Shown here: positions 1 through 64,000 of the stretch, piece after piece | Position numbering within the stretch: position 1 is the stretch's first letter | How the letters are laid out: the number at the start of each line of letters is the position of its first letter | Sequence record: MT611523.1 | Direction: 5' to 3' (one strand) | Origin: Escherichia phage DK-13 | Length of the DNA: 64,000 bases | Position numbers and translations under genes: made by a program | Notes under the pieces: model-generated | Told to the model about the DNA's origin: nothing | The model's database searches: none | What the model saw: only the letters and a program-made list of their open reading frames with translations

Positions 1-171
1 ATCAGTCAGAGTATTATACCCAGAAACCATAGCTGCGTTTTGAGTAATAGGTTCAATCAGTTGATAAGTTTTGTTAATTTCAATAGTCATATTTTGTTTC
101 TCAAGTTTTAATGGTTTAATTGGGCGAACATACATACTTACAACATCAAAGTCAATAAATTCTGGTTTCAT
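1..171 (-). CDS. hypothetical protein, N-terminal fragment (ORF runs off window start)
   Basis: ATG at 169-171 on minus strand, 57 sense codons to the window edge; start overlaps stop of ORF 171-428 (TAATG). Confidence 0.3.
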   Translation of the reverse strand, partial: MKPEFIDFDVVSMYVRPIKPLKLEKQNMTIEINKTYQLIEPITQNAAMVSGYNTLTD

Positions 172-428
172 TATGCAACCTTATTGAACATCGCCAGTTG
201 ATTAGGTTGTACAACCATAATTTCACGACGACCTTTTGCATTTGACACGTTCAGGTAGATGCCTTTGTTCATATCAGTTTCTTTATCATATACCGCAATT
301 TTATTGACAGTAAAGATTTTACCACGAATATTTGTAAATGCACATTCAAACGCTTTAGTCAGACCTGCTTCAGCAGCTTGAAGAGCAGACATTTCATATT
401 GTTGGCCAATTTCAAAAGAAGTAATCAT
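171..428 (-). CDS. hypothetical early protein (85 aa)
   Basis: ATG 426-428 lies 7 nt after GAGGA; ORF-track start at 476 is an in-frame read-through of the conserved leader (STTDEDNKM artefact). Confidence 0.5.
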   Translation of the reverse strand: MITSFEIGQQYEMSALQAAEAGLTKAFECAFTNIRGKIFTVNKIAVYDKETDMNKGIYLNVSNAKGRREIMVVQPNQLAMFNKVA

Positions 429-459
429 TTTGTTATCCTCATCAGTAGTTGATGAGATG

Positions 460-488
460 ATTATGTCTCTTTCCATTGGCCTTGTACA
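460..488 (-). promoter_or_regulatory. sigma70-type early promoter with class-A leader
   Basis: minus-strand -35 TGTACA (483-488), 17-nt spacer, -10 CATAAT (460-465), then conserved CATCAACTACTGATGAGGA leader carrying the SD. Confidence 0.5.
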
Positions 489-495
489 CTACTTT

Positions 496-1182
496 TTATC
501 GTTTTTTCGGTAAAGATAACGGGTCTGCATCTTCTTCGGAAGGAACTTCATCTAAACCAAGAGCATAGCGCTGGGCATACTTTAACATCAAAATATCTTT
601 CGCGCAGTCATGTACCGAATCGTGCGCCACAAATCCATCTAAAGTCCCTTTCGGTAATGGGGTTTCACACATCTTACGGACGAGTGATAGGGCTTCGATG
701 GCTGTCCTAATATCTCGCTGGTTCCAGAATACAACCGGCTCCAGGTTATAGGTATTCAATTCACGCTCAGGAATCCCCTCATTGCGCTGTAGGTCGCGGA
801 TAAGGTCAACAAACAACGGGAAGTCAAAAGACATCCCACGGCACCACATAAGGCTTTCGTATTTGTTAATTCCATTGCCATTCAGATAGTCAATCGCCTG
901 TTGGATACCGGTCAGAGTATCAACATCTTGCGCAGAAGGAGCCAGGTTAACACGGGCTTCTGCTGATTGCTTTTTCCACCAACCCATGGTTGTTGTATCA
1001 AACAGACGTTTTCCTTTTTGGTATTCGAGACTGAACTTAATACGTTTGCCGCGATTAACCAGAGTTTCGAATGATTCCACAATAGCAGGGTCAGATTCGA
1101 ACGTAATCAGGGCCAGGTCAATAACGGCTCCCTTCGAGCCGTTTCCCAGAGTTTCAAAGTCAATAATAGCATCAATCATCAC
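496..1182 (-). CDS. dexA: exonuclease A (DEDDh 3'-5' exonuclease)
   Basis: 228 aa; D-x-E motif (IDFET) near N-terminus and H-x4-D (HDSVHD) near C-terminus; T4 position next to dda; GTG start in ORF track. Confidence 0.75.
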   Translation of the reverse strand: MMIDAIIDFETLGNGSKGAVIDLALITFESDPAIVESFETLVNRGKRIKFSLEYQKGKRLFDTTTMGWWKKQSAEARVNLAPSAQDVDTLTGIQQAIDYLNGNGINKYESLMWCRGMSFDFPLFVDLIRDLQRNEGIPERELNTYNLEPVVFWNQRDIRTAIEALSLVRKMCETPLPKGTLDGFVAHDSVHDCAKDILMLKYAQRYALGLDEVPSEEDADPLSLPKKR

Positions 1183-1447
1183 ACATCTCTTTTAATTTCT
1201 GAATTTCACCAGCAACATAATCAGAGATAAAAATCCCTGGCTCTTCATTGTTAAAATATTCAATCGCGGCCATACGTTTCCGAATAAGATTCAGTTCCAG
1301 TAAAACGTAATTACCCTGCACGACGATAGTCGAATTATCTTCGAAAAATTCAACCGCGTCTTTAATACCGTAGATAAGATTATCTAAATCTTCTTTATGT
1401 ACTTTATACATAATATGCGTCGTACCTCGCTCGTGTGATTCCAACAT
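1172..1447 (-). CDS. hypothetical protein (dda.1 position)
   Basis: co-oriented ORF between dda and dexA; likely true start at internal Met (about 1411) because the 5' end overlaps dda. Confidence 0.4.
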   Translation of the reverse strand: MLESHERGTTHIMYKVHKEDLDNLIYGIKDAVEFFEDNSTIVVQGNYVLLELNLIRKRMAAIEYFNNEEPGIFISDYVAGEIQKLKEMCDD

Positions 1448-2732
1448 AAGCCAACTGGCTCGCTAATGAAGCTTCGGCCATATGGATGCATGGGGTATAG
1501 ATGAATGCTTTGTCTACTGAAACGCCCTGGGCCTTGTGGATTGTACTGACCGGAAGAGCACGAACTTTCAAGAAGGTCCGGCGAGCTTTCCAGAAGTCTT
1601 TCCACTCTGGACGTTTGCCAGCGGCTTTCATCTGTTTGTATGTGTCAGCAACTTTCGCCAGGTATGCCTGGAATTTTGGTTGCTGGTCTTCAGGTAAAAC
1701 TTTGATGCGGTCAACCTGATATTCTTCATCTTCATCAATTGACTCAACTTCCAGGTCCCAGTAATTAATCACCAACTGGTGCGATTCACCTTTACAACGG
1801 AGAATGGTGGAAGTGTATTTGCAATCCTTGATGCGAACCAACTGACCATTATTAAAAATGGTTTCGCTGAATTTCTTGCCTTCAAATTCCAGCTCTTTCA
1901 TGTGTGGCTCTTGCATAACCAGGACTTCATACGGTAAAAATGCTTTATCCGTTTCATAGAGCTTGCGACGAATAATATTGTTCAGTTTTTCAACTGATTT
2001 ATTCGTGTACGCGTACATCCTGTTTTCCATCAGCATATCAGCATCTTTTACAATACTGAAATAGTTTGCCATGAAATCCTTTAAAGCGGTTTGTGAGGTG
2101 AAACCCTGTACACCATGACCCTCATACATACAGTCACGGAACCAACCACCATTACGAATTTCTGTCGCCACTTCAATGATAGGAGCATTGCTTCGCATGA
2201 CCTCAGTCAGATGAATCTGTTTGAACTTAGGATGCGTAAAGAATGGGCTTATCTTTTGTTGTGTGCTTCCTGGGTCAACTGGCTGCAGCTGGTGCATATC
2301 ACCAATCCCAAGAATAGTACACCATTCTGGAACAGAGTTAAGAATAATCTTAAACAGAGACCCGTCATACATACTTGCTTCATCACAAACCAGAACATTA
2401 CATTTTGACATGTCAGGCATTTCGCGCTGTTCAAAAACGTTTTGGTCTTCATATGTGGTCGGGTTAATCTTCAGGATACTATGGATTGTATTCGCCGTTT
2501 GACCAGACAATTTAGATAGAACCTTTTTTGCCTGGTGAGTTGGTGCGGCAAGCACAATTCCCATAACTCCATTACGCACTAAGTGGTCAATGACAAATTT
2601 TGTCAGAGTAGTTTTACCTGTACCAGCTGGACCATTCAGAGTGATACATTCCCCTGAACGTCGTTGAATAGCTTCAGTGATATAATCAAAAGCTTCTTTT
2701 TGTCCTGTGTTCAAGTCTTCAAATTTAATCAT
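1404..2732 (-). CDS. dda: Dda DNA helicase (SF1)
   Basis: 442 aa; Walker A GPAGTGKTT; collinear similarity to T4 Dda over full length (MTFDDLTEGQK-type N-terminus, C-terminal YVGVTR motif). Confidence 0.92.
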   Translation of the reverse strand: MIKFEDLNTGQKEAFDYITEAIQRRSGECITLNGPAGTGKTTLTKFVIDHLVRNGVMGIVLAAPTHQAKKVLSKLSGQTANTIHSILKINPTTYEDQNVFEQREMPDMSKCNVLVCDEASMYDGSLFKIILNSVPEWCTILGIGDMHQLQPVDPGSTQQKISPFFTHPKFKQIHLTEVMRSNAPIIEVATEIRNGGWFRDCMYEGHGVQGFTSQTALKDFMANYFSIVKDADMLMENRMYAYTNKSVEKLNNIIRRKLYETDKAFLPYEVLVMQEPHMKELEFEGKKFSETIFNNGQLVRIKDCKYTSTILRCKGESHQLVINYWDLEVESIDEDEEYQVDRIKVLPEDQQPKFQAYLAKVADTYKQMKAAGKRPEWKDFWKARRTFLKVRALPVSTIHKAQGVSVDKAFIYTPCIHMAEASLASQLAYVGITRARYDAYYV

Positions 2733-3028
2733 GCCAATTTTACTCGCTTAACATATAAAGTATCTAAAACTAATTTCAATTCTCGTGCGTGTTCTTCAGT
2801 AGGAAAAACAGTTTTTGTTTCCCGCTTATCAAACCACCATTTTCTGGGAATATACCGTGTTTCAATACGTCCCATGCGTAAATAGCGGTTTGTAGTATAT
2901 GAATAGTTGGCAAGTTCATACTCTGCGCCCGGTTTTGTGGTGTATAAGGTAACCTTTCCATCATACTCCAATGGGCGTTCAAAACCATCTTTATCTTTGT
3001 GAACCAGCACATATGCGTAGTACATCAC
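2729..3028 (-). CDS. hypothetical protein (99 aa)
   Basis: co-oriented ORF, stop/start overlap with dda; no recognisable motif. Confidence 0.4.
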   Translation of the reverse strand: MMYYAYVLVHKDKDGFERPLEYDGKVTLYTTKPGAEYELANYSYTTNRYLRMGRIETRYIPRKWWFDKRETKTVFPTEEHARELKLVLDTLYVKRVKLA

Positions 3029-3029
3029 A

Positions 3030-3776
3030 TTAACCTCTAATCAGTTTAAAAATTGACGCGTTCAAAGGTAGACCACGTTTCAGTTTTAATTTACCAATAA
3101 AACCAATCTTCTCAAAACGCTCAAGACCTTGAATGATTTTATCATAGCAATCAAAAAGCGTTTCAGCATCAGTTAATTTCTTGGTAACTTTCCAGTCATT
3201 ACCTTTGAGCAGGACATTCAATTTAGTAAGCTCATGTCCTTCCGCAACACGGGAACCATCAATGCGAGCCTTCAGAGCAACCATTTTTAATTGGTTTTCT
3301 TTGGACTGCTCTGATTTACTCATTTGAGCATAATGCTTAACGCGATTATCACGTTTGTGCTGGATGTTCTTGATATGAGTATATGACTTTTTAATCTGTT
3401 CCCATTTCTCTGAAGTCAGATTTAACTTTTCAATCTTCTTGGCAGAGGGGCGAGCAATTTTTACAGCAACATCATCGCGACGTTGTTTAAGCTCATCCAG
3501 GGACCAATCAGAACGCATGGTATTGTATTTCTTTTTAACAGGAATAACATTACCCTTGATATAACCAATATCATTGTTAAAACGCTCTAATGATAACTTC
3601 TCACCTTCAATAGAGTTATTAAATGCTTCACCAGAATAGGCACAAACTTTTTGGTCAAGAATGTTAACCAGGTAATTGAAATCCAGGTTAAAGTCTTTAC
3701 CGCGGCGTTTAGCGGAAGCTTGAGTGTGTTCCAAACGACGTTTAACTTTCAGCGTTTTGGTTTTTGATAAAGTCAT
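3030..3776 (-). CDS. hypothetical early protein (248 aa), in the T4 srd position
   Basis: ATG 3774-3776; own class-B promoter upstream; lysine-rich; srd assignment is by position and size only. Confidence 0.5.
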   Translation of the reverse strand: MTLSKTKTLKVKRRLEHTQASAKRRGKDFNLDFNYLVNILDQKVCAYSGEAFNNSIEGEKLSLERFNNDIGYIKGNVIPVKKKYNTMRSDWSLDELKQRRDDVAVKIARPSAKKIEKLNLTSEKWEQIKKSYTHIKNIQHKRDNRVKHYAQMSKSEQSKENQLKMVALKARIDGSRVAEGHELTKLNVLLKGNDWKVTKKLTDAETLFDCYDKIIQGLERFEKIGFIGKLKLKRGLPLNASIFKLIRG

Positions 3777-3822
3777 GATATTTTTCTCATCTTACGGACG
3801 ATTGAAAACTCAGTATGGATTC

Positions 3823-3850
3823 ATTATATACTATTCATCTTTTATGTACA
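3823..3850 (-). promoter_or_regulatory. sigma70-type early promoter with class-B leader
   Basis: minus-strand -35 TGTACA (3845-3850), 16-nt spacer, -10 TATAAT (3823-3828), leader GAATCCATACTGAGTT. Confidence 0.5.
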
Positions 3851-3932
3851 CTACTTTTTCACCTTTAACGCTTTTATTTTTACTGTGTATAATGGTTCTA
3901 AGGTCTTTGGCCTTTTGTTAACCCAGAATACT

Positions 3933-4547
3933 TCAGTAAGAAAGAACGGAAAGATTCCATAATTTATAGTCTTCCCATCTATAAATGCTCTCAATAGAGT
4001 CCACGCGTAGCGTAGTTCCCGCAGGGAACATCATCTCATCTTCATCATTTACTAATTGCAAGTTTGAAGAACGAGTTATTTCAGGATATAGTCCGTTGAA
4101 CTCTTCAGGAGGTGCCGCACAAATCATTTTAAAAATCGCTTCCTGATAATCAAATGCGAATGGTGCATCATTAATACAGAAAATATTTTTGGTTCCATAG
4201 AAGCTAAAGGAAGCAAAGTTACGCGCAACACTGAAATCTTTGGAGAAACTCATTACACGGTCAAACTCAATCGTAGCACCAACACATCCTACGGTTTCAA
4301 GATATGCCAAAGTTTTCTTAGAAATCCCGCGATATAACTTACCAGGCACAGCAGAAGTCAAATTCTTACGAATAATTTTGTTCAAAGTTTCCTGGATAGT
4401 GTCTGGCTTATTTTCCATACACTGCCAGAGTGTACTCTGTTCCAACTCAGAGTAAATTTCATCAATTTCAATCTGGGTATTTTCACGAAAATATTCACAT
4501 TTAACTGCATTGATGTACTCTGCTAATTGGTGACTTGCGTACAGCAT
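3933..4547 (-). CDS. modA: ADP-ribosyltransferase, ModA-like
   Basis: about 204 aa from ATG 4545-4547; LYRG ... SFSKDFSVARNF ... E-rich motif set shared with adjacent paralogue; T4 modA/modB position; ORF-track start 4580 is a leader read-through. Confidence 0.6.
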   Translation of the reverse strand: MLYASHQLAEYINAVKCEYFRENTQIEIDEIYSELEQSTLWQCMENKPDTIQETLNKIIRKNLTSAVPGKLYRGISKKTLAYLETVGCVGATIEFDRVMSFSKDFSVARNFASFSFYGTKNIFCINDAPFAFDYQEAIFKMICAAPPEEFNGLYPEITRSSNLQLVNDEDEMMFPAGTTLRVDSIESIYRWEDYKLWNLSVLSY

Positions 4548-4578
4548 TTTATTATCCTCATCAGTAGTTGATAGGAAC

Positions 4579-4608
4579 ATCTTAACGTGTCTTATTGCTC
4601 TTGTACAC
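4579..4608 (-). promoter_or_regulatory. sigma70-type early promoter with class-A leader
   Basis: -35 TGTACA (4603-4608), -10 TAAGAT-like at 4579-4585, conserved CCTATCAACTACTGATGAGGA leader. Confidence 0.45.
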
Positions 4609-5152
4609 AGTCAAGAACATAATAATCACCAACAAATCCAGCATCAACTATCACGAATTTCTGGTCAACTGGAACAAACCATTCAAGCTCAGAATCAATC
4701 ATGTCCATGTATTCTTCACGTCTTAACGTTGCCGCCTGTTCGGAACCAGAAGCTGTATTGAAGAATTCCAGTGGAACATCAAGCGCGAGCTTACGCATTA
4801 CATCATGGTAACAAAAAGCTTTTGTCTGATTCAATCTGACGATAGTCCTTGTCACATATTCCATTGCAGCAAAATCCCTGGCAATACCATAGTCTTCTGT
4901 AAAGGAGGTTATCCTTCCAAATTCAAAAGGTTGCATTGATTCTTTTGCTTCATCTAACAAATCAATCTCTTGCTGGGTCACCCCACGATACAAGACTGTA
5001 TCAGGTATAGACAACCTTGACTTGATGATTGAGTTAACGTTTGAATGCAAGGTCTTATCAACCTTTGATGTGCGGCATTCAAATAATGAAGCTATCTCCA
5101 TTTCACTAAATTTTAACTGGTTGGGTTCGGTATCAGATTTGATGATGTTCAT
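4592..5152 (-). CDS. modB: ADP-ribosyltransferase, ModB-like
   Basis: 186 aa; paralogous to the ModA-like ORF (LYRGV ... TSFTEDYGIARDFA). Confidence 0.55.
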   Translation of the reverse strand: MNIIKSDTEPNQLKFSEMEIASLFECRTSKVDKTLHSNVNSIIKSRLSIPDTVLYRGVTQQEIDLLDEAKESMQPFEFGRITSFTEDYGIARDFAAMEYVTRTIVRLNQTKAFCYHDVMRKLALDVPLEFFNTASGSEQAATLRREEYMDMIDSELEWFVPVDQKFVIVDAGFVGDYYVLDCVQEQ

Positions 5153-5208
5153 AATGGCCTCTCTGTTGTAAGAAAGACCATTATGTCATTAGGAGGGGAG
5201 TAAGTAAA

Positions 5209-5463
5209 CTACTTAAATACTCCAAGTGGGACGCCAAAGACTGCAATGTCTACGGCCATGCCAATCGGAGATTGATATGATGAGTAAGAACTTTTCGATT
5301 CTGTCGGGCGTTTGACTTTAATTGTCTCGGATTCAGTCTTAAGCCTTTGTAAGCGATTAATTTTTTGTTGCTCAATTTCCTTATGATCGTGTTTACGGTC
5401 GATATCCAGCGTCGATGTGGGGATATTTGTTAACCAGTTCATCGTTTCACCCATGGTGCCCAT
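5209..5463 (-). CDS. hypothetical protein (84 aa)
   Basis: co-oriented ORF in early array. Confidence 0.4.
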   Translation of the reverse strand: MGTMGETMNWLTNIPTSTLDIDRKHDHKEIEQQKINRLQRLKTESETIKVKRPTESKSSYSSYQSPIGMAVDIAVFGVPLGVFK

Positions 5464-5617
5464 GGAGGTGGGTCGTCGTAATATGAGGCCAGGTCGCGTA
5501 GAACTTCCATTGGAAGACTAAAACCATGCTTCTGTATAATCGCATCAAGTTCGTCAACTAGGTCCACACGGGCTTCTGCGGGAGCTTTAGGCTCTTCAAA
5601 AAGTTCAAATAAATCCA

Positions 5618-6106
5618 TTAGTAGCCACCGATAGGACCGTAACCATACATACGAGCACGCATTTTAGTATCTTGAATAGCTTCTTCTGTTAAAGTAAAGC
5701 GCAAGCCGATATCAAAGTGCTTCCAAATCTGACGTTCGACTTCAGCAAGGTCGTCGGTAGTGGAAATCAGATATGTGCGACCTTGAAGACGTTCAGTGGC
5801 CATTTTATCTCTATCTTTATAGAAAATATCCGCAGTACCTTCTGCATATGGGTCCGGGTGACGATAGCCTTTGATGTGCAGAGCTTCAGAAACAGTAAAC
5901 GGACACCCTTCGGCAACATCAACGTTTTTTCTATGAAATACCTTCAGCATAACGTTTTCTGGCATCGTCAGGTTCATTAATTTTGTTTCCAATGCAGTGA
6001 CCGAATCCATGCCATTGTAAACCATGATAAGGCATGCGGTAGCATCGTAAGGTCGTGTTTGACCTGCCGAATCACGGACATAGAATTCTAATTCATATAC
6101 TTTCAT
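5618..6106 (-). CDS. hypothetical protein (162 aa), in the T4 mrh position
   Basis: co-oriented ORF; size and position match T4 mrh but no sequence-level confirmation. Confidence 0.45.
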
Positions 6107-6248
6107 AATGTTTTCCTCTTACCGACTAATGGACCATCAGGAACTTTATTTTCCTTGATGTACTTTTCGTTTTCTTCCATCATTTTACTGCCAATTTTCA
6201 AAAGCAAATCCAGTGCTTCTTTTGCTCGGCGTTCAGCATCTTCTTGTG

Positions 6249-6443
6249 TCATGATTTATCTCCGTAGATATCACGCATCAGTTTAAGCGCTGCTCGTTCA
6301 GTCTTCTTTTCCTGCATGGCTTTAAGCCCGTTAACGGCCCATTCTTCAGCTTCGCGCTGCATTTCTTCCTCGGCCCTGGCTACCCAGGAATCATCAATCC
6401 CTGGAGTAACCAACCAATCTTTAAGCCAACTTGTAATTCTCAT
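6249..6443 (-). CDS. hypothetical protein (64 aa)
   Basis: co-oriented ORF, acidic/helical. Confidence 0.35.
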
Positions 6444-6785
6444 TTAATCACACGAGCTGGAAGACGAATCACAGCTTCCCGAATCATAGGAGGAATAAGA
6501 CGAATCACCGGTCCACGAACTAACTGCGGCAGCGGTGACCACAATCGAAGTAGTATCGATACTGCTTTGCGCTTGGGCTCTTTGTTCTTGCAGTCGAGTT
6601 AAACGTTTTTGTAAGTCTTCTTCTGACATTGTAGAATATAGGTCTTTTGATTTCGATTTGACCACTTCTTCCATCATGCCATCACCCATGTAAACATATT
6701 CTCTTAGCTTGACATCTGGTATGCTAACAGGAACCACACCTTCACCCGGTTTGGTCTTGAATAAATTCTTGAGCCAACTAATCAT
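6444..6785 (-). CDS. hypothetical protein with Ser/Cys-rich C-terminus (113 aa)
   Basis: co-oriented ORF; C-terminal tail GDSSYSSYDSGSCDSSSSSCD. Confidence 0.4.
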   Translation of the reverse strand: MISWLKNLFKTKPGEGVVPVSIPDVKLREYVYMGDGMMEEVVKSKSKDLYSTMSEEDLQKRLTRLQEQRAQAQSSIDTTSIVVTAAAVSSWTGDSSYSSYDSGSCDSSSSSCD

Positions 6786-6979
6786 AGGAAACCACGTTTA
6801 AATTCAACTTTACCATCATCACAACGGATTTCAATATTGAATTCTAAAGAATCATCATCGTGCATCATAAACGAGTGCACGACAACCTCGTCAAACACAC
6901 CCAGACCATACTTAAAATGTACATCATGGGCAATAACTTCGTCTAAAGTTTTGTTCGGTTTAATCCAACGGTTTAACAT
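6782..6979 (-). CDS. hypothetical protein (65 aa)
   Basis: ATG 6977-6979 preceded by class-A-type leader (TATCTCAACTACAGAGGAG). Confidence 0.4.
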   Translation of the reverse strand: MLNRWIKPNKTLDEVIAHDVHFKYGLGVFDEVVVHSFMMHDDDSLEFNIEIRCDDGKVEFKRGFL

Positions 6980-7021
6980 AGTATTCTCCTCTGTAGTTGA
7001 GATAATTATACCATCTCTATT

Positions 7022-7050
7022 AAAAGCAAAAAGGGAACCCGAAGGTTCCC
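7022..7050 (-). terminator. rho-independent terminator downstream of soc
   Basis: GGGAACC-CGAA-GGTTCCC hairpin followed by T-run on the minus strand. Confidence 0.55.
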
Positions 7051-7055
7051 TATAA

Positions 7056-7289
7056 TTAAACTACTGGGGTAGGCGTAAACATCGCCGCGTTCTTAGTTCG
7101 CCAATCAGCTGCACTAGACGCTACGGTGACATAAGCGGCCTTTTCGGAAGGAAAAGTCTGATAGTGTGCATTAGCAATACGGTGCTCGTTCGAATAGATT
7201 TCAAACGGAACAGATACTTCAACACCTTTAACTTCAACACCTTCACCAGCTGGATGCGTAAAGGTTTTGATATTAACGAAACCACCCAT
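7056..7289 (-). CDS. soc: small outer capsid protein Soc
   Basis: 77 aa; GxVNIKTF ... AHYQTFPSEKAAY matches T4 Soc; canonical late promoter upstream. Confidence 0.85.
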   Translation of the reverse strand: MGGFVNIKTFTHPAGEGVEVKGVEVSVPFEIYSNEHRIANAHYQTFPSEKAAYVTVASSAADWRTKNAAMFTPTPVV

Positions 7290-7320
7290 AATTAACTCCT
7301 TTGTTGTTTAATTACAGGTG

Positions 7321-7328
7321 TATTTATA
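7321..7328 (-). promoter_or_regulatory. T4-type late promoter TATAAATA (soc)
   Basis: exact TATAAATA on minus strand about 30 nt upstream of soc ATG. Confidence 0.55.
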
Positions 7329-7332
7329 CTGC

Positions 7333-7566
7333 TTATTTTATCATAACCTTTTTAGTTAAAAGCTCGTCGGGATGCCTTCTGGCGTATGAAGGGCTTTCTT
7401 TTACTGGGGTATTTGAAATAACATCACTTAATTTATCAGCTCTAGCTTTTAATTCTACGTGTTCTTTTGAATCTTTAAAAGGATGACTAATTATTTGCAA
7501 ATTAAGACCATGTAATTCATATTTAAGCCCTTCCATAAATCTTGCTGGGCACCCGTAATTATTCAT
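7333..7566 (-). CDS. hypothetical protein (77 aa)
   Basis: co-oriented ORF between HNH gene and soc. Confidence 0.3.
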   Translation of the reverse strand: MNNYGCPARFMEGLKYELHGLNLQIISHPFKDSKEHVELKARADKLSDVISNTPVKESPSYARRHPDELLTKKVMIK

Positions 7567-8407
7567 TTTCGAACCTCTTTACCATGTTTATATAATTTTC
7601 GTCTGGATAACCTAAACTAACTGCTAACTTTCTAAAATTCACATATTTAGGTTTGTTATTACTAAGCCATAAATCTCTAAGCTCAATTTCATAATTCCAT
7701 TTAAGCTGGTTTCCTCTAGCAGTTTTGCTCAAAGTTTTTCCTTTATCTTTTAGAGCTTTTTCCGAAGACTGTTTTAATTTTTGGAGATTTAAAACTTCCT
7801 CAACAGATAAATTATTTTCTTCTGCATAGCGCGCACAAAAATCTTTTACTGTAGCTATTAGACAGTTTTTGTGGGTACCTAAAACTTCCGGATTATTTTC
7901 TTCAACCAAAACTCCCCAGTATCTTCGATAGCGAGGCATATCCCGCGAAATCCAGTCATTATACCAGAAATCAAAATTAGAATACATAAAGGATTTTCTT
8001 TTACGGAGAATGTCTTGCTCTATCCACTCCCCGCGTTTATCGGCCCATAACTTAATAGTAAGGTCTTTCTCTAAATCAGAAAGCTTCTTAAACTGGGCAC
8101 TATTTGTTAGTGTCATTCTCTGGAATGCATTAAGCAAACCCAACACCCGAGTTGAGCACAAAAGATAATGAACATATATGTGTTGGTATATAGGAAGATA
8201 CACCCTATTCCAAGGAGAGATTTTAAAATCGCTGTATTCTGGAAATGCACACTTCGGAAGTATATGATGAGCTTCCGTTTTAGATTTGGTATGGACGTTT
8301 AGTTTATACTTATCTATAATTTTTAAGTAATCATCTAAAAGTTCCCATTGCGGGAACTTTTCTTTAAGAACGGATTTGAAATTAATATCCATTGTCCTGA
8401 CGTTCAA
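7559..8407 (-). CDS. HNH homing endonuclease (Mob-like), freestanding
   Basis: TEAHHILPK HNH core motif; sits at the gene 56/soc junction where T4 carries segF; 5' end overlaps gene 56 so exact start is uncertain. Confidence 0.75.
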   Translation of the reverse strand: MNVRTMDINFKSVLKEKFPQWELLDDYLKIIDKYKLNVHTKSKTEAHHILPKCAFPEYSDFKISPWNRVYLPIYQHIYVHYLLCSTRVLGLLNAFQRMTLTNSAQFKKLSDLEKDLTIKLWADKRGEWIEQDILRKRKSFMYSNFDFWYNDWISRDMPRYRRYWGVLVEENNPEVLGTHKNCLIATVKDFCARYAEENNLSVEEVLNLQKLKQSSEKALKDKGKTLSKTARGNQLKWNYEIELRDLWLSNNKPKYVNFRKLAVSLGYPDENYINMVKRFENE

Positions 8408-8897
8408 AGTTGTGTTTATTTTTCAAATAATAAAGTTTAAACATTTCTTCGGCTGACATATTAAGACCAATAGCCATATTGAATACAAAGTGCATAATGT
8501 CAATTAATTCAAATTTAATTTCGAGTTGGTCTTCAGGAGACATTTCTGAAATAGGTTTAGCTTGTGCTTCCAGATAACGAGCTTTCCATTTTTTCCAGAC
8601 ACCTGAAGCATCTTTTTCACCTTTAGACATTTCACCGAGAGAAGTCAAAAGTTCACGGAATTCATCATCAATACAGTCTTTCTGTTCGCGCATCCAGGCA
8701 ACTACATCGCCTGCAGTGGCCAGTTTATCCGGATGGTAGCAATAATCACGGTCATTAGCCAGACGAACCTGCAATGATTTCTGCATATCAAGCATAACTT
8801 GCAGTGGGTCAGTGCCTTCAAAAATTGCATTATCATAAGCGCCTTGAGCTTTATCAACACCAGCAATCAGTTGAGAACACTCGTTAAAATGAGCCAT
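8382..8897 (-). CDS. 56: dCTP pyrophosphatase (MazG-like) gp56
   Basis: near-collinear match to T4 gp56 from MAHFNEC onward; ORF-track start 8915 extends 6 codons upstream. Confidence 0.9.
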   Translation of the reverse strand: MAHFNECSQLIAGVDKAQGAYDNAIFEGTDPLQVMLDMQKSLQVRLANDRDYCYHPDKLATAGDVVAWMREQKDCIDDEFRELLTSLGEMSKGEKDASGVWKKWKARYLEAQAKPISEMSPEDQLEIKFELIDIMHFVFNMAIGLNMSAEEMFKLYYLKNKHNFERQDNGY

Positions 8898-8957
8898 TAT
8901 ATTTTTCCTTATCAATTCATGTTGTTTGTATGTTAATTATATCGTATTGGTTTAAAG

Positions 8958-8965
8958 CATAAATA
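8958..8965 (+). promoter_or_regulatory. late-promoter-like CATAAATA
   Basis: CATAAATA 16 nt upstream of plus-strand ATG 8982; one mismatch from TATAAATA. Confidence 0.3.
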
Positions 8966-8981
8966 CACGGAAGGAGGATAT

Positions 8982-9179
8982 ATGCTCAAACTATCTAGTC
9001 TAATTCAAGCCATCAAAGGCAGTCGTAAGCGAACGATTCTGGTCCTTTCGATACTCTGTTTAGTTCTACTCTGGAACTTCGTTGTTGCCCCTATTGCATT
9101 GGCACATGGTGTTATATTGCCAGTCGTCGCGCTCGAATCAGTTGTAGATGTTTCACTGGCATTAATCGGCCTTATATAG
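8982..9179 (+). CDS. small hydrophobic protein (65 aa), plus strand
   Basis: strong SD GGAAGGAGGA 7 nt before ATG; two predicted TM segments; opposite orientation to the surrounding array. Confidence 0.5.
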   Translation: MLKLSSLIQAIKGSRKRTILVLSILCLVLLWNFVVAPIALAHGVILPVVALESVVDVSLALIGLI

Positions 9180-9221
9180 GTGGAACTATGTGAACATTAT
9201 TCTATCAGATTTGGAAATTAA

Positions 9222-9362
9222 CCAGTAAGAAAAGCCCATGATGTTTCTCTGTGGAACTTACTGGTTGTGCCTATCGCTGCAACACAAGGGGTGCACTTAC
9301 CTCAGGTCACAACGGAACATATCCATTCCATCATCGGTTACTTTACCGGAATCCCTTCCTAA
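9222..9362 (+). pseudogene. start-less, rearranged partial copy of the 8982-9179 gene
   Basis: translation ...LWNLLVVPIAATQGVHLPQV aligns with ...LWNFVVAPIALAHGVILPVV of the upstream gene; no start codon; preceded by a copy of that gene's 3' end. Confidence 0.35.
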
Positions 9363-10108
9363 ACTTTTGCGTACTTCCAAAAATGGCCGTTTGACCTATA
9401 CATTCGGCCTGTCTTTTTATTTCTTTTACAAGCTGTGTATATATTTTGAGTATTGCCCGCCAATTGTAATAATTCCTTTGCCTCAGCTCCCGAATTATAC
9501 TTTTCAAGTATATTACCAAATTCATCGCATCTACAAACCGGTGTTCCAGTTGCCTTTCGGCATGCTTCTCGGCGCAACTTTTTCGTTTCTTCGGTTTGCG
9601 GATTTTCTTTAAATCGTCTCATTTGTGCATCGCGATTCTTTTGCCGTTGTTCATCAGTAATTGGATTATTTTGATAATACAATTTTAATGAGTTGGCTAT
9701 TTTGCTTTTGGTTTTATCAGACGCAGGGTGGTCGTTATGTCGCTTGTGTAAAGCAATTAACATTTTGTCTTTAAACTCGGATTGACTCCATAAGTTTGAC
9801 ATATGTTCACTAACGGCTTTACTATGTTCTTTTCGCATCCATTCATATTTTGCGCTATCAAATTTGTCACCACACATCCGGTGTATAGCAAACATTAATT
9901 TAGAAAGTCGATAAATTTTAAAAAGTAACAAATGCGCAATAAAATGTTCTCTTGCTGATAACAATACCAAATTATCTTCGGTGTCAGGCCCACCCAAACA
10001 CCTTGGTAGTATATGATGGGACTCCGTATAAAATGGGATATTCTTTTTGTTTAGGCCCCTTGCGAGGCCTTTGTCTATTAATTTATTATATAATTTTAGA
10101 TAATTCAT
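9359..10108 (-). CDS. HNH homing endonuclease (Mob-like), freestanding
   Basis: ESHHILPRCLGG ... N ... H HNH motif; ATG overlaps gene 61 stop (ATGA). Confidence 0.8.
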   Translation of the reverse strand: MNYLKLYNKLIDKGLARGLNKKNIPFYTESHHILPRCLGGPDTEDNLVLLSAREHFIAHLLLFKIYRLSKLMFAIHRMCGDKFDSAKYEWMRKEHSKAVSEHMSNLWSQSEFKDKMLIALHKRHNDHPASDKTKSKIANSLKLYYQNNPITDEQRQKNRDAQMRRFKENPQTEETKKLRREACRKATGTPVCRCDEFGNILEKYNSGAEAKELLQLAGNTQNIYTACKRNKKTGRMYRSNGHFWKYAKV

Positions 10109-11133
10109 ATTTTTGCATATTTGGATAATCGAAGTTTTGCCATTAAACCTTGTGCAATATTATCATTCATATAGGCTTCAATTTGCTCAGGCGTTGCTCC
10201 TTCCGATTTAATCATTTCATTTATATCTTTCGTATGCCACGGTGCATTGTCCCAGAACATAACAGCTTCTCCTGCATCGACTAATTTCTTCATACGTTTA
10301 ATTGTATCAGGATGTCTTGCTTCTGAATCCATCACCCATACTCTGGTTTCTGGATAAGGAACAGCTTCCAATGACAATGTTCCACCAGTTATCGCAATGC
10401 TGTTAGGGATAAACAAACTATCAATCGGACCTTCCATTACCCATACACGTTTACGCTCATCAATCTTGTCTACGCCATAGACTTTGGAAGCTTCTGGGTG
10501 AGCTTTGATTGTGATATATTTTTGTGGTGCATCTTTGCGAAGAGCTCGTCCTTGGAAAGATTCGATTTCTTTTTTGCCGTTGAAGATAGGAATAACCAAG
10601 CGTGGTTCATTCGTTTCATTCTTATACGTCCCAGGATTAACGGAGTTAACTAATGCGGGCCATTGGTTTGTAAACCATAACCGGTTCCAAACATTGCTCG
10701 GAATACACCGACTTTTTACATACTTAACTATCGGATGCGCTTCTGGTAAAGTATCGAGTCTTTCACAAAAAGCAAGCTGCTCAATAACCGGAGTTTTTTC
10801 TGGTTCTTTCGGAGTTTCAATGACTTCATTGCGTTGTCGCCCGAAGGCGTTCTCCTTATACTTCTCAACCATATATTCCCGGTGTAAATCCGGCTCAAAC
10901 TCTTTTATGTATTTGCTTATATGCGTGGAGTAGTCACAGTTAAAACATTTCACGTAAACCGCACCATCAGCCGGATTAGTATACGCCCAGAATCGAGCCT
11001 TGTGTGAATCTTTCTGGGAGTCCCCACAAACCTTGCAACGACAGTTTGCTTTAAATGTGCTCCCGGTGACTTCTCTATAACGTGGTTGATACGATAAAGC
11101 TCTGACTGCAAATTCTTTATCAATATATGACAT
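10105..11133 (-). CDS. 61: DNA primase gp61
   Basis: 342 aa; N-terminal CxxC...CxxC zinc ribbon and TOPRIM-like core; T4 gene order 56-61-41. Confidence 0.9.
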   Translation of the reverse strand: MSYIDKEFAVRALSYQPRYREVTGSTFKANCRCKVCGDSQKDSHKARFWAYTNPADGAVYVKCFNCDYSTHISKYIKEFEPDLHREYMVEKYKENAFGRQRNEVIETPKEPEKTPVIEQLAFCERLDTLPEAHPIVKYVKSRCIPSNVWNRLWFTNQWPALVNSVNPGTYKNETNEPRLVIPIFNGKKEIESFQGRALRKDAPQKYITIKAHPEASKVYGVDKIDERKRVWVMEGPIDSLFIPNSIAITGGTLSLEAVPYPETRVWVMDSEARHPDTIKRMKKLVDAGEAVMFWDNAPWHTKDINEMIKSEGATPEQIEAYMNDNIAQGLMAKLRLSKYAKI

Positions 11134-11165
11134 AGTTTCCTCATTTCAATGGCCCCGAAGGACCA

Positions 11166-11333
11166 TTATACTGTAGGTTTATCGTCTTTGTTCTTACGCT
11201 TTTTTGATGGGATTTGTTCAGGGCCTTTATTGACAACTGCCCCGGAAGTGGTACCTGTTGCGATATTAGTTGGGTTTCCACCTGCATCACCGGCAACCAT
11301 ATTTTCGTTGATAAAATCTTTGAATGTTTTCAT
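11166..11333 (-). CDS. small protein with capsid-targeting-like N-terminus (55 aa)
   Basis: MKTFKDFINE followed by I-x-E resembles the T4 internal-protein CTS (MKTYQEFIAE); exact TATAAATA 17 nt upstream. Confidence 0.4.
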   Translation of the reverse strand: MKTFKDFINENMVAGDAGGNPTNIATGTTSGAVVNKGPEQIPSKKRKNKDDKPTV

Positions 11334-11349
11334 AACACCCCCTTTCCGC

Positions 11350-11357
11350 TATTTATA
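11350..11357 (-). promoter_or_regulatory. T4-type late promoter TATAAATA
   Basis: exact TATAAATA on minus strand upstream of ORF 11166-11333. Confidence 0.45.
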
Positions 11358-11544
11358 CAACGAAGATAGCTTTATCACCATTTGCATCAGTCACTTCATA
11401 AGTGTCTTCATGATACAATGGAATAATCCAGGTAACACCATCATCAGCGATAACATGGATTGCTTCTTGGTCTTGCGACACGATTTCATATTCTTCAAAA
11501 ATCTGGAAGACGGAAATCTTAGAGCCCGTACACATTGCACTCAT
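11353..11544 (-). CDS. hypothetical protein (63 aa)
   Basis: co-oriented acidic ORF. Confidence 0.3.
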   Translation of the reverse strand: MSAMCTGSKISVFQIFEEYEIVSQDQEAIHVIADDGVTWIIPLYHEDTYEVTDANGDKAIFVV

Positions 11545-11740
11545 ATTGTTCCCTTCTTTTAATCAGTTGGCGATGTGCCTTTTTAAGTTTACGAATCTGA
11601 CGTTTAGTCGGTCGAGCAACGTAAGCTTGAGTAGTTACTCGTCCAAAAACTCCATACTTGGGAGACGGAGTATCAATAAAGACTTCCCATTGACAAGAGT
11701 AACTATATATTGCTTTAGAGAATTGGGTCAAAACAAACAT
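11519..11740 (-). CDS. small basic protein, PTKRQIR paralogue 1 (73 aa)
   Basis: W..hI ... Y.ARPTKRQIRKLKK motif shared with ORFs 12887-13126 and 35730-35915. Confidence 0.45.
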   Translation of the reverse strand: MFVLTQFSKAIYSYSCQWEVFIDTPSPKYGVFGRVTTQAYVARPTKRQIRKLKKAHRQLIKRREQYECNVYGL

Positions 11741-11741
11741 A

Positions 11742-12095
11742 TTAACCTCGCTTCATGAAGGCATTAAAAATCTGGTCGTCAACAGACTGTTCTTGAGCTT
11801 TGACCCAAGCTCCTTCCAGAATGTCATTCGCTTCAGTAGATATCATGACCCCAATTTCAGGGTTTCCTGTTATCCATGCTGCACAATCGCGCACATTCTT
11901 TTTATCAAATGGGTAGCCGCGAGTATCTTCATAAGGTCCATTCATTACCATAAATGAGCGAGCCTTTATGATAACATCATCTTTAACGATAATATAACCA
12001 ATCGCCTGATTAAACCGAGGCTCACGGAATTCATAATGAGCATTACCGTCATTATTGCTCGCTAGTTCAAAATTCAGAAAATTATAATAACTCAT
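11742..12095 (-). CDS. hypothetical protein (117 aa)
   Basis: C-terminus VDDQIFNAFMKRG encoded by the 37-nt direct repeat shared with the next gene. Confidence 0.45.
   Translation of the reverse strand: MSYYNFLNFELASNNDGNAHYEFREPRFNQAIGYIIVKDDVIIKARSFMVMNGPYEDTRGYPFDKKNVRDCAAWITGNPEIGVMISTEANDILEGAWVKAQEQSVDDQIFNAFMKRG
11747..11783. repeat. 37-nt direct repeat, copy 1 (CTCGCTTCATGAAGGCATTAAAAATCTGGTCGTCAAC)
   Basis: identical to 12102-12138; encodes the last ~12 codons of both adjacent genes. Confidence 0.8.
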
Positions 12096-12096
12096 A

Positions 12097-12534
12097 CTAA
12101 TCTCGCTTCATGAAGGCATTAAAAATCTGGTCGTCAACTGAATATACAGGGGTTTCCAGAATTTTCAAAAGACTGTTTTTGATGTACTTACCCGGGATAC
12201 CCATATTAACAATACTGTCATTCAATTCATTGTCAGGGTTGATGTCTTTAAATTCAAACCCGTCAAACTCAACCTTGTCAGGAATACCATCAGCGAAAAA
12301 ATAAACCAATTGGTGCATTGTATTGCACGAAAATAATTTGGACTTGACCGCAATAAGTTCTTTCCAATGGTTTAATTCTTTGTTAAGAAGCTTATGAGCA
12401 AACGTAATTCTATCATCACTATCAACAAGAAAATAACCCAGGTATTGAATGTCGTCGCTCCAAAACACCCGGTATGCCTGTGCATTTGGATTTTTACAGC
12501 GAAGTTTTTTGATAACTAAATTTCTGTTAATCAT
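12097..12534 (-). CDS. hypothetical protein (about 145 aa)
   Basis: internal Met start chosen to avoid overlap with upstream ORF; C-terminus SVDDQIFNAFMKRD from repeat copy 2. Confidence 0.4.
   Translation of the reverse strand: MINRNLVIKKLRCKNPNAQAYRVFWSDDIQYLGYFLVDSDDRITFAHKLLNKELNHWKELIAVKSKLFSCNTMHQLVYFFADGIPDKVEFDGFEFKDINPDNELNDSIVNMGIPGKYIKNSLLKILETPVYSVDDQIFNAFMKRD
12102..12138. repeat. 37-nt direct repeat, copy 2
   Basis: identical to 11747-11783. Confidence 0.8.
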
Positions 12535-12535
12535 T

Positions 12536-12829
12536 TTATTCACCTGTAACCCATTGAACAATTTTGCTATTGTCAAATGAAGCATCGCAATACAGAACAT
12601 AGTTATACTGCATAACGTCACCAGAAGTCAATTTGTCAGATACTTCTTTAACCATATCAGGGCGGTCACGTTTAGTTATGTTCATAATATCAGCATAAAT
12701 CTGATGTTCAACATCAGTCTGGTCGGCAGTCATAGACCACTCACAAAGGTCTTTATCAAGTCCAGCAGTAACTGGAGCTGTACCACATGATGCTACGGTA
12801 AGAATTGCCGCGATTAATAACTTTTTCAT
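12536..12829 (-). CDS. secreted lipoprotein/periplasmic protein (97 aa), possibly Spackle-like
   Basis: signal peptide with lipobox-like VASC; T4 sp position between 61 and 41; own class-A promoter. Confidence 0.45.
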   Translation of the reverse strand: MKKLLIAAILTVASCGTAPVTAGLDKDLCEWSMTADQTDVEHQIYADIMNITKRDRPDMVKEVSDKLTSGDVMQYNYVLYCDASFDNSKIVQWVTGE

Positions 12830-12857
12830 TTCAATCTCCTCAGTAGTTGATAGGGAT

Positions 12858-12886
12858 AATATACAGCATTATCCCTTTGTTGTACA
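12858..12886 (-). promoter_or_regulatory. sigma70-type early promoter with class-A leader
   Basis: -35 TGTACA (12881-12886), 17-nt spacer, -10 TATATT; leader CCCTATCAACTACTGAGGAG. Confidence 0.5.
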
Positions 12887-13126
12887 CTATTTTAATGCAT
12901 CTTCCAGATAAATTTTGCGGAATTTGCGTTTTGTCTGACGAATCTGACGCTTGGTAGGTTTCACAGGAAATTCGAAGAACTCTACGTATTCTTGTTCATA
13001 ATCATTGTGGCCGACTGAAAGAACTAGTTCCCAGCTGCTTACGGTGCGTTGGATAAACATATTATGCTTACCAAAAGATTTATTCCAAAAAGAACTAGGG
13101 GTAGGTTTCATTAATGCGATATTCAT
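12887..13126 (-). CDS. small basic protein, PTKRQIR paralogue 2 (79 aa)
   Basis: VKPTKRQIRQTKRKFRK C-terminal motif. Confidence 0.45.
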   Translation of the reverse strand: MNIALMKPTPSSFWNKSFGKHNMFIQRTVSSWELVLSVGHNDYEQEYVEFFEFPVKPTKRQIRQTKRKFRKIYLEDALK

Positions 13127-13330
13127 TTAAATTTCCTCAATGCGGGCATCATATTCAAAAACTTTATTGTCATTAACAAAGGCTTTAACCAGCGCATTAT
13201 TCACTTCTGCATACTGCACTGTAACCCATTCAATCATATTTTTGTCACTAACATCCAGCGCGGTTTCTTTGGTAAACATATTACCGTTTTCAAACCAACC
13301 AATAAATACTACGTTCTCTAATTTATACAT
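13127..13330 (-). CDS. hypothetical protein (67 aa)
   Basis: co-oriented ORF. Confidence 0.4.
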   Translation of the reverse strand: MYKLENVVFIGWFENGNMFTKETALDVSDKNMIEWVTVQYAEVNNALVKAFVNDNKVFEYDARIEEI

Positions 13331-13648
13331 TTAGATTTCCTCGCAGAAGGCCCAGGCAGCGTGATAAACTGTTGCGCCTTTAGTATCATTTAAACAAACC
13401 ACGTCAACCGGTGCAATCACACGATAAAGACGGGGTTCTCCTCCATATGAGCGAGCTGCTCTTCCTGCATAGATACGTGCCAAACCAATATCTTCAGTAA
13501 AAAACACACGCCCTAAATTTTTCTTACGCCCAACTTCTGACAGAACACCAGTTGCATCAGGAGGGCAAAGCATATTTTGGATTCCAGCATTAGAGCTTGA
13601 CCCATGATAATAAACTTTGTATTCTGCCTTGCAATCAATGGTTTTCAT
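13331..13648 (-). CDS. small Arr-like ADP-ribosyltransferase-fold candidate (105 aa)
   Basis: YYHGSS ... FFTED ... GGEPRLYRV pattern resembles minimal Arr-type ART motifs; first gene after gene 41 where T4 has dmd. Confidence 0.3.
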   Translation of the reverse strand: MKTIDCKAEYKVYYHGSSSNAGIQNMLCPPDATGVLSEVGRKKNLGRVFFTEDIGLARIYAGRAARSYGGEPRLYRVIAPVDVVCLNDTKGATVYHAAWAFCEEI

Positions 13649-13674
13649 TTTATTCTCCAGTAGTTGATAGGGTC

Positions 13675-13703
13675 ATTATAACATAAGAAAAAGGGGCTGT
13701 AAG
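13675..13703 (-). promoter_or_regulatory. early promoter with class-A leader
   Basis: -10 TATAAT at 13675-13680; -35 lies inside the terminator hairpin; leader GACCCTATCAACTACTGGAG. Confidence 0.4.
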
Positions 13704-13708
13704 CCCCT
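13686..13708 (-). terminator. rho-independent terminator downstream of gene 41
   Basis: AGGGGCT-GTA-AGCCCCT hairpin followed by T-run on minus strand. Confidence 0.55.
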
Positions 13709-13719
13709 TTTAAAATATT

Positions 13720-15159
13720 TTAAAATTTCATTTGAGCAGCAAGGTCGTCCAGGTCGCTCCTGTTGACCCTGGTTTGTCGATTCATTTCAGCCTGGCGATT
13801 CATCTCACCGGTGGCTTCTTTAACTGTAGGGCCTTGTTTAGGAGCCGAATCATCATCAACCTCATACCAGCGCTGATTACCTTTCTTAACACCCATCTTG
13901 AATTTATTATAGTAGTTCTTATCACCATAACGAGACTTAAGCTGTTTGATTAACTGCAGCCCCATTTGAGCGAATTCTTCGGTCTCAACAACACCCAACA
14001 TAAAGTCAGCTGTATGAGCAATACCAAAGGATTCTGCGATGTCAGCCATATCAATCTCAGCTGCAACGTTCGCGCCCCTGGTTGTCTGCGCTGCAGTCCA
14101 CAGGACCACATTTTTCTCGACTGCCAGACCACGAAGTTCTTCTGCAACCATCTTAATCAGACCGTAACTATTTTCGGTAAACGTTTTCAGTCTTGAGCTT
14201 GCACAGATTGCCAGGTAGTCAACAATAATCACATCTGGTACAAACCCTTGCTTCAGCTTGTACTCGTTCAGTAATGCACGGAAGGTGTCCGCATGAGCAC
14301 CGCCAGTTGGATATTGTTTTATCTTCAGAGTCCCAAGAGTCCCGGAAGCACGCCATTTTTCCATCTTAGCTTTATATTCCGCCCATGACACATGACCTTC
14401 ATCAATATCATCCAGAGATACATCCAGCAAGTTGGCATCAATACGTTTGGCACATACTTCTTCAGCCATTTCCATGCTTATATAAAGCACATTATGACCA
14501 GTCTGAAGATAGTCAGCGGCTAACGAACAAAGTCCAAGGGATTTGCCGACGTTCGTCCCGGCCAGTAAAACGTTCTCTGTACCGTACTCAACCCCACCCT
14601 TTGTGATTTTATTCAGGATGTTAATACGGAACGGAACCTTCTTCGATTTGTTCAGATAAGTCTGGAATCGAGCTTCGTAATCGTTTAACCAGTCATGGCC
14701 CAGAGCGGAGTCAAAACAGATAGACAATGCATCGCGCATGATGTCGGGGATAGCACCAATATCCGGGATTCGTTTATCACGTTTATCTTTAGGAAGTTCG
14801 GCATTACTCTGGATTTCGATAATCCTGGATGTGGCATTGAACATCGCAGACTTCTGTACATACTTCTCGGTTTCTTTAACCAACCAGTCCTGGTCTTCTG
14901 GAGTATCGGCCAGGACTCCTAAGAGTTTCTTTGTGCCTTCATATTCGACTTCAGAAAGGTCAGAACTGTCGAGCGCGATATCAAGTGCAGTCTTAGTTGG
15001 TACCGCTTGATATTCTTTTACGTGTTCGTTAATCGTATTAAAAAGGGTCTTTGCAGGACCCTTTTCAAAATATGTGTTATTCAGATATGGCCAGACTTTA
15101 ACAAAATATTCCTTGTTAAAGAGTAGCTGGGATAAAATAGTTTCTACCACTTCCACCAC
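13720..15159 (-). CDS. 41: replicative DNA helicase gp41 (DnaB-like)
   Basis: 479 aa; Walker A GTNVGKS; T4 gene order 61-41-40-uvsX. Confidence 0.9.
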   Translation of the reverse strand: MVEVVETILSQLLFNKEYFVKVWPYLNNTYFEKGPAKTLFNTINEHVKEYQAVPTKTALDIALDSSDLSEVEYEGTKKLLGVLADTPEDQDWLVKETEKYVQKSAMFNATSRIIEIQSNAELPKDKRDKRIPDIGAIPDIMRDALSICFDSALGHDWLNDYEARFQTYLNKSKKVPFRINILNKITKGGVEYGTENVLLAGTNVGKSLGLCSLAADYLQTGHNVLYISMEMAEEVCAKRIDANLLDVSLDDIDEGHVSWAEYKAKMEKWRASGTLGTLKIKQYPTGGAHADTFRALLNEYKLKQGFVPDVIIVDYLAICASSRLKTFTENSYGLIKMVAEELRGLAVEKNVVLWTAAQTTRGANVAAEIDMADIAESFGIAHTADFMLGVVETEEFAQMGLQLIKQLKSRYGDKNYYNKFKMGVKKGNQRWYEVDDDSAPKQGPTVKEATGEMNRQAEMNRQTRVNRSDLDDLAAQMKF

Positions 15160-15488
15160 CTCTTTTTCATTTTAATCTTATCAATTTCATCTTGTATTTG
15201 CATTGTAACACACTTTTCTACATGCACAGCAAGCTCCGCTTTGCGGTCTTCGGAAGGGGTACCGAAATCAACTGAAACTTTTCCAGATGGTTCAATTTTA
15301 ATTCCGGTTACGTACACAATGTGACTGGACCCATCAGGGAGTGATAACAGAATTTCCTGTCGTACAGTTCCCATGGATTGCCGGATAATCTCCAAACTTT
15401 TTTCGTAGTAAGGTACAGAAGGAGCCTTAGCTCCCTCCGCATCTTTCTCGAAATTATCTAAATCAGATAAATCGATATCATTCATCAA
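15144..15488 (-). CDS. hypothetical protein (114 aa), in the T4 gene 40 position
   Basis: co-oriented ORF between uvsX and 41; assignment by position and size only. Confidence 0.4.
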   Translation of the reverse strand: MMNDIDLSDLDNFEKDAEGAKAPSVPYYEKSLEIIRQSMGTVRQEILLSLPDGSSHIVYVTGIKIEPSGKVSVDFGTPSEDRKAELAVHVEKCVTMQIQDEIDKIKMKKRWWKW

Positions 15489-16656
15489 GGTCTTCCATCA
15501 TATCTAAATCGTTTTCGATATCTGCAGCGGACGGTTTTGTCTTACCTTCAGGAGCAGAGTATTTTTCAACCTTGGAGGCAATAAGCGCATCAACTTCGGC
15601 ATCAACAACAGCATTGCTATCGATTGCACCCAGTTGGTAATGGCGTTTGATTGCATCACGGAAAGGTTCGTGTTTAAACAGCGGCCCCCAGAATTCGGTG
15701 CAGTTAGTATCTTTTGCGCGCCATGATTTTTCTTCGCGGACCATTTCCCCGGTCTCAACATCAAGATATTCACGGTTATACCAACCAACTTTTGGTTTAA
15801 CCACAAATCCGATTTCTATTGCCATATCAAGCAGGCCAGAATACGGGTCAATACCACCATCGAATTTTACATCAATGAAGAATTTACTTTTCTCTTTGAC
15901 CATACGAGATTTTTCGGCGTTCAGAACAAATTGGAAGCCTTCAAGTTCTTTACCAGTTTCTTTAATCTGACGTTTACCGATAATGAATACAGTGTCCGCG
16001 GAATACATAACACCTGTGCCACCGGTCATAACGGTTTTACTGTACATCTCAATCGTCTCGATTGTATGGTTAACCGCGACACAAGGAATATCCTTGATAC
16101 TAAAATAAGGGGTAACAATACGGAACAGAGATTTCAGGGATTTAGCACGAGTCATATCGCCAACGACTTTTTCGTTCATCGCATCTTCTGTTTCTTTTTT
16201 CGACGCCATGTTACCGATTGAGTCAATAAAGATAATGACTTTTTCACCACGCTCAATTGCTTCAAGCTGGTTAACCATATCAACTTTCAATTGTTCAACC
16301 GACTGGATTGGTGTATGGATAACACGCTCCGGGTCTACTTTCATTGCACGAAGATATGCTTCTGTGATACCAAATTCTGAATCATAGAACAAACAGATTG
16401 CGTCGGGGTATTTGTTCATATATGCAGAGACCATCGTTAAACCCATATTGGATTTAAAGTGTTTTGACGGACCAGCAAAAATAGTCAAACCTGACTGCAT
16501 ACCACCATCTAGTGCACCGCTGATTGCAATGTTCAGCATCGGGATTTTTGTACGAACTACATCTTTATCATTAAAGAACTTGGACTTGGTAAGAGTCGCA
16601 GTCATTTTGGATGTAGAAGCTTTAATCAAACGGGATTTCAAATCTGCAATAGACAT
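15478..16656 (-). CDS. uvsX: RecA-like recombinase UvsX
   Basis: 392 aa; Walker A GPSKHFKS; RecA-fold core. Confidence 0.9.
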   Translation of the reverse strand: MSIADLKSRLIKASTSKMTATLTKSKFFNDKDVVRTKIPMLNIAISGALDGGMQSGLTIFAGPSKHFKSNMGLTMVSAYMNKYPDAICLFYDSEFGITEAYLRAMKVDPERVIHTPIQSVEQLKVDMVNQLEAIERGEKVIIFIDSIGNMASKKETEDAMNEKVVGDMTRAKSLKSLFRIVTPYFSIKDIPCVAVNHTIETIEMYSKTVMTGGTGVMYSADTVFIIGKRQIKETGKELEGFQFVLNAEKSRMVKEKSKFFIDVKFDGGIDPYSGLLDMAIEIGFVVKPKVGWYNREYLDVETGEMVREEKSWRAKDTNCTEFWGPLFKHEPFRDAIKRHYQLGAIDSNAVVDAEVDALIASKVEKYSAPEGKTKPSAADIENDLDMMEDLDE

Positions 16657-16735
16657 TCATTTTTTCCATAGGCACCATTATATTTTTCTCACAGGTTTAA
16701 GATAGGATAATTATATCACTGTATTTTCAGAGCAA

Positions 16736-16864
16736 TTAACGATTGAATCCACGATTAATTGCACGTTCAACAATCTTCCGGGTCTGACGTTTGTCCCACC
16801 AGTACATAAAACCAATACCAAATGCAGACAACAGCCATAGGCTAATCAATAACATACCAATCAT
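16736..16864 (-). CDS. small membrane peptide (42 aa)
   Basis: hydrophobic N-terminus and basic tail; below the 60-aa track cutoff, found by hand translation. Confidence 0.3.
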   Translation of the reverse strand: MIGMLLISLWLLSAFGIGFMYWWDKRQTRKIVERAINRGFNR

Positions 16865-16885
16865 AATATTCTTCTCGCAGTTTGT

Positions 16886-17389
16886 TTAGTTAATACCTTG
16901 GCGTGCTTTCTCTTTAGCTACACATTTATTAATATAGCTCAGACGGTTTTGAGCAGAACGCTGATACATATCGCGGTACTCATTAGCTTTTGGAGAACCC
17001 GTCTCTGCTGCCTGATAAGCTTCTGCGCGCATGATGTTTATCTGCATATTGATGTATGACATGCAGACCTGTGAAATCTGGTTAACAGTATCCAGGTCAT
17101 TTTGTCGCTTGGTTTCTGCTTCCAGCTTGGCAATGATTTCGTCATGCTTCGCAGCTTGCTCGCGTTTGTACTCAATTTCTTGTTGAGCATATTTCGCGCA
17201 GTTGTTTCCACATTGATTGTTGTCGCGTTTGTAGATAAGTCCAGTACCACCTTTGAAATCAAAGGAACCATTATGCACCTGACGGTCTGCAGCAATTCGC
17301 GCTTTACCAATCTCGTTGGCATTAACAACATCACCCTGGTAAGCACAACCAGATAGCAGCATAACAGCTGCGATAGCTAACTTTTTCAT
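16886..17389 (-). CDS. lipoprotein (167 aa)
   Basis: signal peptide plus lipobox LLSGC; occupies the locus where T4 has beta-gt and gene 42. Confidence 0.6.
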   Translation of the reverse strand: MKKLAIAAVMLLSGCAYQGDVVNANEIGKARIAADRQVHNGSFDFKGGTGLIYKRDNNQCGNNCAKYAQQEIEYKREQAAKHDEIIAKLEAETKRQNDLDTVNQISQVCMSYINMQINIMRAEAYQAAETGSPKANEYRDMYQRSAQNRLSYINKCVAKEKARQGIN

Positions 17390-17397
17390 TTTGCTTC

Positions 17398-17541
17398 CTA
17401 ATTAAAACATTCATAGCGGGCTTGGAGCCCCAAAAATACCCAACCCAAAATTAAAGTTGGAATCATATGTGGAGTCATTATTGCCCAGTAGATTGACATA
17501 CTAAAAAATGCAATCAGTACAATAATTGTAATTATCTTCAT
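17398..17541 (-). CDS. small membrane peptide (47 aa)
   Basis: ATG overlaps imm stop (ATGA); hydrophobic; hand translation. Confidence 0.35.
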   Translation of the reverse strand: MKIITIIVLIAFFSMSIYWAIMTPHMIPTLILGWVFLGLQARYECFN

Positions 17542-17780
17542 TTTGATTCCTTGATGATAATTACTTGTGCGTTTGATTTACGTTCAGCAACGAGTGCCCA
17601 GATAAATGCAATAAACCATCCGACCATTGTCCAACCTAACAGAAGGTTAACAAAGAAGATTCCGCAATTACTTTTGGTACCACGCAGCAGCGCGATAATC
17701 CACGGCAGAAAATATGCCAGTGCAGCCAGGAAGAAAGAACCAGCCCCAAGAACAACAGTACCCGCAATTAATGTTTCCAT
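17538..17780 (-). CDS. imm: superinfection immunity membrane protein Imm-like
   Basis: 80 aa, two TM segments, LLGWTMVGWFIAFIWAL motif; T4 imm position adjacent to gene 43. Confidence 0.6.
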   Translation of the reverse strand: METLIAGTVVLGAGSFFLAALAYFLPWIIALLRGTKSNCGIFFVNLLLGWTMVGWFIAFIWALVAERKSNAQVIIIKESK

Positions 17781-17817
17781 TTTAATATCCTTAAGTTATT
17801 CATCAGTTGATGAGGTA

Positions 17818-17847
17818 ATCATACGGCAATCCATTGCCGTTGTAAAC
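17818..17847 (-). promoter_or_regulatory. early promoter (-35 GTTTAC / -10 TATGAT) with class-A leader
   Basis: T4-like GTTTAC -35 at 17842-17847, 18-nt spacer, TATGAT, leader TACCTCATCAACTGATGA. Confidence 0.5.
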
Positions 17848-17849
17848 AC

Positions 17850-20564
17850 TTAAAAGTCAAACATGTCAAAAAGAGTTGCTTTCTTTTCGTAATCAACCTT
17901 TGCAGCTTCAGAGAAACCTGTTAATGGCTTAACAAAAGTCTTCTGGAACAGTGTGTTGTAGTCCATCCACTGCAGAACCTGGTCACGGATTTCAATCGGG
18001 AGTTCAATCCCAGATGGCCATGCAATCACGGTTTCACCAAACGGGTTGCCGACTTTAAGAGGAAGTACATACACCTTTTCCCCTTCCATGATTTGCGGAA
18101 CAGTCTTCAGACCTTTAGTTGCACGCATATAAGCAAGCACACCTTTGATATGAGCCGGGCACTTAAATCCAGGGAAACCACCTTCATTATATTTCTGGAT
18201 GTTGTTAACCGATGATACACCTGCGATGGTCATGTAGTTAAGCTCATTAAATTCCTTATTGAATTCCTTGAAGTATGTCTGCAGAGATTCTTCACCTTCT
18301 TGCAGCATGCGGCGGATACATTCTTTCAGAGCTTTCTGACATGCCTTTGGAGTACTCGACTTTTGAGTTTCCAGACCCATAATTTTCAGTTTCGGAACAG
18401 CATAACGTGTGCCTTCCATATCGTACACGTTCAGCGCATAACGCTTCTTCGCCGTCCAGAATCCACCCACACCTTTAGAACCCAGCGGAGGACATGCAAT
18501 CGCCTCACGGTCCATAAACATAAGGTGCTGTTTGTTGTTCATGTATTCAGCCAGCTCACGGAAAGCTTTATCGATTGCCGGTTCCAGACGGTCTTTCGCA
18601 AACTTGTCCATGAAGTCAACCAGGTGGTTTGTATCACGGAATTTAGATTCGCCACCAACCTTTTTAATCAGGTTATCACACTGGATATAAATGGAGTCAG
18701 TATCGCCATAGAACACATAAGTTTCGCCGCTTGTCCCACAAACACTATCGAAGTATTCGTTAACTTTACGCTCAATCCACTGCAATGCAAGTTGTCCGAA
18801 AGATGTAATCGCGGTTGCATTTCGCAGGTCAAAGTAACGGAACCAGATATTGCCCAGAGCGCCATAACAGCTGTTGATAAGCAGCTTACGGTTAATCTGT
18901 GCGGTCATGCCTGCAACTTCTTCCATCTGCGCTTTATACAACATACCATTTAGGACTGTTTGATTCAGACCATGCAAGGTTGTTTTCATATTGTCATCAA
19001 AGTCATGACGATAATCAACTTCAGGTTCGGTTGTACCAGTTCCTGGATTGCGCAGAGCTTCCTTAATCAGTTCACCATTACGTTGAGCCGCAAGCATATA
19101 GCCTTTGTGCTCTTTACGCTGATTAAACACCTTGGTGACTTCTGTCGGAATAATACCCGCAACATCTTTAAAATACATCATACCATTTGGAGCACAACTA
19201 AATGTATCAGATGGACGGTCAGCAGTTCCGGCGATGTATTCATGCATTTGCGCAGGAGCAAATGAACCGGCAATCGTTTCTGGACTGATGTTAATCTGTC
19301 GGATAATGCTCGGATACAGAGATGTTAAGTCACAGCTCATTACATATTTGTACGCGTTCGGAATAGGTTCCTTAACAAATGCACCAGGGAACGATTGACG
19401 AACATGCGATTTGGTTTCCGGAATGACTTTGTTTTGAGTCTTCAGGCTGTTAAAGATAATCGCATCCCAAGTTTTGATTGGGCTGAATACAGACTGAATC
19501 TGCATTTTTGCGTAATAACCCATTGACTGACTCAGGTTAATAAACTGCCGCTTACGGTCAATCTGCACAACACGATAAACGTCGATGATGTTATAAGAAA
19601 TATACCGCTGGTGATTTGATTCGCGCAGTTTAGAAATCGGGCCATCATACGGGAGTTTACCAACACCCAGTTCAGATTCCGCAACATAATCCAACGAATA
19701 AGACGGTTGGTTTGTGAAGCTGAACTTTTTATACAGGTCCAGATAATCCAGAACAGAGATACCCAGAATCTGAATGATTTCTTGTTCTTCACCAAAGCCA
19801 TTGTTAATGACCTTAACTTTTGTACGACGATGTGGGCTCAGACGTTTTGCCGTAGCTTCACCAAATACATTTTTAAGGCGGTTGTAGATATATGGAATAT
19901 CAAATTTCTCGATGTTCCAACCAGTTAACATAACCGGAGTTTTCTCGTTCCAGAATACCAAATACTGCTGGAGCATTTCTTCTTCTGAATCGAAAGCCAT
20001 ATAAACAATTTTTTCCAGGATTTCTTCAGGGACTTCATCACCGCCGTCTTCCTGCAGCTTAGCAGCAATATCAATAGACCATTGCTCCACAGTGGCGTAT
20101 GGTGAGCCCAAAAGGTCAAAGACATAGAATTTATCGTCTACCGAATCATAGTGCGTCAGGGCATCAATAGGGTGACGTGCTTCAGACGGTTCAGGGAACC
20201 CATCAGGAGATGTCACCTCGATATCGAAGTTAGCAACACGGATTTTACTTGAATCATATTTGATTTCGTGTGGGTAACGGTCGGACAAGTATGCGAGTTT
20301 AAAGTCATCCATACCCATAGCTTCGAGACCCATGTCATTCATTCGCTTCATCCACTGGGATGCATCACGCATGGAATCGAATTCTTTTTTCACACAACCT
20401 TTATTATAGATGTCTGTATACTTTGCAGCCTGGCCTTCCCGGGCGTGCATAAACAAGCATGGGGCATAAGGGATTTCACGAACACGTTCATGACCATTCT
20501 TGTCAATATATCGTTCGAGTAGGTTGTCACCGATTTGTTCGATAGTTAAATAAAATTCTTGCAT
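17850..20564 (-). CDS. 43: DNA polymerase gp43 (family B)
   Basis: 904 aa; exo motif FDIEV, pol motifs DLTSLYPSI and YGDTDS; collinear with T4/RB69 gp43. Confidence 0.95.
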   Translation of the reverse strand: MQEFYLTIEQIGDNLLERYIDKNGHERVREIPYAPCLFMHAREGQAAKYTDIYNKGCVKKEFDSMRDASQWMKRMNDMGLEAMGMDDFKLAYLSDRYPHEIKYDSSKIRVANFDIEVTSPDGFPEPSEARHPIDALTHYDSVDDKFYVFDLLGSPYATVEQWSIDIAAKLQEDGGDEVPEEILEKIVYMAFDSEEEMLQQYLVFWNEKTPVMLTGWNIEKFDIPYIYNRLKNVFGEATAKRLSPHRRTKVKVINNGFGEEQEIIQILGISVLDYLDLYKKFSFTNQPSYSLDYVAESELGVGKLPYDGPISKLRESNHQRYISYNIIDVYRVVQIDRKRQFINLSQSMGYYAKMQIQSVFSPIKTWDAIIFNSLKTQNKVIPETKSHVRQSFPGAFVKEPIPNAYKYVMSCDLTSLYPSIIRQINISPETIAGSFAPAQMHEYIAGTADRPSDTFSCAPNGMMYFKDVAGIIPTEVTKVFNQRKEHKGYMLAAQRNGELIKEALRNPGTGTTEPEVDYRHDFDDNMKTTLHGLNQTVLNGMLYKAQMEEVAGMTAQINRKLLINSCYGALGNIWFRYFDLRNATAITSFGQLALQWIERKVNEYFDSVCGTSGETYVFYGDTDSIYIQCDNLIKKVGGESKFRDTNHLVDFMDKFAKDRLEPAIDKAFRELAEYMNNKQHLMFMDREAIACPPLGSKGVGGFWTAKKRYALNVYDMEGTRYAVPKLKIMGLETQKSSTPKACQKALKECIRRMLQEGEESLQTYFKEFNKEFNELNYMTIAGVSSVNNIQKYNEGGFPGFKCPAHIKGVLAYMRATKGLKTVPQIMEGEKVYVLPLKVGNPFGETVIAWPSGIELPIEIRDQVLQWMDYNTLFQKTFVKPLTGFSEAAKVDYEKKATLFDMFDF

Positions 20565-20621
20565 TTGATTTCCTTTATAGTCGAGTGATTGACTTTTGTT
20601 TTATGACTTGACGCTATTATA

Positions 20622-20646
20622 CTACAAAAGGGACCGAAGTCCCTTT
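20622..20646 (-). terminator. hairpin/terminator upstream of gene 43
   Basis: AAGGGAC-CGAA-GTCCCTT hairpin followed by TTTTG on minus strand. Confidence 0.45.
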
Positions 20647-20649
20647 GCT

Positions 20650-20877
20650 TTAAATTTCTATTATACGACGTTCGATAGTCGGATTACCATTTTCATCTTT
20701 AGTTCTAACCATAGCCTGGAAGACTCTCTGTCCAGGATGCAATAATTTATTGAGTTCCTTTTGAAATTCTATTTGAAGTTCTTCGGAAAGGTCAAAAATG
20801 GTTTGAGTTGGGGAAAGTCCATATATTTCTTTAAGGCGTTCACATGTTTCAATTTCATGCTTCATATCAATTACCAA
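20650..20877 (-). CDS. hypothetical protein (75 aa) inserted between regA and 43
   Basis: co-oriented ORF; 5' end overlaps regA 3' end by 11 nt. Confidence 0.4.
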   Translation of the reverse strand: MVIDMKHEIETCERLKEIYGLSPTQTIFDLSEELQIEFQKELNKLLHPGQRVFQAMVRTKDENGNPTIERRIIEI

Positions 20878-21235
20878 TTGTATATTTGGCTACGAGCTTC
20901 CAGTCATCTTTTTGTTTGAATGAGATAACACGGAAGTTATTTGTTACTGCGAACAATTCATTATGCTCTTCTTCTTTGATAGCGATTAAGCCCCAGTCTT
21001 CGAGCAATTGGGCGATGGAATCACGGCGCTGATAGTCTTCGCCGTCAATATCCACCTGACGACCATCCATGCGCAGCATTTCTTTGAAGTGAACAATATA
21101 ATAACGACCTTGCTTCTGGAGGATGTGGCAGCTCTGGTACAGCACACGGTCTTTATTATTTGCGATGCCCATACGGGTCAGAGTTTCTTTAACTTTCAGG
21201 AAGTCTTCAGGTTGCTTTAATGTAATTTCAATCAT
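20867..21235 (-). CDS. regA: translational repressor RegA
   Basis: 122 aa; MIEITLK...FRVISFKQK...KYTIGN closely matches T4 RegA. Confidence 0.9.
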   Translation of the reverse strand: MIEITLKQPEDFLKVKETLTRMGIANNKDRVLYQSCHILQKQGRYYIVHFKEMLRMDGRQVDIDGEDYQRRDSIAQLLEDWGLIAIKEEEHNELFAVTNNFRVISFKQKDDWKLVAKYTIGN

Positions 21236-21236
21236 T

Positions 21237-21815
21237 TTACCATTCCAATATTTGTTTTTTAATTTCTTTTTGTTCTTTCACATTACTGGTAACGGTCTTT
21301 AAGAATTCATCCGTCACCAGACCTTTTGTCTTTTTCAAAACATCTTTAAGACTACCTTTGACTTTCAATGTTTCCATATACATCAAAGCATCATCTGCAT
21401 TAATTGTATAATATTTCATTAAAAGCTTTAACACAAGCTGGACGCTGACTACATCCGGCTCAGCCTTCGCCCATTTACCATAACGCTTGCCTTGCGGAAC
21501 CGCATGCAGCAAATAATTATAATGCTGTTGGTCTGTTAACCCGGAACCAATTAAGTTCATCACGTTCACCTGCATGATGCAATCGACATGTTGGCTCAAT
21601 GCGTTTTCTAACCAGAATTTATTGTAGTTTTCCGATTGAATCAGGTTCCGTGGTTTTTTACTAACGGTTATGTCATTAAGAATCGCGAACAATTCATTTT
21701 CTGCTTTCTCTTTGTATGAATCGGACAATTCCTGAATTTTGTTAAAGTCGCGTGATTTCCACGCAACCTCATGTTCGTTTAATTGAACGTCATCATCAAA
21801 GAGACTTACAGCCAT
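21237..21815 (-). CDS. 62: clamp-loader subunit gp62
   Basis: 192 aa; directly downstream of gp44 with overlapping stop/start. Confidence 0.75.
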   Translation of the reverse strand: MAVSLFDDDVQLNEHEVAWKSRDFNKIQELSDSYKEKAENELFAILNDITVSKKPRNLIQSENYNKFWLENALSQHVDCIMQVNVMNLIGSGLTDQQHYNYLLHAVPQGKRYGKWAKAEPDVVSVQLVLKLLMKYYTINADDALMYMETLKVKGSLKDVLKKTKGLVTDEFLKTVTSNVKEQKEIKKQILEW

Positions 21816-22765
21816 TTCATTTCCCCAGCCAGTTGAGCAAACAGATAAGTCAAGTGAACTTCGGTATTGGCTGCAATGCCATGATACTGATTATTCTCAC
21901 CCACAATCTCATACATACGGATGATGCTTGCACCAGTCAGTTTGCCATACATTTCATCAGCCAGCTTTGCAATGAAGCTTGAATAATCATTTGCATGCTT
22001 AGGAGCCAGCCCACGGAGAACTTTAAAGTTACGGTCCTTAAGGGCATCAATCACATCATCAATTGGTGTGCGATTGTTTGTCACGATGCTCAGAATACCG
22101 GAATCGATAACACCTTTTGCAGAGTAACGGTCAAGCTCATTAATTGTCTTACGCAGGTCCGGGAAGTTATGCTTAACCAGAGCAGCAACAACTTTCAGGT
22201 CTTCGATTTCAACGCCTTCGTTTTTACATATCGCGACTGCACGATGAATCATCTCTTTCATCATAGTAGTCTGGTCAGCTGGAGTTGCTTCACCAAACTT
22301 AATTACGCGGCAACGAGACTGCAACGGAGTGATGATACCATCGATATTGTTCGCGGTCATAATGATTGAACAGTTGCTCGAATAAGCTTCCATAAAGCTA
22401 CGAAGGTGTCGTTGTGATTCAGCCAGACCCGCACGGTCAAACTCATCGATAACGATTACCTTACGGCGTCCTTCGATTGATTTAGATGATGCAAAGCGAG
22501 TCAATTCATTACGCACAAAGTCAATTCGACAATCGGAGCCGTTAACAAACAGCATATCAGAATTCGTATCCGCACACATAGCTTTTGCAACTGTTGTCTT
22601 ACCAGTACCAGGGGAACTACTGACCAGAATCAAGTTAGGAATCAAACCTTTTTTAACAATCGCCTCTAATGTTTCTTTATCATGAGCCGGAAGAATACAC
22701 TCTGATAATGTACCTGGACGGTATTTTTGTTCCCACATGAATTCTTTGTCATTAACCGTTAACAT
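21806..22765 (-). CDS. 44: clamp-loader ATPase gp44 (RFC-like AAA+)
   Basis: 319 aa; Walker A SPGTGKTT, Walker B VIVIDEFD, SRC motif QSRCRV. Confidence 0.92.
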   Translation of the reverse strand: MLTVNDKEFMWEQKYRPGTLSECILPAHDKETLEAIVKKGLIPNLILVSSSPGTGKTTVAKAMCADTNSDMLFVNGSDCRIDFVRNELTRFASSKSIEGRRKVIVIDEFDRAGLAESQRHLRSFMEAYSSNCSIIMTANNIDGIITPLQSRCRVIKFGEATPADQTTMMKEMIHRAVAICKNEGVEIEDLKVVAALVKHNFPDLRKTINELDRYSAKGVIDSGILSIVTNNRTPIDDVIDALKDRNFKVLRGLAPKHANDYSSFIAKLADEMYGKLTGASIIRMYEIVGENNQYHGIAANTEVHLTYLFAQLAGEMKWL

Positions 22766-22800
22766 ATATTTTCCTCATATTAGTTTCTACTTTGTACTCC

Positions 22801-22818
22801 ATGGGGCCGAAGCCCCAT
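22801..22818 (-). other. intercistronic RNA hairpin between 45 and 44
   Basis: TGGGGC-CGAA-GCCCCA perfect hairpin, no T-run on the sense strand. Confidence 0.4.
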
Positions 22819-22821
22819 TTA

Positions 22822-23517
22822 TTAATCTTGGAATTCGTGGCTAGAACCTTGTTCCATTGCAATCACATAGCTTGCTTGTGTACCTTCAAACTTCGTAGCA
22901 AATTTATCGTCTTTCGCCCAAAGCATAACACGGTAATCAGCCGGAATCATTTTCATGTTCAGTTTGTTAATGATAAATTTAAACGCTGCATCACCTTCGT
23001 AATCGCCACACACCAGGGAATACAATGGACGCGCTAACTCTTTATCTTCGAGCTGATTATAACCATGGATAACAATCTTACCGTCTTTGTTGGTGATTGC
23101 AAAAGTATCCAGTGACAAACCACCAGCCACACGCAGAAGTTGCTGCAGGTCACTACCTTTCAGGTCGAAGATAACCTTAGCTACCGGGAAAGGAATCTTC
23201 TTAGCAGGGAACACGATAGTGCTCGGGTCAGCCGCTGGCCAGTGAATCGTTGAACGTTGGTCTTTGATAATGATATTCGATGCATCTTCAGCCAGAGATA
23301 CTTCGGCTTGGTCAGTTACCAGGCCCAGGATACTTAAGAAGCCGTTCAGGTCATAAATTGCAGCTTCAAAGTCGATTGTATCATTGATTTCAGATTCACC
23401 ATATGACGCTCCAGTCACAGAACGAGTCAGGATGGTATTACCTGGCTTAAGCATAATGCCAGAGTAAATGGAAGTGAAGTTTTTCAGAACTGCGATAGTG
23501 TCTTTAGAGAATTTCAT
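22822..23517 (-). CDS. 45: sliding clamp gp45
   Basis: 231 aa; collinear with T4 gp45 (MKFSKDT...PADYRVMLWAKD). Confidence 0.9.
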   Translation of the reverse strand: MKFSKDTIAVLKNFTSIYSGIMLKPGNTILTRSVTGASYGESEINDTIDFEAAIYDLNGFLSILGLVTDQAEVSLAEDASNIIIKDQRSTIHWPAADPSTIVFPAKKIPFPVAKVIFDLKGSDLQQLLRVAGGLSLDTFAITNKDGKIVIHGYNQLEDKELARPLYSLVCGDYEGDAAFKFIINKLNMKMIPADYRVMLWAKDDKFATKFEGTQASYVIAMEQGSSHEFQD

Positions 23518-23547
23518 TTAATTACCTTTTATTCAAATCAAAATTAA

Positions 23548-23979
23548 TTAAGCAACAACTGCCATTTGTTTGCGGATAGCTTCCGGAAGAGATTCAATAT
23601 ACTCTGGAAGTTGCGCAGCAATAATAGAACCAGCTTGGACCAGGTGGTCGTCGAAGTCAACACAGTAATCATCTTCGAGACGTTCGGAACCGTCACGGTC
23701 GATAACCAGTTTAGCACCAGCAGCCAGTGAATCGTTGTAGTGATTACGCATCAGTTCAATCCACTTATCAGATACATCAGTATCAATCACACCGTACAGC
23801 ATGAATTTAATTTCTTGCGGCAGAGACTGCAGACGGGCAGCAGATGCTTCATCACATGCCAGGACCCAGGATTTGCGGATGCGGTTTTGGTTGTGTGGGT
23901 TGGCGTCGGTGCGGATGGTTTTAACTTGGATATCTTTAGCAGTTACGTTGTTCATAATATTCTCTCTATTCATTATCAA
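23548..23979 (-). CDS. hypothetical protein (143 aa), in the T4 rpbA position
   Basis: co-oriented ORF between 46 and 45; assignment by position only. Confidence 0.4.
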   Translation of the reverse strand: MIMNRENIMNNVTAKDIQVKTIRTDANPHNQNRIRKSWVLACDEASAARLQSLPQEIKFMLYGVIDTDVSDKWIELMRNHYNDSLAAGAKLVIDRDGSERLEDDYCVDFDDHLVQAGSIIAAQLPEYIESLPEAIRKQMAVVA

Positions 23980-24198
23980 TTAATCAAAGTATTCATATGC
24001 AAACCAGGCATTGTGTCTGTTCGCGATTATTTTAACATATTCTTCACCGAAAGCGTTTTGTAAGTCACGTTCAGTAACAAGGTGTTCATCTTTCGAAAAG
24101 GTATTAACTAACACATATCGTTTAATTTCAGGGACAGCCAGTAAATGCTGCCCGGTTAAAAAATTGCTCATAAATAATATTATCCGTTGCAGTATCAA
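23980..24198 (-). CDS. hypothetical protein (72 aa)
   Basis: co-oriented ORF. Confidence 0.35.
   Translation of the reverse strand: MILQRIILFMSNFLTGQHLLAVPEIKRYVLVNTFSKDEHLVTERDLQNAFGEEYVKIIANRHNAWFAYEYFD
24169..24176 (+). promoter_or_regulatory. late-promoter-like CATAAATA
   Basis: CATAAATA 35 nt upstream of plus-strand HNH ATG. Confidence 0.3.
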
Positions 24199-24211
24199 AC
24201 AAGGGTCTGAT

Positions 24212-24928
24212 ATGAATTATAACATCATTTACCAAAAGCTTATTAGCAGAGCATTGAATCGCAAATTAACCACATACTCTGAAAGTCATCACATTATACC
24301 CCGTTGCATGGGTGGGGCAGACGACGCTTCAAATCTTGTTGATTTAACTCCCGAGGAACATTTCGTTTGTCATCAACTGTTGGTCAAAATGCATCCAAAT
24401 AATGCTTCTTTGGTCTATGCCGCGCGCATGATGACAGTTTCCTCACCAAACGCCGACAGAAGCAAAAACAAATTATTTGGATGGCTTCGTCGTAAAAACT
24501 TGGAAGCTCAACAAAATAAAATTTTCTCCGATGAAACCAGAAAGAAAATGTCAGAATCCGCCAAATTAAAACCGAGAGTTGAATGTCCACACTGTGGAAA
24601 AACCGGTCTCGTTGGCAATATGAATCGTTGGCATTTTGATAACTGTTCCAAAGGTCCAAACAAGGTTGTTCATACTATTCCAGAAAAACAAAAGCAAAAA
24701 ATTTCAGTAGGATTAAAACAAGCTAAACATGAAATTTTAACTTGTGAATTTTGTGGTCTTGAAGGTAAAAAGTGTGTTATATCCACTCACCAACAATTCT
24801 GCAAATCCAATCCAAACCGGAAGAAAAAGGTGGACCCCAAAATTCAGTGTCCACATTGTAATGTAGTCGGTACGCCAGCCAATATGAAACGTTGGCATTT
24901 TGATAACTGCAAAATGAAGCCTCAATAA
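24212..24928 (+). CDS. HNH homing endonuclease with C-terminal zinc-finger repeats, plus strand
   Basis: SESHHIIPRCMGG...N...H HNH core; three CxxC-x(n)-W/HxFDNC repeats; ATG 24212 chosen (ORF track starts at 24011). Confidence 0.75.
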   Translation: MNYNIIYQKLISRALNRKLTTYSESHHIIPRCMGGADDASNLVDLTPEEHFVCHQLLVKMHPNNASLVYAARMMTVSSPNADRSKNKLFGWLRRKNLEAQQNKIFSDETRKKMSESAKLKPRVECPHCGKTGLVGNMNRWHFDNCSKGPNKVVHTIPEKQKQKISVGLKQAKHEILTCEFCGLEGKKCVISTHQQFCKSNPNRKKKVDPKIQCPHCNVVGTPANMKRWHFDNCKMKPQ

Positions 24929-24933
24929 GAGGC

Positions 24934-26616
24934 TCATTCCAGAACAGTAAATCGACCGACTTTTTTCATTTGAAGATGCTGTCCATATGCTTCTGGGTCG
25001 TGTTCACGATGGCTAATGATAAACACGTTTTGACCTTCCAATTTATTAATAATTGCCTGGATAGCTTTGATGCCTTCGGCGTCAGTGGCTGAATCCATGA
25101 CCTCATCCAGAATCAACGTACTAATTTGCACACCAGATACTTTCGCAGCAATATCACGCCATGTAAACAGCAATGCGATATCGATACGAGCTTTTTCACC
25201 CTGGCTAAATGATGCATAGCTGAAGTCTTCACGTCCACGAGATTTAATCGTTTCGTTGAACTCTTCATCTAACGTAAAACTATAATCAGCTTCCATAACT
25301 TTAAGATAAGCGTTTATCTGCTTATTAAAGATAGGAATATATTTCTTAATAATCGCGCCCTTAATACCAGAATCTTTCAACATATCCGTTAAGATACCAC
25401 GTTGATATTTTTCCATCACAAGGTCGGATTTTTGTTTGACTATTTTATCAAGCTGGTCTTGAAGCATTTTAATGTCTGCTGCATGGTCAATAAATTCCGA
25501 CTTAGCTTGCTCGATTAATGCTTTAACCTTTTTAGCTTTTTCGACAGTCTGGACTAAGGTTTGTTTCTTAGTTTGAATGTCTTGAGCTATTGTACGCTGG
25601 TTTTGTCTTGCCTTGGTATACGCATCAAATTGCTCTTGAACAGCATTCTGGCGAGCTTTATGCTTATCAGCTGATGCATTACATTCTTCAATCTTTGACT
25701 CAATCCTGGCGACAATGGGGTCTCCTGGATGCAACTGACTGGCACAAGTCTGACAACAACCACCTTTCTCGTACAGACCAACAACCTTTCGGTAATCGTC
25801 TATCTTCGACTTAATCAGGAATGATTCCTGCTTTAACTTCGTGAGTTCATGCTCAGGGTCTTCTCCCAAGATTATCTCGGTCAGTCTTGTTGTTGCTTCT
25901 TCGATAGTCGTCTTGATTCCACGTGCTTCTGTGGCAAGTTCATCATACATCGTTTGCAGCCGCAACAGATTATCACCTGATAATTTTCTTTGACGGTCTT
26001 CGTTGTCCTGATAGATTTTAATCTGTTGAACAATACCATCATGCTGCACATCCATCACCTGGATTTGACTATTGACTTCACGGATAAGAGATTTGTTCAG
26101 CTTATCCATATCGGCCAGTACAGAAACCTCTAAAAGGTCTTCGACGAGTTTTCTTCTTGCAGGAGTGGATAGGCCCATAAAAGGGGTATATCCAGCTGTG
26201 CCGAGTACGACAATCTGTTTGAAGCTTGCGTAGGACATTCCAATGAGCTGTTCAAATTCCGCTTGGAAGTCTTTACTGCTGGCAGATTCATCAAGACGTT
26301 TACCGCCACAAGAGATTTCAAAAACATTGGGTTTTTGCCCGCGTTTGATATAGTATTCTTTTCCATCATATTCCATCCACAATTCAACGAGCATATCTTT
26401 TTTGTTGCTCGAGTTAATCAACTGGCCTTTCTTTACATCACGGAAAGGCTTACCGAACATAGCAAAGGTAACCGCTTCAAGGAACGTAGATTTACCCGCA
26501 CCATTCTTGCCGGTGACCAGAGTTTTTTGGACTTTATCCAGTTCAACAGTAATCGGTTGAGCACCAACCGACATAATATTTTTATAGATAACTTTCTTAA
26601 GCTTAAAAGTCTTCAC
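24934..26616 (-). CDS. 46: recombination nuclease subunit gp46 (Rad50/SbcC-like)
   Basis: 560 aa; Walker A GKNGAGKST, zinc hook GGCCQTC, Walker B LILDEVMD. Confidence 0.92.
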   Translation of the reverse strand: MKTFKLKKVIYKNIMSVGAQPITVELDKVQKTLVTGKNGAGKSTFLEAVTFAMFGKPFRDVKKGQLINSSNKKDMLVELWMEYDGKEYYIKRGQKPNVFEISCGGKRLDESASSKDFQAEFEQLIGMSYASFKQIVVLGTAGYTPFMGLSTPARRKLVEDLLEVSVLADMDKLNKSLIREVNSQIQVMDVQHDGIVQQIKIYQDNEDRQRKLSGDNLLRLQTMYDELATEARGIKTTIEEATTRLTEIILGEDPEHELTKLKQESFLIKSKIDDYRKVVGLYEKGGCCQTCASQLHPGDPIVARIESKIEECNASADKHKARQNAVQEQFDAYTKARQNQRTIAQDIQTKKQTLVQTVEKAKKVKALIEQAKSEFIDHAADIKMLQDQLDKIVKQKSDLVMEKYQRGILTDMLKDSGIKGAIIKKYIPIFNKQINAYLKVMEADYSFTLDEEFNETIKSRGREDFSYASFSQGEKARIDIALLFTWRDIAAKVSGVQISTLILDEVMDSATDAEGIKAIQAIINKLEGQNVFIISHREHDPEAYGQHLQMKKVGRFTVLE

Positions 26617-26831
26617 AAAAGATTCCTTTTAATGTATCTTTTAGACCATTCTATCATATCATCATAATCTAAAAAGCATTCATCAAATTCAGCCATGTAA
26701 ACCACTCCCTGCGCCGTTTTTGATGTGATATAAATTATTCCGACATATCTAGAATCTTCTTCGGTATAATCAATATTTGCTACAAATTCATCATCAAGAT
26801 TAAATTCAAAAGTCTTCATCATAATAAGCAT
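26613..26831 (-). CDS. hypothetical protein (72 aa)
   Basis: co-oriented ORF between 47 and 46. Confidence 0.4.
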   Translation of the reverse strand: MLIMMKTFEFNLDDEFVANIDYTEEDSRYVGIIYITSKTAQGVVYMAEFDECFLDYDDMIEWSKRYIKRNLL

Positions 26832-27069
26832 CCTTGATGCATGATTCAGCCATATGAATTAATGTCTCTGGAGTATCATCTTCCATTACATTAAAGCTAA
26901 ATTCCACGGCCCAATCGGTGACTACATAGACTTTGATAAGTTGACCAGTTTCCCGGTCAGTGATAGCTTCAAACCAATACTTAATAGTATTCGGTTGATT
27001 ATCGTCGTCAACCACAGCACATTCGCGGATATGTTCAAGACCCGCTTCATTAAAATCATAAAGTCTCAC
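26806..27069 (-). CDS. hypothetical protein (87 aa)
   Basis: co-oriented acidic ORF. Confidence 0.4.
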   Translation of the reverse strand: MRLYDFNEAGLEHIRECAVVDDDNQPNTIKYWFEAITDRETGQLIKVYVVTDWAVEFSFNVMEDDTPETLIHMAESCIKDAYYDEDF

Positions 27070-28085
27070 GGTTGCACCTCAAGGTATAATTTGTTGGCCA
27101 ATGCTTTGAGAGCTTTTGATTCTTTCTCATTGGCGTCAGGTAATGCATCGATATATTCTGCCATCATATCTGTTAAGCGTTTTATGTCTAACTCTTCATC
27201 AGAGTCTGATGTGTCAACACTGTTATCAACCTTATTGACAACACGCAATTCATGCACACGCTTTTCTAATTCAGATTCGAACTTGGTCAGGTCTTTATCG
27301 ACTTTTTCTACAATAACACGGACTGATAAGTCTTTGAAGTCGTCGTAGTTAATAGTTTCGTTTGGATAGAAAATCTTCCGATGCCAGGTGGTTTCATTCG
27401 GAATAAATTTCATCTCTTCGGTTTCGGTATCAAATTCCCAGAACCCGCGCGGGTCGTTCTCGTCACCTGCTGTTAATGTCCATGGTGTCCCGATGTACTT
27501 AACGTTTGCAGCTTCTGAAATTGTGTGGAAGTGACCAGACCAAACTTGCTTGTACTTCTTAAGGAAATCAGGCTCAAGTCCGTGGGATTTCAATCCTTTA
27601 TAGAAATAAAACCCGGTTAATTCCCAGTGACCGATGCAATATTCAGCCCCAGAAGTTTTGATATGTTGGTGAATGTCAGTTGCGTTCTCGTCACACATCC
27701 ATGGAATCATATCAATCTGACAACCGTCAAAATCAACAGTCGTTGGCTTATCGTAGATTTTAACATGGTCATACTTATTCAGGAGTTCAGTGATAGCATT
27801 AGGATGAATCTTATTCTTCAGATTCATGTCATGGTTCCCGACTATCGTGTGCATAGTAATTCCTGCTTCACGAAGGAGTTCCATAATCTCACGGCTGAAT
27901 TCCATCGTCTTATGCGTTACGGCCTTACGGACGTCAAAAATATCACCATATTGAATCCAGACTTTAATCCCATTCGCTTTGGAATATGCAATCGCCTGTA
28001 AAATACCATCGCGTTGAATGTTTTGAGCCCATGGGTCGTCAGCTTTGACACCTAAGTGCCAATCACCTAAATTTAAAATTTTCAT
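27066..28085 (-). CDS. 47: recombination nuclease subunit gp47 (Mre11/SbcD-like)
   Basis: 339 aa from MKILNLGDWHLG; phosphoesterase motifs D-x-H, GDIFD, GNHD; ORF-track start 28112 is 9 codons upstream. Confidence 0.92.
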   Translation of the reverse strand: MKILNLGDWHLGVKADDPWAQNIQRDGILQAIAYSKANGIKVWIQYGDIFDVRKAVTHKTMEFSREIMELLREAGITMHTIVGNHDMNLKNKIHPNAITELLNKYDHVKIYDKPTTVDFDGCQIDMIPWMCDENATDIHQHIKTSGAEYCIGHWELTGFYFYKGLKSHGLEPDFLKKYKQVWSGHFHTISEAANVKYIGTPWTLTAGDENDPRGFWEFDTETEEMKFIPNETTWHRKIFYPNETINYDDFKDLSVRVIVEKVDKDLTKFESELEKRVHELRVVNKVDNSVDTSDSDEELDIKRLTDMMAEYIDALPDANEKESKALKALANKLYLEVQP

Positions 28086-28225
28086 AAGCCAAGCGCCGTT
28101 ATCGCAGTGCAAAATAAAATTATTGAAATGAACCCGTCAGGAGTGGAAAAGAATCCTATCCAACAAGCTCTTGTGAATGTGTAGAATGCCATGAATAGCA
28201 CGACATATCCTAAAAATAATTCCAT
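28082..28225 (-). CDS. small hydrophobic peptide (47 aa)
   Basis: SD GAGGAG, stop overlaps gene 47 ATG (ATGA); hand translation. Confidence 0.35.
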   Translation of the reverse strand: MELFLGYVVLFMAFYTFTRACWIGFFSTPDGFISIILFCTAITALGL

Positions 28226-28264
28226 ATACTCTCCTCAGTTGGTTCATTTTATCATCCCGAATAT

Positions 28265-28292
28265 AAAGCAAAAAAGGAAGCACTAGGCTTCC
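28265..28292 (-). terminator. rho-independent terminator
   Basis: AGGAAGC-ACTA-GGCTTCCT hairpin followed by T-run on minus strand. Confidence 0.5.
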
Positions 28293-28514
28293 TTTCCAAT
28301 TAATACACCATACAGAGGTTCATGAGAAGACCTGAACTTGATAGGCTTATAGGTAATAGTACCTTCATTTTCTGCTTTAATACGAGCAGCTTCAAATTGA
28401 AGAATCATCTCGTTTTTGTCAGATTTAATCTTATCAAAATCCGTCGAATTCGTCATTCATATGACCTCTTAAAAATCTGGATGTTCGTCGTTCATTAGCC
28501 ACCTGTCCATGTTA

Positions 28515-28715
28515 TCATCGTTGCCACCATTTCTTAAGTTGATGAGAATCGACCCAAACCTTGGCTACAGGCTCAATCTGAAAAATACCATCAGAATATT
28601 GGCCCATCATTTTGTATTCGGTTTCGGTTTGCTTGATACAGATATTACCGTATGAGCGAAGTCTGAAAGCGGCTCCAACAAGAAGCCGTTTAAAAGGTTT
28701 ATTTACTAATGCCAT
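28515..28715 (-). CDS. hypothetical protein (66 aa)
   Basis: co-oriented ORF in the locus where T4 has alpha-gt. Confidence 0.35.
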   Translation of the reverse strand: MALVNKPFKRLLVGAAFRLRSYGNICIKQTETEYKMMGQYSDGIFQIEPVAKVWVDSHQLKKWWQR

Positions 28716-29010
28716 TTACGATTTCCCAAATTTGTTTGCGAGTAGAATCCCACATCAACTTAATCAGGTCTTCCGTAACTGGTTGGCGGTAAATTCCACG
28801 CAGTTTAACAAGAGCATATTTGTATGCTTCAAAATTGTTTTCCAGCACTGCCCCTTGAGCATGCTTATTCAGTCGTGCAATTTCACGAGCATTCTTTTTC
28901 AGAATCTTCGCTGCTTGACTGGTTGCTTCGAGTGCGTTCGCTTCTTCGAGACGTTCCTGTGCTTCTTCAATCTGCTTATCGGTCAGTTGAGAAATATCTG
29001 GAGCTTGCAT
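28699..29010 (-). CDS. hypothetical protein (103 aa)
   Basis: co-oriented helical ORF. Confidence 0.4.
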   Translation of the reverse strand: MQAPDISQLTDKQIEEAQERLEEANALEATSQAAKILKKNAREIARLNKHAQGAVLENNFEAYKYALVKLRGIYRQPVTEDLIKLMWDSTRKQIWEIVNGISK

Positions 29011-29011
29011 A

Positions 29012-29281
29012 TTAATCCTTGGGAGTTAACTCAATTGTAAAATATAGATTAGCATTATCCACATGATAACGGTAATCAACGTTATTGTCCGGAGAAGTAA
29101 ATTCCAGATTCCGGACGTTTAAAGGGTCGATATCAATTGGAAGACCTTTTATGTCTCGCAGATAAAGTTTAATGAAATATGGGAGAGCCGTAAAGTCTTC
29201 CTCGATTTTATCTAAAAAATCGGTAATATCAAATTGATGTTCCATATAAAAAATCCAAATCACCCTCTTTATCTTTGGCAC
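29012..29281 (-). CDS. hypothetical protein (89 aa)
   Basis: co-oriented ORF; 5' end overlaps gene 55 so true start is probably internal. Confidence 0.35.
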
Positions 29282-29786
29282 TCTTATCAGACCCTGGCGC
29301 TTTAACTAAGGAGGATTCGTACTGTGTCATTTTGTCATAGATGTCCTGGATAAATGTTTCATCAGCCAGAGCCACCATATCGTCATCACGTGAATCATAT
29401 ACGTTATGGACGAAGTAGCTATATTTCTTTGCCATTTCTTTACGTTCTTTTTTGATACGCTGAACGAAAGCATTGAAGCAAGCCATTGTTATGTAAGCAT
29501 GTGGATTATCGTATTTTGTTTCGTCGAAGTTGTGAAGACCTTTTATTGCGGCCTCAATACCGTCAGCAATCATTTCTTGCTTCCAGGATTGGGTATATCC
29601 GGAGAAGTTGAAACGTTTGCTAAGACCTTCGGCTATAAGCATAATCGCCAGACCAATAACATCGTTCTGGCGAATAATTTTGTTCGGGTCGGTGTTCGCA
29701 TTCAGCTTCTGTTTCCACTCCGAAATAGCTTTCAAAAGCTCTTTATTATTTACATAGTTATTCTTGGTTAATTTAATTTCGTTCAT
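29229..29786 (-). CDS. 55: late sigma factor gp55
   Basis: 185 aa; NYVNNKELL...[18 protein letters not shown] collinear with T4 gp55. Confidence 0.92.
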
Positions 29787-29834
29787 ATCGCCTCACTTAG
29801 TATATGAATATTATATCATCCTTTATACAAAGCA

Positions 29835-30101
29835 TTAGCGAAGTAAACAGTAAGCCTGAAAGACCTTCTCCATAATTGCCTTAAATTCATGGATGTCAAT
29901 ATAAGGGATAACCTCGGCATCACTAATGAATTCCATCAAACGGTCATGCTCGTTGCGGTATTGTCCTTCATTCAACATGCCGATATGGGACTCCCAAGAG
30001 CCATACCCTTCTACGTGTGGGAAGAATGTTATTTTCATGAATTCATCCACCCAAAACGTTCCCAGGTCCTGGATGGATATCATTGTATGATTGATGTGCA
30101 T
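29835..30101 (-). CDS. hypothetical protein (88 aa)
   Basis: co-oriented ORF. Confidence 0.4.
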   Translation of the reverse strand: MHINHTMISIQDLGTFWVDEFMKITFFPHVEGYGSWESHIGMLNEGQYRNEHDRLMEFISDAEVIPYIDIHEFKAIMEKVFQAYCLLR

Positions 30102-30367
30102 CAGTACACCAATTGGGCAGCTTCTAAAACATCATCAAGCTTATCAAACTGGTCAATATAATCAATCCCACCAACTTCATCTTTAGCATACAACCAATAT
30201 TGGTGAAATTCATATTCAATAATAAAGTGGTCACCTTCAATCTGGAGAACGCCAGCATTATTAAATTGAACTGCATAACCCGTAAAGCGAACATCATTCA
30301 GGAGTTCTTCTTTCATAGTAATCATTTCCAAGTTTTTATCGTAATTAGAGAGTTTTATTTTAATCAT
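30101..30367 (-). CDS. hypothetical protein (88 aa)
   Basis: co-oriented ORF. Confidence 0.4.
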   Translation of the reverse strand: MIKIKLSNYDKNLEMITMKEELLNDVRFTGYAVQFNNAGVLQIEGDHFIIEYEFHQYWLYAKDEVGGIDYIDQFDKLDDVLEAAQLVY

Positions 30368-30623
30368 TTAAGTAGTCCAGGAATTCGTCTAATGTCATGC
30401 CTTCCGCCCAAGCTTCCCAAGCATCGATTTTAGTGTACTTGGTTTTAGTACACATAGGATAGATTTTGAATTCATATCCCATTGAAATGAAATAATTTAA
30501 AGTCCTTTGTAAATAGTAACCTTGACTAATTTTATGAGCTCGGCGAATTCCATTAGCATACGTATGTTTGTATGATACTATTACCGCAACACCTTCAGGT
30601 AATTCAATAGCAGGACACATCAT
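30360..30623 (-). CDS. hypothetical protein (87 aa)
   Basis: co-oriented ORF. Confidence 0.4.
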   Translation of the reverse strand: MMCPAIELPEGVAVIVSYKHTYANGIRRAHKISQGYYLQRTLNYFISMGYEFKIYPMCTKTKYTKIDAWEAWAEGMTLDEFLDYLND

Positions 30624-30946
30624 TTCGCACCCTTAACAATTTTCAGGTCAACAAAACCTTTCTTACGTTGGGAATTCATACGCTTGATGGCTTTGTCAGA
30701 AACTTCTTTGTTTTCACGTGGAAGCGGCAGACCAAACGCTACTACATCAAATTCATTCAGGATATACTGAACAAGACTTTCACGAATACGCGCTTTACCC
30801 ATTGTCTGACCTTCTGCAATAATCAACTTCTGTACATCGCCTTCCCACTGGTCCAGAATCTCAGGGGTAACGAAACCAGATTTCATCAGAGTGTTAACTT
30901 TAGCAAATGCGAAATTAGCGATGATGTTAGTGATAGATGCAGTCAT
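30620..30946 (-). CDS. hypothetical protein (108 aa)
   Basis: co-oriented ORF. Confidence 0.4.
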   Translation of the reverse strand: MTASITNIIANFAFAKVNTLMKSGFVTPEILDQWEGDVQKLIIAEGQTMGKARIRESLVQYILNEFDVVAFGLPLPRENKEVSDKAIKRMNSQRKKGFVDLKIVKGAK

Positions 30947-31018
30947 GATATATTCCTCAGTCTCATTAAATTAAAATTTTATTATCCTGGGGCCATTATA
31001 CCATGACCCCGTTGGTTT

Positions 31019-31216
31019 TTACTGCGCTTTAGCGCCTTTCCAACCTTCATACATCATCGCGGCGGAAATTAATATTGCTCCTGCACATTTTGAATAATAG
31101 AGATTCCAAAACCAGTTTAGAAAAACTTCATCATCAATACCTTGAGCTATCATATTTTCAAAGAACTGACGACGAGATTCAGCAATTCGCTGTGATAATT
31201 TAGATTGTGGATTCAT
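31019..31216 (-). CDS. hypothetical protein (about 65 aa)
   Basis: internal Met start chosen; the longer track ORF overlaps 31224-31517. Confidence 0.3.
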   Translation of the reverse strand: MNPQSKLSQRIAESRRQFFENMIAQGIDDEVFLNWFWNLYYSKCAGAILISAAMMYEGWKGAKAQ

Positions 31217-31223
31217 ATTTTCC

Positions 31224-31517
31224 TCAGCTGTAACGATAACACTCGTTTGATTTACGTTTTGCAACACGATGAGAAGTATTATAATCCAAATCATCCTCAA
31301 CGTATACATCTTTTTTCAACTGACGAACTTCTTTACGCAGTTGACGATTCATCTCATTCTTGACTTCTGAATCAACGCCACGCATACGCTTCCATTTGTC
31401 TGAACGGAAGATATTTTCTTCAACTTGTTCTTGACTTACACCATCAGGCGCCTGACGACGCCCTGAATAATAAAAATCTTTTACAGACAATTCTTTGCGA
31501 CGAATAGTTTTACCCAT
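31224..31517 (-). CDS. hypothetical basic protein (97 aa)
   Basis: co-oriented ORF, Arg/Lys-rich. Confidence 0.35.
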   Translation of the reverse strand: MGKTIRRKELSVKDFYYSGRRQAPDGVSQEQVEENIFRSDKWKRMRGVDSEVKNEMNRQLRKEVRQLKKDVYVEDDLDYNTSHRVAKRKSNECYRYS

Positions 31518-31519
31518 AG

Positions 31520-31774
31520 TTACCTCAGCAGTTTGTATCCAATAAGATTTTTAATGTACTGGATATCTTTGACATCCAAATCCAACTTAAGGTCTTTCAG
31601 ACGGTCACCCAGGGTCAAAAAGGTTACATGTTTCCAATTCTTCACTGGGCAACAATAAGTCTTAGGACCATTTGCAATTTCAATATTCTTATCAGTGACG
31701 GTGAGAAAAATCAGGCGCTCATCATCCAGATTAAGGGTAATGATATTTTTCATTGAGTGTAATTTCAGGCTCAT
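31520..31774 (-). CDS. hypothetical protein (84 aa)
   Basis: co-oriented ORF; ATG overlaps upstream stop. Confidence 0.4.
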   Translation of the reverse strand: MSLKLHSMKNIITLNLDDERLIFLTVTDKNIEIANGPKTYCCPVKNWKHVTFLTLGDRLKDLKLDLDVKDIQYIKNLIGYKLLR

Positions 31775-31947
31775 AATTTAATTTCCTTAGCTACTGAACA
31801 AAATACACCACGGTCACAAATCATTTTAATATTAAGGTCAATTATGGTATACCACACATCCAGGCTAGATATTTCAGTTACTAGAACAGCTTTGCCGTTG
31901 ATTGAATAATACTGGTTGACTTTAATTTCTTTATCTTGGATAGTCAT
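31771..31947 (-). CDS. small protein (58 aa)
   Basis: ATG 31945-31947 directly after class-A leader; stop overlaps next ATG. Confidence 0.4.
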   Translation of the reverse strand: MTIQDKEIKVNQYYSINGKAVLVTEISSLDVWYTIIDLNIKMICDRGVFCSVAKEIKL

Positions 31948-31978
31948 TATGTTTTCCTCATCAGTAGTTGATGGGATA

Positions 31979-32007
31979 ATGATACATCATTCAAAGGGGC
32001 TTGTACA
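31979..32007 (-). promoter_or_regulatory. early promoter with class-A leader; -35 sits in a hairpin loop
   Basis: -35 TGTACA (32002-32007) inside the AGGGG...CCCCT hairpin, 17-nt spacer, -10 TATCAT, leader CCCATCAACTACTGATGAGGA. Confidence 0.5.
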
Positions 32008-32015
32008 CCCCTTTT

Positions 32016-32333
32016 TTAATCTTCAATTAAGTCCTGGTCATACCCCAGGGATATCAGTTTTGTTTTAAAGGCAGGAATATTGGTCATTTTTTCATCATTG
32101 ACAAAAATCACCGGGTAACGAATGTTAAGGGTAGGATATCCAGCACGCTTAGCCAGAGACACGATTAAAGGCCTGTCATAAGCGATTTCAGAGCCTTGTT
32201 TGTTAAGGACTGAATAGAATGTATAAGGAAGGTTTAAGGAGCCCAGAAGGCTCCTGACGTGCATACAACCAGGGCATCGACCGACTTCTTCGGGGATACC
32301 ATAGATTTCAATCTTAGTCGAGTTTTGGCCCAC
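32016..32333 (-). CDS. nrdH: glutaredoxin-like NrdH
   Basis: 105 aa; CPGC redox motif near N-terminus; upstream of nrdG/nrdD. Confidence 0.65.
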   Translation of the reverse strand: MGQNSTKIEIYGIPEEVGRCPGCMHVRSLLGSLNLPYTFYSVLNKQGSEIAYDRPLIVSLAKRAGYPTLNIRYPVIFVNDEKMTNIPAFKTKLISLGYDQDLIED

Positions 32334-32613
32334 AGGAAATCACTCCTTGGTAGTTCCAGGTTTTAATAACTTCTTCATCGCTGGCAGTTGCGTACGGGAC
32401 ATAAACCTGTACAAGAAAACCCGTGTCATCGAAAGAGAAATAAACCGTCGGTTTGATTCCGTGAATCTCTGATAGAGCATAGATGTCTTTAAGGTCTTCT
32501 TCCTTATCGACAAAGAATTCCGGGTTCAGGTCGCAGTCATGGAAGTACCATTCATCGCCGAACTTGTCCCATGCGGTCCAATTAATAGTTACATATTCTT
32601 CAAAACGTTTCAT
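32314..32613 (-). CDS. hypothetical protein (99 aa)
   Basis: co-oriented ORF. Confidence 0.4.
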   Translation of the reverse strand: MKRFEEYVTINWTAWDKFGDEWYFHDCDLNPEFFVDKEEDLKDIYALSEIHGIKPTVYFSFDDTGFLVQVYVPYATASDEEVIKTWNYQGVISCGPKLD

Positions 32614-32849
32614 TCTTTCACCTTCATCATTTTAGCAATAACACTATGGACAGCCTGGATTCGTTTGTCGAACTCAGACCCTTCAAGACCCTTTTCAGTA
32701 CTCAGGGCACCAATCATCACAAACAGCAATCCAAATGGGATAACCAGGATTAAAAGGCACACAATAAACAGAACAAATGTAATATTGGCCAGAATATCTG
32801 CTGCAGCATTACGAAATTTATACATATTTACCCTTAATTGATTAACCAA
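32610..32849 (-). CDS. small membrane protein (79 aa)
   Basis: co-oriented ORF with a long hydrophobic segment. Confidence 0.4.
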   Translation of the reverse strand: MVNQLRVNMYKFRNAAADILANITFVLFIVCLLILVIPFGLLFVMIGALSTEKGLEGSEFDKRIQAVHSVIAKMMKVKE

Positions 32850-32939
32850 GCATTGATAAGCACTAAACTATACTGCGAATAAAATTCTGGACCAAAATGA
32901 AAAATCATATCATTTATAGTATCCATAATATAATTAAAT

Positions 32940-33410
32940 TTAATCATGTTTCCACACCCCATTGGTATTTGACCAAAGTCGCTGATTATCTGACCCTCGC
33001 CACAGTTTTTTGGTCGGAAGATTTTTCTCATACTTCCCATCAATAATAACATCAACATATTTAAGCATTTCTAGTTGTTTAATATCTTCAAACTTATATC
33101 CTGTCCACAGCCAAATGTTTTTATTGGGATAAAGATTTTTAATAGTTTGAACCACAGAGTGAATAACATCTCGGTTATCAGGATAGAGAGGGTCTCCTCC
33201 AGTTATAGTTAATCCTTCTATATAATCATTATTCAAACATTCAATTAATTGTTCTAGTGTTTCACCAGTGAATGGAACACCATTTCTAGCATTCCATGTT
33301 GATTTATTATAACACCCTTCGCATTTATGCAAACAACCTGTAACGAAAAGAACGACCCTACATCCAGGGCCATTCACAAAATCGCAAGGATAAAATCTAT
33401 CATAATTCAT
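32940..33410 (-). CDS. nrdG: anaerobic ribonucleotide reductase activase NrdG (radical SAM)
   Basis: 156 aa; CxxxCxxC cluster (GCLHKCEGC). Confidence 0.88.
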   Translation of the reverse strand: MNYDRFYPCDFVNGPGCRVVLFVTGCLHKCEGCYNKSTWNARNGVPFTGETLEQLIECLNNDYIEGLTITGGDPLYPDNRDVIHSVVQTIKNLYPNKNIWLWTGYKFEDIKQLEMLKYVDVIIDGKYEKNLPTKKLWRGSDNQRLWSNTNGVWKHD

Positions 33411-35224
33411 TGGTGTTTAACCCTATGCATGATTTCTTTATTTTTGCCGAGATTAAATCCGCGTTCGTTCGGATTTCCCAAATAGCCGCATGTTCTTCTT
33501 ATTGTGTTCATCTTTTTAGGGTCAGTTTCTCCACAAATAGAACAAACAAATCCGTTTTCAGTAGGAGTCATTTCATGGGTACTTCCACATGTAAAACATT
33601 TATCCACTGGCATATTAACACCAAAATAATCTAAATGCTGTGCAGCATAATCCCATACAGCCTCAAGACCTTTTAGGTTATTTTTCATATCAGGAAGTTC
33701 AACATAAGAAATGTGACCGCCTGTCGCAATGAAATGATATGGGGCTTCACGAGAAATCTTTTCAAACGGGGTAATATTTTTTTCTACTGAAACATGGAAA
33801 CTGTTAGTGTACCAGCCTTTATCGGTAACATCTTTTACACTTCCATATTTTTCGGTATCAAGTTTACAGAAGCGATAGCACAGGTTTTCAGCAGGAGTAG
33901 AATACAAACTAAAAGCAAATCCGGTTCTTTCAGTCCACTGCTTAAGACGAGCATTCATTTTAGTCAAAATTTCTTGCCCAATATCACGACCGGCAAGAAT
34001 ATTCAATTCGTGAATACCGATGTATCCTAGGGACACTGAACTTCTACCGTTTTTAAATAACTCAATTATATCATCATCAGGTTTAAGACGAACCCCGAAT
34101 GCACCTTCTTGGTAAAGAATAGGAGCAACAGTCGCTTTAACTCCTTTTAAGGAACTAATTCTACACATCAAAGCTTCAAAACATAAATCCATTCGCTCAT
34201 TGAACAATTCAGTAAATTTCTGTTCATTGAACTGTGTTCCAATATAAGAATCTAACGCAATACGAGGAAGATTCAGTGTTACAACACCAAGATTATTACG
34301 TCCATCAAGAATTTCATTACCAGTCGAATCTTTCCATACGCCCAAGAAACTACGGCAACCCATTGGAGAAACAGGAATAGATGAACCGGTGATAGCTTTA
34401 TTGTTCTTAGCCGAAATGATGTCAGGATACATTCTTTTGCTTGCACACTCTAGAGCAAGCTGCTTAATATCATAGTTCGGGTCGTCTTTATAAAGATTAA
34501 CACCTTCTTCAACAAACATAACAAGCTTAGGGAAAATAGGAGTTATCCCATCGCGACCGAGACCTTTAATACGATTTTTCAGAATTGCTTTCTGAATCAT
34601 TCGTTCGGTCCAGTCAGTTCCGGTACCAAATGTAATTGTTACAAAAGGCGTTTGTCCGTTTGAACTAAAGAGAGTATTTACTTCATATTCATAAGCTTGG
34701 AATGCATCATATACGTCTTTTTCTGTTTTAGATTGAGCATAATTCAACGCATCAGTGATTTGCCATTTTTCCGCGTCCTCAATATGTTTCGCATAGGTAC
34801 GTTTAACATAAGGAGAAAGTACTTTATCTACATTCGCAAAAGTCGTTCCGCCATATTGATGGGAAGCAACCTGCGCAGTAATTTGTGCCATAATTGCAGT
34901 AGCAACACTGATTGATTTAGGAGTTTCAATCTGTGCATTACCGAGCTTAAACCCGTTCTCAAGCATTCCTTTTAAATCTACTAAACAGCAATTAGTAAAT
35001 GGAAGAGCAGGGGAATAATCAATATCATGGAAATGAATAATTCCGCTTTCATGTGCTTTCATAATAAAAGACGCGACCATATTTTTGGCAATGTGTTTAG
35101 ATACAATACCAGCCATAAGGTCACGTTGAGTTGGAAAAACACGAGAATCTTTATTAGCATTCTCGTTTAAAAGGTCTTTATTAGTTTTATGAATCAATCC
35201 TTCAATTTCGTTTTCAATTGTCAT
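33407..35224 (-). CDS. nrdD: anaerobic ribonucleoside-triphosphate reductase NrdD
   Basis: 605 aa, same length as T4 NrdD; C-terminal glycyl-radical motif RTCGYLG and Cys cluster; uninterrupted (no intron). Confidence 0.93.
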   Translation of the reverse strand: MTIENEIEGLIHKTNKDLLNENANKDSRVFPTQRDLMAGIVSKHIAKNMVASFIMKAHESGIIHFHDIDYSPALPFTNCCLVDLKGMLENGFKLGNAQIETPKSISVATAIMAQITAQVASHQYGGTTFANVDKVLSPYVKRTYAKHIEDAEKWQITDALNYAQSKTEKDVYDAFQAYEYEVNTLFSSNGQTPFVTITFGTGTDWTERMIQKAILKNRIKGLGRDGITPIFPKLVMFVEEGVNLYKDDPNYDIKQLALECASKRMYPDIISAKNNKAITGSSIPVSPMGCRSFLGVWKDSTGNEILDGRNNLGVVTLNLPRIALDSYIGTQFNEQKFTELFNERMDLCFEALMCRISSLKGVKATVAPILYQEGAFGVRLKPDDDIIELFKNGRSSVSLGYIGIHELNILAGRDIGQEILTKMNARLKQWTERTGFAFSLYSTPAENLCYRFCKLDTEKYGSVKDVTDKGWYTNSFHVSVEKNITPFEKISREAPYHFIATGGHISYVELPDMKNNLKGLEAVWDYAAQHLDYFGVNMPVDKCFTCGSTHEMTPTENGFVCSICGETDPKKMNTIRRTCGYLGNPNERGFNLGKNKEIMHRVKHQ

Positions 35225-35694
35225 TTTAAACTCTTTCTAAGCTGCTTCTTAAATGAAGCCATTAATTGTGTTTTTGTGTCAGATTCATTATAAGTCATAC
35301 CGTTCAAAAGCATTTCCCGAATCATTTCTTCTTTCCCCAGACGACCGAACTCTTTGGCTTTGTCTGTTACAAAATTGGGGTGAATATTGTTTTCGGTATA
35401 ATCAGATTTCAGATAGACAAGCAAACTCTCCAACCATTCCAGGTAGTCAACATTGCGACCTTTCAGACCCGAACGGCTGAACTTATGCTTCATTTGCCCT
35501 TCTGTTCCATTGCACAGATTGCATAGTAACCCGCGAACCTTACCAGCTTTTGGCCCGTTCAATTCGTGGTCATGGTCAAGATGGTTGGCCTGAACATCGG
35601 AGTCCAAATCACGGTGGCAAATTGGACACTTACCAGCTTGTGCATCATAAAGTTTTTGTTTTTCTTCTTTGTATAATTTGCCAGTCAACAACAT
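35221..35694 (-). CDS. 49: endonuclease VII (Holliday junction resolvase) gp49
   Basis: 157 aa; HLDHDHELNGPKAGKVRGLLCNLCN block nearly identical to T4 gp49. Confidence 0.93.
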   Translation of the reverse strand: MLLTGKLYKEEKQKLYDAQAGKCPICHRDLDSDVQANHLDHDHELNGPKAGKVRGLLCNLCNGTEGQMKHKFSRSGLKGRNVDYLEWLESLLVYLKSDYTENNIHPNFVTDKAKEFGRLGKEEMIREMLLNGMTYNESDTKTQLMASFKKQLRKSLK

Positions 35695-35732
35695 AATAAA
35701 CCCTTACCATTATTAGATAAGGGTATTTATTA
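35695..35732 (-). promoter_or_regulatory. gene 49 leader: SD-sequestering hairpin plus late-promoter-like AATAAATA
   Basis: minus strand AATAAATA-ACCCTTATC...GGTAAGGGT-TTATT-ATG; the stem closes just before the start codon. Confidence 0.45.
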
Positions 35733-35915
35733 TTTTTCAAATGTGCTATAGAACGAACGATGCAACCGTTTAAATTGACGAATCATCTTTTTGGTAGGAC
35801 GAGTATACAATCCCACACAGGTGGCCATAAACTGGTCAGTAGGACTTCCTTTAATAAGAAGTTTCCAGACCTTGTCACCGTTTAACTTTTCGGTATAGAC
35901 TAATTTAGTTTTCAT
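35730..35915 (-). CDS. small basic protein, PTKRQIR paralogue 3 (61 aa)
   Basis: TRPTKKMIRQFKRLHR motif shared with ORFs 11519-11740 and 12887-13126. Confidence 0.45.
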   Translation of the reverse strand: MKTKLVYTEKLNGDKVWKLLIKGSPTDQFMATCVGLYTRPTKKMIRQFKRLHRSFYSTFEK

Positions 35916-36214
35916 ACAGCCTCAAATTCATTATCATCGTTAGTCCAAAAACACCAGAATGCAGATTTGGTGCCTTCATACATTTCTTTGGTGTATTCAT
36001 ATACCTTACCATTGAACTCAATAGCAGTCACACCAATGATTTCAGGATTGCCCCAGGGAGAAATCTCCACCTTCAAGATTTTAACTTTTGCACCTTCACA
36101 GAGCTTACCAGATTCAAAACCGCGATTTCCGTTTAATTCAGGCCAGTCAACATAATGGTCAACGGTTTCTTCAGTAATACGAACAGTTTTACCTTCAAAT
36201 TCAAATAAATTCAT
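35912..36214 (-). CDS. hypothetical protein (100 aa)
   Basis: co-oriented ORF. Confidence 0.4.
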   Translation of the reverse strand: MNLFEFEGKTVRITEETVDHYVDWPELNGNRGFESGKLCEGAKVKILKVEISPWGNPEIIGVTAIEFNGKVYEYTKEMYEGTKSAFWCFWTNDDNEFEAV

Positions 36215-36503
36215 CAGAATGCCTCATCAGAAAAGCGGAGTTGAGCTTCAAGCCAATGAATGTAGTCAGCTGCAGCAAAAATTAAAGCAGATTCTTCATC
36301 GGGTAACTTATGAGAATCTGACAATTCGTAAAGTGAATGCTCAATCAGACGGCCTTTGTGACGGCCAACTTCAATTTTGGTACTCATATCCAAACTCCAT
36401 ATCGATTAACTCATTGTTTGAAGGTTCATTATAATCTATTTCGGAATCGTTGTAAACAGGTTCCTCTGGCTCGACAGTTTCAAATCTACATACAAACCAA
36501 GGT

Positions 36504-37274
36504 TTATTCATTATTCTTTTTCCTAGCATCAGAAGCAGCTTTTCTTCTAGTTCTAGTCCTTTCTAAATCAGCAGCAATCAAATTAGCTATATTAGTAACC
36601 GGATTACCAAATTCATCATAAGTAATATATTTCCAAGCATATCCAAATGTATGATTTCTCTCATTAAGCAGGCACCTTTTAATAGCGCTGCCTGCTTTAT
36701 AAATTGAAAGAAATTTAGCTGCATCTGGTAAATAATCAAAAGTTTCTACCAATTCACCTGAACTTAAATCAAATGCACCAAAAAGCTCAATAGTGTATTT
36801 ACTCCTATCAAGACTGGCTTTAGCTTCATGCTTTAAGTGGTTTATTTCTTTTAGAATTTTAAGGTCTAATTGTCCTGGTATTTTATCTATCTGTACACCC
36901 ATTCTAGATAAAGCATACCCCATTTTATAGTTTCCTGATTTGGCCAACCAATAGTGAGCCATAATATGGCTTTCTATACTTAGATTTACAAGATTCCATT
37001 TAGACGTTTTAAATTCAGGAAATAAGGATTTAGGTAATATATGGTGAGACTCGGTTTTACCTTTTATTAAAGGCCCGGAAGACTCTATTAAAGAGAAATA
37101 GTTTTCAGCAAATTGCCAATAAGGCAATTTGCTTTTAAGAAGTTCTTTAATTTCGTCTAAGGTTTTAGTAGGCTTAACGGTCACTCCAATAGCTTGATAC
37201 TTCAAAATCAGGCTCGCCGTCGTCCCAGTACCAGGGACCCACCGGATGCCAATCGCCATGCTTATCTTCTTCAT
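36504..37274 (-). CDS. HNH homing endonuclease (Mob-like), freestanding
   Basis: TESHHILPK...N...H HNH core; 5' 100 nt overlap the upstream ORF, so the true start (possibly GTG near 37184) is uncertain. Confidence 0.7.
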   Translation of the reverse strand: MKKISMAIGIRWVPGTGTTASLILKYQAIGVTVKPTKTLDEIKELLKSKLPYWQFAENYFSLIESSGPLIKGKTESHHILPKSLFPEFKTSKWNLVNLSIESHIMAHYWLAKSGNYKMGYALSRMGVQIDKIPGQLDLKILKEINHLKHEAKASLDRSKYTIELFGAFDLSSGELVETFDYLPDAAKFLSIYKAGSAIKRCLLNERNHTFGYAWKYITYDEFGNPVTNIANLIAADLERTRTRRKAASDARKKNNE

Positions 37275-37482
37275 ATTCTATAGATTCAAGCCCAACGTAT
37301 TGCCATTGGACTTCATAAGCAGTGCCCCCGATTACAACAGTGTTCTCACCATACGGGTTAGCCACAGCAAAGTCAATACCTTCTTCCTTTGCCAGGGCTA
37401 CCATGTATTCATAGAGTTTATATTCCAGGTCGTCTTCGTTGCCGTCACCCAGATAAATTGTTTGTCCGTCTAATTCACTCAT
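37174..37482 (-). CDS. hypothetical acidic protein (102 aa)
   Basis: co-oriented ORF. Confidence 0.4.
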   Translation of the reverse strand: MSELDGQTIYLGDGNEDDLEYKLYEYMVALAKEEGIDFAVANPYGENTVVIGGTAYEVQWQYVGLESIEYEEDKHGDWHPVGPWYWDDGEPDFEVSSYWSDR

Positions 37483-37504
37483 AATTCCACCATAAATTCG
37501 TCAA

Positions 37505-37672
37505 TCATTTAAAGTTCCAGAATGAAGCACCGACCAGAAATAAAGGCCAACAAATCATAGACGTCAGCCACCAACAAAAATCACCTGCACCGAAATCATC
37601 TAATTTAGCTAGGGTCTTAGCATAACCAATACCGATGATAAGATACAAAATACCCAACAATAATTCAATCAT
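37505..37672 (-). CDS. small membrane peptide (about 55 aa)
   Basis: ATG overlaps nrdC stop (ATGA); hydrophobic; hand translation, ends approximate. Confidence 0.3.
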   Translation of the reverse strand: MIELLLGILYLIIGIGYAKTLAKLDDFGAGDFCWWLTSMICWPLFLVGASFWNFK

Positions 37673-37932
37673 TTAAAATATTCTCGCAGTTGGTCAAAGC
37701 CACCAATATGACTTCCATCAGGGGCAAATACTTGCGGCATGGTCAAACCAATTTGGGATTCGCGACCAAGCGCAACCAGGAGTTGAGCAATCTTCTCATC
37801 ATCAAACACACCTTTTTCCGGCATAACATTGATGAACTCGTAAGGTTGTTTTTTAACGTCAAGTAAACGTTTTGCATTGTCGCAGAAAACGCAACGATGA
37901 ATGTTTGAATCGTAACCATATACTTTAAACAT
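37669..37932 (-). CDS. nrdC: glutaredoxin/thioredoxin NrdC
   Basis: 87 aa; [22 protein letters not shown] nearly identical to T4 NrdC. Confidence 0.92.
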
Positions 37933-38170
37933 CTTGAATTCCTAATACTTGTTTGAATACTTCAGAGCGGTCGAGCTCTGTTCCGGTTTCTTTAAGATGT
38001 GCATTTCTGATATCATGCACTTCAGTAAGGATATTATTATACGAACGAGTTAAAGCAGATTTCAATACCGAATAACTATCCGGAAATTTACCATGTTCTT
38101 TATAATAGGCCAGAGTTAATTCACGGACCACCCTTTCAGCGGTCTCAACATATTCTTTACGCTTTGCCAT
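37925..38170 (-). CDS. hypothetical protein (81 aa)
   Basis: co-oriented ORF. Confidence 0.4.
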
Positions 38171-38483
38171 TATCTACAATCTCATTATAAGCGGTATGGG
38201 CTGCTATTACAATACGCTCTTCTGGCGGTAAGTTTGTATTTGGCTGGTTCAATAAAGCCGAATTGGCGCAGATTTTAAAAACAGTAATGTCATAATCAAT
38301 TGAAGCTTGAATATTACGATGGATGGAATCTATACTAACTGTTGTACCGCAATCTTCAACGTATTGGAGACATATTCGGGTCGTTAATTCCTGAAGTTCT
38401 TTAAACAAGCCTTTCATCTCATCAGTCTCAATGATATTTTGACTTTTAAATGGGTTTAAATTATTCATTTTCTTCTCGCTCAA
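38157..38483 (-). CDS. hypothetical protein (108 aa)
   Basis: co-oriented ORF. Confidence 0.4.
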
Positions 38484-38799
38484 ATCGGTGTTTACAATGT
38501 CTGCATTTATAACGAAGATTACTAGTCTGCCAATGGACTAACTGGACCTGCTCAGTTCCACATTCTGGACAGTTTGGAATACGCTTAGAAGCACGTTCAC
38601 GGCGTCGAACCATAGTCATTACCATATCCCAATCAGTAACCTGACTATAATCGTCACAGCCATGAATCTTTCCCAACTGCACAAGGTCAGCACCCTCAGC
38701 GTTTTCAATAAATTTTAAAAGACCTTTATTAACCCCCGCAGCGGGGGTCCATTCTGGAAATGCAGTTTCTGCAATATCTTCAGCTAAACGTTGTTTCAT
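38461..38799 (-). CDS. zinc-ribbon protein (112 aa)
   Basis: CPECG...CRHC four-Cys motif. Confidence 0.4.
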   Translation of the reverse strand: MKQRLAEDIAETAFPEWTPAAGVNKGLLKFIENAEGADLVQLGKIHGCDDYSQVTDWDMVMTMVRRRERASKRIPNCPECGTEQVQLVHWQTSNLRYKCRHCKHRFEREENE

Positions 38800-39785
38800 T
38801 TCAGCAGCTCCAGAGCCTGTTCCAGTTTATCCAGACGATTAGTTGATTCTTCCCAAAGTCGCTTGGCTTTGGTATAGTCTTCAGTTGCCTTTTTATTAAC
38901 AGCAAGAGCTTTATTATACGCCATTTCCAGAGCAACAATTTCAGGCGCTTTTTGTTCCACTGGCTCATTATTCAGATTATCAATCAGGTCTTCAAGGGTG
39001 GTTTCTTGTGGTGCATTCATAATTTCCTCACTTTTCTTTTTATAAATTTCTGCAACAGTTGGTTGTTTTGCACATTTAACTTCATGCAATGTCGTCACAA
39101 TTTTCCAACCTTTCCAACCATGAGTACTGGTGATAGGGTCTACTTTAATTTTTTCAACAGTACGCATATAGTTAAGGGCACACTGCAGCTGATGAGTAAG
39201 AACGCATGCAACGTCAAGATACTTTTTGACATTTTCTGGAGTAGCCACTGGTGTAAAGAACTCATACTTAACTGTAATAATTACCTGGTTTTCACCAGAC
39301 TCTTTAACATTTATCATGTGCCCAGCCAGATGGGAGATAGTGCGATAATCGCCACCCATCAATTTTGTCGCTGATTTGATGATAGACATTTTGTTATCTC
39401 TGAATTCACGAGCCCAACAATTTGCGAATTCAGAAGCAGTATAGCCTTGTTTATCAAGATAGTATTTTTCAACATCGCCAAACCAATGATATCCAATTGT
39501 ACCTTTACCACGTCTGGATTCAACACCAAACTTGTTAAGAATGTCTTTATTAACCAGGTATGCCAGGACTCGGGAACTTTTAAAAGTTTTCTTGATATCA
39601 TCGTTACCAGCACGACTCGCAATAGTTGCAATGTCTTTCTTGAAGCGGCCAGATGCAACAATCGTCGAGTCAATCTGATTTAACCAATAATTGATAATTA
39701 AAAGGATAGCCGATTCGCCTATCAATGGTTTTACTTTTGTGTCGATAGTTGCGTTAAAGGCCTGGATATATTCGTTACGTGTCAT
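38796..39785 (-). CDS. hypothetical protein with C-terminal coiled coil (329 aa)
   Basis: long co-oriented ORF; heptad-like C-terminus ...LDKLEQALELLK. Confidence 0.5.
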   Translation of the reverse strand: MTRNEYIQAFNATIDTKVKPLIGESAILLIINYWLNQIDSTIVASGRFKKDIATIASRAGNDDIKKTFKSSRVLAYLVNKDILNKFGVESRRGKGTIGYHWFGDVEKYYLDKQGYTASEFANCWAREFRDNKMSIIKSATKLMGGDYRTISHLAGHMINVKESGENQVIITVKYEFFTPVATPENVKKYLDVACVLTHQLQCALNYMRTVEKIKVDPITSTHGWKGWKIVTTLHEVKCAKQPTVAEIYKKKSEEIMNAPQETTLEDLIDNLNNEPVEQKAPEIVALEMAYNKALAVNKKATEDYTKAKRLWEESTNRLDKLEQALELLK

Positions 39786-39843
39786 AGTGTTCTCCTCATA
39801 AAGTAGGAATTCATTATACTCCCTCCATCCTTGGAAGTAAACA

Positions 39844-40743
39844 TTATTTTAATGCTTTGATTGCAGCTTGCAATTTATTGCGTTGTTTTTCCATGTTCTT
39901 GATGCGATTCAGAACATCCTGGATACCCTTTTTCTCATCTTCAATCAGACCATTTAAACGGTTGACTGATTCCTGGATAGCATCAGCATGATGTTTCTCA
40001 ATAGGCTTCATTGACGGGTTAAAGCTAGCCGATTGGTCTTTCCATTGGTACATATTTTTAACGCCCAGCGGTGAAATAGGCTGTGTTTTATATTGTCCTG
40101 CAAATGCTGGACCATATTCTGCAGTAGGGATACGTTCTGCCATTTCTGGTTCCTTTTTCTCTTGATAAGGAGCATAAGACAAAAGATATTCCTTTGTCAG
40201 TTTAATATCGATAGTTACGGTTTTAAGGAATTTTTCCGTTTGGTGGATATAATTGGTATCTTCATCAAACGTGTACGATTCAACAGCATGGCGCATATAA
40301 AGCAGCGCAATACCCATAACCTCTTTAAAGTTATGACAAAGAGCAACATCGCCCTTGGTGGTTGGTTTGAACTTAATCTGTACACCATCATTCTTGATAT
40401 TGATAATCAAGTTGTCAGAGTTAAAATTATAGTTCTTGATGTTAACCGGAGCTTTACGAATACGAAATCCGCCGGCCAGAATTTCCTTGATACTCTTACG
40501 AACCGTGGCACCAAACAAAAACGCTGGGCGGCGGCAGTAATCATTCAGAGAGTTAATTCTTACAATACGTTGACCATACCCCTGGGTAGCAGAACCTGAT
40601 TTGATTTTGCCAAAGTTAACCAAAGAATTCATTGCGATAAGACGAGTCACACGACCGTCATGTGGTTCATAACTACTAGCATATTCAGCGCGAGTTTTAA
40701 TTTTCATATCATAGTCCAAATAATTTTTCATAGAATTTAGCAA
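39844..40743 (-). CDS. hypothetical protein with C-terminal coiled coil (299 aa)
   Basis: long co-oriented ORF; C-terminus ...KLQAAIKALK. Confidence 0.5.
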   Translation of the reverse strand: MLNSMKNYLDYDMKIKTRAEYASSYEPHDGRVTRLIAMNSLVNFGKIKSGSATQGYGQRIVRINSLNDYCRRPAFLFGATVRKSIKEILAGGFRIRKAPVNIKNYNFNSDNLIINIKNDGVQIKFKPTTKGDVALCHNFKEVMGIALLYMRHAVESYTFDEDTNYIHQTEKFLKTVTIDIKLTKEYLLSYAPYQEKKEPEMAERIPTAEYGPAFAGQYKTQPISPLGVKNMYQWKDQSASFNPSMKPIEKHHADAIQESVNRLNGLIEDEKKGIQDVLNRIKNMEKQRNKLQAAIKALK

Positions 40744-40924
40744 TAGGCCAAAACACCATCATAATTGCCCAAACAAACCAAAGCAGAGGCCATACTAGTG
40801 TAATGAATACTGCGTCATAGCTTGATTCAATTTCGATTGGATTCCAATCACCCGATTTATGAATGATAATGGTCGTTATGAATCCTAGCACAAAATAAAG
40901 GAGAATAAAACCTACTATTTCCAT
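40709..40924 (-). CDS. small membrane protein (71 aa)
   Basis: co-oriented ORF with two hydrophobic segments. Confidence 0.4.
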   Translation of the reverse strand: MEIVGFILLYFVLGFITTIIIHKSGDWNPIEIESSYDAVFITLVWPLLWFVWAIMMVFWPIAKFYEKLFGL

Positions 40925-41008
40925 ATTAACCTACAATATTTGAGAATATCAGCCACAGAATACCTGTGGCAACGATTACATAACCAAGAACAGCAAGCCA
41001 TTCCATTA

Positions 41009-41854
41009 TTAATCCTTAAGCAATTCAATGACGTTCATCAGTTTCTGACGTTCAGCTTTCGCTGCACTGTTCAACCCTGACAGGCGGAAAATTTCATCAT
41101 CTTGTTGCTGGATGGTGATGTTAAGTTCTTCAATCTGTTTAGTGAAAAGCTCAATTTGCTCTGAATATTTTTCATTGCTTCGCACTGGAACAGGTTCCAT
41201 TTTAGGAGCTTGTTCTGAAGGACTGACTTCAACTTGGTCTTTAATTTGACATAATTTAATACGCTGGACGCCTCCAGTTTTAACATCATAAAAGGTAAGA
41301 ACACCATGGCATTCCAGTACAGACAACGCCAAACGAAGATGGAATTTCCAGTTTTCGTATTGACATCCACTAAAAGAAGAAATACTGTATTCACCTTCAT
41401 TTTGACCTTTAATAACATTAAATAGTTTATAATCTAAAGAATTATTGGTTTTAAAGGTCATTTGTTTATCTTGACCACTTGCAAGACGCGCGCCAAGCGC
41501 CAGTAAACGACGTTGGTTCTTCCAAAGGTCTTTGACCACTTCATCAAATGTCATGGTGCTAATCGCACGACCATAAAGGTCATAGCCTTTGTTATAATTT
41601 TTAAGTAGAATTTTAGCATTAGCACGAGACAACATACCTGAACGATGAAGAGATTTCATGACTCGGTCTTCTAATGTAAGCAATCCTGTTGTTTTATTAA
41701 AGATTTTAGTGAATTCAGCAGAATTAGTACAAACATTGAACTTATCCCACATCATATATAGAACCTTTAAAACCACATCTTTAGTACTTGGAATACTGTT
41801 AAATTTAACAACTTTTTTAACTTCAGAACGAATTTCATTAATTGCTTGCGACAT
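41009..41854 (-). CDS. hypothetical protein with C-terminal coiled coil (281 aa)
   Basis: long co-oriented ORF; C-terminus ...KLMNVIELLKD. Confidence 0.5.
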   Translation of the reverse strand: MSQAINEIRSEVKKVVKFNSIPSTKDVVLKVLYMMWDKFNVCTNSAEFTKIFNKTTGLLTLEDRVMKSLHRSGMLSRANAKILLKNYNKGYDLYGRAISTMTFDEVVKDLWKNQRRLLALGARLASGQDKQMTFKTNNSLDYKLFNVIKGQNEGEYSISSFSGCQYENWKFHLRLALSVLECHGVLTFYDVKTGGVQRIKLCQIKDQVEVSPSEQAPKMEPVPVRSNEKYSEQIELFTKQIEELNITIQQQDDEIFRLSGLNSAAKAERQKLMNVIELLKD

Positions 41855-41917
41855 AATAATTTCCTCAATAGATTAATCAAAGGTCAGAACCATTATACCA
41901 TCCTTGGTATAAAGCGT

Positions 41918-42442
41918 TTATGCGAGAACCGTCTTTAAACGCTCTTCAAACTTCTGAAGGAGTACCTGGCGCTCTGCTCTTTGTTTGGTATAGGTTTCAA
42001 TACGCTCTGAAGTGAGATTGTATTGTTCATTAACTGATTCCCGCATGAATTCAGGAATCTCTTTACATGCTTTGATTTCATTGAACTTATCAAGCACCGC
42101 TTGTTGTTCAGCAATCAGACCATCATAATATTGGATATCTGATTTGATGTTTTGTACATCAGATTCAGTAGGCATATTTTTCTTCGCTCTTGCCGCTTGA
42201 TATTCTGCATTAGTCTCTCTTGACCAGAACAAAGAGCGGTTTTTGTTGGTGTTTTTATACACATCAACAATACCAACTGAATCAACAGTCGCAATCCAGT
42301 TCCAGGCGTTTTTATAAGTCTGACCACCTGATACTGTAATCTCACCCGCACAAGCAACATCATTAAAGAACTTACTTTGTGCTTCTGATTTAAAATTACC
42401 ATTATTGTAATTAATCAGATTAAAGATTGATTTGGCTTCCAT
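41918..42442 (-). CDS. hypothetical protein (174 aa)
   Basis: ATG 42440-42442 after class-B leader. Confidence 0.45.
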   Translation of the reverse strand: MEAKSIFNLINYNNGNFKSEAQSKFFNDVACAGEITVSGGQTYKNAWNWIATVDSVGIVDVYKNTNKNRSLFWSRETNAEYQAARAKKNMPTESDVQNIKSDIQYYDGLIAEQQAVLDKFNEIKACKEIPEFMRESVNEQYNLTSERIETYTKQRAERQVLLQKFEERLKTVLA

Positions 42443-42478
42443 TTTATTCTCCAGTATTTGGTAACTCAGTATGGGAAC

Positions 42479-42508
42479 ATTATACGTCTATCCCCATACT
42501 ATGTACAC
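42479..42508 (-). promoter_or_regulatory. early promoter with class-B leader
   Basis: -35 TGTACA (42503-42508), -10 TATAAT (42479-42484), leader CCATACTGAGTTACCAAATACTGGAG. Confidence 0.5.
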
Positions 42509-42510
42509 AT

Positions 42511-42813
42511 TTAATTAAAAGTTCTTTCAGTATTTTCACCGCTGAACCAGACGCTCTTAACGGCTTGCTGGGCGCGATGGAGCTGCTCTGCCATATAAAC
42601 ACCAAGGGCCTCAGCTTTACGTGCCCTGTGAGCTTCTGCGGCGACTATTTGCAACTTATCCATCATGATAAGAGCTTTACATTTCTCCTTCAGAGCATAT
42701 CGCTTCTTCTCTTCTGGGGTTTTGACCATTCCTCTTAACTTGTGCATTTTCAACTTAAAATGGTCAGCAGATTTCAGACATGCCTCAATCATGTCAAGTT
42801 CATACTTTTTCAT
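42511..42813 (-). CDS. hypothetical protein (100 aa)
   Basis: co-oriented ORF, Lys/Ala-rich helical. Confidence 0.4.
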   Translation of the reverse strand: MKKYELDMIEACLKSADHFKLKMHKLRGMVKTPEEKKRYALKEKCKALIMMDKLQIVAAEAHRARKAEALGVYMAEQLHRAQQAVKSVWFSGENTERTFN

Positions 42814-42819
42814 AATTCC

Positions 42820-43026
42820 TCACTTGCGACGACGTTTTGGTAATGGTTTAGGGAAGAACATTGCTTTACCTGCAGGGGTCAAAGTCACACGCAAAGCATT
42901 ACCAATACCAAGGGATGCTTTAACCAGACCTTTGGCTTTTAACTCACCAAATGCTTGACGTTGTTCAGGGTCACGAGTGTTAACCATCAGACCTTTTTCA
43001 CCAGCAGCTTTGATTAATTCTAACAT
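42820..43026 (-). CDS. small basic protein (68 aa)
   Basis: ATG after class-B leader; C-terminal KPLPKRRRK tail. Confidence 0.4.
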   Translation of the reverse strand: MLELIKAAGEKGLMVNTRDPEQRQAFGELKAKGLVKASLGIGNALRVTLTPAGKAMFFPKPLPKRRRK

Positions 43027-43067
43027 TTTATTCTCCGTTTGTTTATTTGGTAACTCAGTATGGAATC

Positions 43068-43096
43068 ATTATGCCTCATGACCATCTGGTTGTACA
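43068..43096 (-). promoter_or_regulatory. early promoter with class-B leader
   Basis: -35 TGTACA (43091-43096), 17-nt spacer, -10 CATAAT (43068-43073), leader GATTCCATACTGAGTTACCAAATAAAC. Confidence 0.5.
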
Positions 43097-43143
43097 CATA
43101 TACTAAATAAAAATACTTAATAAAACCATAAAGGAGAAAGTTT

Positions 43144-43890
43144 ATGATTTTATCCGGAAGAACTGTTGATGAACTCAATGAAAAAGTCCAGGCTGCCTTG
43201 GCTGATAATTGGTATTTGTTTGGTTCTACTATGGTGTTGCCGAATACCCCTACAGATAGCAAAGAGCGTTTTTTCCAAACTATGTCCAGCTCGGAAACTC
43301 AGATACCGGGTCCGCCTGGTCCCAAAGGAGAACCGGGTGTACCCGGACCAAAAGGAGACCCAGGTGGGGATGGAAAATCTTCTTATCAGATATGGCTTGA
43401 CTTGGGAAATACAGGAACTGTTGATGATTTTTTAACTGATACAGCAGGAAAGAGGGAAAAATCCGAGGTGTTTTGGAGTGGTATAAACGTTCTATTAACT
43501 AATGGTACGACTTCAAACATAATTAGTGTTTTAAAGGGGATTCCACCGACTGCAGGGACTCTATCTCCGTTTTTTAGAACCACTGATGATAAGTTGTGGC
43601 CATATAACCAAGACAGAAGCCTAATGTTTAAACTCAACCTTATTGGTAATTTTGCAGGAGCCTCGCAAGCTCGAAGTATAACATTAAATTTCGTTGGAAC
43701 CAACGGAAACACTTATATACAGAATCGTCCGGAAAATGCTACAGATATTTTGTCTTTTACAACGTTCTTTAGCATTGATAAAGATGGGGCAATGGCAACC
43801 AATGGTACAGCTATAACTGTTATGCCAAATGGCGGCAACTTTACAATAACCTCCGCATTGTTAGTAGCCGAACAAACAGTGACTTCATAA
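43144..43890 (+). CDS. collagen-repeat protein (248 aa), plus strand
   Basis: SD AAGGAGAAAG 5 nt before ATG; seven consecutive G-X-Y triplets (GPPGPKGEPGVPGPKGDPGGDG) after a ~60-aa N-terminal domain, then a ~165-aa Gly/Thr/Asn-rich C-terminal domain. Confidence 0.6.
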   Translation: MILSGRTVDELNEKVQAALADNWYLFGSTMVLPNTPTDSKERFFQTMSSSETQIPGPPGPKGEPGVPGPKGDPGGDGKSSYQIWLDLGNTGTVDDFLTDTAGKREKSEVFWSGINVLLTNGTTSNIISVLKGIPPTAGTLSPFFRTTDDKLWPYNQDRSLMFKLNLIGNFAGASQARSITLNFVGTNGNTYIQNRPENATDILSFTTFFSIDKDGAMATNGTAITVMPNGGNFTITSALLVAEQTVTS

Positions 43891-43913
43891 ACAAAAAAGG
43901 GCCATCCGGCCCT
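43891..43913 (-). terminator. rho-independent terminator
   Basis: AGGGCC-ATCC-GGCCCT hairpin followed by T-run on minus strand. Confidence 0.5.
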
Positions 43914-44155
43914 TAGATTGCACTCCAAAAATTATGGAATCTTATAGTATTGATAGCCCAGTTAACAAACCTGCGAGTTTGTTTGGGAGTTGGTTTGCAT
44001 ATGTACTTATTGTTGATTCGTCTGCCAGTTTCCCGACAGACTGCTTCGAGATACCAGCGCCGACCTTTATTAGGTCTTCCGTATGATAAGAAGACCTTCA
44101 TTTCTTCATTAACGATAATAGGAATTGTGGTTGTCAAGGTATACCTCTTCAACAA
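43913..44155 (-). CDS. hypothetical basic protein (80 aa)
   Basis: co-oriented ORF; overlaps the 3' end of the nucleotidyltransferase-like gene in another frame. Confidence 0.3.
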   Translation of the reverse strand: MLKRYTLTTTIPIIVNEEMKVFLSYGRPNKGRRWYLEAVCRETGRRINNKYICKPTPKQTRRFVNWAINTIRFHNFWSAI

Positions 44156-45119
44156 ACTTGTCCCAGAACTTCATGTCTACCTTATCAGGCATACCATTCT
44201 TAGCAGCCTGGATGGCCAGAACTTCAACTAAATCGACAGTATCTTCAAGAAGTTCTTGAACTTCTTTAAATGGTAATTCACCAGCTTTAATCAGCTTAAT
44301 GATAGAGGCTTCACGCAATGGGAATACCAAGTCACCTGTTTGGTAGATTTCCATCAATTGATACCCTGCACGATAAGCATGGCTCAGTGCTTTCCAATCA
44401 ATACCTTCGTTAGCTTCTGCTTTACGAGCACGTTCACCATATTCGGCGTCGAGTTTATTCAGAGATTGCTTGAGCTCGATTAATGACAGAGTAGTTTGGT
44501 ATTTACGACCGAGGACAGTATAGAACGTTTGAGGACCTGTTTTCTCATGGTTATGAAATACCCATTCGCAGAACTCGTTTTCAGGGAGTCTGTGTTTGAT
44601 ATCTTCTACCTTAGTACGTCGTTGCTTAGCGGAACCATCTTCTTGATAGTCAACCCATTGTTCAGGAATCTGGTTAACAATTTCCAATACACCACGCAGT
44701 GCAGCCAATCGAGAACCTTTAACACCATATTTGGAAGCTTGCTTACGGACGTACCCCAAATAGGCTTTCATGTTAGTTGTATAGAACCGTGAACGGTTGT
44801 CCTGAATAAACTTCCATACATCTGGTAAATCGGATTTGACTACCAGGTCAGCCGGGGTGTGAATCATATCCAGAGCAACGGTTTCGCCATCGGCCGCCAG
44901 TTTAAAGAAATATTTCAGACTATAAAGTTCATGGTCAACATCATCTTTTGTATTTTTGGTGGCCGTGTTATTCGTGTTCAGGTTGGTATGGTTCATCGCC
45001 GTCCCAAGTAGAATATCACGAGGATGCGGAACAAAGATTTCTTTAAAATCGACATCAGATTCTGGGGTACTTGTTCCATAAAGGTGGCTACCGAAGTAGC
45101 CTTTCATAACTGTTCTCAT
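44109..45119 (-). CDS. Pol-beta-superfamily nucleotidyltransferase-like protein (about 336 aa)
   Basis: G-S-x9-D-x-D motif (GSHLYGTSTPESDVDF) with a third acidic residue ~60 aa later (LDMIHT); ATG 45117-45119 overlaps upstream stop (ATGA). Confidence 0.55.
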   Translation of the reverse strand: MRTVMKGYFGSHLYGTSTPESDVDFKEIFVPHPRDILLGTAMNHTNLNTNNTATKNTKDDVDHELYSLKYFFKLAADGETVALDMIHTPADLVVKSDLPDVWKFIQDNRSRFYTTNMKAYLGYVRKQASKYGVKGSRLAALRGVLEIVNQIPEQWVDYQEDGSAKQRRTKVEDIKHRLPENEFCEWVFHNHEKTGPQTFYTVLGRKYQTTLSLIELKQSLNKLDAEYGERARKAEANEGIDWKALSHAYRAGYQLMEIYQTGDLVFPLREASIIKLIKAGELPFKEVQELLEDTVDLVEVLAIQAAKNGMPDKVDMKFWDKFVEEVYLDNHNSYYR

Positions 45120-45568
45120 TTTTTGTCCTCGAAGTGGATTACAGGACACATCTTAGATTTACGAGCTTTAATGTATTGAATAACGATGTTTTCTTTAGTT
45201 TCCTTTCCTTCACGTTTGGCTAGAATACGTTGCCATTCCTTTTCTTCTTTACGTAAATCATACCATGCGTGTAAATTCATCGCACCTAATGCCAAACCAA
45301 TGGATAGTGCAATAATAAGAGCTATTGCAACCAACCCTAAAACAAACCCTAGACTCAACAGAACAGGAGTACTTAATACAAAGAAATTCTCTAATACACC
45401 AACGCCTGCAACAGTTAATCCGAAAAGCGTACCACCTGCAACAACAGCACAAGCAAAACAAGCCCAAACCATTTTCCAGAAATAAGCACATAGAGAGTGC
45501 GGTCGAGAATGACTGTCATAAAAACGGTCATGTAATTTAACGTGCCAAGAGTTTGCATTGATAATCAT
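45116..45568 (-). CDS. membrane protein (150 aa)
   Basis: co-oriented ORF with three or four hydrophobic helices. Confidence 0.45.
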   Translation of the reverse strand: MIINANSWHVKLHDRFYDSHSRPHSLCAYFWKMVWACFACAVVAGGTLFGLTVAGVGVLENFFVLSTPVLLSLGFVLGLVAIALIIALSIGLALGAMNLHAWYDLRKEEKEWQRILAKREGKETKENIVIQYIKARKSKMCPVIHFEDKK

Positions 45569-45578
45569 AATATTTTCC

Positions 45579-46139
45579 TTAAGAGTTCATAGTTGGGATA
45601 ACAGAGTTCAGATAAGAGACTAAAACTTTTAGCTCGTCCTTAGTAAATACCACTTCATTAAAACCATCGTGTACTTGGGTAATACATAGTTGGTCACGAC
45701 CGCCATGTTGAACAACAGCCAGTTCAGTATTATAATTCAATTCTTCTTCGTCGCCATCAAAGGTTTCACTGGAGCGAATCAGCGCATCTTGACCTGGTAC
45801 TTTCCATTCAACTTCTGGCTTGCATTCTTCCTGGAAGAGTTTGAAAATACAATCAAAGAATTTATCAGAATCGCTAATGCTTAAGCATTCTGTATCGGTT
45901 TCAATATTAAACCCATCTTCATTTTTATAAACTTTGACCCATAAATCATAATTGATATCAAACGATGCACTATGACGTCCACCAAGATAATCCTGTTTAT
46001 CTAAAACCTTTAAATCATAAAGCGGTTTAATATCTTGGATAGTCAGTACGATTTTATCGTCTTCTTGACAAAGTTCAATTGCATTATTAACTACTTCAGC
46101 GGTCAGTTCGCCAAACAATTCAGTTGTTTCAATAATCAT
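45579..46139 (-). CDS. hypothetical acidic protein (186 aa)
   Basis: co-oriented ORF. Confidence 0.45.
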   Translation of the reverse strand: MIIETTELFGELTAEVVNNAIELCQEDDKIVLTIQDIKPLYDLKVLDKQDYLGGRHSASFDINYDLWVKVYKNEDGFNIETDTECLSISDSDKFFDCIFKLFQEECKPEVEWKVPGQDALIRSSETFDGDEEELNYNTELAVVQHGGRDQLCITQVHDGFNEVVFTKDELKVLVSYLNSVIPTMNS

Positions 46140-46149
46140 TTTCTGTTCC

Positions 46150-46440
46150 TCAACGGTTATGTTTTAAAATACTATAAAGTGCTTCTACTTGGCTTGCATC
46201 CAGGTAAATAACATCATCATCTTGCTCAATGGAAATCCCACCGGTATTTCCTTTAACAAAATTACATTCGCATACTTCAACTGGGCGGTATACGTCACCA
46301 ACTGGATGCTCAGGCTCCAGAACAATCACACCATTTTCAGAATTACCACTTGGGTCATATAACATTACAGTTTCCTCGCTAACCATGAAAAGAATAAACC
46401 AATTAAAACAGGCCCTACAGCCATTGTTAACCAAGCCCAA
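46150..46440 (-). CDS. hypothetical protein (96 aa)
   Basis: co-oriented ORF. Confidence 0.4.
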   Translation of the reverse strand: MGLVNNGCRACFNWFILFMVSEETVMLYDPSGNSENGVIVLEPEHPVGDVYRPVEVCECNFVKGNTGGISIEQDDDVIYLDASQVEALYSILKHNR

Positions 46441-46456
46441 GGTTCAAGATAGTAAA

Positions 46457-46714
46457 TCATCTCATGCTCCTGTGCCAGCAATTTCGTGGCTCACGTTTAA
46501 AAATTTTGTCGTGCATTGATTGACAACCAACACAATATATCACACCTTTAATCGCTTGTCTCCGCGCTTCAGGAATTTTTTCGTCGCAGTCAAAACAGAA
46601 TTCAGCAGACTCCCTTTCAACTGCAACTTGTGCTCTCGCATGGGTGATAGCGGCTTGGACAACCGCTTCCATCTCTAACTGTTCAGCACCATCTTTTGCA
46701 AATCCAACAGCCAT
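46457..46714 (-). CDS. TraR/DksA-type C4 zinc-finger protein (85 aa)
   Basis: CFDC-x17-CVGC four-Cys motif near C-terminus. Confidence 0.45.
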   Translation of the reverse strand: MAVGFAKDGAEQLEMEAVVQAAITHARAQVAVERESAEFCFDCDEKIPEARRQAIKGVIYCVGCQSMHDKIFKREPRNCWHRSMR

Positions 46715-46896
46715 TATTCTTTCAACTCATTCAGATAAGCAATTAATTCTTCTTTAGAACTATTCAAATCACGCTTGCACTGCTCTATTCCAGAATATGA
46801 ATAACCTTCACAATATTCAACAGCCAGGTCATTAGCAGCATTTTCAATATGCCATGCGAGTTTAATAATTTTTTCAATTTGTTCAGTAGTTAACAT
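46714..46896 (-). CDS. hypothetical protein (60 aa)
   Basis: co-oriented ORF. Confidence 0.35.
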   Translation of the reverse strand: MLTTEQIEKIIKLAWHIENAANDLAVEYCEGYSYSGIEQCKRDLNSSKEELIAYLNELKE

Positions 46897-46900
46897 AATG

Positions 46901-47137
46901 TCACCAGTATTTGTTAATGGTAGAAATTAATTCTTGGACTTGAGTGGTCTTCAGCTTGCACCCACAACCCTTTAAGGTGTCTTTAAGGAGCCATGGTTCC
47001 TTGAGCTCATCCTTTTCCAGGCGGATTCTATATCCGCGGTAATCAGCAAATATGCTTCCGTCATCAAATATCTTAATTTCAAGAATATGATTATTGGTTT
47101 CATATTCCAATGAAACCATGGTATTTGTAAGTTTCAT
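46901..47137 (-). CDS. hypothetical protein (78 aa)
   Basis: co-oriented ORF. Confidence 0.4.
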   Translation of the reverse strand: MKLTNTMVSLEYETNNHILEIKIFDDGSIFADYRGYRIRLEKDELKEPWLLKDTLKGCGCKLKTTQVQELISTINKYW

Positions 47138-47340
47138 TATTCCACCACATATGATAATGAGAAAATTGCTGATGAAAGATGGGTAGCATCTTCTTCACAC
47201 AGTTCAAATGGAGCTTTCTGTAAGAGTTCAACCACTTCTTCATCAGTGGCACTGTCCATAAAGATTGCATAATTATTAAGATAGATAACAACCTCATCAC
47301 CAGTATTAACTGCATCAATCTTGATATTTTTAATTCTCAT
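47137..47340 (-). CDS. hypothetical acidic protein (67 aa)
   Basis: ATG directly after class-A leader (CCCATCAACTACTGAGGAG). Confidence 0.45.
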   Translation of the reverse strand: MRIKNIKIDAVNTGDEVVIYLNNYAIFMDSATDEEVVELLQKAPFELCEEDATHLSSAIFSLSYVVE

Positions 47341-47409
47341 TGTGTTCTCCTCAGTAGTTGATGGGATAATAGTACACCCTTTTTATGGTGATGTAAACCC
47401 CCTAAATGA

Positions 47410-47438
47410 AAAAAGGTCCACCCGAAGGCAGACCTTTT
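47410..47438 (-). terminator. rho-independent terminator
   Basis: GGTCTGCC-TTCG-GGTGGACC hairpin followed by TTTTT on minus strand. Confidence 0.5.
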
Positions 47439-47441
47439 GAA

Positions 47442-47825
47442 TTACTCTAGTGTTAACAGATACTTAGTCTGAAAGAAAACTCCAACGATATCGTCCAGAG
47501 TCGATTGAATAGCCTTGGGTACAACTTTATAGACTCTTTCCGAGCTTTTAATCATTTCATCTAAAAACAAAATTGTATCTTTCGGCAAGTCCGAGGCGGA
47601 CGGTAATGCAGCTTTGTATTGTTTCCCGCTGTAACCTAACCATTGCTCACTGAACTGGTCGAGTGGACCTTGGATTTCTGTGAAGTAGAAATCATAAGCT
47701 TTATGGCGGGCGTAACTTTTGGTTTCAAGATGGGCGGACTTAAAATAAGCCAAAGAGACTAACAACCACCCAATATATGAATCCACCTCAGACCCACGAC
47801 CCGTTACGAAATCATCAAATTTCAT
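47442..47825 (-). CDS. hypothetical protein (127 aa)
   Basis: co-oriented ORF. Confidence 0.4.
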   Translation of the reverse strand: MKFDDFVTGRGSEVDSYIGWLLVSLAYFKSAHLETKSYARHKAYDFYFTEIQGPLDQFSEQWLGYSGKQYKAALPSASDLPKDTILFLDEMIKSSERVYKVVPKAIQSTLDDIVGVFFQTKYLLTLE

Positions 47826-48108
47826 CTTCCAATTTTACCTTCATTAATTTAGCGTACTCTCTCGCCGCAGCTTTACCATCGCTTTTGCAGGTAATTTCAG
47901 TTTCGCATTGGCTTTTGTTGTTCCATTCAGTCTTGATAAACGCCCAGAACTGTTCGGATTGGTGCACGCTTGGTTCTTTGAATTGCGAATAAATCTTCAT
48001 CGCACTATCTGCATATTGGGTAAACTTCCCATCTGTTGCAGAGGACAGATTTGGACCTAAACAGCCCAGGATTATTAGACTTAATGAAAGTCCTCGAATA
48101 AGGTCCAT
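47815..48108 (-). CDS. rI: lysis-inhibition regulator rI-like
   Basis: 97 aa; N-terminal signal anchor; SEQFWAF and KLE motifs; adjacent to tk as in T4. Confidence 0.5.
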   Translation of the reverse strand: MDLIRGLSLSLIILGCLGPNLSSATDGKFTQYADSAMKIYSQFKEPSVHQSEQFWAFIKTEWNNKSQCETEITCKSDGKAAAREYAKLMKVKLEDEI

Positions 48109-48180
48109 AAGGACTCCTATTGTTGGTCATGATTACGCTTTGCAGCCTTAACATAGCGGAATACTAGTTAGTAACTGTAT

Positions 48181-48456
48181 TTATAATCTTTTAAAATTAA
48201 AGCAGTACTCTGAAAATAAACTTGCAAAATTACGTTCGACCCAGACCCGTTGTTTTGGGCTGGTAATCGTTGACAAATAGTACGCTTGTTGCAGGCTTAT
48301 TCCGTTTTTATTCGGGCACTCTTTGTTGAACGAGTGATAGGTACTTGCAACGATTTCGACTTCGCGCTCATACCTTTCCTGGTCCTGTTGCATAGGAACA
48401 AAAACCAAAACCAGGAATATCAAAATAGAGATATACGTCCAAACCTTGTATACCAT
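48181..48456 (-). CDS. membrane-anchored protein (91 aa)
   Basis: co-oriented ORF with N-terminal TM helix. Confidence 0.4.
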   Translation of the reverse strand: MVYKVWTYISILIFLVLVFVPMQQDQERYEREVEIVASTYHSFNKECPNKNGISLQQAYYLSTITSPKQRVWVERNFASLFSEYCFNFKRL

Positions 48457-48463
48457 GCGAACC

Positions 48464-49036
48464 TCAGCTTGTTAATTCGAGCCAATGTTTTCTGCACAAA
48501 GATACGTACGATTCATTCCCACCGACCAATACTTGCTCGCCGTCCTTTACAGCAGCACCGTCGATTACTCGAGCGGTCATGGTTGCTTTCCGGCCGCAAT
48601 GACAGACGCCCTTTAATTCAACCAGTTTATCCGAAATAGCCAGAAGTCTGGCCGAACCGGGAAATAATTGACCCCGAAAATCTGTTCTTAACCCGTAACA
48701 CATAACGGGAATATTGTAATTATCAACCACTTGAGCTAACTGGTCAATTTGCTCTGGTAACAAAAATTGAGCTTCATCGACCAGGACACAATGGATATCC
48801 TTTTGAGACTCGGCCCATTTATAGAATTCAAACAGGTTCATGTCGGCCGTTACCAGGTTTGCTTCCTGGCTAATACCGATGCGTGATTTAATTTCGCCTT
48901 CCGAGTCCCGATTATCAATAACAGGTTTTAGCAAAAGCACACTCATTCCACGCTCTTTATAGGAATAAGCTGCAGTCAGCAATGAAGCTGTTTTGCCTGC
49001 ATTCATTGCTGCGTAATGATAAATTAAACTCGCCAT
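48464..49036 (-). CDS. tk: thymidine kinase
   Basis: 190 aa; P-loop YAAMNAGKT; C-terminal CHCG...C zinc motif; collinear with T4 Tk. Confidence 0.93.
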   Translation of the reverse strand: MASLIYHYAAMNAGKTASLLTAAYSYKERGMSVLLLKPVIDNRDSEGEIKSRIGISQEANLVTADMNLFEFYKWAESQKDIHCVLVDEAQFLLPEQIDQLAQVVDNYNIPVMCYGLRTDFRGQLFPGSARLLAISDKLVELKGVCHCGRKATMTARVIDGAAVKDGEQVLVGGNESYVSLCRKHWLELTS

Positions 49037-49045
49037 ATCACCTTC

Positions 49046-49231
49046 TTAAAGCGTATTCACATAAGCTATTAATTCGTTTTCTTTCGCATCAAATCGATTG
49101 GCAAATTCTTCCTGATGTTCGGCATCTATTGGACCGTATTCATCATAAAAGGCGTTTGCTTCTGTATGCTCATCCAAAAGCTCATGGATAAGCTCAAATA
49201 ATCTACTTTTCTGACTAATGCTTAAACTCAT
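49046..49231 (-). CDS. hypothetical acidic protein (61 aa)
   Basis: co-oriented ORF. Confidence 0.35.
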   Translation of the reverse strand: MSLSISQKSRLFELIHELLDEHTEANAFYDEYGPIDAEHQEEFANRFDAKENELIAYVNTL

Positions 49232-49434
49232 TTCGGTTCCCCATATCGCACAAATTTAGGATGTTCGCAATAACCAGAATGAAAACCTTCACCCTTATGA
49301 TTAGAACATCCTTTATTAGAACAGTACCACCAGTAATCAAATTCACATTCCATTTCATCGTTGCACAAAGCTGCGATTACTGGCCATTCACATTTTTCAC
49401 ATTTGGCCGTTTTAAGAATTCGGGCTTGGCTCAT
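49228..49434 (-). CDS. Cys-rich small protein (68 aa)
   Basis: multiple CxxC pairs (CEKCEWP...CNDEMEC...CSNKGC). Confidence 0.4.
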   Translation of the reverse strand: MSQARILKTAKCEKCEWPVIAALCNDEMECEFDYWWYCSNKGCSNHKGEGFHSGYCEHPKFVRYGEPK

Positions 49435-49593
49435 AATTCAATTCCGTCCATAGCCAAAATTCTTTTTCGTTGGGCCTTGAGAGCCTCGGCAGCTTGGTCA
49501 TAATCTTCTTTACTGCCGTGGGGTTGTAAAGCTGCCACCTTTTTAGCTAAATGAATAAGCTTATCTAAGTTTTCAACAATACGTTCTTGTTCT

Positions 49594-50058
49594 TCATTCA
49601 GGCTCATAATCCACCACTATCAAATCAATGTCAGGGGTAAAAATATCAATTAACATAGAGACCTTTTCCCAATCTCCACCTGCAATACCACATCCAATCC
49701 GTGGGATATAAACCACTGGTCGGAATAGTGTTCCTTCACTCAGGACTCGATTTAATTCTACCATACAATTTACTAAAGCATGATAATCAAGATTTGGTCC
49801 TGGTTCATATTGGGTGTAAAGATTAAAGCAAGTTGACGGACCTCGGGAATATTTGAAAACAATAGACATATCGCCTAGTTTTCCTCTGTAACCATAGTCG
49901 GTTGAGGTTTTGTCTATTTCTAAAATCCTTGGATAAGCCTTCGCCAACTGACCAGCTACTCCTGAACCCATTGTATGGAAGCAATTGCAACCATGTGCAA
50001 TGTTTTTACCACTAAGAAAGAGGGCGACGATATCGCCCTTAATATACTGGGTAATCAT
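49594..50058 (-). CDS. macro-domain protein (154 aa)
   Basis: IKGDIVAL ... AHGCNCFHTMGSGVAGQL follows the macro-domain ADP-ribose-binding pattern (GDIT...NAAN...GGGVAGAI). Confidence 0.55.
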   Translation of the reverse strand: MITQYIKGDIVALFLSGKNIAHGCNCFHTMGSGVAGQLAKAYPRILEIDKTSTDYGYRGKLGDMSIVFKYSRGPSTCFNLYTQYEPGPNLDYHALVNCMVELNRVLSEGTLFRPVVYIPRIGCGIAGGDWEKVSMLIDIFTPDIDLIVVDYEPE

Positions 50059-50414
50059 TTAGAGTTCAACCCTCTATTATATGAATCCACTAACCTGTCA
50101 ACCATACTGGTGCAGGCCGCCTTATATTTTGCACTTGAAAGAATGCAATCCATTTCAAATAATTTCTTTTCATATTTGTTGGATAATACATTCTTTTTCA
50201 AAAGTGTATGTTCAACATCATTTTGGCCATCTTTATATGCCGCGGTGAGCTTGGCGCTGAACTGGATTACACAATCCACATTGCTTGGTGCGCAATAATC
50301 TTTAGCCGTCCTCGTTGCATATTCTATGATGCTGTTGTTGTCATCGCTCTGTACTGAAGCTATTCCTCCCATGCTGAATACTAACCCTATGGCTAAAGTG
50401 ATAACTCTTACCAT
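50055..50414 (-). CDS. secreted protein (119 aa)
   Basis: N-terminal signal peptide; six Cys. Confidence 0.4.
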   Translation of the reverse strand: MVRVITLAIGLVFSMGGIASVQSDDNNSIIEYATRTAKDYCAPSNVDCVIQFSAKLTAAYKDGQNDVEHTLLKKNVLSNKYEKKLFEMDCILSSAKYKAACTSMVDRLVDSYNRGLNSK

Positions 50415-50416
50415 TT

Positions 50417-50959
50417 TTAATCCACCGTTTTTAATAGGCCTCGTGATTTTAAGTAGTTAGCTTTTTCTAGGACCTGTGAAGCATACGTATTACCAGCTTT
50501 CACATTCCATCCTGCGTTATATGATGATAGTGTTTTCCTTATATCCCCCTTATGAATATTCAACCAGTATGAAAGCTCAATGTAAGCCCAGCGTGCACTG
50601 TTCTCTCTCTTGCTTATCATCTTGATTATTTCTTTATCTGTCATTGTCCACCCAACCTGTTTCACGCGTTCGCGCACGGTTGGAAGATAATTTTGGAATA
50701 TACCATATGCATGATGCTTATCTTTATTTAATCCAGTATTAATCCCAGCAGAACTCTCCTGCCAGGTTAAACCAGCCATGATATATCCCAAACCATTATG
50801 TTGGTGCGGATTTTCTTTGTACTTACCATTTTTCTGGAACTGTTCTCCAAACGCATAAGCATATTGGAGGTTTTCCATTTGTTCATTACTGAAAGTAGGC
50901 TCTACGCTATGGGCAGACATACTAACTGTCAATAGTAAGGTGGCGATTACTTTTTTCAT
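50417..50959 (-). CDS. secreted lytic-transglycosylase-like protein (180 aa)
   Basis: signal peptide; SLT-like TWQESSAG ... AYGIFQ motif. Confidence 0.45.
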   Translation of the reverse strand: MKKVIATLLLTVSMSAHSVEPTFSNEQMENLQYAYAFGEQFQKNGKYKENPHQHNGLGYIMAGLTWQESSAGINTGLNKDKHHAYGIFQNYLPTVRERVKQVGWTMTDKEIIKMISKRENSARWAYIELSYWLNIHKGDIRKTLSSYNAGWNVKAGNTYASQVLEKANYLKSRGLLKTVD

Positions 50960-50969
50960 GAATTCCCCA

Positions 50970-51428
50970 TTAGATATAAATCACTTTTGTGCTAATTTTT
51001 CCTTCCAGACGATTAGAGTTAACAAACGCCATACGACAACACATGGTCGGAGACTTCCCAGGAATAGCGGGGTTAACTGTCATTCCTAACCACAGGTTCT
51101 TGTCCGTGATTTCCAGACGAAGTGGACGGTAGTTCACATTCGGGTCAATTTGTGCTTCAACTTCCGGGAGTGGTTTCATCTCCAAGAATTCAACGATTTC
51201 TTTTACATGTGGTGTGATTTTTCCAAACAAGTCAAAAACATATTGTTCATCAATTTCACGTTGGATTGCACGGTCCAACAGGTGTGGACTGTACTTAATG
51301 AAGAATGCCTCAAGGCCTGCTTCTTTACAAGCCTTGTTGATAGCATTATTAATTTTGAGGAACTCCGTTTCAAAAATGCGACGAAGTTTATTGCGGCGAA
51401 TGTAAACACTTGAATCGATAGTAGTCAT
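50970..51428 (-). CDS. regB: endoribonuclease RegB
   Basis: 153 aa from MTTIDSS; VYIRRNKLRR...KYS.HLLDRAIQREIDE.YVF collinear with T4 RegB; ORF-track start 51485 overlaps the promoter -35. Confidence 0.9.
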   Translation of the reverse strand: MTTIDSSVYIRRNKLRRIFETEFLKINNAINKACKEAGLEAFFIKYSPHLLDRAIQREIDEQYVFDLFGKITPHVKEIVEFLEMKPLPEVEAQIDPNVNYRPLRLEITDKNLWLGMTVNPAIPGKSPTMCCRMAFVNSNRLEGKISTKVIYI

Positions 51429-51455
51429 GATTATCTCCTTTTGTTTGATGGGATA

Positions 51456-51484
51456 ATCATAACTCATTTCAATCTGCTTGTACA
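51456..51484 (-). promoter_or_regulatory. early promoter with class-A-variant leader (regB)
   Basis: -35 TGTACA (51479-51484), 17-nt spacer, -10 TATGAT (51456-51461). Confidence 0.55.
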
Positions 51485-52064
<580 letters not shown>

Positions 52065-52068
<4 letters not shown>

Positions 52069-52283
52069 TTTACTTCCTCATCAGATGCAGTATCATATTC
52101 TACCAAACGAAGGCCATCATATCCACCACGAACAGAGATATATGTGCTCGGATAAACAATTTCTTTACCGTTCCATTGGCCGCCGTCCCAACATTCCATA
52201 AAGTCTTGTTCGCCTTGTCCCTGGAACCAATCAACAAACATCTTCAGAGCTTCATCAGAGCCTTCAATTGTCAATTTAGACAT
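52065..52283 (-). CDS. hypothetical protein (72 aa)
   Basis: co-oriented ORF. Confidence 0.4.
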
Positions 52284-52572
52284 ATTTTTTCCAATCAGAA
52301 ATCATATGAATCTCTTGGTCATAAGTCAAGAGACTACGAGTAATAATACCCTTACAAGGCCCAGAAATAAATTCCAGAGTAAAGTAAGGAACCTGTTTCA
52401 TTAATCGGATGCTTGGCGCATGACATCTAAAACGAGAGCCCTTAAAGGGCCCTGTCATGAATACATATTCTAATGGATAGAAATAAGCATATTCGAAATT
52501 TGTAGTAAGGTCCTCTCTTCGGACCTTACGTGAGAAATAGCAGAACTCAAAAAGTTCTTCATCAGTCATCAT
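52276..52572 (-). CDS. hypothetical protein (98 aa)
   Basis: co-oriented ORF. Confidence 0.4.
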   Translation of the reverse strand: MMTDEELFEFCYFSRKVRREDLTTNFEYAYFYPLEYVFMTGPFKGSRFRCHAPSIRLMKQVPYFTLEFISGPCKGIITRSLLTYDQEIHMISDWKKYV

Positions 52573-53096
52573 TGCATTCCTATCACAAAGAACAGTGGCA
52601 GAGGTTTAGAACCTTGGCACATAAATTTATTCATCATTGTCTGATAAGCTTCATAGAACTTATCCATCGCTGGTAGGCGAATAGGCTCTTCAATAATAAT
52701 CAATAATCGGGTAACAGACAGTCCACGATATTTGTGAAAATGATCTTCATCTAAAAATGAACGAACAGTATCATATACAACAAAACCAGGTCGTTCAACA
52801 TTAAGATGTGGCTGTGCTTTAGAAACCCGCTTTATTATATCACAGATTTCTCGTGAGCGATGCGAAGAACTCGACATAACAATTACATCATTACCCTTAG
52901 AAACCCAATCCGCAGCAAATTGTGCAATGGCACTTGTTTTACCTGTTTGCCTTCCGCCGTCAAGTCTAAGAGTACCAAACTCTTGCATTCTTGAAGCGGG
53001 TTCATACCAGGTGTATTGGTCTGAATCTAAGCGTTCAATGGCGCGTTCAGCGAAGGCGTGCATTAAGGTTAGATAAATGGGAGTTAAAAATTTCAT
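52569..53096 (-). CDS. small P-loop NTPase (175 aa)
   Basis: Walker A GGRQTGKTS and Walker-B-like LLIIIEEP. Confidence 0.5.
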   Translation of the reverse strand: MKFLTPIYLTLMHAFAERAIERLDSDQYTWYEPASRMQEFGTLRLDGGRQTGKTSAIAQFAADWVSKGNDVIVMSSSSHRSREICDIIKRVSKAQPHLNVERPGFVVYDTVRSFLDEDHFHKYRGLSVTRLLIIIEEPIRLPAMDKFYEAYQTMMNKFMCQGSKPLPLFFVIGMQ

Positions 53097-53256
53097 AGTT
53101 GCCTCTTAGTTGTGGGGCCGTTCCTTGGCACATAATTCATCCGTGTATCCGTATGTAAACCCTTTACCGCACTTGGGCTCGACCTTATTACAGGTAGGGA
53201 AAGGTCCATCACTCAGAGGACGCAACGTTCATGAGGAGAGGGTCGGCTTGCCTTTA

Positions 53257-53565
53257 TTAGAAAGAACCAGAGCCTTTAATTGTGTTCTGGCGACCTTTAT
53301 TTTCTAATTCAGAATGGTCGATTTCGTATGCTTGTGCTACACCAAAGGCCTTTTTAACTTTAGCTAAAGAACCTTTAGATGTAACAATATTAAAAGTATT
53401 ACCTTTGGTAAAATCAACCAAATCAACCAAATCAACTTGTACACCCTGTTTACCGAGGCTTGCGACAATAGCATCAACATATTGTTGGTCTAAAGTACCT
53501 TGGACTCCAATTTGGAATGCTTTAGGGGCTTTGGCTTCTGTGATAAATTCTTGATAAGTTTTCAT
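53257..53565 (-). CDS. internal (head) protein with capsid-targeting sequence, IPIII-like
   Basis: starts MKTYQEFITE (T4 CTS MKTYQEFIAE) with I-x-E processing-type site; ORF-track start 53604 lies upstream of the promoter -10. Confidence 0.6.
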   Translation of the reverse strand: MKTYQEFITEAKAPKAFQIGVQGTLDQQYVDAIVASLGKQGVQVDLVDLVDFTKGNTFNIVTSKGSLAKVKKAFGVAQAYEIDHSELENKGRQNTIKGSGSF

Positions 53566-53595
53566 TTTATATTCCATTGTTTGGCTGATAAAATC

Positions 53596-53624
53596 ATTAT
53601 ACAACCTTTTTAGTTAAGCGTACA
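53596..53624 (-). promoter_or_regulatory. sigma70-type early promoter (internal protein gene)
   Basis: -35 TGTACG (53619-53624), 17-nt spacer, -10 TATAAT (53596-53601). Confidence 0.45.
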
Positions 53625-54030
53625 CAGCTTTCCCATAGTATTTGTACCAAGCAGGCTTTTGAGAAATTTTCTCATTCAGTCTGGCTTGACTGATTTCAAT
53701 TGACCAGATTGATGGTTGATAATCATTCTTCCATTCATCAGGAATATCAGTTAAATCTTGGGTAGAAATATCTTTTATGTTAAACCCTCGCTTTAAACAT
53801 TCCGCAATAAGTTCTTGATGCCGGTTTTTAAGGAACAAAAGCTTATCATAAAAGAAGGTGACATGACCAGTCCCTAAAAGGAAAGATGATGGGATTTTAA
53901 AGTCAGAAACCTTTTTACCATTTTGCACATGCTTACGAACAGCACCAAACACGCGAGGAAGCTCACGATATTCAGCCATAAGGTGTTGGTCAGCAAGTTC
54001 AGATACCAGGGTCAAATTAATGCGAGTCAT
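53614..54030 (-). CDS. denV: endonuclease V (pyrimidine-dimer DNA glycosylase)
   Basis: 138 aa, same length as T4 DenV; [12 protein letters not shown]...[10 protein letters not shown]-terminal catalytic region. Confidence 0.92.
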
Positions 54031-54056
54031 GTTTGTTCTCCGTAGTTGATAGGGTC

Positions 54057-54085
54057 ATTATAACCCTATCGTTTGGAGATGTACA
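54057..54085 (-). promoter_or_regulatory. early promoter with class-A leader (denV)
   Basis: -35 TGTACA (54080-54085), 17-nt spacer, -10 TATAAT (54057-54062), leader GACCCTATCAACTACGGAG. Confidence 0.55.
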
Positions 54086-54355
54086 TCATTTCTTAGAGTA
54101 TTGACCCATAAGTTTAGCGATATCACCCAATTTCTGATTAAACAAATAATCCACTTCTTTGCCAGATTTATCTACAATTTGCCACTGGCCATTTCCTTTG
54201 TTACCAAAGGTCCAATCACCAACTTTAAATGAAGTTCCATTAACTTTTTTAATAGAAGTAAACTCAAAGCCTTCTTTCTTAGCTAAAAATGCCATGCGGC
54301 TTTCATCTGATTCATTTAATACAGATTCAGCCAAAAATTCTTGATACGTTTTCAT
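54086..54355 (-). CDS. internal (head) protein with capsid-targeting sequence, IPII-like
   Basis: starts MKTYQEFLAESVLNE; 89 aa. Confidence 0.6.
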   Translation of the reverse strand: MKTYQEFLAESVLNESDESRMAFLAKKEGFEFTSIKKVNGTSFKVGDWTFGNKGNGQWQIVDKSGKEVDYLFNQKLGDIAKLMGQYSKK

Positions 54356-54363
54356 ATTTTACC

Positions 54364-54855
54364 TTATTTGTATGCGTCAAAAGTTCCGGTGCGGAAAGTT
54401 TCAATAACTCGTTTAGCCCGGTTCGGAGTCTGGACTTTATACCATCTTGAGTCTGCCAGTTCCTTGGCAGCCGCTTCCCATGATTTAGCCTTCAGCAATC
54501 GCATACCCTTAGGAAAACCAGCAACACCAGCAACACCCATCTGGAATACCATATTAATGAGTGCACAACGACGAACTTCATCAAGTACATCATAAACAGG
54601 TTTTAAGACAGGATGCCTCAAGATTCCGGCTTTAGCTTTTTCGACCGAACGGTTAAACAATGTTTCAGCTTCGTGCTGGGTTATGCGACCATTACAGACG
54701 CGACCCATGAGCTTATCGAGCTCAGCACGAGCAACATCTTTTGATGGGTTCTTAGTTATCAGTTGCCCAATACCAATGGTCCAAAAACCTTCGGTATCTT
54801 TATACAAATCTAACTTACAACCTTCATCTATGCGTAACATTTCGAATATATTCAT
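54364..54855 (-). CDS. e: lysozyme (T4 e-type endolysin)
   Basis: 163 aa; [12 protein letters not shown]...YKDTEG...TIGIG with E11/D20/T26 catalytic residues; collinear with T4 lysozyme. Confidence 0.95.
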
Positions 54856-54883
54856 AATACCCCCTTATATAGGGGTATTTATT
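54856..54883 (-). promoter_or_regulatory. gene e leader: SD-sequestering hairpin plus late-promoter-like AATAAATA
   Basis: minus strand AATAAATA-CCCCTATATAAGGGGGTATT-ATG; 8-bp inverted repeat AATACCCC/GGGGTATT flanks the SD. Confidence 0.5.
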
Positions 54884-55343
54884 ATCCGAAAATTTGAGTC
54901 ATTACCTTGTACATCGATTTGCCCATCACATACTGCCATTGACTCGGTTTAATCAGAGCAAATGCATCGAACTCTGGAACCGAACTACCATCCGGGAAGG
55001 TATGATAGGCAGAGCATTTACTATGTCTGAACTGCTCATGCTCGACCGGAACCGTGTACAGAAACAGGTGAAGATTTTTGTTATCTGAATAACGGAATTC
55101 ACCCAGGTCCTTTAAGAATGCTGGGTCATATTGGGTAAACCCGGTTTCTTCTTCGGTTTCACGGATAGCAGCTTCAATCGGGGATTCACCAGCTTCAACA
55201 TGACCCTTAGGGATGTCCCATTTGTGTGCAGGCATACCTGGTTTACGAGAACCAGTCACACGACCCATGAATAACTCTTTATCTTCAGTCATGAAAATAA
55301 TACCAGCAGATAATTCTTTCACCTTGTTTTTCTTACTCATCAT
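54882..55343 (-). CDS. nudE: Nudix hydrolase NudE
   Basis: Nudix box GHVEAGESPIEAAIRETEEETGF; internal Met chosen (ORF track begins 42 codons upstream); adjacent to e as in T4. Confidence 0.8.
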   Translation of the reverse strand: MMSKKNKVKELSAGIIFMTEDKELFMGRVTGSRKPGMPAHKWDIPKGHVEAGESPIEAAIRETEEETGFTQYDPAFLKDLGEFRYSDNKNLHLFLYTVPVEHEQFRHSKCSAYHTFPDGSSVPEFDAFALIKPSQWQYVMGKSMYKVMTQIFG

Positions 55344-55569
55344 CGCGTTCCCAAGATTTTTTAAAGATTTCAGCCATAATAATTTCGATGCGTGTTTCTG
55401 TTGAAGGCGATTCACTATCAGAAGTTTGAACTCTGTATTCAGAAATCGGGCAGAACAAGTCCAGGTCAATTTCTAAATCATCTTTGATTTCAATTTCGGG
55501 TGTACCTGTATCATAGGAATACAGATAAGAATCACATGACTCAGATTTAATATAAATTGCAATACTCAT
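55333..55569 (-). CDS. hypothetical acidic protein (78 aa)
   Basis: co-oriented ORF. Confidence 0.4.
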   Translation of the reverse strand: MSIAIYIKSESCDSYLYSYDTGTPEIEIKDDLEIDLDLFCPISEYRVQTSDSESPSTETRIEIIMAEIFKKSWERDDE

Positions 55570-56150
55570 TTACGGCATTCCTCAATAAAAGAATTTAATG
55601 TATTTTTCTTAGCGATATCGTCGTATACCTTTTTAACTTTAGAAATACGAAAAGGTACTTCAATAGCCATAGTCCATAAAAATGATGCAATAAGACCTAA
55701 GATAGCGGCAGAAATCGCTGAAGCGAATACACAAATAGGCAGGTCGTTATCTGTTGTCAGGAAAAACCCTAGGAGTGGGAAAAATAATATCCCCATCCAA
55801 ACATAGAACCTAGAACTCACTAATTTGTCATATTCATCACTCCAGGTACGAAATCCATATTTCTTACTATAAGAAATTAATGGGTCGGGTGTCTGTTCTT
55901 TGAGTGGTTCCGGTTGATACCCATTAACAATATATCCCATTTTATATTCCTTAATTAAAAGCTCTTTCACATGACGATTACATCGCGACCAATCAACGTT
56001 TTCAACCTTGATTCCTTCATCACCATCATCAAGGTCCGCCCAATATCTTTTGGTAATCATAAATTCGTCTCTTGAGACAATAATTCCGGCATTTTCTGGG
56101 CGACGGATGAAGTTTACATCAACACCCATACAACCAGGTTCATACAGCAT
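55566..56150 (-). CDS. membrane protein (194 aa)
   Basis: co-oriented ORF; two C-terminal TM helices. Confidence 0.45.
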   Translation of the reverse strand: MLYEPGCMGVDVNFIRRPENAGIIVSRDEFMITKRYWADLDDGDEGIKVENVDWSRCNRHVKELLIKEYKMGYIVNGYQPEPLKEQTPDPLISYSKKYGFRTWSDEYDKLVSSRFYVWMGILFFPLLGFFLTTDNDLPICVFASAISAAILGLIASFLWTMAIEVPFRISKVKKVYDDIAKKNTLNSFIEECRK

Positions 56151-56836
56151 TACCAGCCCTCCATAGGGAATTCCAGATAAACTTGAGCATTAACGCGGAT
56201 TTCGTTTGTAATCTTTTTAACACGGTCAGTGTTACGAGATACACGACCAAACCAACGCCAACCGTTACTTACTGCGCGAGAACCTGTATGCCATGTCTGC
56301 CAATCAAACTGGAGCAACGTGCGGTCAGGAGCATCCCACTTGGTTAATTCATTGGACTCAATTTTTTCCAGAACTTCTTTATGCCACTGGCGATAGATAA
56401 GTTCGCCTTCAGGAATCTGACTAAATTGCGCAGTTCCGGTTGCAAAATAAGTAGGACACACATCAGCGTTAACAAGACCAAGAATATGTTCAGAATGGTA
56501 ACGAGGATTATCATAATCAGGTTGCCCTGCGGTAATAAAGTGTTGACCAACCGGAATATCCGGGCGTGGTACATCATCATGGTGATAACCTGGGATAGCG
56601 GGGTACCAACCAGGCATCAGCATATGAACCCGAGAATCAAATACAACCTGGTCGGTGTTCCAATCATCCGGCAGACTCATGATAAAGCTACGAGTAATAG
56701 GGCCACCATTGTCAAAAGCGAAAGCCAATGAGCTGTTAAAGAACATAGTTTCGTTTTTGATTTTATCATTAGAAATTTTACCAGCGAAACTGCCTACTGC
56801 ATGAGCTTGAGAATTAAAAGTTTTTGGACCGTTCAT
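56150..56836 (-). CDS. hypothetical protein (228 aa)
   Basis: ATG 56834-56836 after class-A-variant leader; His/Asp-rich patch YHHDD. Confidence 0.5.
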   Translation of the reverse strand: MNGPKTFNSQAHAVGSFAGKISNDKIKNETMFFNSSLAFAFDNGGPITRSFIMSLPDDWNTDQVVFDSRVHMLMPGWYPAIPGYHHDDVPRPDIPVGQHFITAGQPDYDNPRYHSEHILGLVNADVCPTYFATGTAQFSQIPEGELIYRQWHKEVLEKIESNELTKWDAPDRTLLQFDWQTWHTGSRAVSNGWRWFGRVSRNTDRVKKITNEIRVNAQVYLEFPMEGW

Positions 56837-56863
56837 AATATTTTCCTCATTGATTGTGGGACC

Positions 56864-56892
56864 ATTGTGTCATAGCCCCACTTGGATGTACA
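56864..56892 (-). promoter_or_regulatory. early promoter with class-A-variant leader
   Basis: -35 TGTACA (56887-56892), 17-nt spacer, -10 CACAAT, leader ...CAATCAATGAGGA. Confidence 0.45.
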
Positions 56893-56895
56893 CAA

Positions 56896-57855
56896 TTATT
56901 TTTCGAAAGGGCGAATTAAATGCTGGTTAGCTTTGAAACGTTTAACATAGTCTTCGTGACCCAGGGTGTTATACATATTAACCACTTCCTGGTAATGTTC
57001 CCAGGCATACTCACGGAACCATCCAGAAGTAATGGAGGTGCAGACTTTTTCCAGCGCAATATGGAAGCTCACGGATGGAGAGATATTGAACTCATTGGGA
57101 ACCTGCGAACGCTCCAGAGCAAGTACACATGCTTCTTCATAAACCCCTGCCAGTTTAATAATCTCAGGGAGTGCTTCAAATTTTTCACGCGAGGTCATAA
57201 CTTCTGAATCATCTTTCATATAGAACTTATATGCAGGCTTATCAGCAAGCGCCACGGCCTCGTGGATGGAGTCATGGTCAAGGGTATAGATTGTATCATT
57301 AAAGAAAGTTTTCTTGCCCACGTCTAGTTTAGGGTGACTATATGACAATGTTTCTGCCTGGCGCTGCAGCATGATTTTATGCAGTTCGTCATTAAGAACA
57401 ACACCCTTATTGCGAAGGTAATTAATATGACTCATAGTCTTCAGGAAGAATGGATTGTTCTTCAGGTAACGATGAGACAATTTAATTGCCAGACAAATAT
57501 CAGGAGTCGCCCAATAGAAACCTGTAAGACGGTCTTTCTTAATATGATTTTCAGCGTATTTCAAGAGACGATAACTTGAGGTAAAATCTTCCTCTTGCAA
57601 CTCATCAGTCAGCTCACGAACGCTTGTCAGCGCGCGGACAATGTACGCTTCAAAATAGGTTTCTTTACCATTGTGCATACATTTAAAAGCTTGGACATCA
57701 GGGTTATCCACAGGAACATGAGCACCGAACATACGTGCTTTAAAGTGGTTCCAGGAGCCCTGGTCAGCGATAAAGTCCCAATCAGAGTTTTCAATTTTCT
57801 GACTTTCAATCAGACCAGAGTTATGTAATGCACGAGAACCAATAACTAACATCAT
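56896..57855 (-). CDS. hypothetical protein (319 aa)
   Basis: long co-oriented ORF with own class-A promoter. Confidence 0.5.
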   Translation of the reverse strand: MMLVIGSRALHNSGLIESQKIENSDWDFIADQGSWNHFKARMFGAHVPVDNPDVQAFKCMHNGKETYFEAYIVRALTSVRELTDELQEEDFTSSYRLLKYAENHIKKDRLTGFYWATPDICLAIKLSHRYLKNNPFFLKTMSHINYLRNKGVVLNDELHKIMLQRQAETLSYSHPKLDVGKKTFFNDTIYTLDHDSIHEAVALADKPAYKFYMKDDSEVMTSREKFEALPEIIKLAGVYEEACVLALERSQVPNEFNISPSVSFHIALEKVCTSITSGWFREYAWEHYQEVVNMYNTLGHEDYVKRFKANQHLIRPFEK

Positions 57856-57883
57856 AATATTTTCCTCATTAGTTGACGAGATA

Positions 57884-57912
57884 ATGATACTACGTTTCTT
57901 TAGACTTGTATA
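57884..57912 (-). promoter_or_regulatory. early promoter with class-A leader
   Basis: -35 TATACA (57907-57912), 17-nt spacer, -10 TATCAT, leader TCTCGTCAACTAATGAGGA. Confidence 0.45.
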
Positions 57913-57956
57913 CTAAATCTTGTACATAATTTTCTTATCACATCCTTGTGATTAAA

Positions 57957-58184
57957 TTATTTTCCTAACGAAATACGAGTAGGTTTTTTGCCAAAATATT
58001 CTTCATAAGAACCATCTAAACGACCCGCTTTAGACCGACAGTATGAATCGTACTTTTTGTAATAAGTCATCTCAGTATTATAACGCGGGTGTCTATCAGC
58101 CATAATAATACTTAATGGCCAACCTTTGGCATAATCGCGAAGACCATTTATTTTACTAATGTATCTTTTCTTTAATTTTAGCAT
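57957..58184 (-). CDS. hypothetical protein (75 aa)
   Basis: co-oriented ORF. Confidence 0.4.
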   Translation of the reverse strand: MLKLKKRYISKINGLRDYAKGWPLSIIMADRHPRYNTEMTYYKKYDSYCRSKAGRLDGSYEEYFGKKPTRISLGK

Positions 58185-58402
58185 GAGCTCGGGTACCAGA
58201 TTTTACCGTCGGCGCGGGCAACGAAGGTACGACCAGCTTCTTCGCCGTAACAAGAGCTATTCAGCCAATCTTCAAGACGAACTTCACCGTCATAATCATC
58301 TAGCTCAACACCAAAATCCTGAGCAGAAGCCATATCTTTTACTTTCTTATACAGGGCAGCCAGTTCAAGAGCAGCTTTTTCTAATTCGTTAATATCAGTC
58401 AT
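58178..58402 (-). CDS. hypothetical acidic protein (74 aa)
   Basis: co-oriented ORF. Confidence 0.4.
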   Translation of the reverse strand: MTDINELEKAALELAALYKKVKDMASAQDFGVELDDYDGEVRLEDWLNSSCYGEEAGRTFVARADGKIWYPSSC

Positions 58403-58411
58403 TTTTATTCC

Positions 58412-58624
58412 TTAGCATTCGTAAGAGGAGGACACCCAAGAGGTACCACTAATTGTAATACAACCATTATAAAGCGTAATATGTCGTTCTAGGTCACGAA
58501 CACCATCAATGTAGATATCAGCTTCTTCGCGTTCTTCTTTACAAATCTGGATAACGTTTTCAATAGCTGCCGCGGCAGTACGGATTGCACAATCTAATTC
58601 ACGAGACATATAATTCCTTAACAT
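58412..58624 (-). CDS. small protein, WVSSSxxC paralogue 1 (70 aa)
   Basis: C-terminus SWVSSSYEC shared with the two next ORFs. Confidence 0.45.
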   Translation of the reverse strand: MLRNYMSRELDCAIRTAAAAIENVIQICKEEREEADIYIDGVRDLERHITLYNGCITISGTSWVSSSYEC

Positions 58625-58899
58625 TCAGAAGAGGAGGACACCCAACCGCCATTTTCCAGGTCAGTTGTATAGTCATGAGTGTTAACAATAGCCCATTCAG
58701 GATGGCCATATTCTTCCCAATGGGCAAGGTCAGCTTTCAAGGCACCAAGAGAATAATAGTCACCGCCCATACCGCGAGCAGGGTATATATTAAAATGAGT
58801 CTCATATTTGTTTGCAATTTCCTCGGCACGCCGAATAGCTTTATGGATGTCATTTACTGCGTTAGCCAGTTCTTTATTTTTACGGTAATCATTCACCAT
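58618..58899 (-). CDS. small protein, WVSSSxxC paralogue 2 (93 aa)
   Basis: C-terminus GWVSSSSEC. Confidence 0.45.
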   Translation of the reverse strand: MVNDYRKNKELANAVNDIHKAIRRAEEIANKYETHFNIYPARGMGGDYYSLGALKADLAHWEEYGHPEWAIVNTHDYTTDLENGGWVSSSSEC

Positions 58900-58908
58900 A
58901 ACGTTTCC

Positions 58909-59199
58909 TTAGCACATTGCCGAAGAGGAGACCCAAGCACCAACTGTAACGACACCGTTTTCAACTTCACCGCCGTTGTTTTCAATTTCATCTTTAAACC
59001 ACTGGGAGCATTCATAACCGACAGGATAATATGTACGGCCTGAACCATAATCACCGGTACCGAATTGGATACCATATTCATCTGCGATTTCTTCGCAGTG
59101 TTTTTCAATTTCAGAGGTCTTATTTAGAAGAGAATAGATGGCTTTTTCTGCAGATTTCTCATCATAATACTTGGGGATAGCAATTTCAATTTTATTCAT
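58909..59199 (-). CDS. small protein, WVSSSxxC paralogue 3 (96 aa)
   Basis: C-terminus AWVSSSAMC. Confidence 0.45.
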   Translation of the reverse strand: MNKIEIAIPKYYDEKSAEKAIYSLLNKTSEIEKHCEEIADEYGIQFGTGDYGSGRTYYPVGYECSQWFKDEIENNGGEVENGVVTVGAWVSSSAMC

Positions 59200-59642
59200 G
59201 ATTTACATTCCTTAATAAAGGTTTCAAGGTCATTACGTTTTGTTTTGTCTAGGAACTTATTATACTCAGCCATTGCCGAAGCATATCTCTTACGGCTAGG
59301 AGCATTCACTGCATTTGTGTGACAGATATCATAAACAACCGGGATAAAATAAGCCACAACAGCCGGAGCAATTATCATAAAGAAGCCCATCTCAATAGGC
59401 ATGACTCCCTCGATTGCAGCCATAACCGTGGTCATTACCAGACCAACCAAACCACCGAGCATACCGGTGACAATTCCCAATAATAAATTGCCGCCAATAT
59501 CATATTCAGCCAATTGATAAACATGTGATGCAAGACTAGGCCGTTCCATTACGAACCTCCTTAATAAATTCTTCGGCACATTTAATTTTGTGCTCTTCTT
59601 GTAGGGAAACACATTTTTGTTCCCACGCTTTAACTCGCCCAC
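59196..59642 (-). CDS. membrane protein (148 aa)
   Basis: co-oriented ORF with three TM helices. Confidence 0.4.
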   Translation of the reverse strand: MGELKRGNKNVFPYKKSTKLNVPKNLLRRFVMERPSLASHVYQLAEYDIGGNLLLGIVTGMLGGLVGLVMTTVMAAIEGVMPIEMGFFMIIAPAVVAYFIPVVYDICHTNAVNAPSRKRYASAMAEYNKFLDKTKRNDLETFIKECKS

Positions 59643-59931
59643 GATAACCTTTATTCATATGATTTTGATGCCACACGTTTATCAATATCATGCTCAGGAC
59701 TGTAATAAAAGGTGCTGCAATTATTAGTGACCAGGCGACTCCAACACTGATAATATCCATATCCCCACAAACCACCATCATTATAACCCCAACAATGCAC
59801 ATGGACAAAGCTCCAAATGGAGGCATAAGGTCTTTATCAATCTTGTCTGCGTATACAAATTTTTCTGGTTTACTTGGCAGATATAACGTTCGCATTTTGA
59901 ACCCCTTTAGCATATTCACGACATTCAGCAA
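59536..59931 (-). CDS. membrane protein (131 aa)
   Basis: co-oriented ORF with TM helices; overlaps neighbours at both ends, start uncertain. Confidence 0.35.
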   Translation of the reverse strand: MLNVVNMLKGFKMRTLYLPSKPEKFVYADKIDKDLMPPFGALSMCIVGVIMMVVCGDMDIISVGVAWSLIIAAPFITVLSMILINVWHQNHMNKGYRGRVKAWEQKCVSLQEEHKIKCAEEFIKEVRNGTA

Positions 59932-60442
59932 TAAAACGATTAAGCTTACGTTTCCGTTTACGACCCTCTAATGTATACTCAGCCGCCAAATCAAGAAGCT
60001 CATCTTTATCATAATTTTTAATATCAGTATAAGTTGGGCGGCGGTCAACCATTCCAAAGTGGTCACCATTTTCCAACATCAAATAACACACCAAATGGTC
60101 ATCATCGTCCGCATTAATAAGCTGCTTATAATCACTTGGTTCATTTAACGCATACACAGAATAACTCAGCCCAGCGAATTCCACTCGTTGAATACCCAGA
60201 TTTACGTCAATAATTTCCAAGGCATCTGCAAAAGAAAGGTCTTCAGCTAAAGCAAAAATAAAAGGCAATTTGGTAGTATCGCCGCGACTTGTTGTTCTTC
60301 TTAAGAAATCATTGGAATAGCCCAAGTCGCGGCGGATTCTATAAAGAACTGTGTTAGTTTCAGTGGCAAGACCACTACCGCCAAACCATTCCACATTTGA
60401 TAAAAGATTATCATATAAAGTCATAATTTTCTCCTCTCCCAA
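59870..60442 (-). CDS. hypothetical protein (190 aa)
   Basis: co-oriented ORF. Confidence 0.45.
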   Translation of the reverse strand: MGEEKIMTLYDNLLSNVEWFGGSGLATETNTVLYRIRRDLGYSNDFLRRTTSRGDTTKLPFIFALAEDLSFADALEIIDVNLGIQRVEFAGLSYSVYALNEPSDYKQLINADDDDHLVCYLMLENGDHFGMVDRRPTYTDIKNYDKDELLDLAAEYTLEGRKRKRKLNRFIAECREYAKGVQNANVISAK

Positions 60443-60466
60443 TTAGGGGGCTTTGCCCCCTTTATC

Positions 60467-61060
60467 TTACTTAAGTGAATTAATGTATTCTTCAATGTCA
60501 GCGGACGTGGTATCCACACCAACCTGTGGGCCTTTGAAGGTTTCAACACGCATCAGAGTGTCTTCAATATCAATCTTAGTCAATGCAGCGATTTCAACAA
60601 CATCATCTGCAGTCGCAATACCCAGGGCAGATACCTTACGGGTTTCGCGGATGTATTCCAGTTTAACAGCTAGTTCCTGACGAGAATCATCCAACTCTTT
60701 AACTTTCAATTTAATTTCATTACGCATTTCAACATAATCATCTGCCTTCTTACGAAGTTGTTTAGCAGTACGACGATACAGGAGACCCAGTTTAGCATGG
60801 ACCTGGACATCCGCACCATCAGCAATCAGTTTGCGGATTTCACGCTCTTTTGAAGCGGCGAGTTGGTCTTTTTCATTCGCTAACTCACGGATGCGTTTTT
60901 CTTCATTAACCGACTTAACGTGGGCGGTCTGGAGCTCAGTAATCTTGTCAATCAGGGTAGACGCTGCTTGAGTATATTGGTCTTCAATAGACAGATTTTT
61001 TGTCATTGCAGTACCCAGTTTGGAGCGGATGAATTCAACAAGTTTCTTTAAAGTATTCAT
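60467..61060 (-). CDS. coiled-coil protein, possibly PspA/IM30-like (197 aa)
   Basis: continuous heptad-rich helical sequence of PspA-like length. Confidence 0.3.
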
Positions 61061-61126
61061 GGTATTTCCTTCAGTTGGTTAATATTTTATTATCCAATGT
61101 TTTATTGTGTAACTCAGTATGGAATC

Positions 61127-61155
61127 ATTATGCCTTAAAGCAGGGGGCTTGTATA
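61127..61155 (-). promoter_or_regulatory. early promoter with class-B leader; -35 in hairpin loop
   Basis: -35 TATACA (61150-61155) inside the GGGGG...CCCCC hairpin, 17-nt spacer, -10 CATAAT. Confidence 0.5.
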
Positions 61156-61167
61156 CCCCCTTTTGAA

Positions 61168-61611
61168 TTAAATTTCAAATTCTTTGCGGAAGTTGGAAGC
61201 ATAAGACTGAACTGATGCTTTGTTGAATCCAAACTCACGCACAATCATATCAATAACAGCTCTGCGAGCAGCACCATTAGACATATTAACAGTTTTGAAC
61301 ATATCATAGCATAAATCTTTGTTGCTCATACCGGAGCGTTTAGGTGCCTTACGTTCAGCTTTTGGTTCAGTCTTAGGAGTAGGTTTAACTTCTGGTTTAA
61401 CCTGTCCATCATTCAGACCTTTAAAAATTTTACCTGCCAGAGTTGCCAGTTTAGCAGCTTCGCCACGAGTGATACCAAATACTGCCGGGTTAAATGAAAT
61501 ACCTTCAGCTGTCAGACGTTTGAAGAACATACGTGCGGCGGATTGTGCTTCAGCTTCAGAAGAGTTGTTTAATGCCAGTTTAATGTACTTAACCAGTTTT
61601 GAAGTTTTCAT
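61168..61611 (-). CDS. hypothetical protein (147 aa), paralogous C-terminal domain
   Basis: C-terminal block NGAARRAVIDMIV...VQSYASNFRK shared with ORF 62064-62489. Confidence 0.45.
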   Translation of the reverse strand: MKTSKLVKYIKLALNNSSEAEAQSAARMFFKRLTAEGISFNPAVFGITRGEAAKLATLAGKIFKGLNDGQVKPEVKPTPKTEPKAERKAPKRSGMSNKDLCYDMFKTVNMSNGAARRAVIDMIVREFGFNKASVQSYASNFRKEFEI

Positions 61612-61653
61612 TTTATTATCCCGTTTGTTTATTTGGTAACTCAGTATGGAATC

Positions 61654-61682
61654 ATTATGTCTTAGTTAAATTCCAAAGTACA
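61654..61682 (-). promoter_or_regulatory. early promoter with class-B leader
   Basis: -35 TGTACT (61677-61682), 17-nt spacer, -10 CATAAT. Confidence 0.45.
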
Positions 61683-61684
61683 CA

Positions 61685-61981
61685 TTAATTTTCAGAAGTT
61701 GGGAAATAAACTTCAAAGTCATACATGTTTACTACCGCAGACGCGATTGCCTGGTACTGCATACCTAAGAAAGTTTTCTTATTCTTGCGCCACAAGTTAA
61801 CCATTTCTGTTTTGATGCATGCCAGGGAATAGTTGGATGCAGGATACTGTTTGATGATTGCAACAACTTCTTCAGAAGCAGTTTCACACAATTCATTCAG
61901 TTGAGCTTCAATTTTAGCAGAAATGATTGCTTTGTTTTCTTCTTGAGCTTGGGTAGCGTGCCATGCAGGTGCGTTAAACAT
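61685..61981 (-). CDS. hypothetical protein (98 aa)
   Basis: co-oriented ORF with class-B promoter. Confidence 0.45.
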   Translation of the reverse strand: MFNAPAWHATQAQEENKAIISAKIEAQLNELCETASEEVVAIIKQYPASNYSLACIKTEMVNLWRKNKKTFLGMQYQAIASAVVNMYDFEVYFPTSEN

Positions 61982-62022
61982 TTTATTCTCCAGTGTTTTA
62001 TTTGGTAACTCAGTATGGGATA

Positions 62023-62051
62023 ATTATACACTATCCCACCTGGAAGTAAAA
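62023..62051 (-). promoter_or_regulatory. early promoter with class-B leader
   Basis: -35 TTTTAC (62046-62051), 17-nt spacer, -10 TATAAT (62023-62028). Confidence 0.45.
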
Positions 62052-62063
62052 CACTTTTCTCAA

Positions 62064-62489
62064 TTATTTTTGAGCTTTGCGGAAGTTGGAAGCATAAGAC
62101 TGAACAACAGTCTTTTTGATATCATGGGTGTTAACCAGAACATCAATCAGGGCGCGGCGAGCTGCACCATCTGCCATATCAATTTCTGCAAATGCCTGGA
62201 AGCAAATGTCGCGGGCGTTACCAGATTTAGACTGGATTTTTTCTTCTTTAACTTCTTCAATTGGGAATTCAATCATTTCAGCTTGGATTAATTCAATGAT
62301 AGATTCTTTTGACTGTTTGGTGTTTACCTTCAGTTCAGAATTAAGGGACTTGGCGATGGCAACAATCTGGGTTGAAGTCAGATGAATAAGTGCATCTTCA
62401 CGAATGCAGATTTCACATACTTCGTCAGCAACCATTTTGTTGGTGATGCGGGTAACAGAGAATGCAGAGGTCAGGGTCAGAAAGTTCAT
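62064..62489 (-). CDS. hypothetical protein (about 141 aa), paralogous C-terminal domain
   Basis: start at MNFLTL (ORF-track start 62570 overlaps the promoter -35); C-terminal DGAARRALIDVLV...VQSYASNFRK. Confidence 0.45.
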   Translation of the reverse strand: MNFLTLTSAFSVTRITNKMVADEVCEICIREDALIHLTSTQIVAIAKSLNSELKVNTKQSKESIIELIQAEMIEFPIEEVKEEKIQSKSGNARDICFQAFAEIDMADGAARRALIDVLVNTHDIKKTVVQSYASNFRKAQK

Positions 62490-62540
62490 TTTATTTCTCC
62501 AAAGTTTTGTTTGATTCAGTGTGTAACTCAGTATGGAATC

Positions 62541-62569
62541 ATTATGCATCCAGTCAATTCGGATGTACA
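62541..62569 (-). promoter_or_regulatory. early promoter with class-B leader
   Basis: -35 TGTACA (62564-62569), 17-nt spacer, -10 CATAAT (62541-62546). Confidence 0.5.
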
Positions 62570-62604
62570 CTACTTTTTGAAGAAAATTTCAAATTTATTC
62601 GGGG

Positions 62605-62629
62605 TATAAAAAAGCCCGCATTGCGGGCT
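62605..62629 (-). terminator. rho-independent terminator
   Basis: GCCCGCA-TT-GCGGGC hairpin followed by TTTTTT on minus strand. Confidence 0.55.
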
Positions 62630-62630
62630 G

Positions 62631-63185
62631 TTAGTTCTTATAAAAGCGGAACGGATTTATATGAAAGGCGAGCATAGCCTTAGGGATTGGTCGGGACAGA
62701 AGACTCTTGAGCTTCCAGCCACAATAAACGCGCAGATAAAAGGTGATTCCACCGACCTTGAGATAAGGAACAGAAGCAAAAACACCCCAGGCATTATCCG
62801 TCCACATAAAGAGCCATCCGTGATGAGCTTTATCCGGGGAGCCGGATTCAACATCAGGATTACCTTTATAATGGAATTCTGAATTGCAATCACGACCGAG
62901 CTTGTGGTAAGCAAAATTGTATGCTTTGTTTCGCCAGAGCCAAGCCACTCGTTGGAAGTAAACACCTAACGGCCATTTTCGGATTTTTGACCAACGCTCG
63001 ATATGACCCCGGTCGCCATCAATCGGATTATCATAAGTCATCATCCAATCAAACCCGAACGGAAGTTTACCAGTCTTTTTATTATGGAACGGAACTACAA
63101 ATGGAGCCAGGATAACGGCCAGAATCATGGAGATAAAATCCAGTGGAACTAACAGAATCCAACTCAAATATTTTAACAGTTTCAT
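62631..63185 (-). CDS. membrane-anchored protein (about 184 aa)
   Basis: start at MKLLKYLSW with N-terminal TM helix; late-like TATAAATC about 20 nt upstream. Confidence 0.45.
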   Translation of the reverse strand: MKLLKYLSWILLVPLDFISMILAVILAPFVVPFHNKKTGKLPFGFDWMMTYDNPIDGDRGHIERWSKIRKWPLGVYFQRVAWLWRNKAYNFAYHKLGRDCNSEFHYKGNPDVESGSPDKAHHGWLFMWTDNAWGVFASVPYLKVGGITFYLRVYCGWKLKSLLSRPIPKAMLAFHINPFRFYKN

Positions 63186-63206
63186 ACGTTTCTCTTTAGT
63201 TGATTT

Positions 63207-63237
63207 ATAAAAAAGCCCCAACCTTTCGGAAGGGGCT
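63207..63237 (-). terminator. rho-independent terminator overlapping a late-like promoter
   Basis: AGCCCC...GGGGCT hairpin followed by TTTTTTATAAATC on minus strand. Confidence 0.45.
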
Positions 63238-63274
63238 ATACCTTGTCGGGGTTCCACCTGCAAGGCAAGTGTTC

Positions 63275-63658
63275 TTATCCGCGAGCGAATGCCATTGCAG
63301 CGCGTTCGTTGGCACGGTCAGTGATGTTCAAGAATTTATCACGAGCGATTTCGATTGGAGCACCAACCCAGTCAGCAGCACCATTACCTGGAGACTGTTT
63401 AGGGCGAACCATATAAGTTGAAACTTTGGAACCGGCTAGTTTGGCACCTGGTGCCGCGGCATTTTTAACGTCTTTAGCTTTGATGCCAAACCCAGTTACG
63501 ATACCCCAAGAAACACCATTAACGGGTTTCTTGAACATAACACGGTCACCAATTGAAACACCGGCTTTTTCTGGAGCCACTAAAGAAAATTTGCCAGCTT
63601 CAGTCAGTACGGATTCGGTGATGGTATTGCGATTTAAAAATTCTGCATATGTAAGCAT
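63275..63658 (-). CDS. internal-protein-like protein with CTS-like N-terminus (127 aa)
   Basis: starts MLTYAEFLNRNTITE (two I/L-x-E sites); exact TATAAATA 32 nt upstream. Confidence 0.45.
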   Translation of the reverse strand: MLTYAEFLNRNTITESVLTEAGKFSLVAPEKAGVSIGDRVMFKKPVNGVSWGIVTGFGIKAKDVKNAAAPGAKLAGSKVSTYMVRPKQSPGNGAADWVGAPIEIARDKFLNITDRANERAAMAFARG

Positions 63659-63689
63659 TTTGTTTTTCCATTATTAGGGTTGTTGTTAA

Positions 63690-63697
63690 TATTTATA
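63690..63697 (-). promoter_or_regulatory. T4-type late promoter TATAAATA
   Basis: exact TATAAATA on minus strand upstream of ORF 63275-63658. Confidence 0.5.
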
Positions 63698-63703
63698 TTC
63701 CAT

Positions 63704-63771
63704 AGTACCGGATGCACCATCCGCTCGGATTTCTCATACTACCGGGCGCACCGCCCGCTCTGGAAAAACTC
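63704..63771. repeat. tandem ~34-nt repeat, each unit carrying a 13-bp palindrome
   Basis: GGATGCACCATCC (63710-63722) and GGGCGCACCGCCC (63744-63756), each followed by GCTC(T)GGA; arms differ but stay complementary. Confidence 0.6.
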
Positions 63772-64000
63772 CGTAAAAGGGTGCGCCGTTTCTGCTGTGA
63801 TATAAGGGGACATCAACAAATCGTAAAGATTTATTAATGTCAGTCCTTAAACAGGGAACATCAGTCCGACGACTTACCGGTAGCGACCCGGTTTCTCATT
63901 CAATTGTAATAGCTAATTTGACTTTAACAACCTTATAATTGGAATCAAGGTCATTGAATTCCATAAAATTTGTTGCTAGTCTGCGAGTCGGGAAACTTAG

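Follow-up and report, generated by a model that had tools for sequence, protein, structure and literature searches.

A freestanding HNH homing endonuclease gene with three I-TevIII-type finger motifs, inserted antisense between genes 45.2 and 46 of Escherichia phage DK-13

We report that an open reading frame (ORF) of Escherichia phage DK-13, located at 24212-24928 on the plus strand of the 64,000-nucleotide stretch of sequence record MT611523.1 analyzed here (hereinafter the window), is a freestanding homing endonuclease gene (HEG) of the HNH type. This identification is well supported by the homology of its product, by intact catalytic residues, by presence or absence of the gene at one junction among genomes that are more than 90% identical, and by a sharply bounded mosaic tract beside it; such genes are of a sort already known and the finding is in itself unsurprising. 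The endonuclease activity and mobility of the protein are predictions from sequence. We hold it probable that the gene is the core of a self-contained mobile cassette, inserted antisense at the stop of gene 46 and the start of gene 45.2, whose enzyme targets the 3' end of gene 46.

The ORF runs from an ATG to a TAA and codes for 238 residues. It diverges from gene 45.2 (23980-24171, minus strand; named after the annotation of phages P479 and SP18) and converges with gene 46 (24934-26616, minus strand), which relatives annotate as an SbcC/Rad50-like recombination endonuclease subunit; both neighbors are thus on the opposite strand, and each is uninterrupted. A preliminary description of this DNA had placed a plus-strand HNH ORF between the 45 region and gene 46, and the ORF is indeed real, occupying the gap between 45.2 and gene 46 in antisense orientation. 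Its product is 100% identical to a protein of the Escherichia phage P479, a Gaprivervirus, that is annotated as "homing endonuclease", matches the phrog_655 family of the same name with an E-value of 8e-67, and has 3683 homologs at E<=1e-5. An extension to 305 residues, started by a TTG at 24011, was ruled out because every homolog starts with the MNY found at 24212. Both halves of the protein are under purifying selection (dN/dS 0.05-0.2), and its AlphaFold2 model has a mean pLDDT of 92.3.

The first 100 residues (24212-24511) correspond to a MobE-type HNH nuclease domain of the beta-beta-alpha-Me class, as indicated by identity to MobE, residue conservation and the structural model. Over residues 1-105 the protein is 46% identical to MobE of phage RB3 (E 2e-25), and its HNH motif reads ESHHIIPRC...NLVDLTPEEHFVCH. 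Six residues, E24, H26, H27, N41, H50 and H54, do not vary among 56 homologs, nor do they vary among the four HNH paralogs of the window, MobE and I-TevIII. The predicted catalytic core of this N-terminal domain comprises H26/H27, N41, H50 and H54, which preserve the superfamily order H...N...H (general-base histidine, asparagine and metal-binding histidine) and align with the HNH of McrA and Cas8-HNH. The motif is intact, with none of the inactivating substitutions that the preliminary description had named as a refutation. The model of this region shows strands 24-27 and 42-45 followed by helix 47-60, i.e. two beta-strands and then an alpha-helix. Mob-type HNH domains constitute a divergent subfamily, and the protein scores 16.8 bits against the Pfam HNH profile (PF01844), under its cut-off of 21.4.

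The remainder of the protein is a predicted DNA-binding tail. It begins with a NUMOD3-like helix at residues 102-119 (24515-24568), for which a weak Pfam NUMOD3 match at residues 102-117, the presence of PF07460 at this position in many homologs, and a helix at 107-119 in the model are mutually consistent. This is followed by three candidate zinc fingers: C125-x2-C128-x12-H141-x3-C145, ending in NMNRWHFDNC (24584-24646); C178-x2-C181-x11-H193-x3-C197, ending in STHQQFC (24743-24802); and C213-x2-C216-x12-H229-x3-C233, ending in NMKRWHFDNC (24848-24910). Hence, the three C-terminal CxxC...HFDNC repeats of the preliminary description stand as three Cys2-His-Cys units, but just the first and third end in WHFDNC, the second having HQQFC instead. 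The AlphaFold2 model folds every finger into a hairpin and a helix (a beta-hairpin at 122-133 and helix 134-141 in the first; strands 175-177 and 184-186 and helix 187-199 in the second). The first and third fingers have in common a 30-nt direct repeat, identical at 29 of 30 positions and 264 nt apart. The second aligns with finger 1 of I-TevIII (C211/C214) and the third with its finger 2 (C242/C245), and the two together are 37% identical to the I-TevIII pair (E 9e-12). The ligands C213, C216, H229 and C233 of the third finger are invariant in 56 homologs and the module is invariant family-wide; it also occurs on GIY-YIG endonucleases and on one serine recombinase. A search of PDB sequences with the finger region returned nothing meaningful, and the copies of Pfam and NCBIfam searched have no above-threshold family for the fingers. 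We interpret these units as tandem I-TevIII-type fingers (x12, x11 and x12 spacing) that putatively bind zinc, and the protein as a composite, on the predicted domain boundaries, of a MobE-like head, a NUMOD3-like helix and three beta-beta-alpha Cys2-His-Cys fingers of I-TevIII type.

The gene is accompanied by elements that are consistent with its being an autonomous unit. The sequence that the preliminary description had reported upstream of the ORF is present as the late-promoter-like octamer CATAAATA (24169-24176, plus strand), 35 nt before the ATG, and the CAT within it is the antisense start codon of 45.2. It has one mismatch to the T4 late promoter TATAAATA, an element placed about 6-8 nt upstream of the transcript start; the mismatch is a C at position -13, which is the most variable position in T4 late promoters (PMC2988020). 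By our estimate a one-mismatch match within 60 nt would arise by chance in roughly 5% of cases; the perfect TATAAATA is present at an equal offset in the homologous cassettes of Dhakavirus (L006, L007) and of RB51 (L003). In T4, early and middle transcripts have a single polarity and late transcripts come from either strand (PMC2988020). As only late transcription uses the strand of the HEG in T4-type phages, we infer that it is expressed late, from its own late-type promoter. The 5' leader (24177-24211), with a Shine-Dalgarno-like AAGGG at 24201-24205, 6 nt before the ATG, retains the pattern tatc..g..gc.gtatcaaa.aagg in the Gaprivervirus, Dhakavirus and Tequatrovirus cassettes. At the other end, the convergent stops of the HEG and gene 46 lie at a hairpin (24913-24938) with the TAA of the HEG in its loop; its folding energy is -14.1 kcal/mol on the plus strand (z -4.0) and -18.9 on the minus strand (z -4.6), none of 200 shuffles folds as well, and its core GCCTCAATAAGAGGC is conserved in Dhakavirus cassettes. 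It may be a two-way transcript end or stabilizer. Sigma-70-type promoters and intrinsic terminators in 23900-25300 are not above shuffled expectation, and the minus strand of the cassette has no MotA-type middle promoter.

The distribution of the gene is sporadic. It is present in 5 Gapriverviruses in the database and absent from about 35 records, so that the insertion is not a feature of all relatives (carriers include P479, PSD2001 and MN01, and RZ is among the phages that lack it); in the non-carriers (SP18, VR7, VR20 and others) 45.2 and 46 are separated by just a 34-bp spacer. The comparison of insertion sites with related genomes that the preliminary description had proposed therefore shows presence or absence at one precise junction among genomes that are more than 90% identical. 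The 45.2/46 junction also harbors homologs, oriented as here, in Dhakavirus, Tequatrovirus and Klebsiella/Cronobacter phages, so that at least four phage lineages have such a gene at this site. These, namely RB32ORF054w, RB51ORF057 and their equivalents, have the inverted orientation, three-finger architecture and leader of the DK-13 gene, and carry TATAAATA, but are just 45-77% identical to it at the amino-acid level and are annotated by similarity only. The 45.2/46 "homing endonuclease" genes of these phages are true orthologs of the gene described here. Without the HEG, genes 46 and 45.2 are 0-3 bp apart in L089-type Dhakaviruses; the spacer is 34 bp long in Gapriverviruses and widens to about 68 bp in T4-like phages. 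The 34-bp spacer has an 11-nt ATTATAACATC in common with codons 2-5 of the HEG; its reading as a deletion scar, left over from the HEG 5' end, is not supported, given that of 2000 shuffles 94-204 gave a local alignment to the entire cassette at least as good as that of the spacer (p about 0.05-0.10).

The window has three further HNH ORFs, all on the minus strand and all with intact HNH residues and matches to phrog_655, which the preliminary description had recognized and which are likewise real and sporadic. One (9359-10108; E 7e-45) overlaps the stop of gene 61 (primase) with its start by 4 nt, and it is present in RZ and YenM_P8 but not in P479, SP18 or VR7 (53-57% query cover). Another (7559-8407; E 2e-30) lies downstream of gene 56 (dCTPase), with the ATG at 8392 as its probable true start; no database genome covers at least 80% of this region, its best matches being vB_EcoM_005 at 89% and Tequatroviruses at about 81%. 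The last (36504-37274; E 1e-28), in the 49/nrdC region, is present in VR7 (VR7ORF086c, "putative homing endonuclease") but not in most relatives. All three have the MobE-like C-terminal W.Y region, unlike the 24212-24928 protein. The preliminary description had suggested that such genes probably explain local differences in gene order from T4; relative to T4 they are insertions and not changes of order. The statement that nrdD is uninterrupted is consistent with its candidate, an unbroken ORF of 605 residues (33407-35224, minus strand).

The sequence flanking the cassette also differs between carriers and non-carriers. The last ~65 codons of gene 46 (24934-25130, minus strand), which encode the Walker B (LILDE), D-loop and H-loop (ISH) regions, are 60-84% identical to those of HEG-minus Gapriverviruses, as against 95-100% from 25140 on, with dense synonymous and non-synonymous changes. 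This tract is matched at 95% or more in all five carriers and in no non-carrier, and its next-best match is 75.6% identical over 212 bp. On the other side, the imported segment ends within the first four codons of 45.2 (24160-24171, minus strand), which read MSNF as against MADF in HEG-minus relatives; left of these codons 45.2 is 97-99% identical to relatives. The replacement is strongly asymmetric, reaching 12 bp into 45.2 but about 195 bp into gene 46. An HEG-linked divergent gene 46 tract of ~200-280 bp is found in three genera, Gaprivervirus, Tequatrovirus and Dhakavirus, the pattern being repeated in RB51 versus T4-like phages and in FB versus a Dhakavirus. Some 900 phage genomes match the gene 46 tail, but a "distant" blastn search with 24929-25140 found no donor for it, with nothing above 76% outside the five carriers. 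We regard the tract as a probable co-conversion tract, on evidence that is a comparative footprint and not an observed cross, and the linkage of HEG presence to it suggests that the cut site of the enzyme is in gene 46. A base-level search for the target, comparing carriers with non-carriers across genera, yielded no single site, the tract being too substituted and too mosaic. The phage MN01 carries the HEG yet has HEG-minus-type bases at 25000-25015, and therefore at least this segment is not what confers immunity.

Two characterized enzymes provide the closest parallels. MobE of T4 and RB3, situated between nrdA and nrdB, is, like the DK-13 gene at 46/45.2, freestanding and placed between conserved genes, and the two proteins share the MNY..IY start and the motif SHHI(I/V)P...NLV.LT..EH..AH. 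MobE nicks a conserved gene beside its own insertion site, about 120 nt inside nrdB, and polymorphisms of the carrier are thought to protect against it (PMC2790892). However, MobE lacks zinc fingers and is unrelated over its C-terminal half, with no alignment past residue 105, and its gene is promoterless and co-oriented with its neighbors (PMC2790892), whereas the DK-13 gene is inverted and has a putative late-type promoter of its own. Mob genes often resist cloning. In I-TevIII of the RB3 nrdB gene, the CX2CX12-13HX3C fingers bind one zinc each and are required for DNA binding, and the dimerization interface has been mapped to the C-terminal ~75 residues containing them (PMC1865063). The HNH numbering of the two proteins is near-identical (H26, H27, N39 and H48 in I-TevIII; H26, H27, N41 and H50 here), but their HNH domains give no significant BLASTP alignment. 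I-TevIII is also encoded inside a group I intron and not in an intergenic, freestanding position, is longer (269 versus 238 residues), and has two fingers, the DK-13 protein having a third that is a near-duplicate of its last. The segD gene is the exception among the seven T4 freestanding endonuclease genes in a discussion of their transcription (PMC2988022), but codes for a GIY-YIG enzyme, unlike the HNH type seen here. Finally, the T5orf172 HEGs of the ICP1 type carry "beads on a string" zinc-finger arrays and undergo inter-HEG domain shuffling (Barth et al. 2023; PMC10448857), but those fingers are of the CapR/DUF723 type (CxxC...CxC) as opposed to Cys2-His-Cys. In the literature searched we found neither biochemical nor genetic assays of cleavage, or of preferential inheritance, on this HEG or its 45.2/46 homologs.

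Taking these observations together, the mechanism we favor is modeled on MobE in its targeting of the neighboring gene; where the target lies, how the DNA is cleaved, the late expression and the current mobility of the element are all predicted parts of it. The cassette would comprise the late-type promoter, the leader, the 238-residue ORF and the terminal hairpin, and would have brought with it ~200 bp of foreign neighboring DNA. The gene would be transcribed late, and in a mixed infection the enzyme would bind a long site in the HEG-minus allele. The most probable place for that site is the conserved coding sequence from Walker B to the H-loop, at the 3' end of gene 46 and within ~200 bp of the insertion. 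There it would either nick or cut the HEG-minus gene 46, as a nickase in the manner of MobE or through a dimeric double-strand break in the manner of I-TevIII. Recombinational repair from the HEG-carrying genome would then copy the cassette along with the stretch of gene 46 between it and the cut. The carrier itself is presumed immune, because many positions of its gene 46 tail are different. Against this mechanism stand the mismatch in the promoter octamer, the HEG-minus-type bases in the tail of MN01, the variation of gp46 tails among HEG-minus Tequatroviruses and the negative search for a donor of the tail.

An unlikely alternative retains the mobile enzyme but places its cut in the 46-45.2 spacer of non-carriers or in the first codons of 45.2, i.e. 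at the insertion point itself as with intron-encoded enzymes, the gene 46 tract being ordinary co-conversion of variable length. Such a cut would find a candidate site in the well-conserved element AATGCTTTA-N11/12-TATAAT in the spacer of non-carrier Gapriverviruses and two T4-like phages, would agree with the replacement of the first four 45.2 codons in carriers, and has a precedent in I-TevIII, which cleaves near its own insertion site (PMC1865063). Nevertheless, the replacement is strongly asymmetric toward gene 46 in three genera, and the spacer is not conserved between these genera, although each of them has the cassette. We consider it distinctly improbable that the divergence of the gene 46 tail has nothing to do with the HEG, with the C-terminus of gp46 being a hot spot and the linkage a coincidence of lineage. 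Part of the divergence could indeed reflect a general hot spot, given that gp46 tails differ among HEG-minus Tequatroviruses (identity to RB51 is 55-85% for L088 and L091, in differing blocks), and the tail of HEG-minus L091 resembles that of the HEG-plus Dhakavirus FB; however, earlier gains and losses of the HEG account for these non-carrier tails as well. Moreover, all ten HEG-minus Gapriverviruses examined have one common gp46 tail protein sequence and the HEG-plus ones another (MN01 differing by a single E-to-D), and in three independent genera the divergent block abuts the cassette exactly and extends no further than 200-280 bp.

The purifying selection on the protein shows that it has a function but not which one, and it might no longer be homing, having been retained, and possibly domesticated, as an HNH/zinc-finger protein that excludes competing phages without propagating itself, regulates through DNA binding, or supplies a hairpin or transcript end between the convergent genes. 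The imperfect late promoter of the Gaprivervirus copy would fit such a role, as would the precedent of I-TevI-type enzymes that double as repressors (PMC2988022). Further, the insertion removed a MotA-type promoter, AATGCTTTA-N11-TATAAT, upstream of 45.2, and the cassette is therefore entangled with host gene expression. We nonetheless give this proposal little credence: the gene is sporadic in each genus with sharply bounded linked flanks, which points to recent horizontal movement rather than stable vertical inheritance of a useful gene, and all its catalytic residues are invariant. Hence, a mobile cassette that targets the 3' end of gene 46 remains the explanation we prefer.

The finding leaves the general understanding of homing endonucleases unchanged. 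It does furnish a clean and well-bounded natural case, in which one HEG cassette occupies the same junction in at least four T4-like lineages, and the linkage of the HEG to a short stretch of imported DNA in an essential gene for recombination affords a concrete prediction of its target site. The I-TevIII-type Cys2-His-Cys finger emerges as a shuffled module that is carried by HNH and GIY-YIG enzymes and by one serine recombinase. A further notion, which we regard as less likely, is that the three classically spaced fingers read DNA in a modular fashion, which would make the protein a naturally re-targetable nuclease scaffold. The HEG would also explain local mosaicism in gene 46, a feature that could otherwise mislead phylogenetic and recombination analyses of phages that are therapeutic candidates. 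We tentatively propose, at somewhat less than even confidence, that the enzyme targets the region of gene 46 from Walker B to the H-loop, and that repeated rounds of attack, co-conversion and HEG loss drive the patchwork of gp46 C-termini in several T4-like genera. If true, the target would be the gene for the Rad50-like subunit of the gp46/47 nuclease, the processor of the very breaks on which homing depends.

Around the homing endonuclease gene (HEG), the sequence matches Escherichia phage P479 at 98.8% identity over 2.2 kb, and PSD2001, MN01 and Yersinia phage vB_YenM_P8 at 97-98%; all four belong to Gaprivervirus, a genus of T4-like phages (Straboviridae, Tevenvirinae). The window keeps the T4 gene order (43, regA, 62, 44, 45, rpbA, 45.2, 46, 46.1/46.2, 47), with genes 43 through 47 all on the minus strand. 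The HEG itself lies on the plus strand, in agreement with the preliminary description, and runs from an ATG at 24212 to a TAA at 24926-24928 (238 aa), divergent from 45.2 (start codon at 24171, minus strand) and convergent with gene 46 (stop codon at 24934, minus strand). A longer ORF from a TTG at 24011, offered by a mechanical listing, was rejected because MNY at 24212 opens every homologue. We observed the gene in five database Gapriverviruses (P479, PSD2001, MN01, YenM_P8 and TH15); about 35 records of 90-95% identity match the window in two pieces that skip it, and the 45.2-46 gap is about 34 bp in ten non-carriers inspected (SP18, VR7, VR20, VR25, VR26, UPEC07, RZ, P896, CJ20 and EAWsc9). 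This exact junction is also used, with the gene inverted in the same way, by orthologues of 45-77% identity in other genera, namely Dhakavirus (vB_EcoM_FB, hereafter FB, and an IMG/VR genome), Tequatrovirus (RB32/RB51 'RB32ORF054w', F2, Aplg8 and others), and Klebsiella and Cronobacter phages of 176-179 kb.

The protein is 100% identical to QWQ55795.1 of P479, annotated as 'homing endonuclease', and matches phrog_655 (E 8e-67). Since the generic Pfam HNH model reaches 16.8 bits, below its cut-off of 21.4, the case for placing the protein in the HNH superfamily is made by the motif residues and the predicted fold. The HNH signature noted earlier is present (…ESHHIIPRCMGG…NLVDLTPEEHFVCH…), its residues E24, H26, H27, N41, H50 and H54 are invariant across 56 homologues and in an alignment with MobE and I-TevIII, and the model (mean pLDDT 92.3) predicts an HNH fold of strands 24-27 and 42-45 followed by a helix at 47-60. 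By pairwise comparison the protein is a composite, with residues 1-105 being 46% identical to MobE of RB3/T4 (E 2e-25) and residues 154-236 matching the C-terminal finger pair of I-TevIII at 37% identity (E 9e-12). Robbins et al. defined the I-TevIII finger motif as CX2CX12-13HX3C, with one zinc per finger and with reduced DNA binding and cleavage on disruption of either finger; that enzyme acts as a dimer to make a double-strand break, its dimerisation interface lying within the C-terminal ~75 residues (PMC1865063).

The three CxxC…HFDNC repeats of the preliminary description are indeed three Cys2-His-Cys units, but only the first (C125/C128/H141/C145) and third (C213/C216/H229/C233) end in WHFDNC; the middle one (C178/C181/H193/C197) ends in HQQFC, and its long spacer has 11 residues, not 12. 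Each is modelled as a beta-hairpin and helix with a preceding helix, and the one ahead of finger 1 is a weak match to NUMOD3, which is common among the homologues. The last finger is invariant throughout the aligned family, and the middle of the protein varies, being made up of NUMOD3 repeats or extra fingers. Fingers 1 and 3 also carry a 30-nt direct repeat (24616-24645 and 24880-24909; 29/30 identical, 264 nt or 88 codons apart), which encodes their NM(N/K)RWHFDNC cores; recombination between the copies would remove fingers 1-2 in frame and yield a one-finger enzyme, like many family members. The last finger is a shuffled module; it scored above threshold with none of the Pfam and NCBIfam models and matched no solved structure in a sequence search. 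Repetitive finger arrays and domain shuffling are known in phage HEGs for other finger types (PMC10448857). Among viral metagenome (IMG/VR) contigs (L027-L086, for example L037:1804-2682, L032:2476-3345 and L076:106-1782), the C-terminal CPHCxKxGxxxNMKRWHFDNC finger occurs on endonucleases that combine GIY-YIG with NUMOD3, and once downstream of a large serine recombinase (Resolvase, Recombinase and Zn_ribbon_recom).

The HNH motif is intact and the insertion is missing from some relatives, and the initial interpretation as a homing endonuclease is supported. From these comparisons we identify the HEG as a T4 Mob-type, freestanding HNH homing endonuclease gene whose product has a zinc-finger DNA-binding tail like that of I-TevIII. 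An identical protein already bears the annotation of homing endonuclease, and a literature search found no paper on the family at 45.2/46; its cleavage activity and target site, its late transcription and its mobility today are inferred. The dN/dS values of the Gaprivervirus copies, compared with one another and with the Dhakavirus orthologues, are 0.05-0.21, and synonymous changes far exceed non-synonymous ones in the nuclease and finger halves alike; the gene is therefore under purifying selection, and no decaying remnant. Between the two Dhakavirus orthologues (FB, L006:2239-2955; a second Dhakavirus, L007:3001-3717), dS is 0.12 in the HNH half and 1.43 in the finger half; they are mosaic within the gene, which suggests that HEG alleles have exchanged the domain forming the DNA-binding tail.

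The most informative evidence lies in the flanks. Carrier and non-carrier sequences agree at 97-99% on the left as far as the first four codons of 45.2; on the right they share only 60-84% identity across the final ~195 bp of gene 46 (24934 to about 25130), beyond which identity jumps back to 95-100%. Synonymous and non-synonymous changes are densely mixed in the last ~65 codons of gp46, a Rad50/SbcC-like ATPase whose Walker B (LILDE), D-loop and H-loop (ISH) lie there; elsewhere the gene has only scattered synonymous ones. Against the non-carrier Gapriverviruses the tract shows 75.6% identity across 212 bp, no closer than to other genera, and a match of 95% or more is limited to the five carriers. 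Two further genera show such a tract independently: RB51 against three T4-like non-carriers (55-85% for ~200-240 bp, then ~100%) and FB against one non-carrier Dhakavirus (47-80% for ~280 bp, rising to 87-100% in the following 120 bp and to mostly 97-100% after that). Such a tract is the footprint expected if the cassette entered by recombinational repair and dragged donor sequence along, and the asymmetry of the replaced flanks (12 bp versus ~200 bp) suggests that the break fell towards gene 46. MobE offers a direct precedent, as it nicks ~120 nt inside its conserved neighbour nrdB and its carriers have polymorphisms at the site. No single site stood out when carriers and non-carriers were compared to narrow the predicted target, as the tract is too densely substituted and mosaic between genera. 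MN01 has the HEG and yet shows non-carrier bases at 25000-25015, making these positions unlikely to determine immunity. Two T4-like phages without the HEG (L091 and L092) have a gp46 tail (…DGSFDAEGIKGVANIINS…ISHKDHDPQEYG…) closely like that of FB over the last ~200 nt of gene 46, a likeness that would fit movement of the tail between genera, perhaps together with an HEG that has since been lost.

In T4, early and middle transcripts have one polarity and only late ones use either strand (PMC2988020); hence, an HEG on the plus strand should be late. The CATAAATA reported ahead of the gene is located at 24169-24176, the CAT within it being the antisense start codon of 45.2, and the Dhakavirus and RB51 cassettes have a perfect TATAAATA in its place. 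The leader is conserved in all cassettes compared, with an AAGG(A/G) ribosome-binding site at its end. Among listed T4 late sites 32 of 50 are perfect, and changes most often hit the first position, -13 (PMC2988020). In our view CATAAATA is probably a genuine late promoter, if a somewhat weakened one; by itself it is only marginally unlikely, with a chance expectation of about 5% as estimated from the background rate. At the other end, a stable hairpin at 24913-24938 (-14.1 kcal/mol, z -4.0, on the plus strand; -18.9 kcal/mol, z -4.6, on the minus strand) covers both convergent stop codons, of the HEG and gene 46, and its core is kept in the Dhakavirus cassettes; it might serve as a two-way transcript end.

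The three further HNH ORFs of the preliminary description exist, belong to the same phrog_655 'homing endonuclease' family (E 1e-28 to 7e-45) and have intact HNH residues. An unbroken 605-aa ORF at 33407-35224, putatively nrdD, agrees with the preliminary statement that this gene is uninterrupted. The gene-61-coupled HEG (9359-10108) is found in RZ and YenM_P8 and absent from P479, SP18 and VR7, and that near 49/nrdC (36504-37274) occurs in VR7 but in few other relatives. The one downstream of gene 56 (7559-8407) is closest to vB_EcoM_005 (89%) and Tequatroviruses (~81%), its region having no Gaprivervirus match at 80% coverage or more. The four HEGs thus have four different sporadic distributions. 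P479 is the nearest genome at 45.2/46, no database genome combines all four, and by these comparisons the phage is a mosaic matched by no single database genome. Other Gapriverviruses have additional ORFs at different points of this replication cluster: a 591-bp hypothetical gene separates 44 from 45 in VR20 (L174:313-903), and in VR26 a 'putative DNA endonuclease' (L175:620-1252) separates 45 from rpbA. Mobile nuclease genes thus seem to use the 43-47 cluster as a whole as a landing zone. RB51 has ~860 bp between 46 and 46.1 (L003:5390-6252), absent from three other T4-likes and showing no feature in the annotation table, which may be another inserted element.

In non-carriers, the 45.2-46 spacer contains a textbook MotA-type middle promoter directly upstream of 45.2 (AATGCTTTA, 11-12 nt, TATAAT). 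This element is present in six of the eight Gapriverviruses examined and in two T4-likes (SP18, L002:3773-3806, with equivalents in L004, L005, L173-L175, L088 and L091; compare window 24172-24933). In the Gaprivervirus and Dhakavirus carriers, where the cassette has replaced it, no MotA-type element was found from the gene 46 end up to 45.2; RB51 has one antisense within its own HEG. The candidate middle promoter lying closest upstream of 45.2 in carriers is a MotA-box/-10 pattern (TGCTTCAAGACCAGCTTGATAAAAT) inside gene 46 (25442-25466, minus strand); it would read antisense through the HEG, though such patterns are not clearly above chance in the window (9 found against 5.4 expected). Middle-mode expression of 45.2, rpbA and 45 may differ between carriers and non-carriers.

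Follow-up and report, generated by a model that had tools for sequence, protein, structure and literature searches.

The closest described relatives of the sequences reported here are the PeSLs (promoter-early stem-loop), mobile cassettes of T4-type phages (Arbiol et al. 2010, PMC2839356; Comeau et al. 2014, PMC4122927), which have been reported from RB49/phi1, T4/PST and KVP40/nt-1 but not from Gaprivervirus, and whose stem-loops occupy five described positions (PMC2839356). The early promoters of T4 carry GTTTAC at -36 to -31, an UP-like A-tract and TATAAT (Nolan et al. 2006, PMC1524935). T4-type phages typically have a GT(G/T)TAC -35 element and C residues at -3 to -1 in their early promoters (PMC1524935). 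In the T-even internal-protein (IP) locus, small exchangeable genes lie between repeated intergenic sequences that contain early promoters (Repoila et al. 1994, as cited in PMC4122927). For T4 early mRNAs, the consensus of the strong RegB/S1 cleavage sites is GG/AGRAYARAA (Durand et al., summarised in PMC3014915).

The window analysed here, a stretch of 64,000 nt of Escherichia phage DK-13 (MT611523.1), belongs to Gaprivervirus (T4-like), is 97% identical to Escherichia phage vB_EcoM_RZ and has nearly all of its genes on the minus (early) strand. It contains a repeat family, class B, in which an UP-like A-tract, the -35 element GTGTACA, a variable spacer of 17 nt, the -10 element YATAAT, the invariant sequence CCATACTGAGTTAC, an A-rich tail, GGAGAATAAA and ATG follow each other in this order. 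Class B resembles the PeSLs in its AT-rich upstream tract, its sigma-70-like early promoter, the SD-box and start codon at its 3′-end and, in part of the copies, a stem-loop located at the -35, at the -10 or upstream; it is likewise concentrated in hyperplastic regions in front of small ORFans, and an ORF flanked by two cassettes in one genome corresponds to one hybrid cassette in a close relative, with the crossover lying between the -10 and the ATG. In contrast to PeSLs, the -35 is GTGTACA, an invariant initial transcribed block of ~16 nt splits the cassettes into two families, and a strong stem-loop is present in only about half of the copies. We consider it likely that the class-B repeats are self-contained early expression cassettes of the PeSL type, which double as portable recombination homology. 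Neither the fit to the published PeSLs nor the role of the cassettes as junctions between related genomes had been noticed in the preliminary description of this sequence.

All seven class-B copies listed in that description are present where it had placed them (Table 1). It had given no strand, and all seven proved to lie on the minus strand. An exact 14-nt core CCATACTGAGTTAC was found at 42461, 43050, 61109, 61636, 62005 and 62523, and a core with two mismatches at 3805; the full 27-mer has four matches in the window at ≤3 mismatches, compared with none in 100 shuffles. Seven copies stand against none expected by chance. Each of the seven is followed by a Shine-Dalgarno sequence and then by an ATG and an ORF, and six of the seven end in GGAG(A)ATAAAATG or a close variant. 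The proposed layout TGTACA/17 nt/(C/T)ATAAT holds exactly in copies 1 (which fits by a 16- or 17-nt reading of its spacer), 2, 3 and 7, whereas copies 4, 5 and 6 deviate from it. The claim of a conserved leader stood for the -10, the discriminator and the first ~16 transcribed nt, which are invariant, while the distal "CAAATAAAC" part varies in both sequence and length. On the minus strand, copy 3, from which this analysis started, reads gTGTACA-accagatggtcatgagg-CATAAT-GATTCCATACTGAGTTACCAAATAAAC-aaacGGAGaataaaATG.

Table 1. Class-B copies and related features of the window
Feature	Coordinates	Strand	Description
Copy 1	3774-3850	-	TGTACA 3850-3845, TATAAT 3828-3823, core CCATACTGAGTTtt 3818-3805, ATG of srd homologue 3776
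Copy 2	42440-42507	-	TGTACA-17-TATAAT, core 42474-42461, GGAGAATAAAATG, ATG 42442
Copy 3	43024-43096	-	TGTACA-17-CATAAT, leader GATTCCATACTGAGTTACCAAATAAACAAACGGAGAATAAAATG, ATG 43026 of 68-aa ORF
Copy 4	61058-61163	-	-35 TATACA, CATAAT, core 61122-61109, true SD and ATG 61060
Copy 5	61609-61682	-	TGTACT-17-CATAAT, core 61649-61636, GGGATAATAAAATG, ATG 61611 of 147-aa ORF
Copy 6	61979-62052	-	GTTTTAC/TTTACT-16-TATAAT, core 62018-62005, GGAGAATAAAATG, ATG 61981
Copy 7	62487-62569	-	TGTACA-17-CATAAT, core 62536-62523, longer leader, GGAGAAATAAAATG, ATG 62489 of 141-aa ORF
Intrinsic-terminator-like hairpin with T-run	62613-62629	-	just upstream of copy 7
98-aa ORFan module	61685-61981	-	copy 6 upstream, copy 5 downstream
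regB endoribonuclease gene	50970-51428	-	PF10715 REGB_T4, E=2e-72
Class-A example	47341-47397	-	TTTACA-17-TACTAT-TATCCCATCAACTACTGAGGAGAACACAATG

Neither a Pfam domain nor a known function could be assigned to six of the seven downstream ORFs; the remaining one, ORF 3030-3776 behind copy 1, matches PHROG 1400, the Srd anti-sigma factor. Copy 2 precedes a conserved ORF of unassigned function in the nrdC region. The cluster of four copies at 61.1-62.6 kb, whose downstream ORFs had been said to lack recognisable domains, was confirmed on both points (no Pfam domain). It is located in the mosaic e-ipI region, which separates the e.x genes from the internal-protein genes and in which the coverage by relatives is only 36-100%. 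This position, in the hyperplastic e-to-ipI region adjoining the IP genes, recalls the repeated sequences of the IP locus mentioned above; in contrast to these, the genes behind the four copies have no MKTYQEFI capsid-targeting sequence, and the IP genes carry class-A-like leaders here. Two ORFs upstream of B cassettes, 61168-61611 and 62064-62489 (both on the minus strand), are paralogues (PHROGs 18416 and 9997) with the common C-terminal domain ...GAARRA(V/L)IDxxV...VQSYASNFRK. Their homologue in Morganella phage MP1 has the same C-terminal ending and is also situated directly upstream of a B cassette.

The -35 and -10 hexamers of all seven copies match in 9-10 of 12 positions at a spacing of 16-17 nt, and an AAAAAG-type tract lies upstream, as predicted for sigma-70-like promoters; in a generic promoter scan, sigma-70-like sites in the cassette regions were not in excess over shuffles. 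The overall architecture, including the C residues at -3 to -1, is that of the T4 early promoters, from which class B differs in having G instead of T at -34. The host sigma-70 RNA polymerase is predicted to use the A-rich UP-like tract, GTGTACA, the 17-bp spacer, YATAAT and the C-rich discriminator, and the predicted transcription start is the A of CCATAC. The transcript would open with the invariant ~16-nt AUACUGAGUUAC(C/A), continue with an A-rich, unstructured stretch of variable length and end in GGAGAAUAAA-AUG, which combines a strong ribosome-binding site with a perfect match to the RegB/S1 consensus. The B leader also scores as a second sigma-70-like site, TTACCA-17/18-TAAAAT, with a -10-like hexamer overlapping the start codon (43025-43053, 61610-61639 and 61980-62008, minus strand); these sites are probably incidental.

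Two other readings of the promoter region were rejected. The MotA box of T4 is (a/t)(a/t)(a/t)TGCTTtA, centred at -30 in place of the -35, while the cassettes have GTGTACA as their -35 region and no TGCTT 11-13 nt from the -10, which argues against MotA-dependent middle promoters. A coding or leader-peptide function was dismissed because the ORFs running through cassettes (e.g., 62064-62570 and 61897-62031, "ILSY") are out of frame with the downstream gene and start inside the promoter.

The preliminary description had proposed folding each leader together with its start codon. When the leaders were folded as RNA from the predicted +1 to codon 11, the minimum free energy was -2 to -4 kcal/mol in five copies and -7.1 kcal/mol for the long leader of copy 4, and z-scores of +0.06 to +1.9 indicated no more structure than in shuffled sequences. 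The B leaders are therefore predicted to be unstructured, with an unpaired probability of 0.6-0.75 from the SD to the AUG. Rfam and tRNA scans of the whole window gave no matches, and a structured cis-regulatory RNA (riboswitch, attenuator or thermometer) was rejected on the basis of the positive z-scores throughout and the lack of an Rfam match.

Stem-loops were found around the promoter elements. In ~13 of 30 cassettes genome-wide, the variable spacer is complementary to the discriminator and the initial transcribed sequence (ITS), forming a hairpin that encloses the -10; the complementary runs are 8-11 nt long (P≤0.01 each versus shuffled spacers). The spacer follows the variant of the discriminator, ATGGGATA pairing with TATCCCAT, AGTATGGG with CCCATACT, and TCAGTATGGA with TCCATACTGA. 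Hairpins of the Gn-loop-Cn type surround the -35 in other cassettes, represented in the window by copy 4, the -35 of which lies in the loop of the G5/C5 hairpin GGGGG-tatacaa-CCCCC. Within the window, stem-loops are strong in copies 2, 4 and 6, moderate in copy 3 and weak in copies 1 and 5, and copy 7 has a separate upstream terminator. A convincing stem-loop occurs in only 4-5 of the seven copies. The variety of positions agrees with that described for PeSLs by Arbiol et al. The hairpin of copy 2, in which the spacer pairs with both the discriminator and the ITS, has -19.5 kcal/mol (its orthologue has z=-4.5 against spacer shuffles), and the 10-13 bp hairpin around the -10 of copy 6 has -20.3 kcal/mol. 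These structures, present in about half of the cassettes at the -10, at the -35 or as an upstream terminator, would buffer the downstream gene from read-through, and the hairpin preceding copy 7, if it acts as a terminator, would shield this copy from upstream transcription. Since the -10 hairpins have no U-tract, their role as terminators is uncertain.

The repeat search also recovered class A (CCATCAACTACTGAGGAG), with 9-11 copies in the window and the layout GTGTACA-17-TATnAT-TATCCCATCAACTACTGA(G/T)GAGG...ATG. The existence of a second promoter-plus-leader family distinct from class A was borne out. For a census of the cassettes, the whole genome of a relative, TH44 (MT446415.1), was used, in which 13 class-B and 17 class-A cassettes were counted. 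All of them lie on the early strand; their -35, -10 and ITS are constant and their spacers differ. Both classes have in common the A-rich upstream tract, the -35 GTGTACA, the length of the spacer, the -10, the C-rich discriminator and the predicted +1 A; their sequences begin to differ only at about +4, and there are A/B hybrids, for example at position 135740 of TH44. Srd is encoded behind class B, and modA/B-like genes, sp, imm, regB and denV behind class A. The suggestion that the two leader families mark two differently regulated early classes found no support at the level of transcription, as the promoter elements are the same and hybrids occur, and any difference between A and B would have to be post-transcriptional.

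Some leaders in both genomes depart from these two types. The class-A copies at 456 and 31975 (minus strand) belong to a subset with the leader CAUCAACUACUGAUGAGG, which can form a 5′-terminal 5-bp hairpin, CAUCA/UGAUG, while the variant ACUGAGGAG cannot; class A itself may therefore comprise two subtypes. The cassette at 39785-39841 (minus strand), preceding a 329-aa ORF, has an intermediate leader (TATAAT-GAATTCCTACTTTATGAGGAGAACACTATG) that cannot be assigned cleanly to either class. At ~153590-153660 of TH44, an early cassette with a different ITS combines the spacer/ITS hairpin GGTACAGGTT...AACCTGTACC with a distal leader that resembles class B and terminates in a perfect RegB consensus, which suggests that further leader families exist.

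A post-transcriptional difference could plausibly arise through RegB. The 3′ block GGAGAAUAAAA of the cassettes is an exact match to the strong RegB/S1 consensus, and GGAGRAYARAA occurs at five sites in the window versus 0.38 expected, three of them in class-B cassettes and one in class A. Copies 2 (42442-42452), 3 (43026-43036) and 6 match exactly, copies 4 and 5 carry a GGAU variant, a single nucleotide is inserted in copy 7, and copy 1 does not match. On the early strand of TH44, 12 perfect sites were found (eight in class B, three in class A and one in another early cassette), corresponding to 8 of 13 B versus 3 of 17 A cassettes (Fisher P=0.023). As in the strong RegB sites of T4, GGAGAAUAAAA is located in the translation initiation region of early genes, and regB is encoded in the window; the block is not exclusive to class B. 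By analogy with the T4 consensus, the product of regB would be the trans-acting nuclease for this block, the cut being predicted in GG/AGAAUAAAA of the B leaders. Because the ribosome-binding site doubles as the RegB consensus, the downstream gene is expected to be translated right after infection and to be inactivated once RegB accumulates.

The two leader families differ greatly in their distribution. The class-A leader matches 634 phage records, T4 included, where ATCAACTACTGAGGAGAATAAAATG is found near-verbatim together with a spacer-discriminator hairpin (the ipI/tRNA.4 intergenic region of T4 reads GTTTACA...TACTAT-taccctATCAACTACTGAGGAGAATAAAATG). Class B matches 47 records only. A motif search in related phages, as the preliminary description had proposed, detected it across Gaprivervirus, at 8-13 places per genome, and outside this genus at a few loci in Gualtarvirus (Morganella phage MP1 and Providencia phage PSTRCR_121), Dhakavirus IME341 and fDHCT2. 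In MP1 and PSTRCR_121 the class-B ITS precedes homologous genes. The ITS CCATACTGAGTTAC was not found in Tequatrovirus, and a scan of IMG/VR returned the same isolates and one short metagenomic contig. From the record counts and the taxonomic spread, class A is the old leader common to the Tevenvirinae and class B a lineage-restricted derivative. The possibility raised earlier that the motif is a generic host promoter element was rejected, as class B had no match in 5,426 E. coli genomes (20,395 records). A literature search revealed no description of these motifs or of Gaprivervirus promoters; the paper on MP1 gives only MEME-predicted promoters.

Comparison of orthologous cassettes showed that 28% of the sites are variable in the spacer compared with 7% in the -10 plus ITS (P=5e-5), 11% in the distal leader and 12% at third codon positions. 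The difference between the ITS and third codon positions (7% versus 12%) was not significant (P=0.19), a comparison that is underpowered at the shallow divergence of close orthologues. The 17-nt spacer (e.g., 42480-42501 and 62542-62563) varies more than twice as much as third codon positions, with the changes concentrated in its 3′ half; this variability could result from mosaic recombination or from tracking of the hairpin partner. Paralogous cassettes are alike in the motif blocks only. The pattern seen in the ITS is compatible with functional constraint, with concerted evolution by recombination, or with both.

These data bear on the origin of the repeats. If the similarity were due to recent tandem duplication of gene-plus-promoter units and the conserved sequence had no function, the clustering of four copies would be explained, as would the similarity that the paralogous ORFs 61168-61611 and 62064-62489 create upstream of copies 4 and 6. 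Duplication alone would, however, keep the spacer equally conserved, whereas the seven copies have unrelated 17-nt spacers and mostly unrelated flanks around an identical -10-to-ITS block, the copies are spread over 170 kb in front of unrelated genes, and the block is conserved in Gualtarvirus. We regard this explanation as very improbable, and in its simple, recent form duplication is ruled out by the restriction of paralogue similarity to the motif blocks together with the retention of the ITS in another genus.

The same conservation could instead mean that the invariant ITS/leader is bound by a dedicated phage or host factor, which would make class B a regulon with its own kinetics or stability. 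The ITS is invariant in 13 paralogues with unrelated spacers and flanks and has been kept in another genus, the spacer varies four times more than the ITS among orthologues, and the strong RegB consensus is enriched in B relative to A. Nevertheless, the promoter elements are identical to those of class A and hybrids exist, the leader has neither a structure, nor an Rfam family, nor an antisense copy in the window, the genes behind A and B overlap in kind, and some A cassettes also possess the RegB block, so we judge a separate regulon of this type unlikely. The functions proposed for a PeSL-type cassette do not account for the invariance of the first 16 transcribed nt. A more speculative view, to which we give little credence, is that the ~16-nt block AUACUGAGUUAC is a specific recognition element as RNA or DNA, either a factor-read tag of a RegB-hypersensitive, "burst-only" accessory regulon or an attC-like docking site in the style of integrons; if the attC-like version were true, ORF cassettes would move between genomes and genera. 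Both versions are compatible with the persistence of the block from Gaprivervirus to Gualtarvirus beside hypervariable spacers.

The role as portable recombination homology was examined by comparing the window with nine Gaprivervirus loci by local blastn. In six of the nine relatives, a synteny block ends at the -35 edge of copy 3 (43097), and blocks also end at 61084-61096 in the leader of copy 4; further breakpoints are located at 61658 (copy 5) and 61979 (copy 6), each in five relatives, and at 62617, in the terminator preceding copy 7, in two. Several class-A cassettes also coincide with the ends of synteny blocks. Altogether, 6 of 28 breakpoint clusters fell inside cassettes, which make up 4.3% of the region (P=0.001). 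When measured against intergenic DNA alone, no enrichment in cassettes was observed (5 of 11, P=0.47), thus much of the association could reflect a preference for intergenic DNA in general, and we do not claim that the cassettes attract breakpoints beyond their intergenic location. It is therefore the sequence of the junctions, not the statistic, that provides the real evidence.

Two such junctions were resolved in natural genomes. RZ, TH55, TH41, TH40 and TH15 contain one hybrid cassette in place of the ORF 61685-61981 and its two flanking copies, and this hybrid consists of copy-6 sequence upstream and copy-5 sequence downstream of the common CCATACTGAGTTACCAAATAAA, which is the crossover site. 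The 98-aa ORF, which has no Pfam domain, is present or absent as a unit among the relatives and was found in 15 records only (13 distinct genomes), at an identity of at least 99% in all of them. At the site of copy 4, TH44 has an extra 101-aa ORF that is absent from the window, where a relic SD and the dead start GGATAATAAAATA are retained in the leader at 61096-61084, before the true SD; the deletion in the window is joined at the microhomology TGGA(G/T)AATAAAA of the SD-block. Since the -10-to-leader block is near-identical ~13 times per genome, it can serve as portable homology, and recombination within it would delete, insert or swap the small ORFs behind the cassettes.

That crossovers lie precisely within the conserved block would also be expected if the repeat were the target or att-like site of a homing endonuclease or a recombinase; site-specific recombination was left open by Arbiol et al. 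(PMC4122927). Against such an active site, the 13-22 nt of common sequence are sufficient to explain the junctions, as in homologous or microhomology-mediated exchange, the two junctions are in different parts of the cassette, and the cassettes have no recombinase or endonuclease gene as a consistent neighbour; we find an enzyme-specific target highly unlikely. A transposon- or MITE-like element was rejected as well, because terminal inverted repeats, target-site duplications and a transposase are lacking.

Understood as PeSL-type cassettes, the class-B repeats do not overturn current understanding; they would be a lineage-specific version of a known category and would extend the PeSL concept to a further T4-like genus, with junctions resolved at the sequence level in natural isolates. 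One genome would hold two non-interchangeable families of cassette homology, which would channel the choice of the modules that recombine. As the main carriers of perfect RegB sites, the class-B genes are predicted to be expressed in a short burst. For annotation and engineering, the cassettes would mark immediate-early accessory genes as well as natural, safe junctions for the insertion or deletion of genes.

Some other features of the window are worth recording. ORF 43144-43890 (plus strand, 248 aa), surrounded by genes of the opposite orientation within the early nrdC region, has an Sf6-type tail-needle-knob domain (PF16532, E=3e-32) together with a collagen-like stretch. It belongs to an indel (43098-43888) that the window has in common with RZ, TH40 and TH54 and that six other Gapriverviruses lack, and one of its junctions lies exactly at the -35 edge of copy 3. 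Direct-repeat families unrelated to the cassettes occur in the window at 58407-58936, 11738-12141 and 8249/9998/37026. They comprise ATTCCTTAGCATTCGTAAGAGGAGGACACCCAA, repeated three times (33 nt each) at distances of ~200-290 nt in a region that coincides with a synteny breakpoint (58173-58417), a pair of 49-nt repeats with 94% identity at a distance of 355 nt, and a separate 44-nt family of three copies.

Follow-up and report, generated by a model that had tools for sequence, protein, structure and literature searches.

A plus-strand gene between two early transcription units

The DNA analysed here (the window) is a 64-kb stretch from a T4-like E. coli phage of the genus Gaprivervirus (Straboviridae), which has a genome of ~170 kb. 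Long ORFs in the window lie almost without exception on the minus strand: among those of at least 130 aa that fall outside longer minus-strand ORFs, only three are read from the plus strand, and the gene that is the subject of this study is one of them, so that its orientation against the flow of its neighbours, remarked on in a first-pass annotation of this DNA, is borne out. The gene is located in the 'hyperplastic' early region between nrdC and mobD, between two early transcription units. The features that define the locus, together with the other two plus-strand exceptions, are listed below.

11149-11562, plus strand: ORF without assignment, outside any longer minus-strand ORF
24011-24928, plus strand: homing-endonuclease gene (PHROG 655, E 1.4e-67)
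43131-43136, plus strand: Shine-Dalgarno sequence AAGGAG, 7 nt upstream of the ATG
43144..43890, plus strand: coding sequence with ATG start; 248 aa, 26.6 kDa, pI 4.7
43897..43914, both strands: shared hairpin AAGGGCC-ATCC-GGCCCTT, between two convergent genes
44109-45149, convergent with the plus-strand gene: nrdC.11-type nucleotidyltransferase gene

The 248-aa ORF and its strong Shine-Dalgarno sequence are present exactly as the first-pass annotation had reported. At the DNA level, PP428_gp126 of Escherichia phage vB_EcoM_RZ (RZ) shows 99.9% identity to the gene, and neither a signal-peptide-like N-terminus nor a membrane segment was found in the 248-aa product. Read on the minus strand, the hairpin (43914-43897) consists of a 7-bp stem followed by TTTTTTGTTTAT and has the form of a canonical terminator of the minus-strand unit; this predicted terminator would halt early transcription before it could enter the gene in the antisense direction. 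Read on the plus strand, the same hairpin (-12.7 kcal/mol) has no U-tract.

The plus-strand reading frame is conserved and under purifying selection

The plus frame matches the Pfam family PF16532 (Phage_tail_NK) with an E value of 2.6e-32 and a score of 112.3 bits (cut-off 27), the match spanning aa 99-244 of the protein and positions 30-175 of the 175 in the profile, and it matches PHROG 1030 with an E value of 2.8e-67. Pairwise Ka/Ks ratios, calculated by the Nei-Gojobori method, are 0.08 against EAWsc9, 0.18 against C6, and 0.12-0.13 against PEi20 and fHe-Yen9-01, which indicates purifying selection on the plus-strand gene.

Two minus-strand ORFs (43386-43712 and 43713-43928) overlap the same DNA, and the adjoining genes are all on the minus strand; on these grounds it could be argued that the plus ORF is a chance or decayed frame and that the antisense ORFs are the true products of the region. 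We give this reading practically no credence. The strong family matches are confined to the plus frame, it is this frame that shows the low Ka/Ks values, and the canonical minus-strand terminator stands ahead of the region. Moreover, when the window copy was compared with the near-identical relative EAWsc9 and seven diverged homologues, stops were present in all three antisense frames of 9/9 gene copies, and the longest open stretch differed between phages. Stops in every copy and shifting open stretches mark the two antisense ORFs as noise, as the first-pass annotation had supposed, and the plus-frame family matches and antisense stops together refute their expression. Taken together, the comparisons indicate that the ORF at 43144-43890 on the plus strand is a real, protein-coding gene.

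Probable late expression of the gene family

The region directly upstream of the gene contains motifs that resemble the T4 late promoter.

43098..43143, plus strand: 5' end of the gene cassette (see below), with late-promoter-like motifs and the Shine-Dalgarno sequence
43102-43109, plus strand: one-mismatch late promoter ACTAAATA, compared with TATAAATA
43108-43115, plus strand: one-mismatch late promoter TAAAAATA, compared with TATAAATA

Orthologues of the gene in five T4-like genera all run opposite to the flanking early genes, on the late-gene strand. A perfect T4 late promoter, TATAAATA, begins 30-33 nt before the ATG in fHe-Yen9-01, AnYang, C6, and PEi20, and the RB43 and Margaery orthologues have CATAAATA in its place; these TATAAATA and CATAAATA motifs lie 22-25 nt before the ATG. 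The stretch of the window that corresponds in position to the orthologue promoters, ACTAAATAAAAATA, holds one-mismatch versions only, and the motif departs from TATAAATA at a core position. TAAAAATA occurs three times on the plus strand of the 64 kb, while TATAAATA is absent from that entire strand, against ~4 occurrences expected by composition. The first T of the late promoter is poorly conserved in several T4-like phages (Nolan et al. 2006). Late promoters were reported in that study only before orthologues of T4 late genes, a rule that may itself exclude CATAAATA, and the supplements examined contain no entry near 7525x-7527x for a late promoter before RB43 ORF128w.

Late expression, which the first-pass annotation had suggested from the opposite-strand placement, is therefore supported by comparison, through the strand and promoters of the orthologues, whereas the window's own promoter is a one-mismatch version. 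We consider late transcription to be well supported for the family and uncertain in strength for the source phage, where the one-mismatch promoter means that output may be low.

A collagen-like spacer and a junction module precede an Sf6-type knob

The first-pass annotation had described the product as an N-terminal domain, a collagen stalk, and a C-terminal globule. This layout is correct, and the parts of the protein can be delimited as follows.

43144..43293, plus strand: aa 1-50, DUF1737-like domain, putative virion (capsid) anchor
43309..43380, plus strand: aa 56-79, collagen-like spacer of eight G-X-Y triplets, by direct reading
43381..43449, plus strand: aa 80-102, helix-loop-helix junction module 'SYQIWLDLGNTGTVDDFL', from the AF2 model and motif recurrence
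43450..43887, plus strand: aa 103-246, Sf6-type knob, a TNF/C1q-like jelly roll

The triplets of the spacer (GPP GPK GEP GVP GPK GDP GGD GKS; 29% proline) are uninterrupted, as had been stated, but there are eight of them and not seven. The tract is short, and its score against the Pfam Collagen model (PF01391) is 17.9 bits, compared with a cut-off of 27.2. Among homologues from sequenced phages the number of triplets ranges from 0 (RB43, Margaery, and Carvaje) to 15 (fHe-Yen9-01).

What follows the spacer had been taken for a single domain of ~165 aa rich in Gly, Thr, and Asn. The composition is as described, with these three residues making up 32% of aa 80-248, but the region divides into a junction of ~22 aa (aa 80-102) and a knob of ~145 aa (aa 103-246). 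The AF2 model, a monomer of moderate confidence (pLDDT 70.8 overall and 63-73 in the N-domain), places the two helices of the junction at residues 80-86 and 93-101. The junction motif, SYQIWL...GNTGT..DFL, is found again in collagen-like phage fibre proteins, frequently in several copies, and it is repeated in the database proteins P0011-P0015 and P0023; PHROG tail-fibre families match aa 53-131 of the window protein.

The knob matches the Sf6 knob structure (3RWN) with an E value of 1.3e-31. The structure prediction of the C-terminal domain that had been proposed as a check on the annotation was made with AF2, and the resulting jelly-roll fold can be superposed on the Sf6 knob crystal structure. 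Residues E108, K163, S210, and D212 align with the Sf6 residues E146, K200, S248, and D250, which contact L-glutamate; E108, K163, and S210 are invariant in our family alignment and D212 is at least 90% conserved. These four contact residues are conserved in all of the non-P22-like ('outside') homologues of the knob (Leavitt et al. 2013, PMC3741392). Two further contacts of the Sf6 knob, L255 and K277, are replaced in the window protein by M217 and L239. On every defining feature that could be tested, the C-terminal domain belongs to the Sf6-type knob family. No Pfam C1q or TNF match was obtained for the window protein at E values up to 1; the likeness to C1q and BclA that had been drawn from the layout is structurally apt as a likeness of design, and no sequence relationship is detectable.

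The gene of phage C6 is a mosaic: nucleotides 1 to ~330 match AnYang, with 100% identity in most 60-nt windows, and nucleotides ~340-759 are 93-98% identical to the gene studied here. This implies that the knob has been exchanged as a module, and the sequence pattern of such a swap suggests a part that interacts with the host.

The N-terminal domain resembles DUF1737

The AF2 model of aa 1-50 has a beta-alpha-beta-beta topology (strand 2-5, helix 8-20, strand 23-32, and strand 42-48), and the same topology was obtained in two runs, one of the full-length protein and one of the domain alone. The N-domain of the window protein scores 17.5 bits against DUF1737 (PF08410), below the cut-off of 24. 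All eight of the diverse family N-domains compared match PF08410, with a best E value of 3e-6, and they match no other model consistently; one family member, P0025, reaches 26.2 bits. A profile of the family N-domains aligns with aa 1-60 of phi24B gp84 (hhalign E 1.4e-5, 80% probability, residues 9-56). A search of 1.84 billion representative proteins with the N-domain profile returned proteins of 55-110 aa that pass the DUF1737 cut-off, with scores of 26-65 bits, and also members of the family with other C-termini. A Foldseek search of BFVD placed named DUF1737 proteins in the top 30 (TM 0.5-0.7), with E values of at least 0.1. A search of the PDB found no DUF1737 structure; the N-domain profile returned only coiled-coil noise from it, and the matches of phi24B gp84 in it are confined to the esterase and lectin domains. 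These profile comparisons and predicted models identify aa 1-50 as a DUF1737-like domain.

The location of a DUF1737 domain has been reported for the Stx phage phi24B, where cryo-EM shows the domain of the NanS-p esterase gp84 assembled into a hexamer on the capsid hexon, at its central pore; the domain consists of one helix and three antiparallel strands, and its Tyr42 projects into the pore as a 'tooth' (bioRxiv 10.64898/2026.04.10.717836). This evidence comes from a single unreviewed preprint of 2026 and concerns the T=9 capsid of an unrelated podovirus. According to the same preprint, 2528 of the ~3000 DUF1737 proteins in InterPro, from ~2000 viral or bacterial species and including prophage genes, are single-domain, only one DUF1737 protein has been located in a virion, and the cargo domains of gp84 are cut off after release (bioRxiv 10.64898/2026.04.10.717836). 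In the hhalign alignment Asp38 of the window protein stands opposite Tyr42, in a loop that is three residues longer than that of phi24B. The loop contains aromatic residues in the proteins of fHe-Yen9-01, RB43, Margaery, and PEi20, and none in the window protein or those of C6 and AnYang.

The gene forms an optional cassette

Full-length homologues are found in the genera Gaprivervirus, Dhakavirus, Kanagawavirus, Tegunavirus, and Pseudotevenvirus, mostly beside nrdC.11. In the siphovirus Carvaje the homologue is the next gene after that of the large terminase, on the same strand, and precedes the portal gene. A full-length alignment search found the three-part architecture to be limited to T4-like phages and ~60-kb Carvaje-like siphovirus contigs.

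The whole 2.4-kb neighbourhood of the gene is present in eight phage records, and in 19 further close relatives, with flanks that are 89-96% identical, ~0.8 kb of it is missing. Comparison with the gene-less phages UPEC07, VR20, and VR7 places the left indel junction at 43097/43098; the right junction lies just ahead of the hairpin, which the gene-less relatives retain in the same AAAAAAGG...CCTTAGATT context. These junctions delimit a single-gene cassette made up of a promoter-like stretch, a Shine-Dalgarno sequence, and the ORF. On this comparison the ~0.8-kb cassette occupies the gap that separates the terminator of one early unit from the promoter of the following one. Shortened or internally deleted remnants of the gene are present in the database (P0016, P0018, P0019, and P0021), and these, together with its absence from close relatives, fit a dispensable gene.

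We also considered a foreign base composition of the cassette, and rejected it on finding a GC content of 39.7%, compared with 37.7-40.0% in the flanks. Mobility by means of a homing endonuclease was rejected in the same way: none is called among the ORFs and annotated genes within 2-6 kb on either side, and the only one found is 19 kb away.

A model for a late, virion-displayed fibre

Our preferred account, to which we would give about an even chance, is that the T4-like Gaprivervirus has in this ORF a true accessory late gene, whose product is a small modular fibre with the mode of action proposed here. By comparison with its relatives, in which gp55-type promoters precede the gene, a gene on the late strand between early units would be made late in infection. 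The crystal structures from Sf6 and HS1 suggest that the C-terminal knob trimerises, and the intersubunit residues that hold L-glutamate are conserved. The knob trimer would then nucleate the folding of the junction and the eight-triplet spacer into a short three-stranded stalk, the length of which would be free to vary among phages from 0 to about 15 triplets. If the phi24B preprint is a guide, three DUF1737-type domains would anchor the fibre on the outside of the virion, most likely on the capsid shell, and a pair of trimers could account for the six DUF1737 domains seen per phi24B hexon. More speculatively, the distal knob may bind a surface or environmental ligand and help the particle to find hosts or to stay near them, a dispensable role like that of Hoc. 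Considered as a whole, the analysis describes a protein that may be expected to be a late, dispensable, trimeric fibre displayed on the virion, and attached probably to the head.

Evidence from virions bears on this model indirectly. A knob-only homologue, gp119 of the Vi01-like myovirus Sajous1, was detected with 16 spectra in CsCl-purified virions (PMC10892097), which lends indirect support to a virion location for a knob-family protein in a myovirus. We found no virion proteomics in the literature for the full-length homologues of fHe-Yen9-01, vB_YenM_P8, RZ, GuL6, CfP1, Carvaje, and PEi20, and no transcript or structural data in the literature on any full-length homologue.

The choice of the head as the site of attachment is suggested by the DUF1737-like N-domain, which would favour it over the tail, and it meets with several objections, among them Asp in place of the Tyr42 'tooth' and a DUF1737 score below the Pfam cut-off. 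One more concerns symmetry, as DUF1737 is hexameric on phi24B and the collagen and knob are trimeric; we speculate that two fibres per hexon would reconcile the hexamer with the trimers. Another concerns occupancy. In T4, Hoc sits at the centre of the hexon, which is the site taken by DUF1737 in phi24B. A gene for a Hoc-like protein (PHROG 1149, E 6.5e-99) is found in the near-identical phage RZ, and Hoc should be present at the hexon centre in the lineage of the source phage, which counts against a capsid anchor.

The expected occupation of the hexon centre by Hoc would be no obstacle to a fibre on the tail, either an accessory tail fibre or a tail-tip knob with its N-domain docked on the baseplate, collar, or tail. 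Sf6 and HS1 carry the knob at the far end of their tail needle, and the category given to PHROG 1030 is 'tail'; PHROG tail-fibre families are matched by the collagen and junction part of the window protein, and the junction motif is also seen in proteins with the appearance of tail fibres. To our knowledge, however, T4-like myoviruses have no P22-type needle, and in place of the plug domain and coiled-coil shaft of a needle the window protein has a DUF1737-like domain and 24 collagen residues, the sole experimentally located DUF1737 domain being on a capsid. The position of the genes also speaks against the tail: the Carvaje gene is flanked by those for the terminase and the portal, outside the tail module, and the copies of T4-like phages are in the hyperplastic region around nrdC, a long way from the genes for baseplate and fibres. 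We therefore consider attachment to the tail unlikely. We judge it just as improbable that the product stays outside the virion, as a soluble late protein that lysis sets free and in which DUF1737 has a non-capsid role; one possible form of this would be a lectin-like trimer coating neighbouring cells or cell debris. Such a protein would sidestep the conflict with Hoc, and would suit a gene that is optional and decaying in some lineages, the failure of the literature search to turn up any proteomic detection of a full-length homologue, a domain family that consists mostly of single-domain proteins with one member located in a virion, and the cleavage of the phi24B gp84 cargo after release. A fibre-like build with a variable stalk, however, makes most sense with one end fixed to a particle, the Sajous1 knob homologue was present in purified virions, and the lack of both a signal peptide and a membrane segment likewise tells against the soluble form.

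Returning to the fibre on the head, the collagen-knob fibre, fastened to hexons by DUF1737, may provide T4-like phages and a group of ~60-kb siphoviruses with a second system of head decoration, optional and additional to Hoc and Soc; the six anchor domains of a hexon would join into two trimeric fibres, a 6:3 symmetry mismatch, and lineages would exchange the knob in the manner of a receptor-binding module. This we put forward tentatively, with more doubt than belief. The arrangement of DUF1737, collagen, and knob points to the capsid as the place to look for the protein. If the proposal is true, DUF1737 anchoring to capsids, recently found in a single Stx podovirus, would be extended to the T4 group, the design of an anchor, a variable collagen tract, and a TNF-like trimer that is known from Bacillus spores and C1q would be found on the head of a virus, and phages that are widely used in display and therapy would turn out to carry a scaffold for display that is both natural and optional. 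Should the fibre not belong to the head, what is left is an accessory late gene of an ordinary kind.

Comparison with known systems

The gene family is already known, and its RefSeq label is 'tail needle knob', a name that Pharokka spreads; we have not found the DUF1737-type anchor or the head-fibre hypothesis described in the literature. The label names the C-terminal domain only and is misleading for a T4-like myovirus. The knobs of Sf6 gp9 and HS1 (3RWN, 4K6B; PF16532) are borne on needles, whereas the window protein is encoded by a myovirus and has neither plug nor shaft. We rejected identification with the P22-type tail needle (P22 gp26 / Sf6 gp9) on the grounds that aa 1-50 are DUF1737-like and include no plug domain, that the AF2 model contains no long helix and collagen triplets occupy aa 56-79 with no coiled-coil shaft, and that the gene is in the nrdC-mobD early region and not in a podovirus tail module.

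RB43 ORF128w is a member of the same family with the same three-part layout, and its gene occupies the syntenic position beside nrdC.11, likewise on the late strand. It is 47% identical to the window protein, and the RB43 and Margaery proteins have no collagen triplets, compared with the eight found here. The function of the 'outside' knob homologues of T4-like phages, including RB43 ORF128w, has been stated to be unknown (Leavitt et al. 2013, PMC3741392).

The N-terminal part of the protein invites comparison with phi24B gp84, in which a small anchor of one helix and three strands is likewise followed by a linker and then a cargo. The cargo is an esterase in phi24B and a collagen-knob fibre in the window protein; the Tyr42 tooth is not conserved in the latter, and the capsid to be decorated would be of the T4 type. 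In its proposed role as a non-essential, outward-facing capsid appendage that may aid adherence, the protein resembles T4 Hoc, the head fibres of phi29, and T5 pb10, although the folds of these are unrelated to its own; and as Hoc is encoded in the same lineage, the window protein would be an additional system and not a replacement. In design the protein resembles BclA and F-BclA of Bacillus and the C1q and TNF proteins, with a collagen tract that is far shorter in the phage. Were the head-fibre reading to prove correct, phages would have in this protein their own counterpart to BclA and C1q, and the head of a model phage group would carry a new device for adhesion to hosts or mucus.

Other plus-strand reading frames and late-promoter octamers

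Besides the collagen-knob gene, the window holds one other clear gene that runs against the flow, and a further plus-strand reading frame lies in a gap between minus-strand genes. A small gene of the minus strand lies at the shared terminator of the collagen-knob gene and the convergent unit.

Plus-strand and terminator-proximal features of the window
24011-24928, plus strand: homing-endonuclease-family gene, 305 aa (PHROG 655, E 1.4e-67)
11149-11562, plus strand: ORF and candidate gene, 137 aa, ATG start
43913-44137, minus strand: small gene, about 74 aa, with Pfam DUF7279 and PHROG 8921 matches

The homing-endonuclease-family gene is flanked on both sides by minus-strand genes, and its product shows a weak C-terminal zinc-ribbon match. 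Pfam and PHROG searches with the 137-aa product returned no match. The T4 late-promoter octamer TATAAATA does not occur on the plus strand anywhere in the window, where composition predicts about four copies. On the minus strand, which is the early-gene strand, it occurs four times in the whole window, at 7328, 11357 (inside the candidate gene 11149-11562), 48185 and 63697.

Minus-strand elements flanking the collagen-knob gene

The small gene at 43913-44137 overlaps an nrdC.11-like gene at the 3' end of the latter and terminates at the shared terminator. Its product matches DUF7279 with 31.7 bits, against a Pfam cut-off of 24.5, and PHROG 8921 with an E value of 8e-40; the ORF tool lists the DUF7279-type gene as 43913-44155, with a TTG start. 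The gene is annotated in the close relatives VR7 (as ORF100c) and UPEC07; for phage RZ, which is near-identical to the source phage, RefSeq carries no annotation of it. On the other side of the collagen-knob gene, the stretch of about 50 nt at 43024-43072 lies just upstream of the minus-strand gene ending at 43026. A copy with 72-82% identity is found in the next intergenic gap of relatives (loci L011-L013, positions 441-484/512), upstream of an nrdC.8-like gene. This stretch probably represents an early promoter with its leader that occurs as a repeat.

Recombination and exchange of domains

Comparison of the homologue in Escherichia phage C6 (locus L009, 3001-3756) with that of phage AnYang (locus L006) and with the window gene at 43144-43890 shows the C6 gene to be recombinant. 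The part that encodes the N-domain, stalk and junction corresponds to AnYang, with most 60-nt windows 100% identical, while the knob, from about nt 340 on, has 93-98% identity to the Gaprivervirus gene; the breakpoint falls close to where the knob domain begins (around aa 110-117).

Several metagenomic relatives are decayed copies of the family. In P0019 (45 aa) an internal deletion has fused approximately the first 32 N-domain residues directly to the last 13 knob residues, and P0016, P0018 and P0021 carry a frameshift after the N-domain.

The representative-protein search also returned two proteins, P0024 (520 aa) and P0026 (151 aa), in which the same N-domain subfamily carries different cargo. 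P0024 has two N-domains in tandem followed by '...IQWR...W..L...' repeats, and P0026 has a single N-domain followed by 'ATVTAG...NVKLAAT' repeats. Because the subfamily carries other cargo in these proteins, their sequences suggest that the putative anchor is a portable module.
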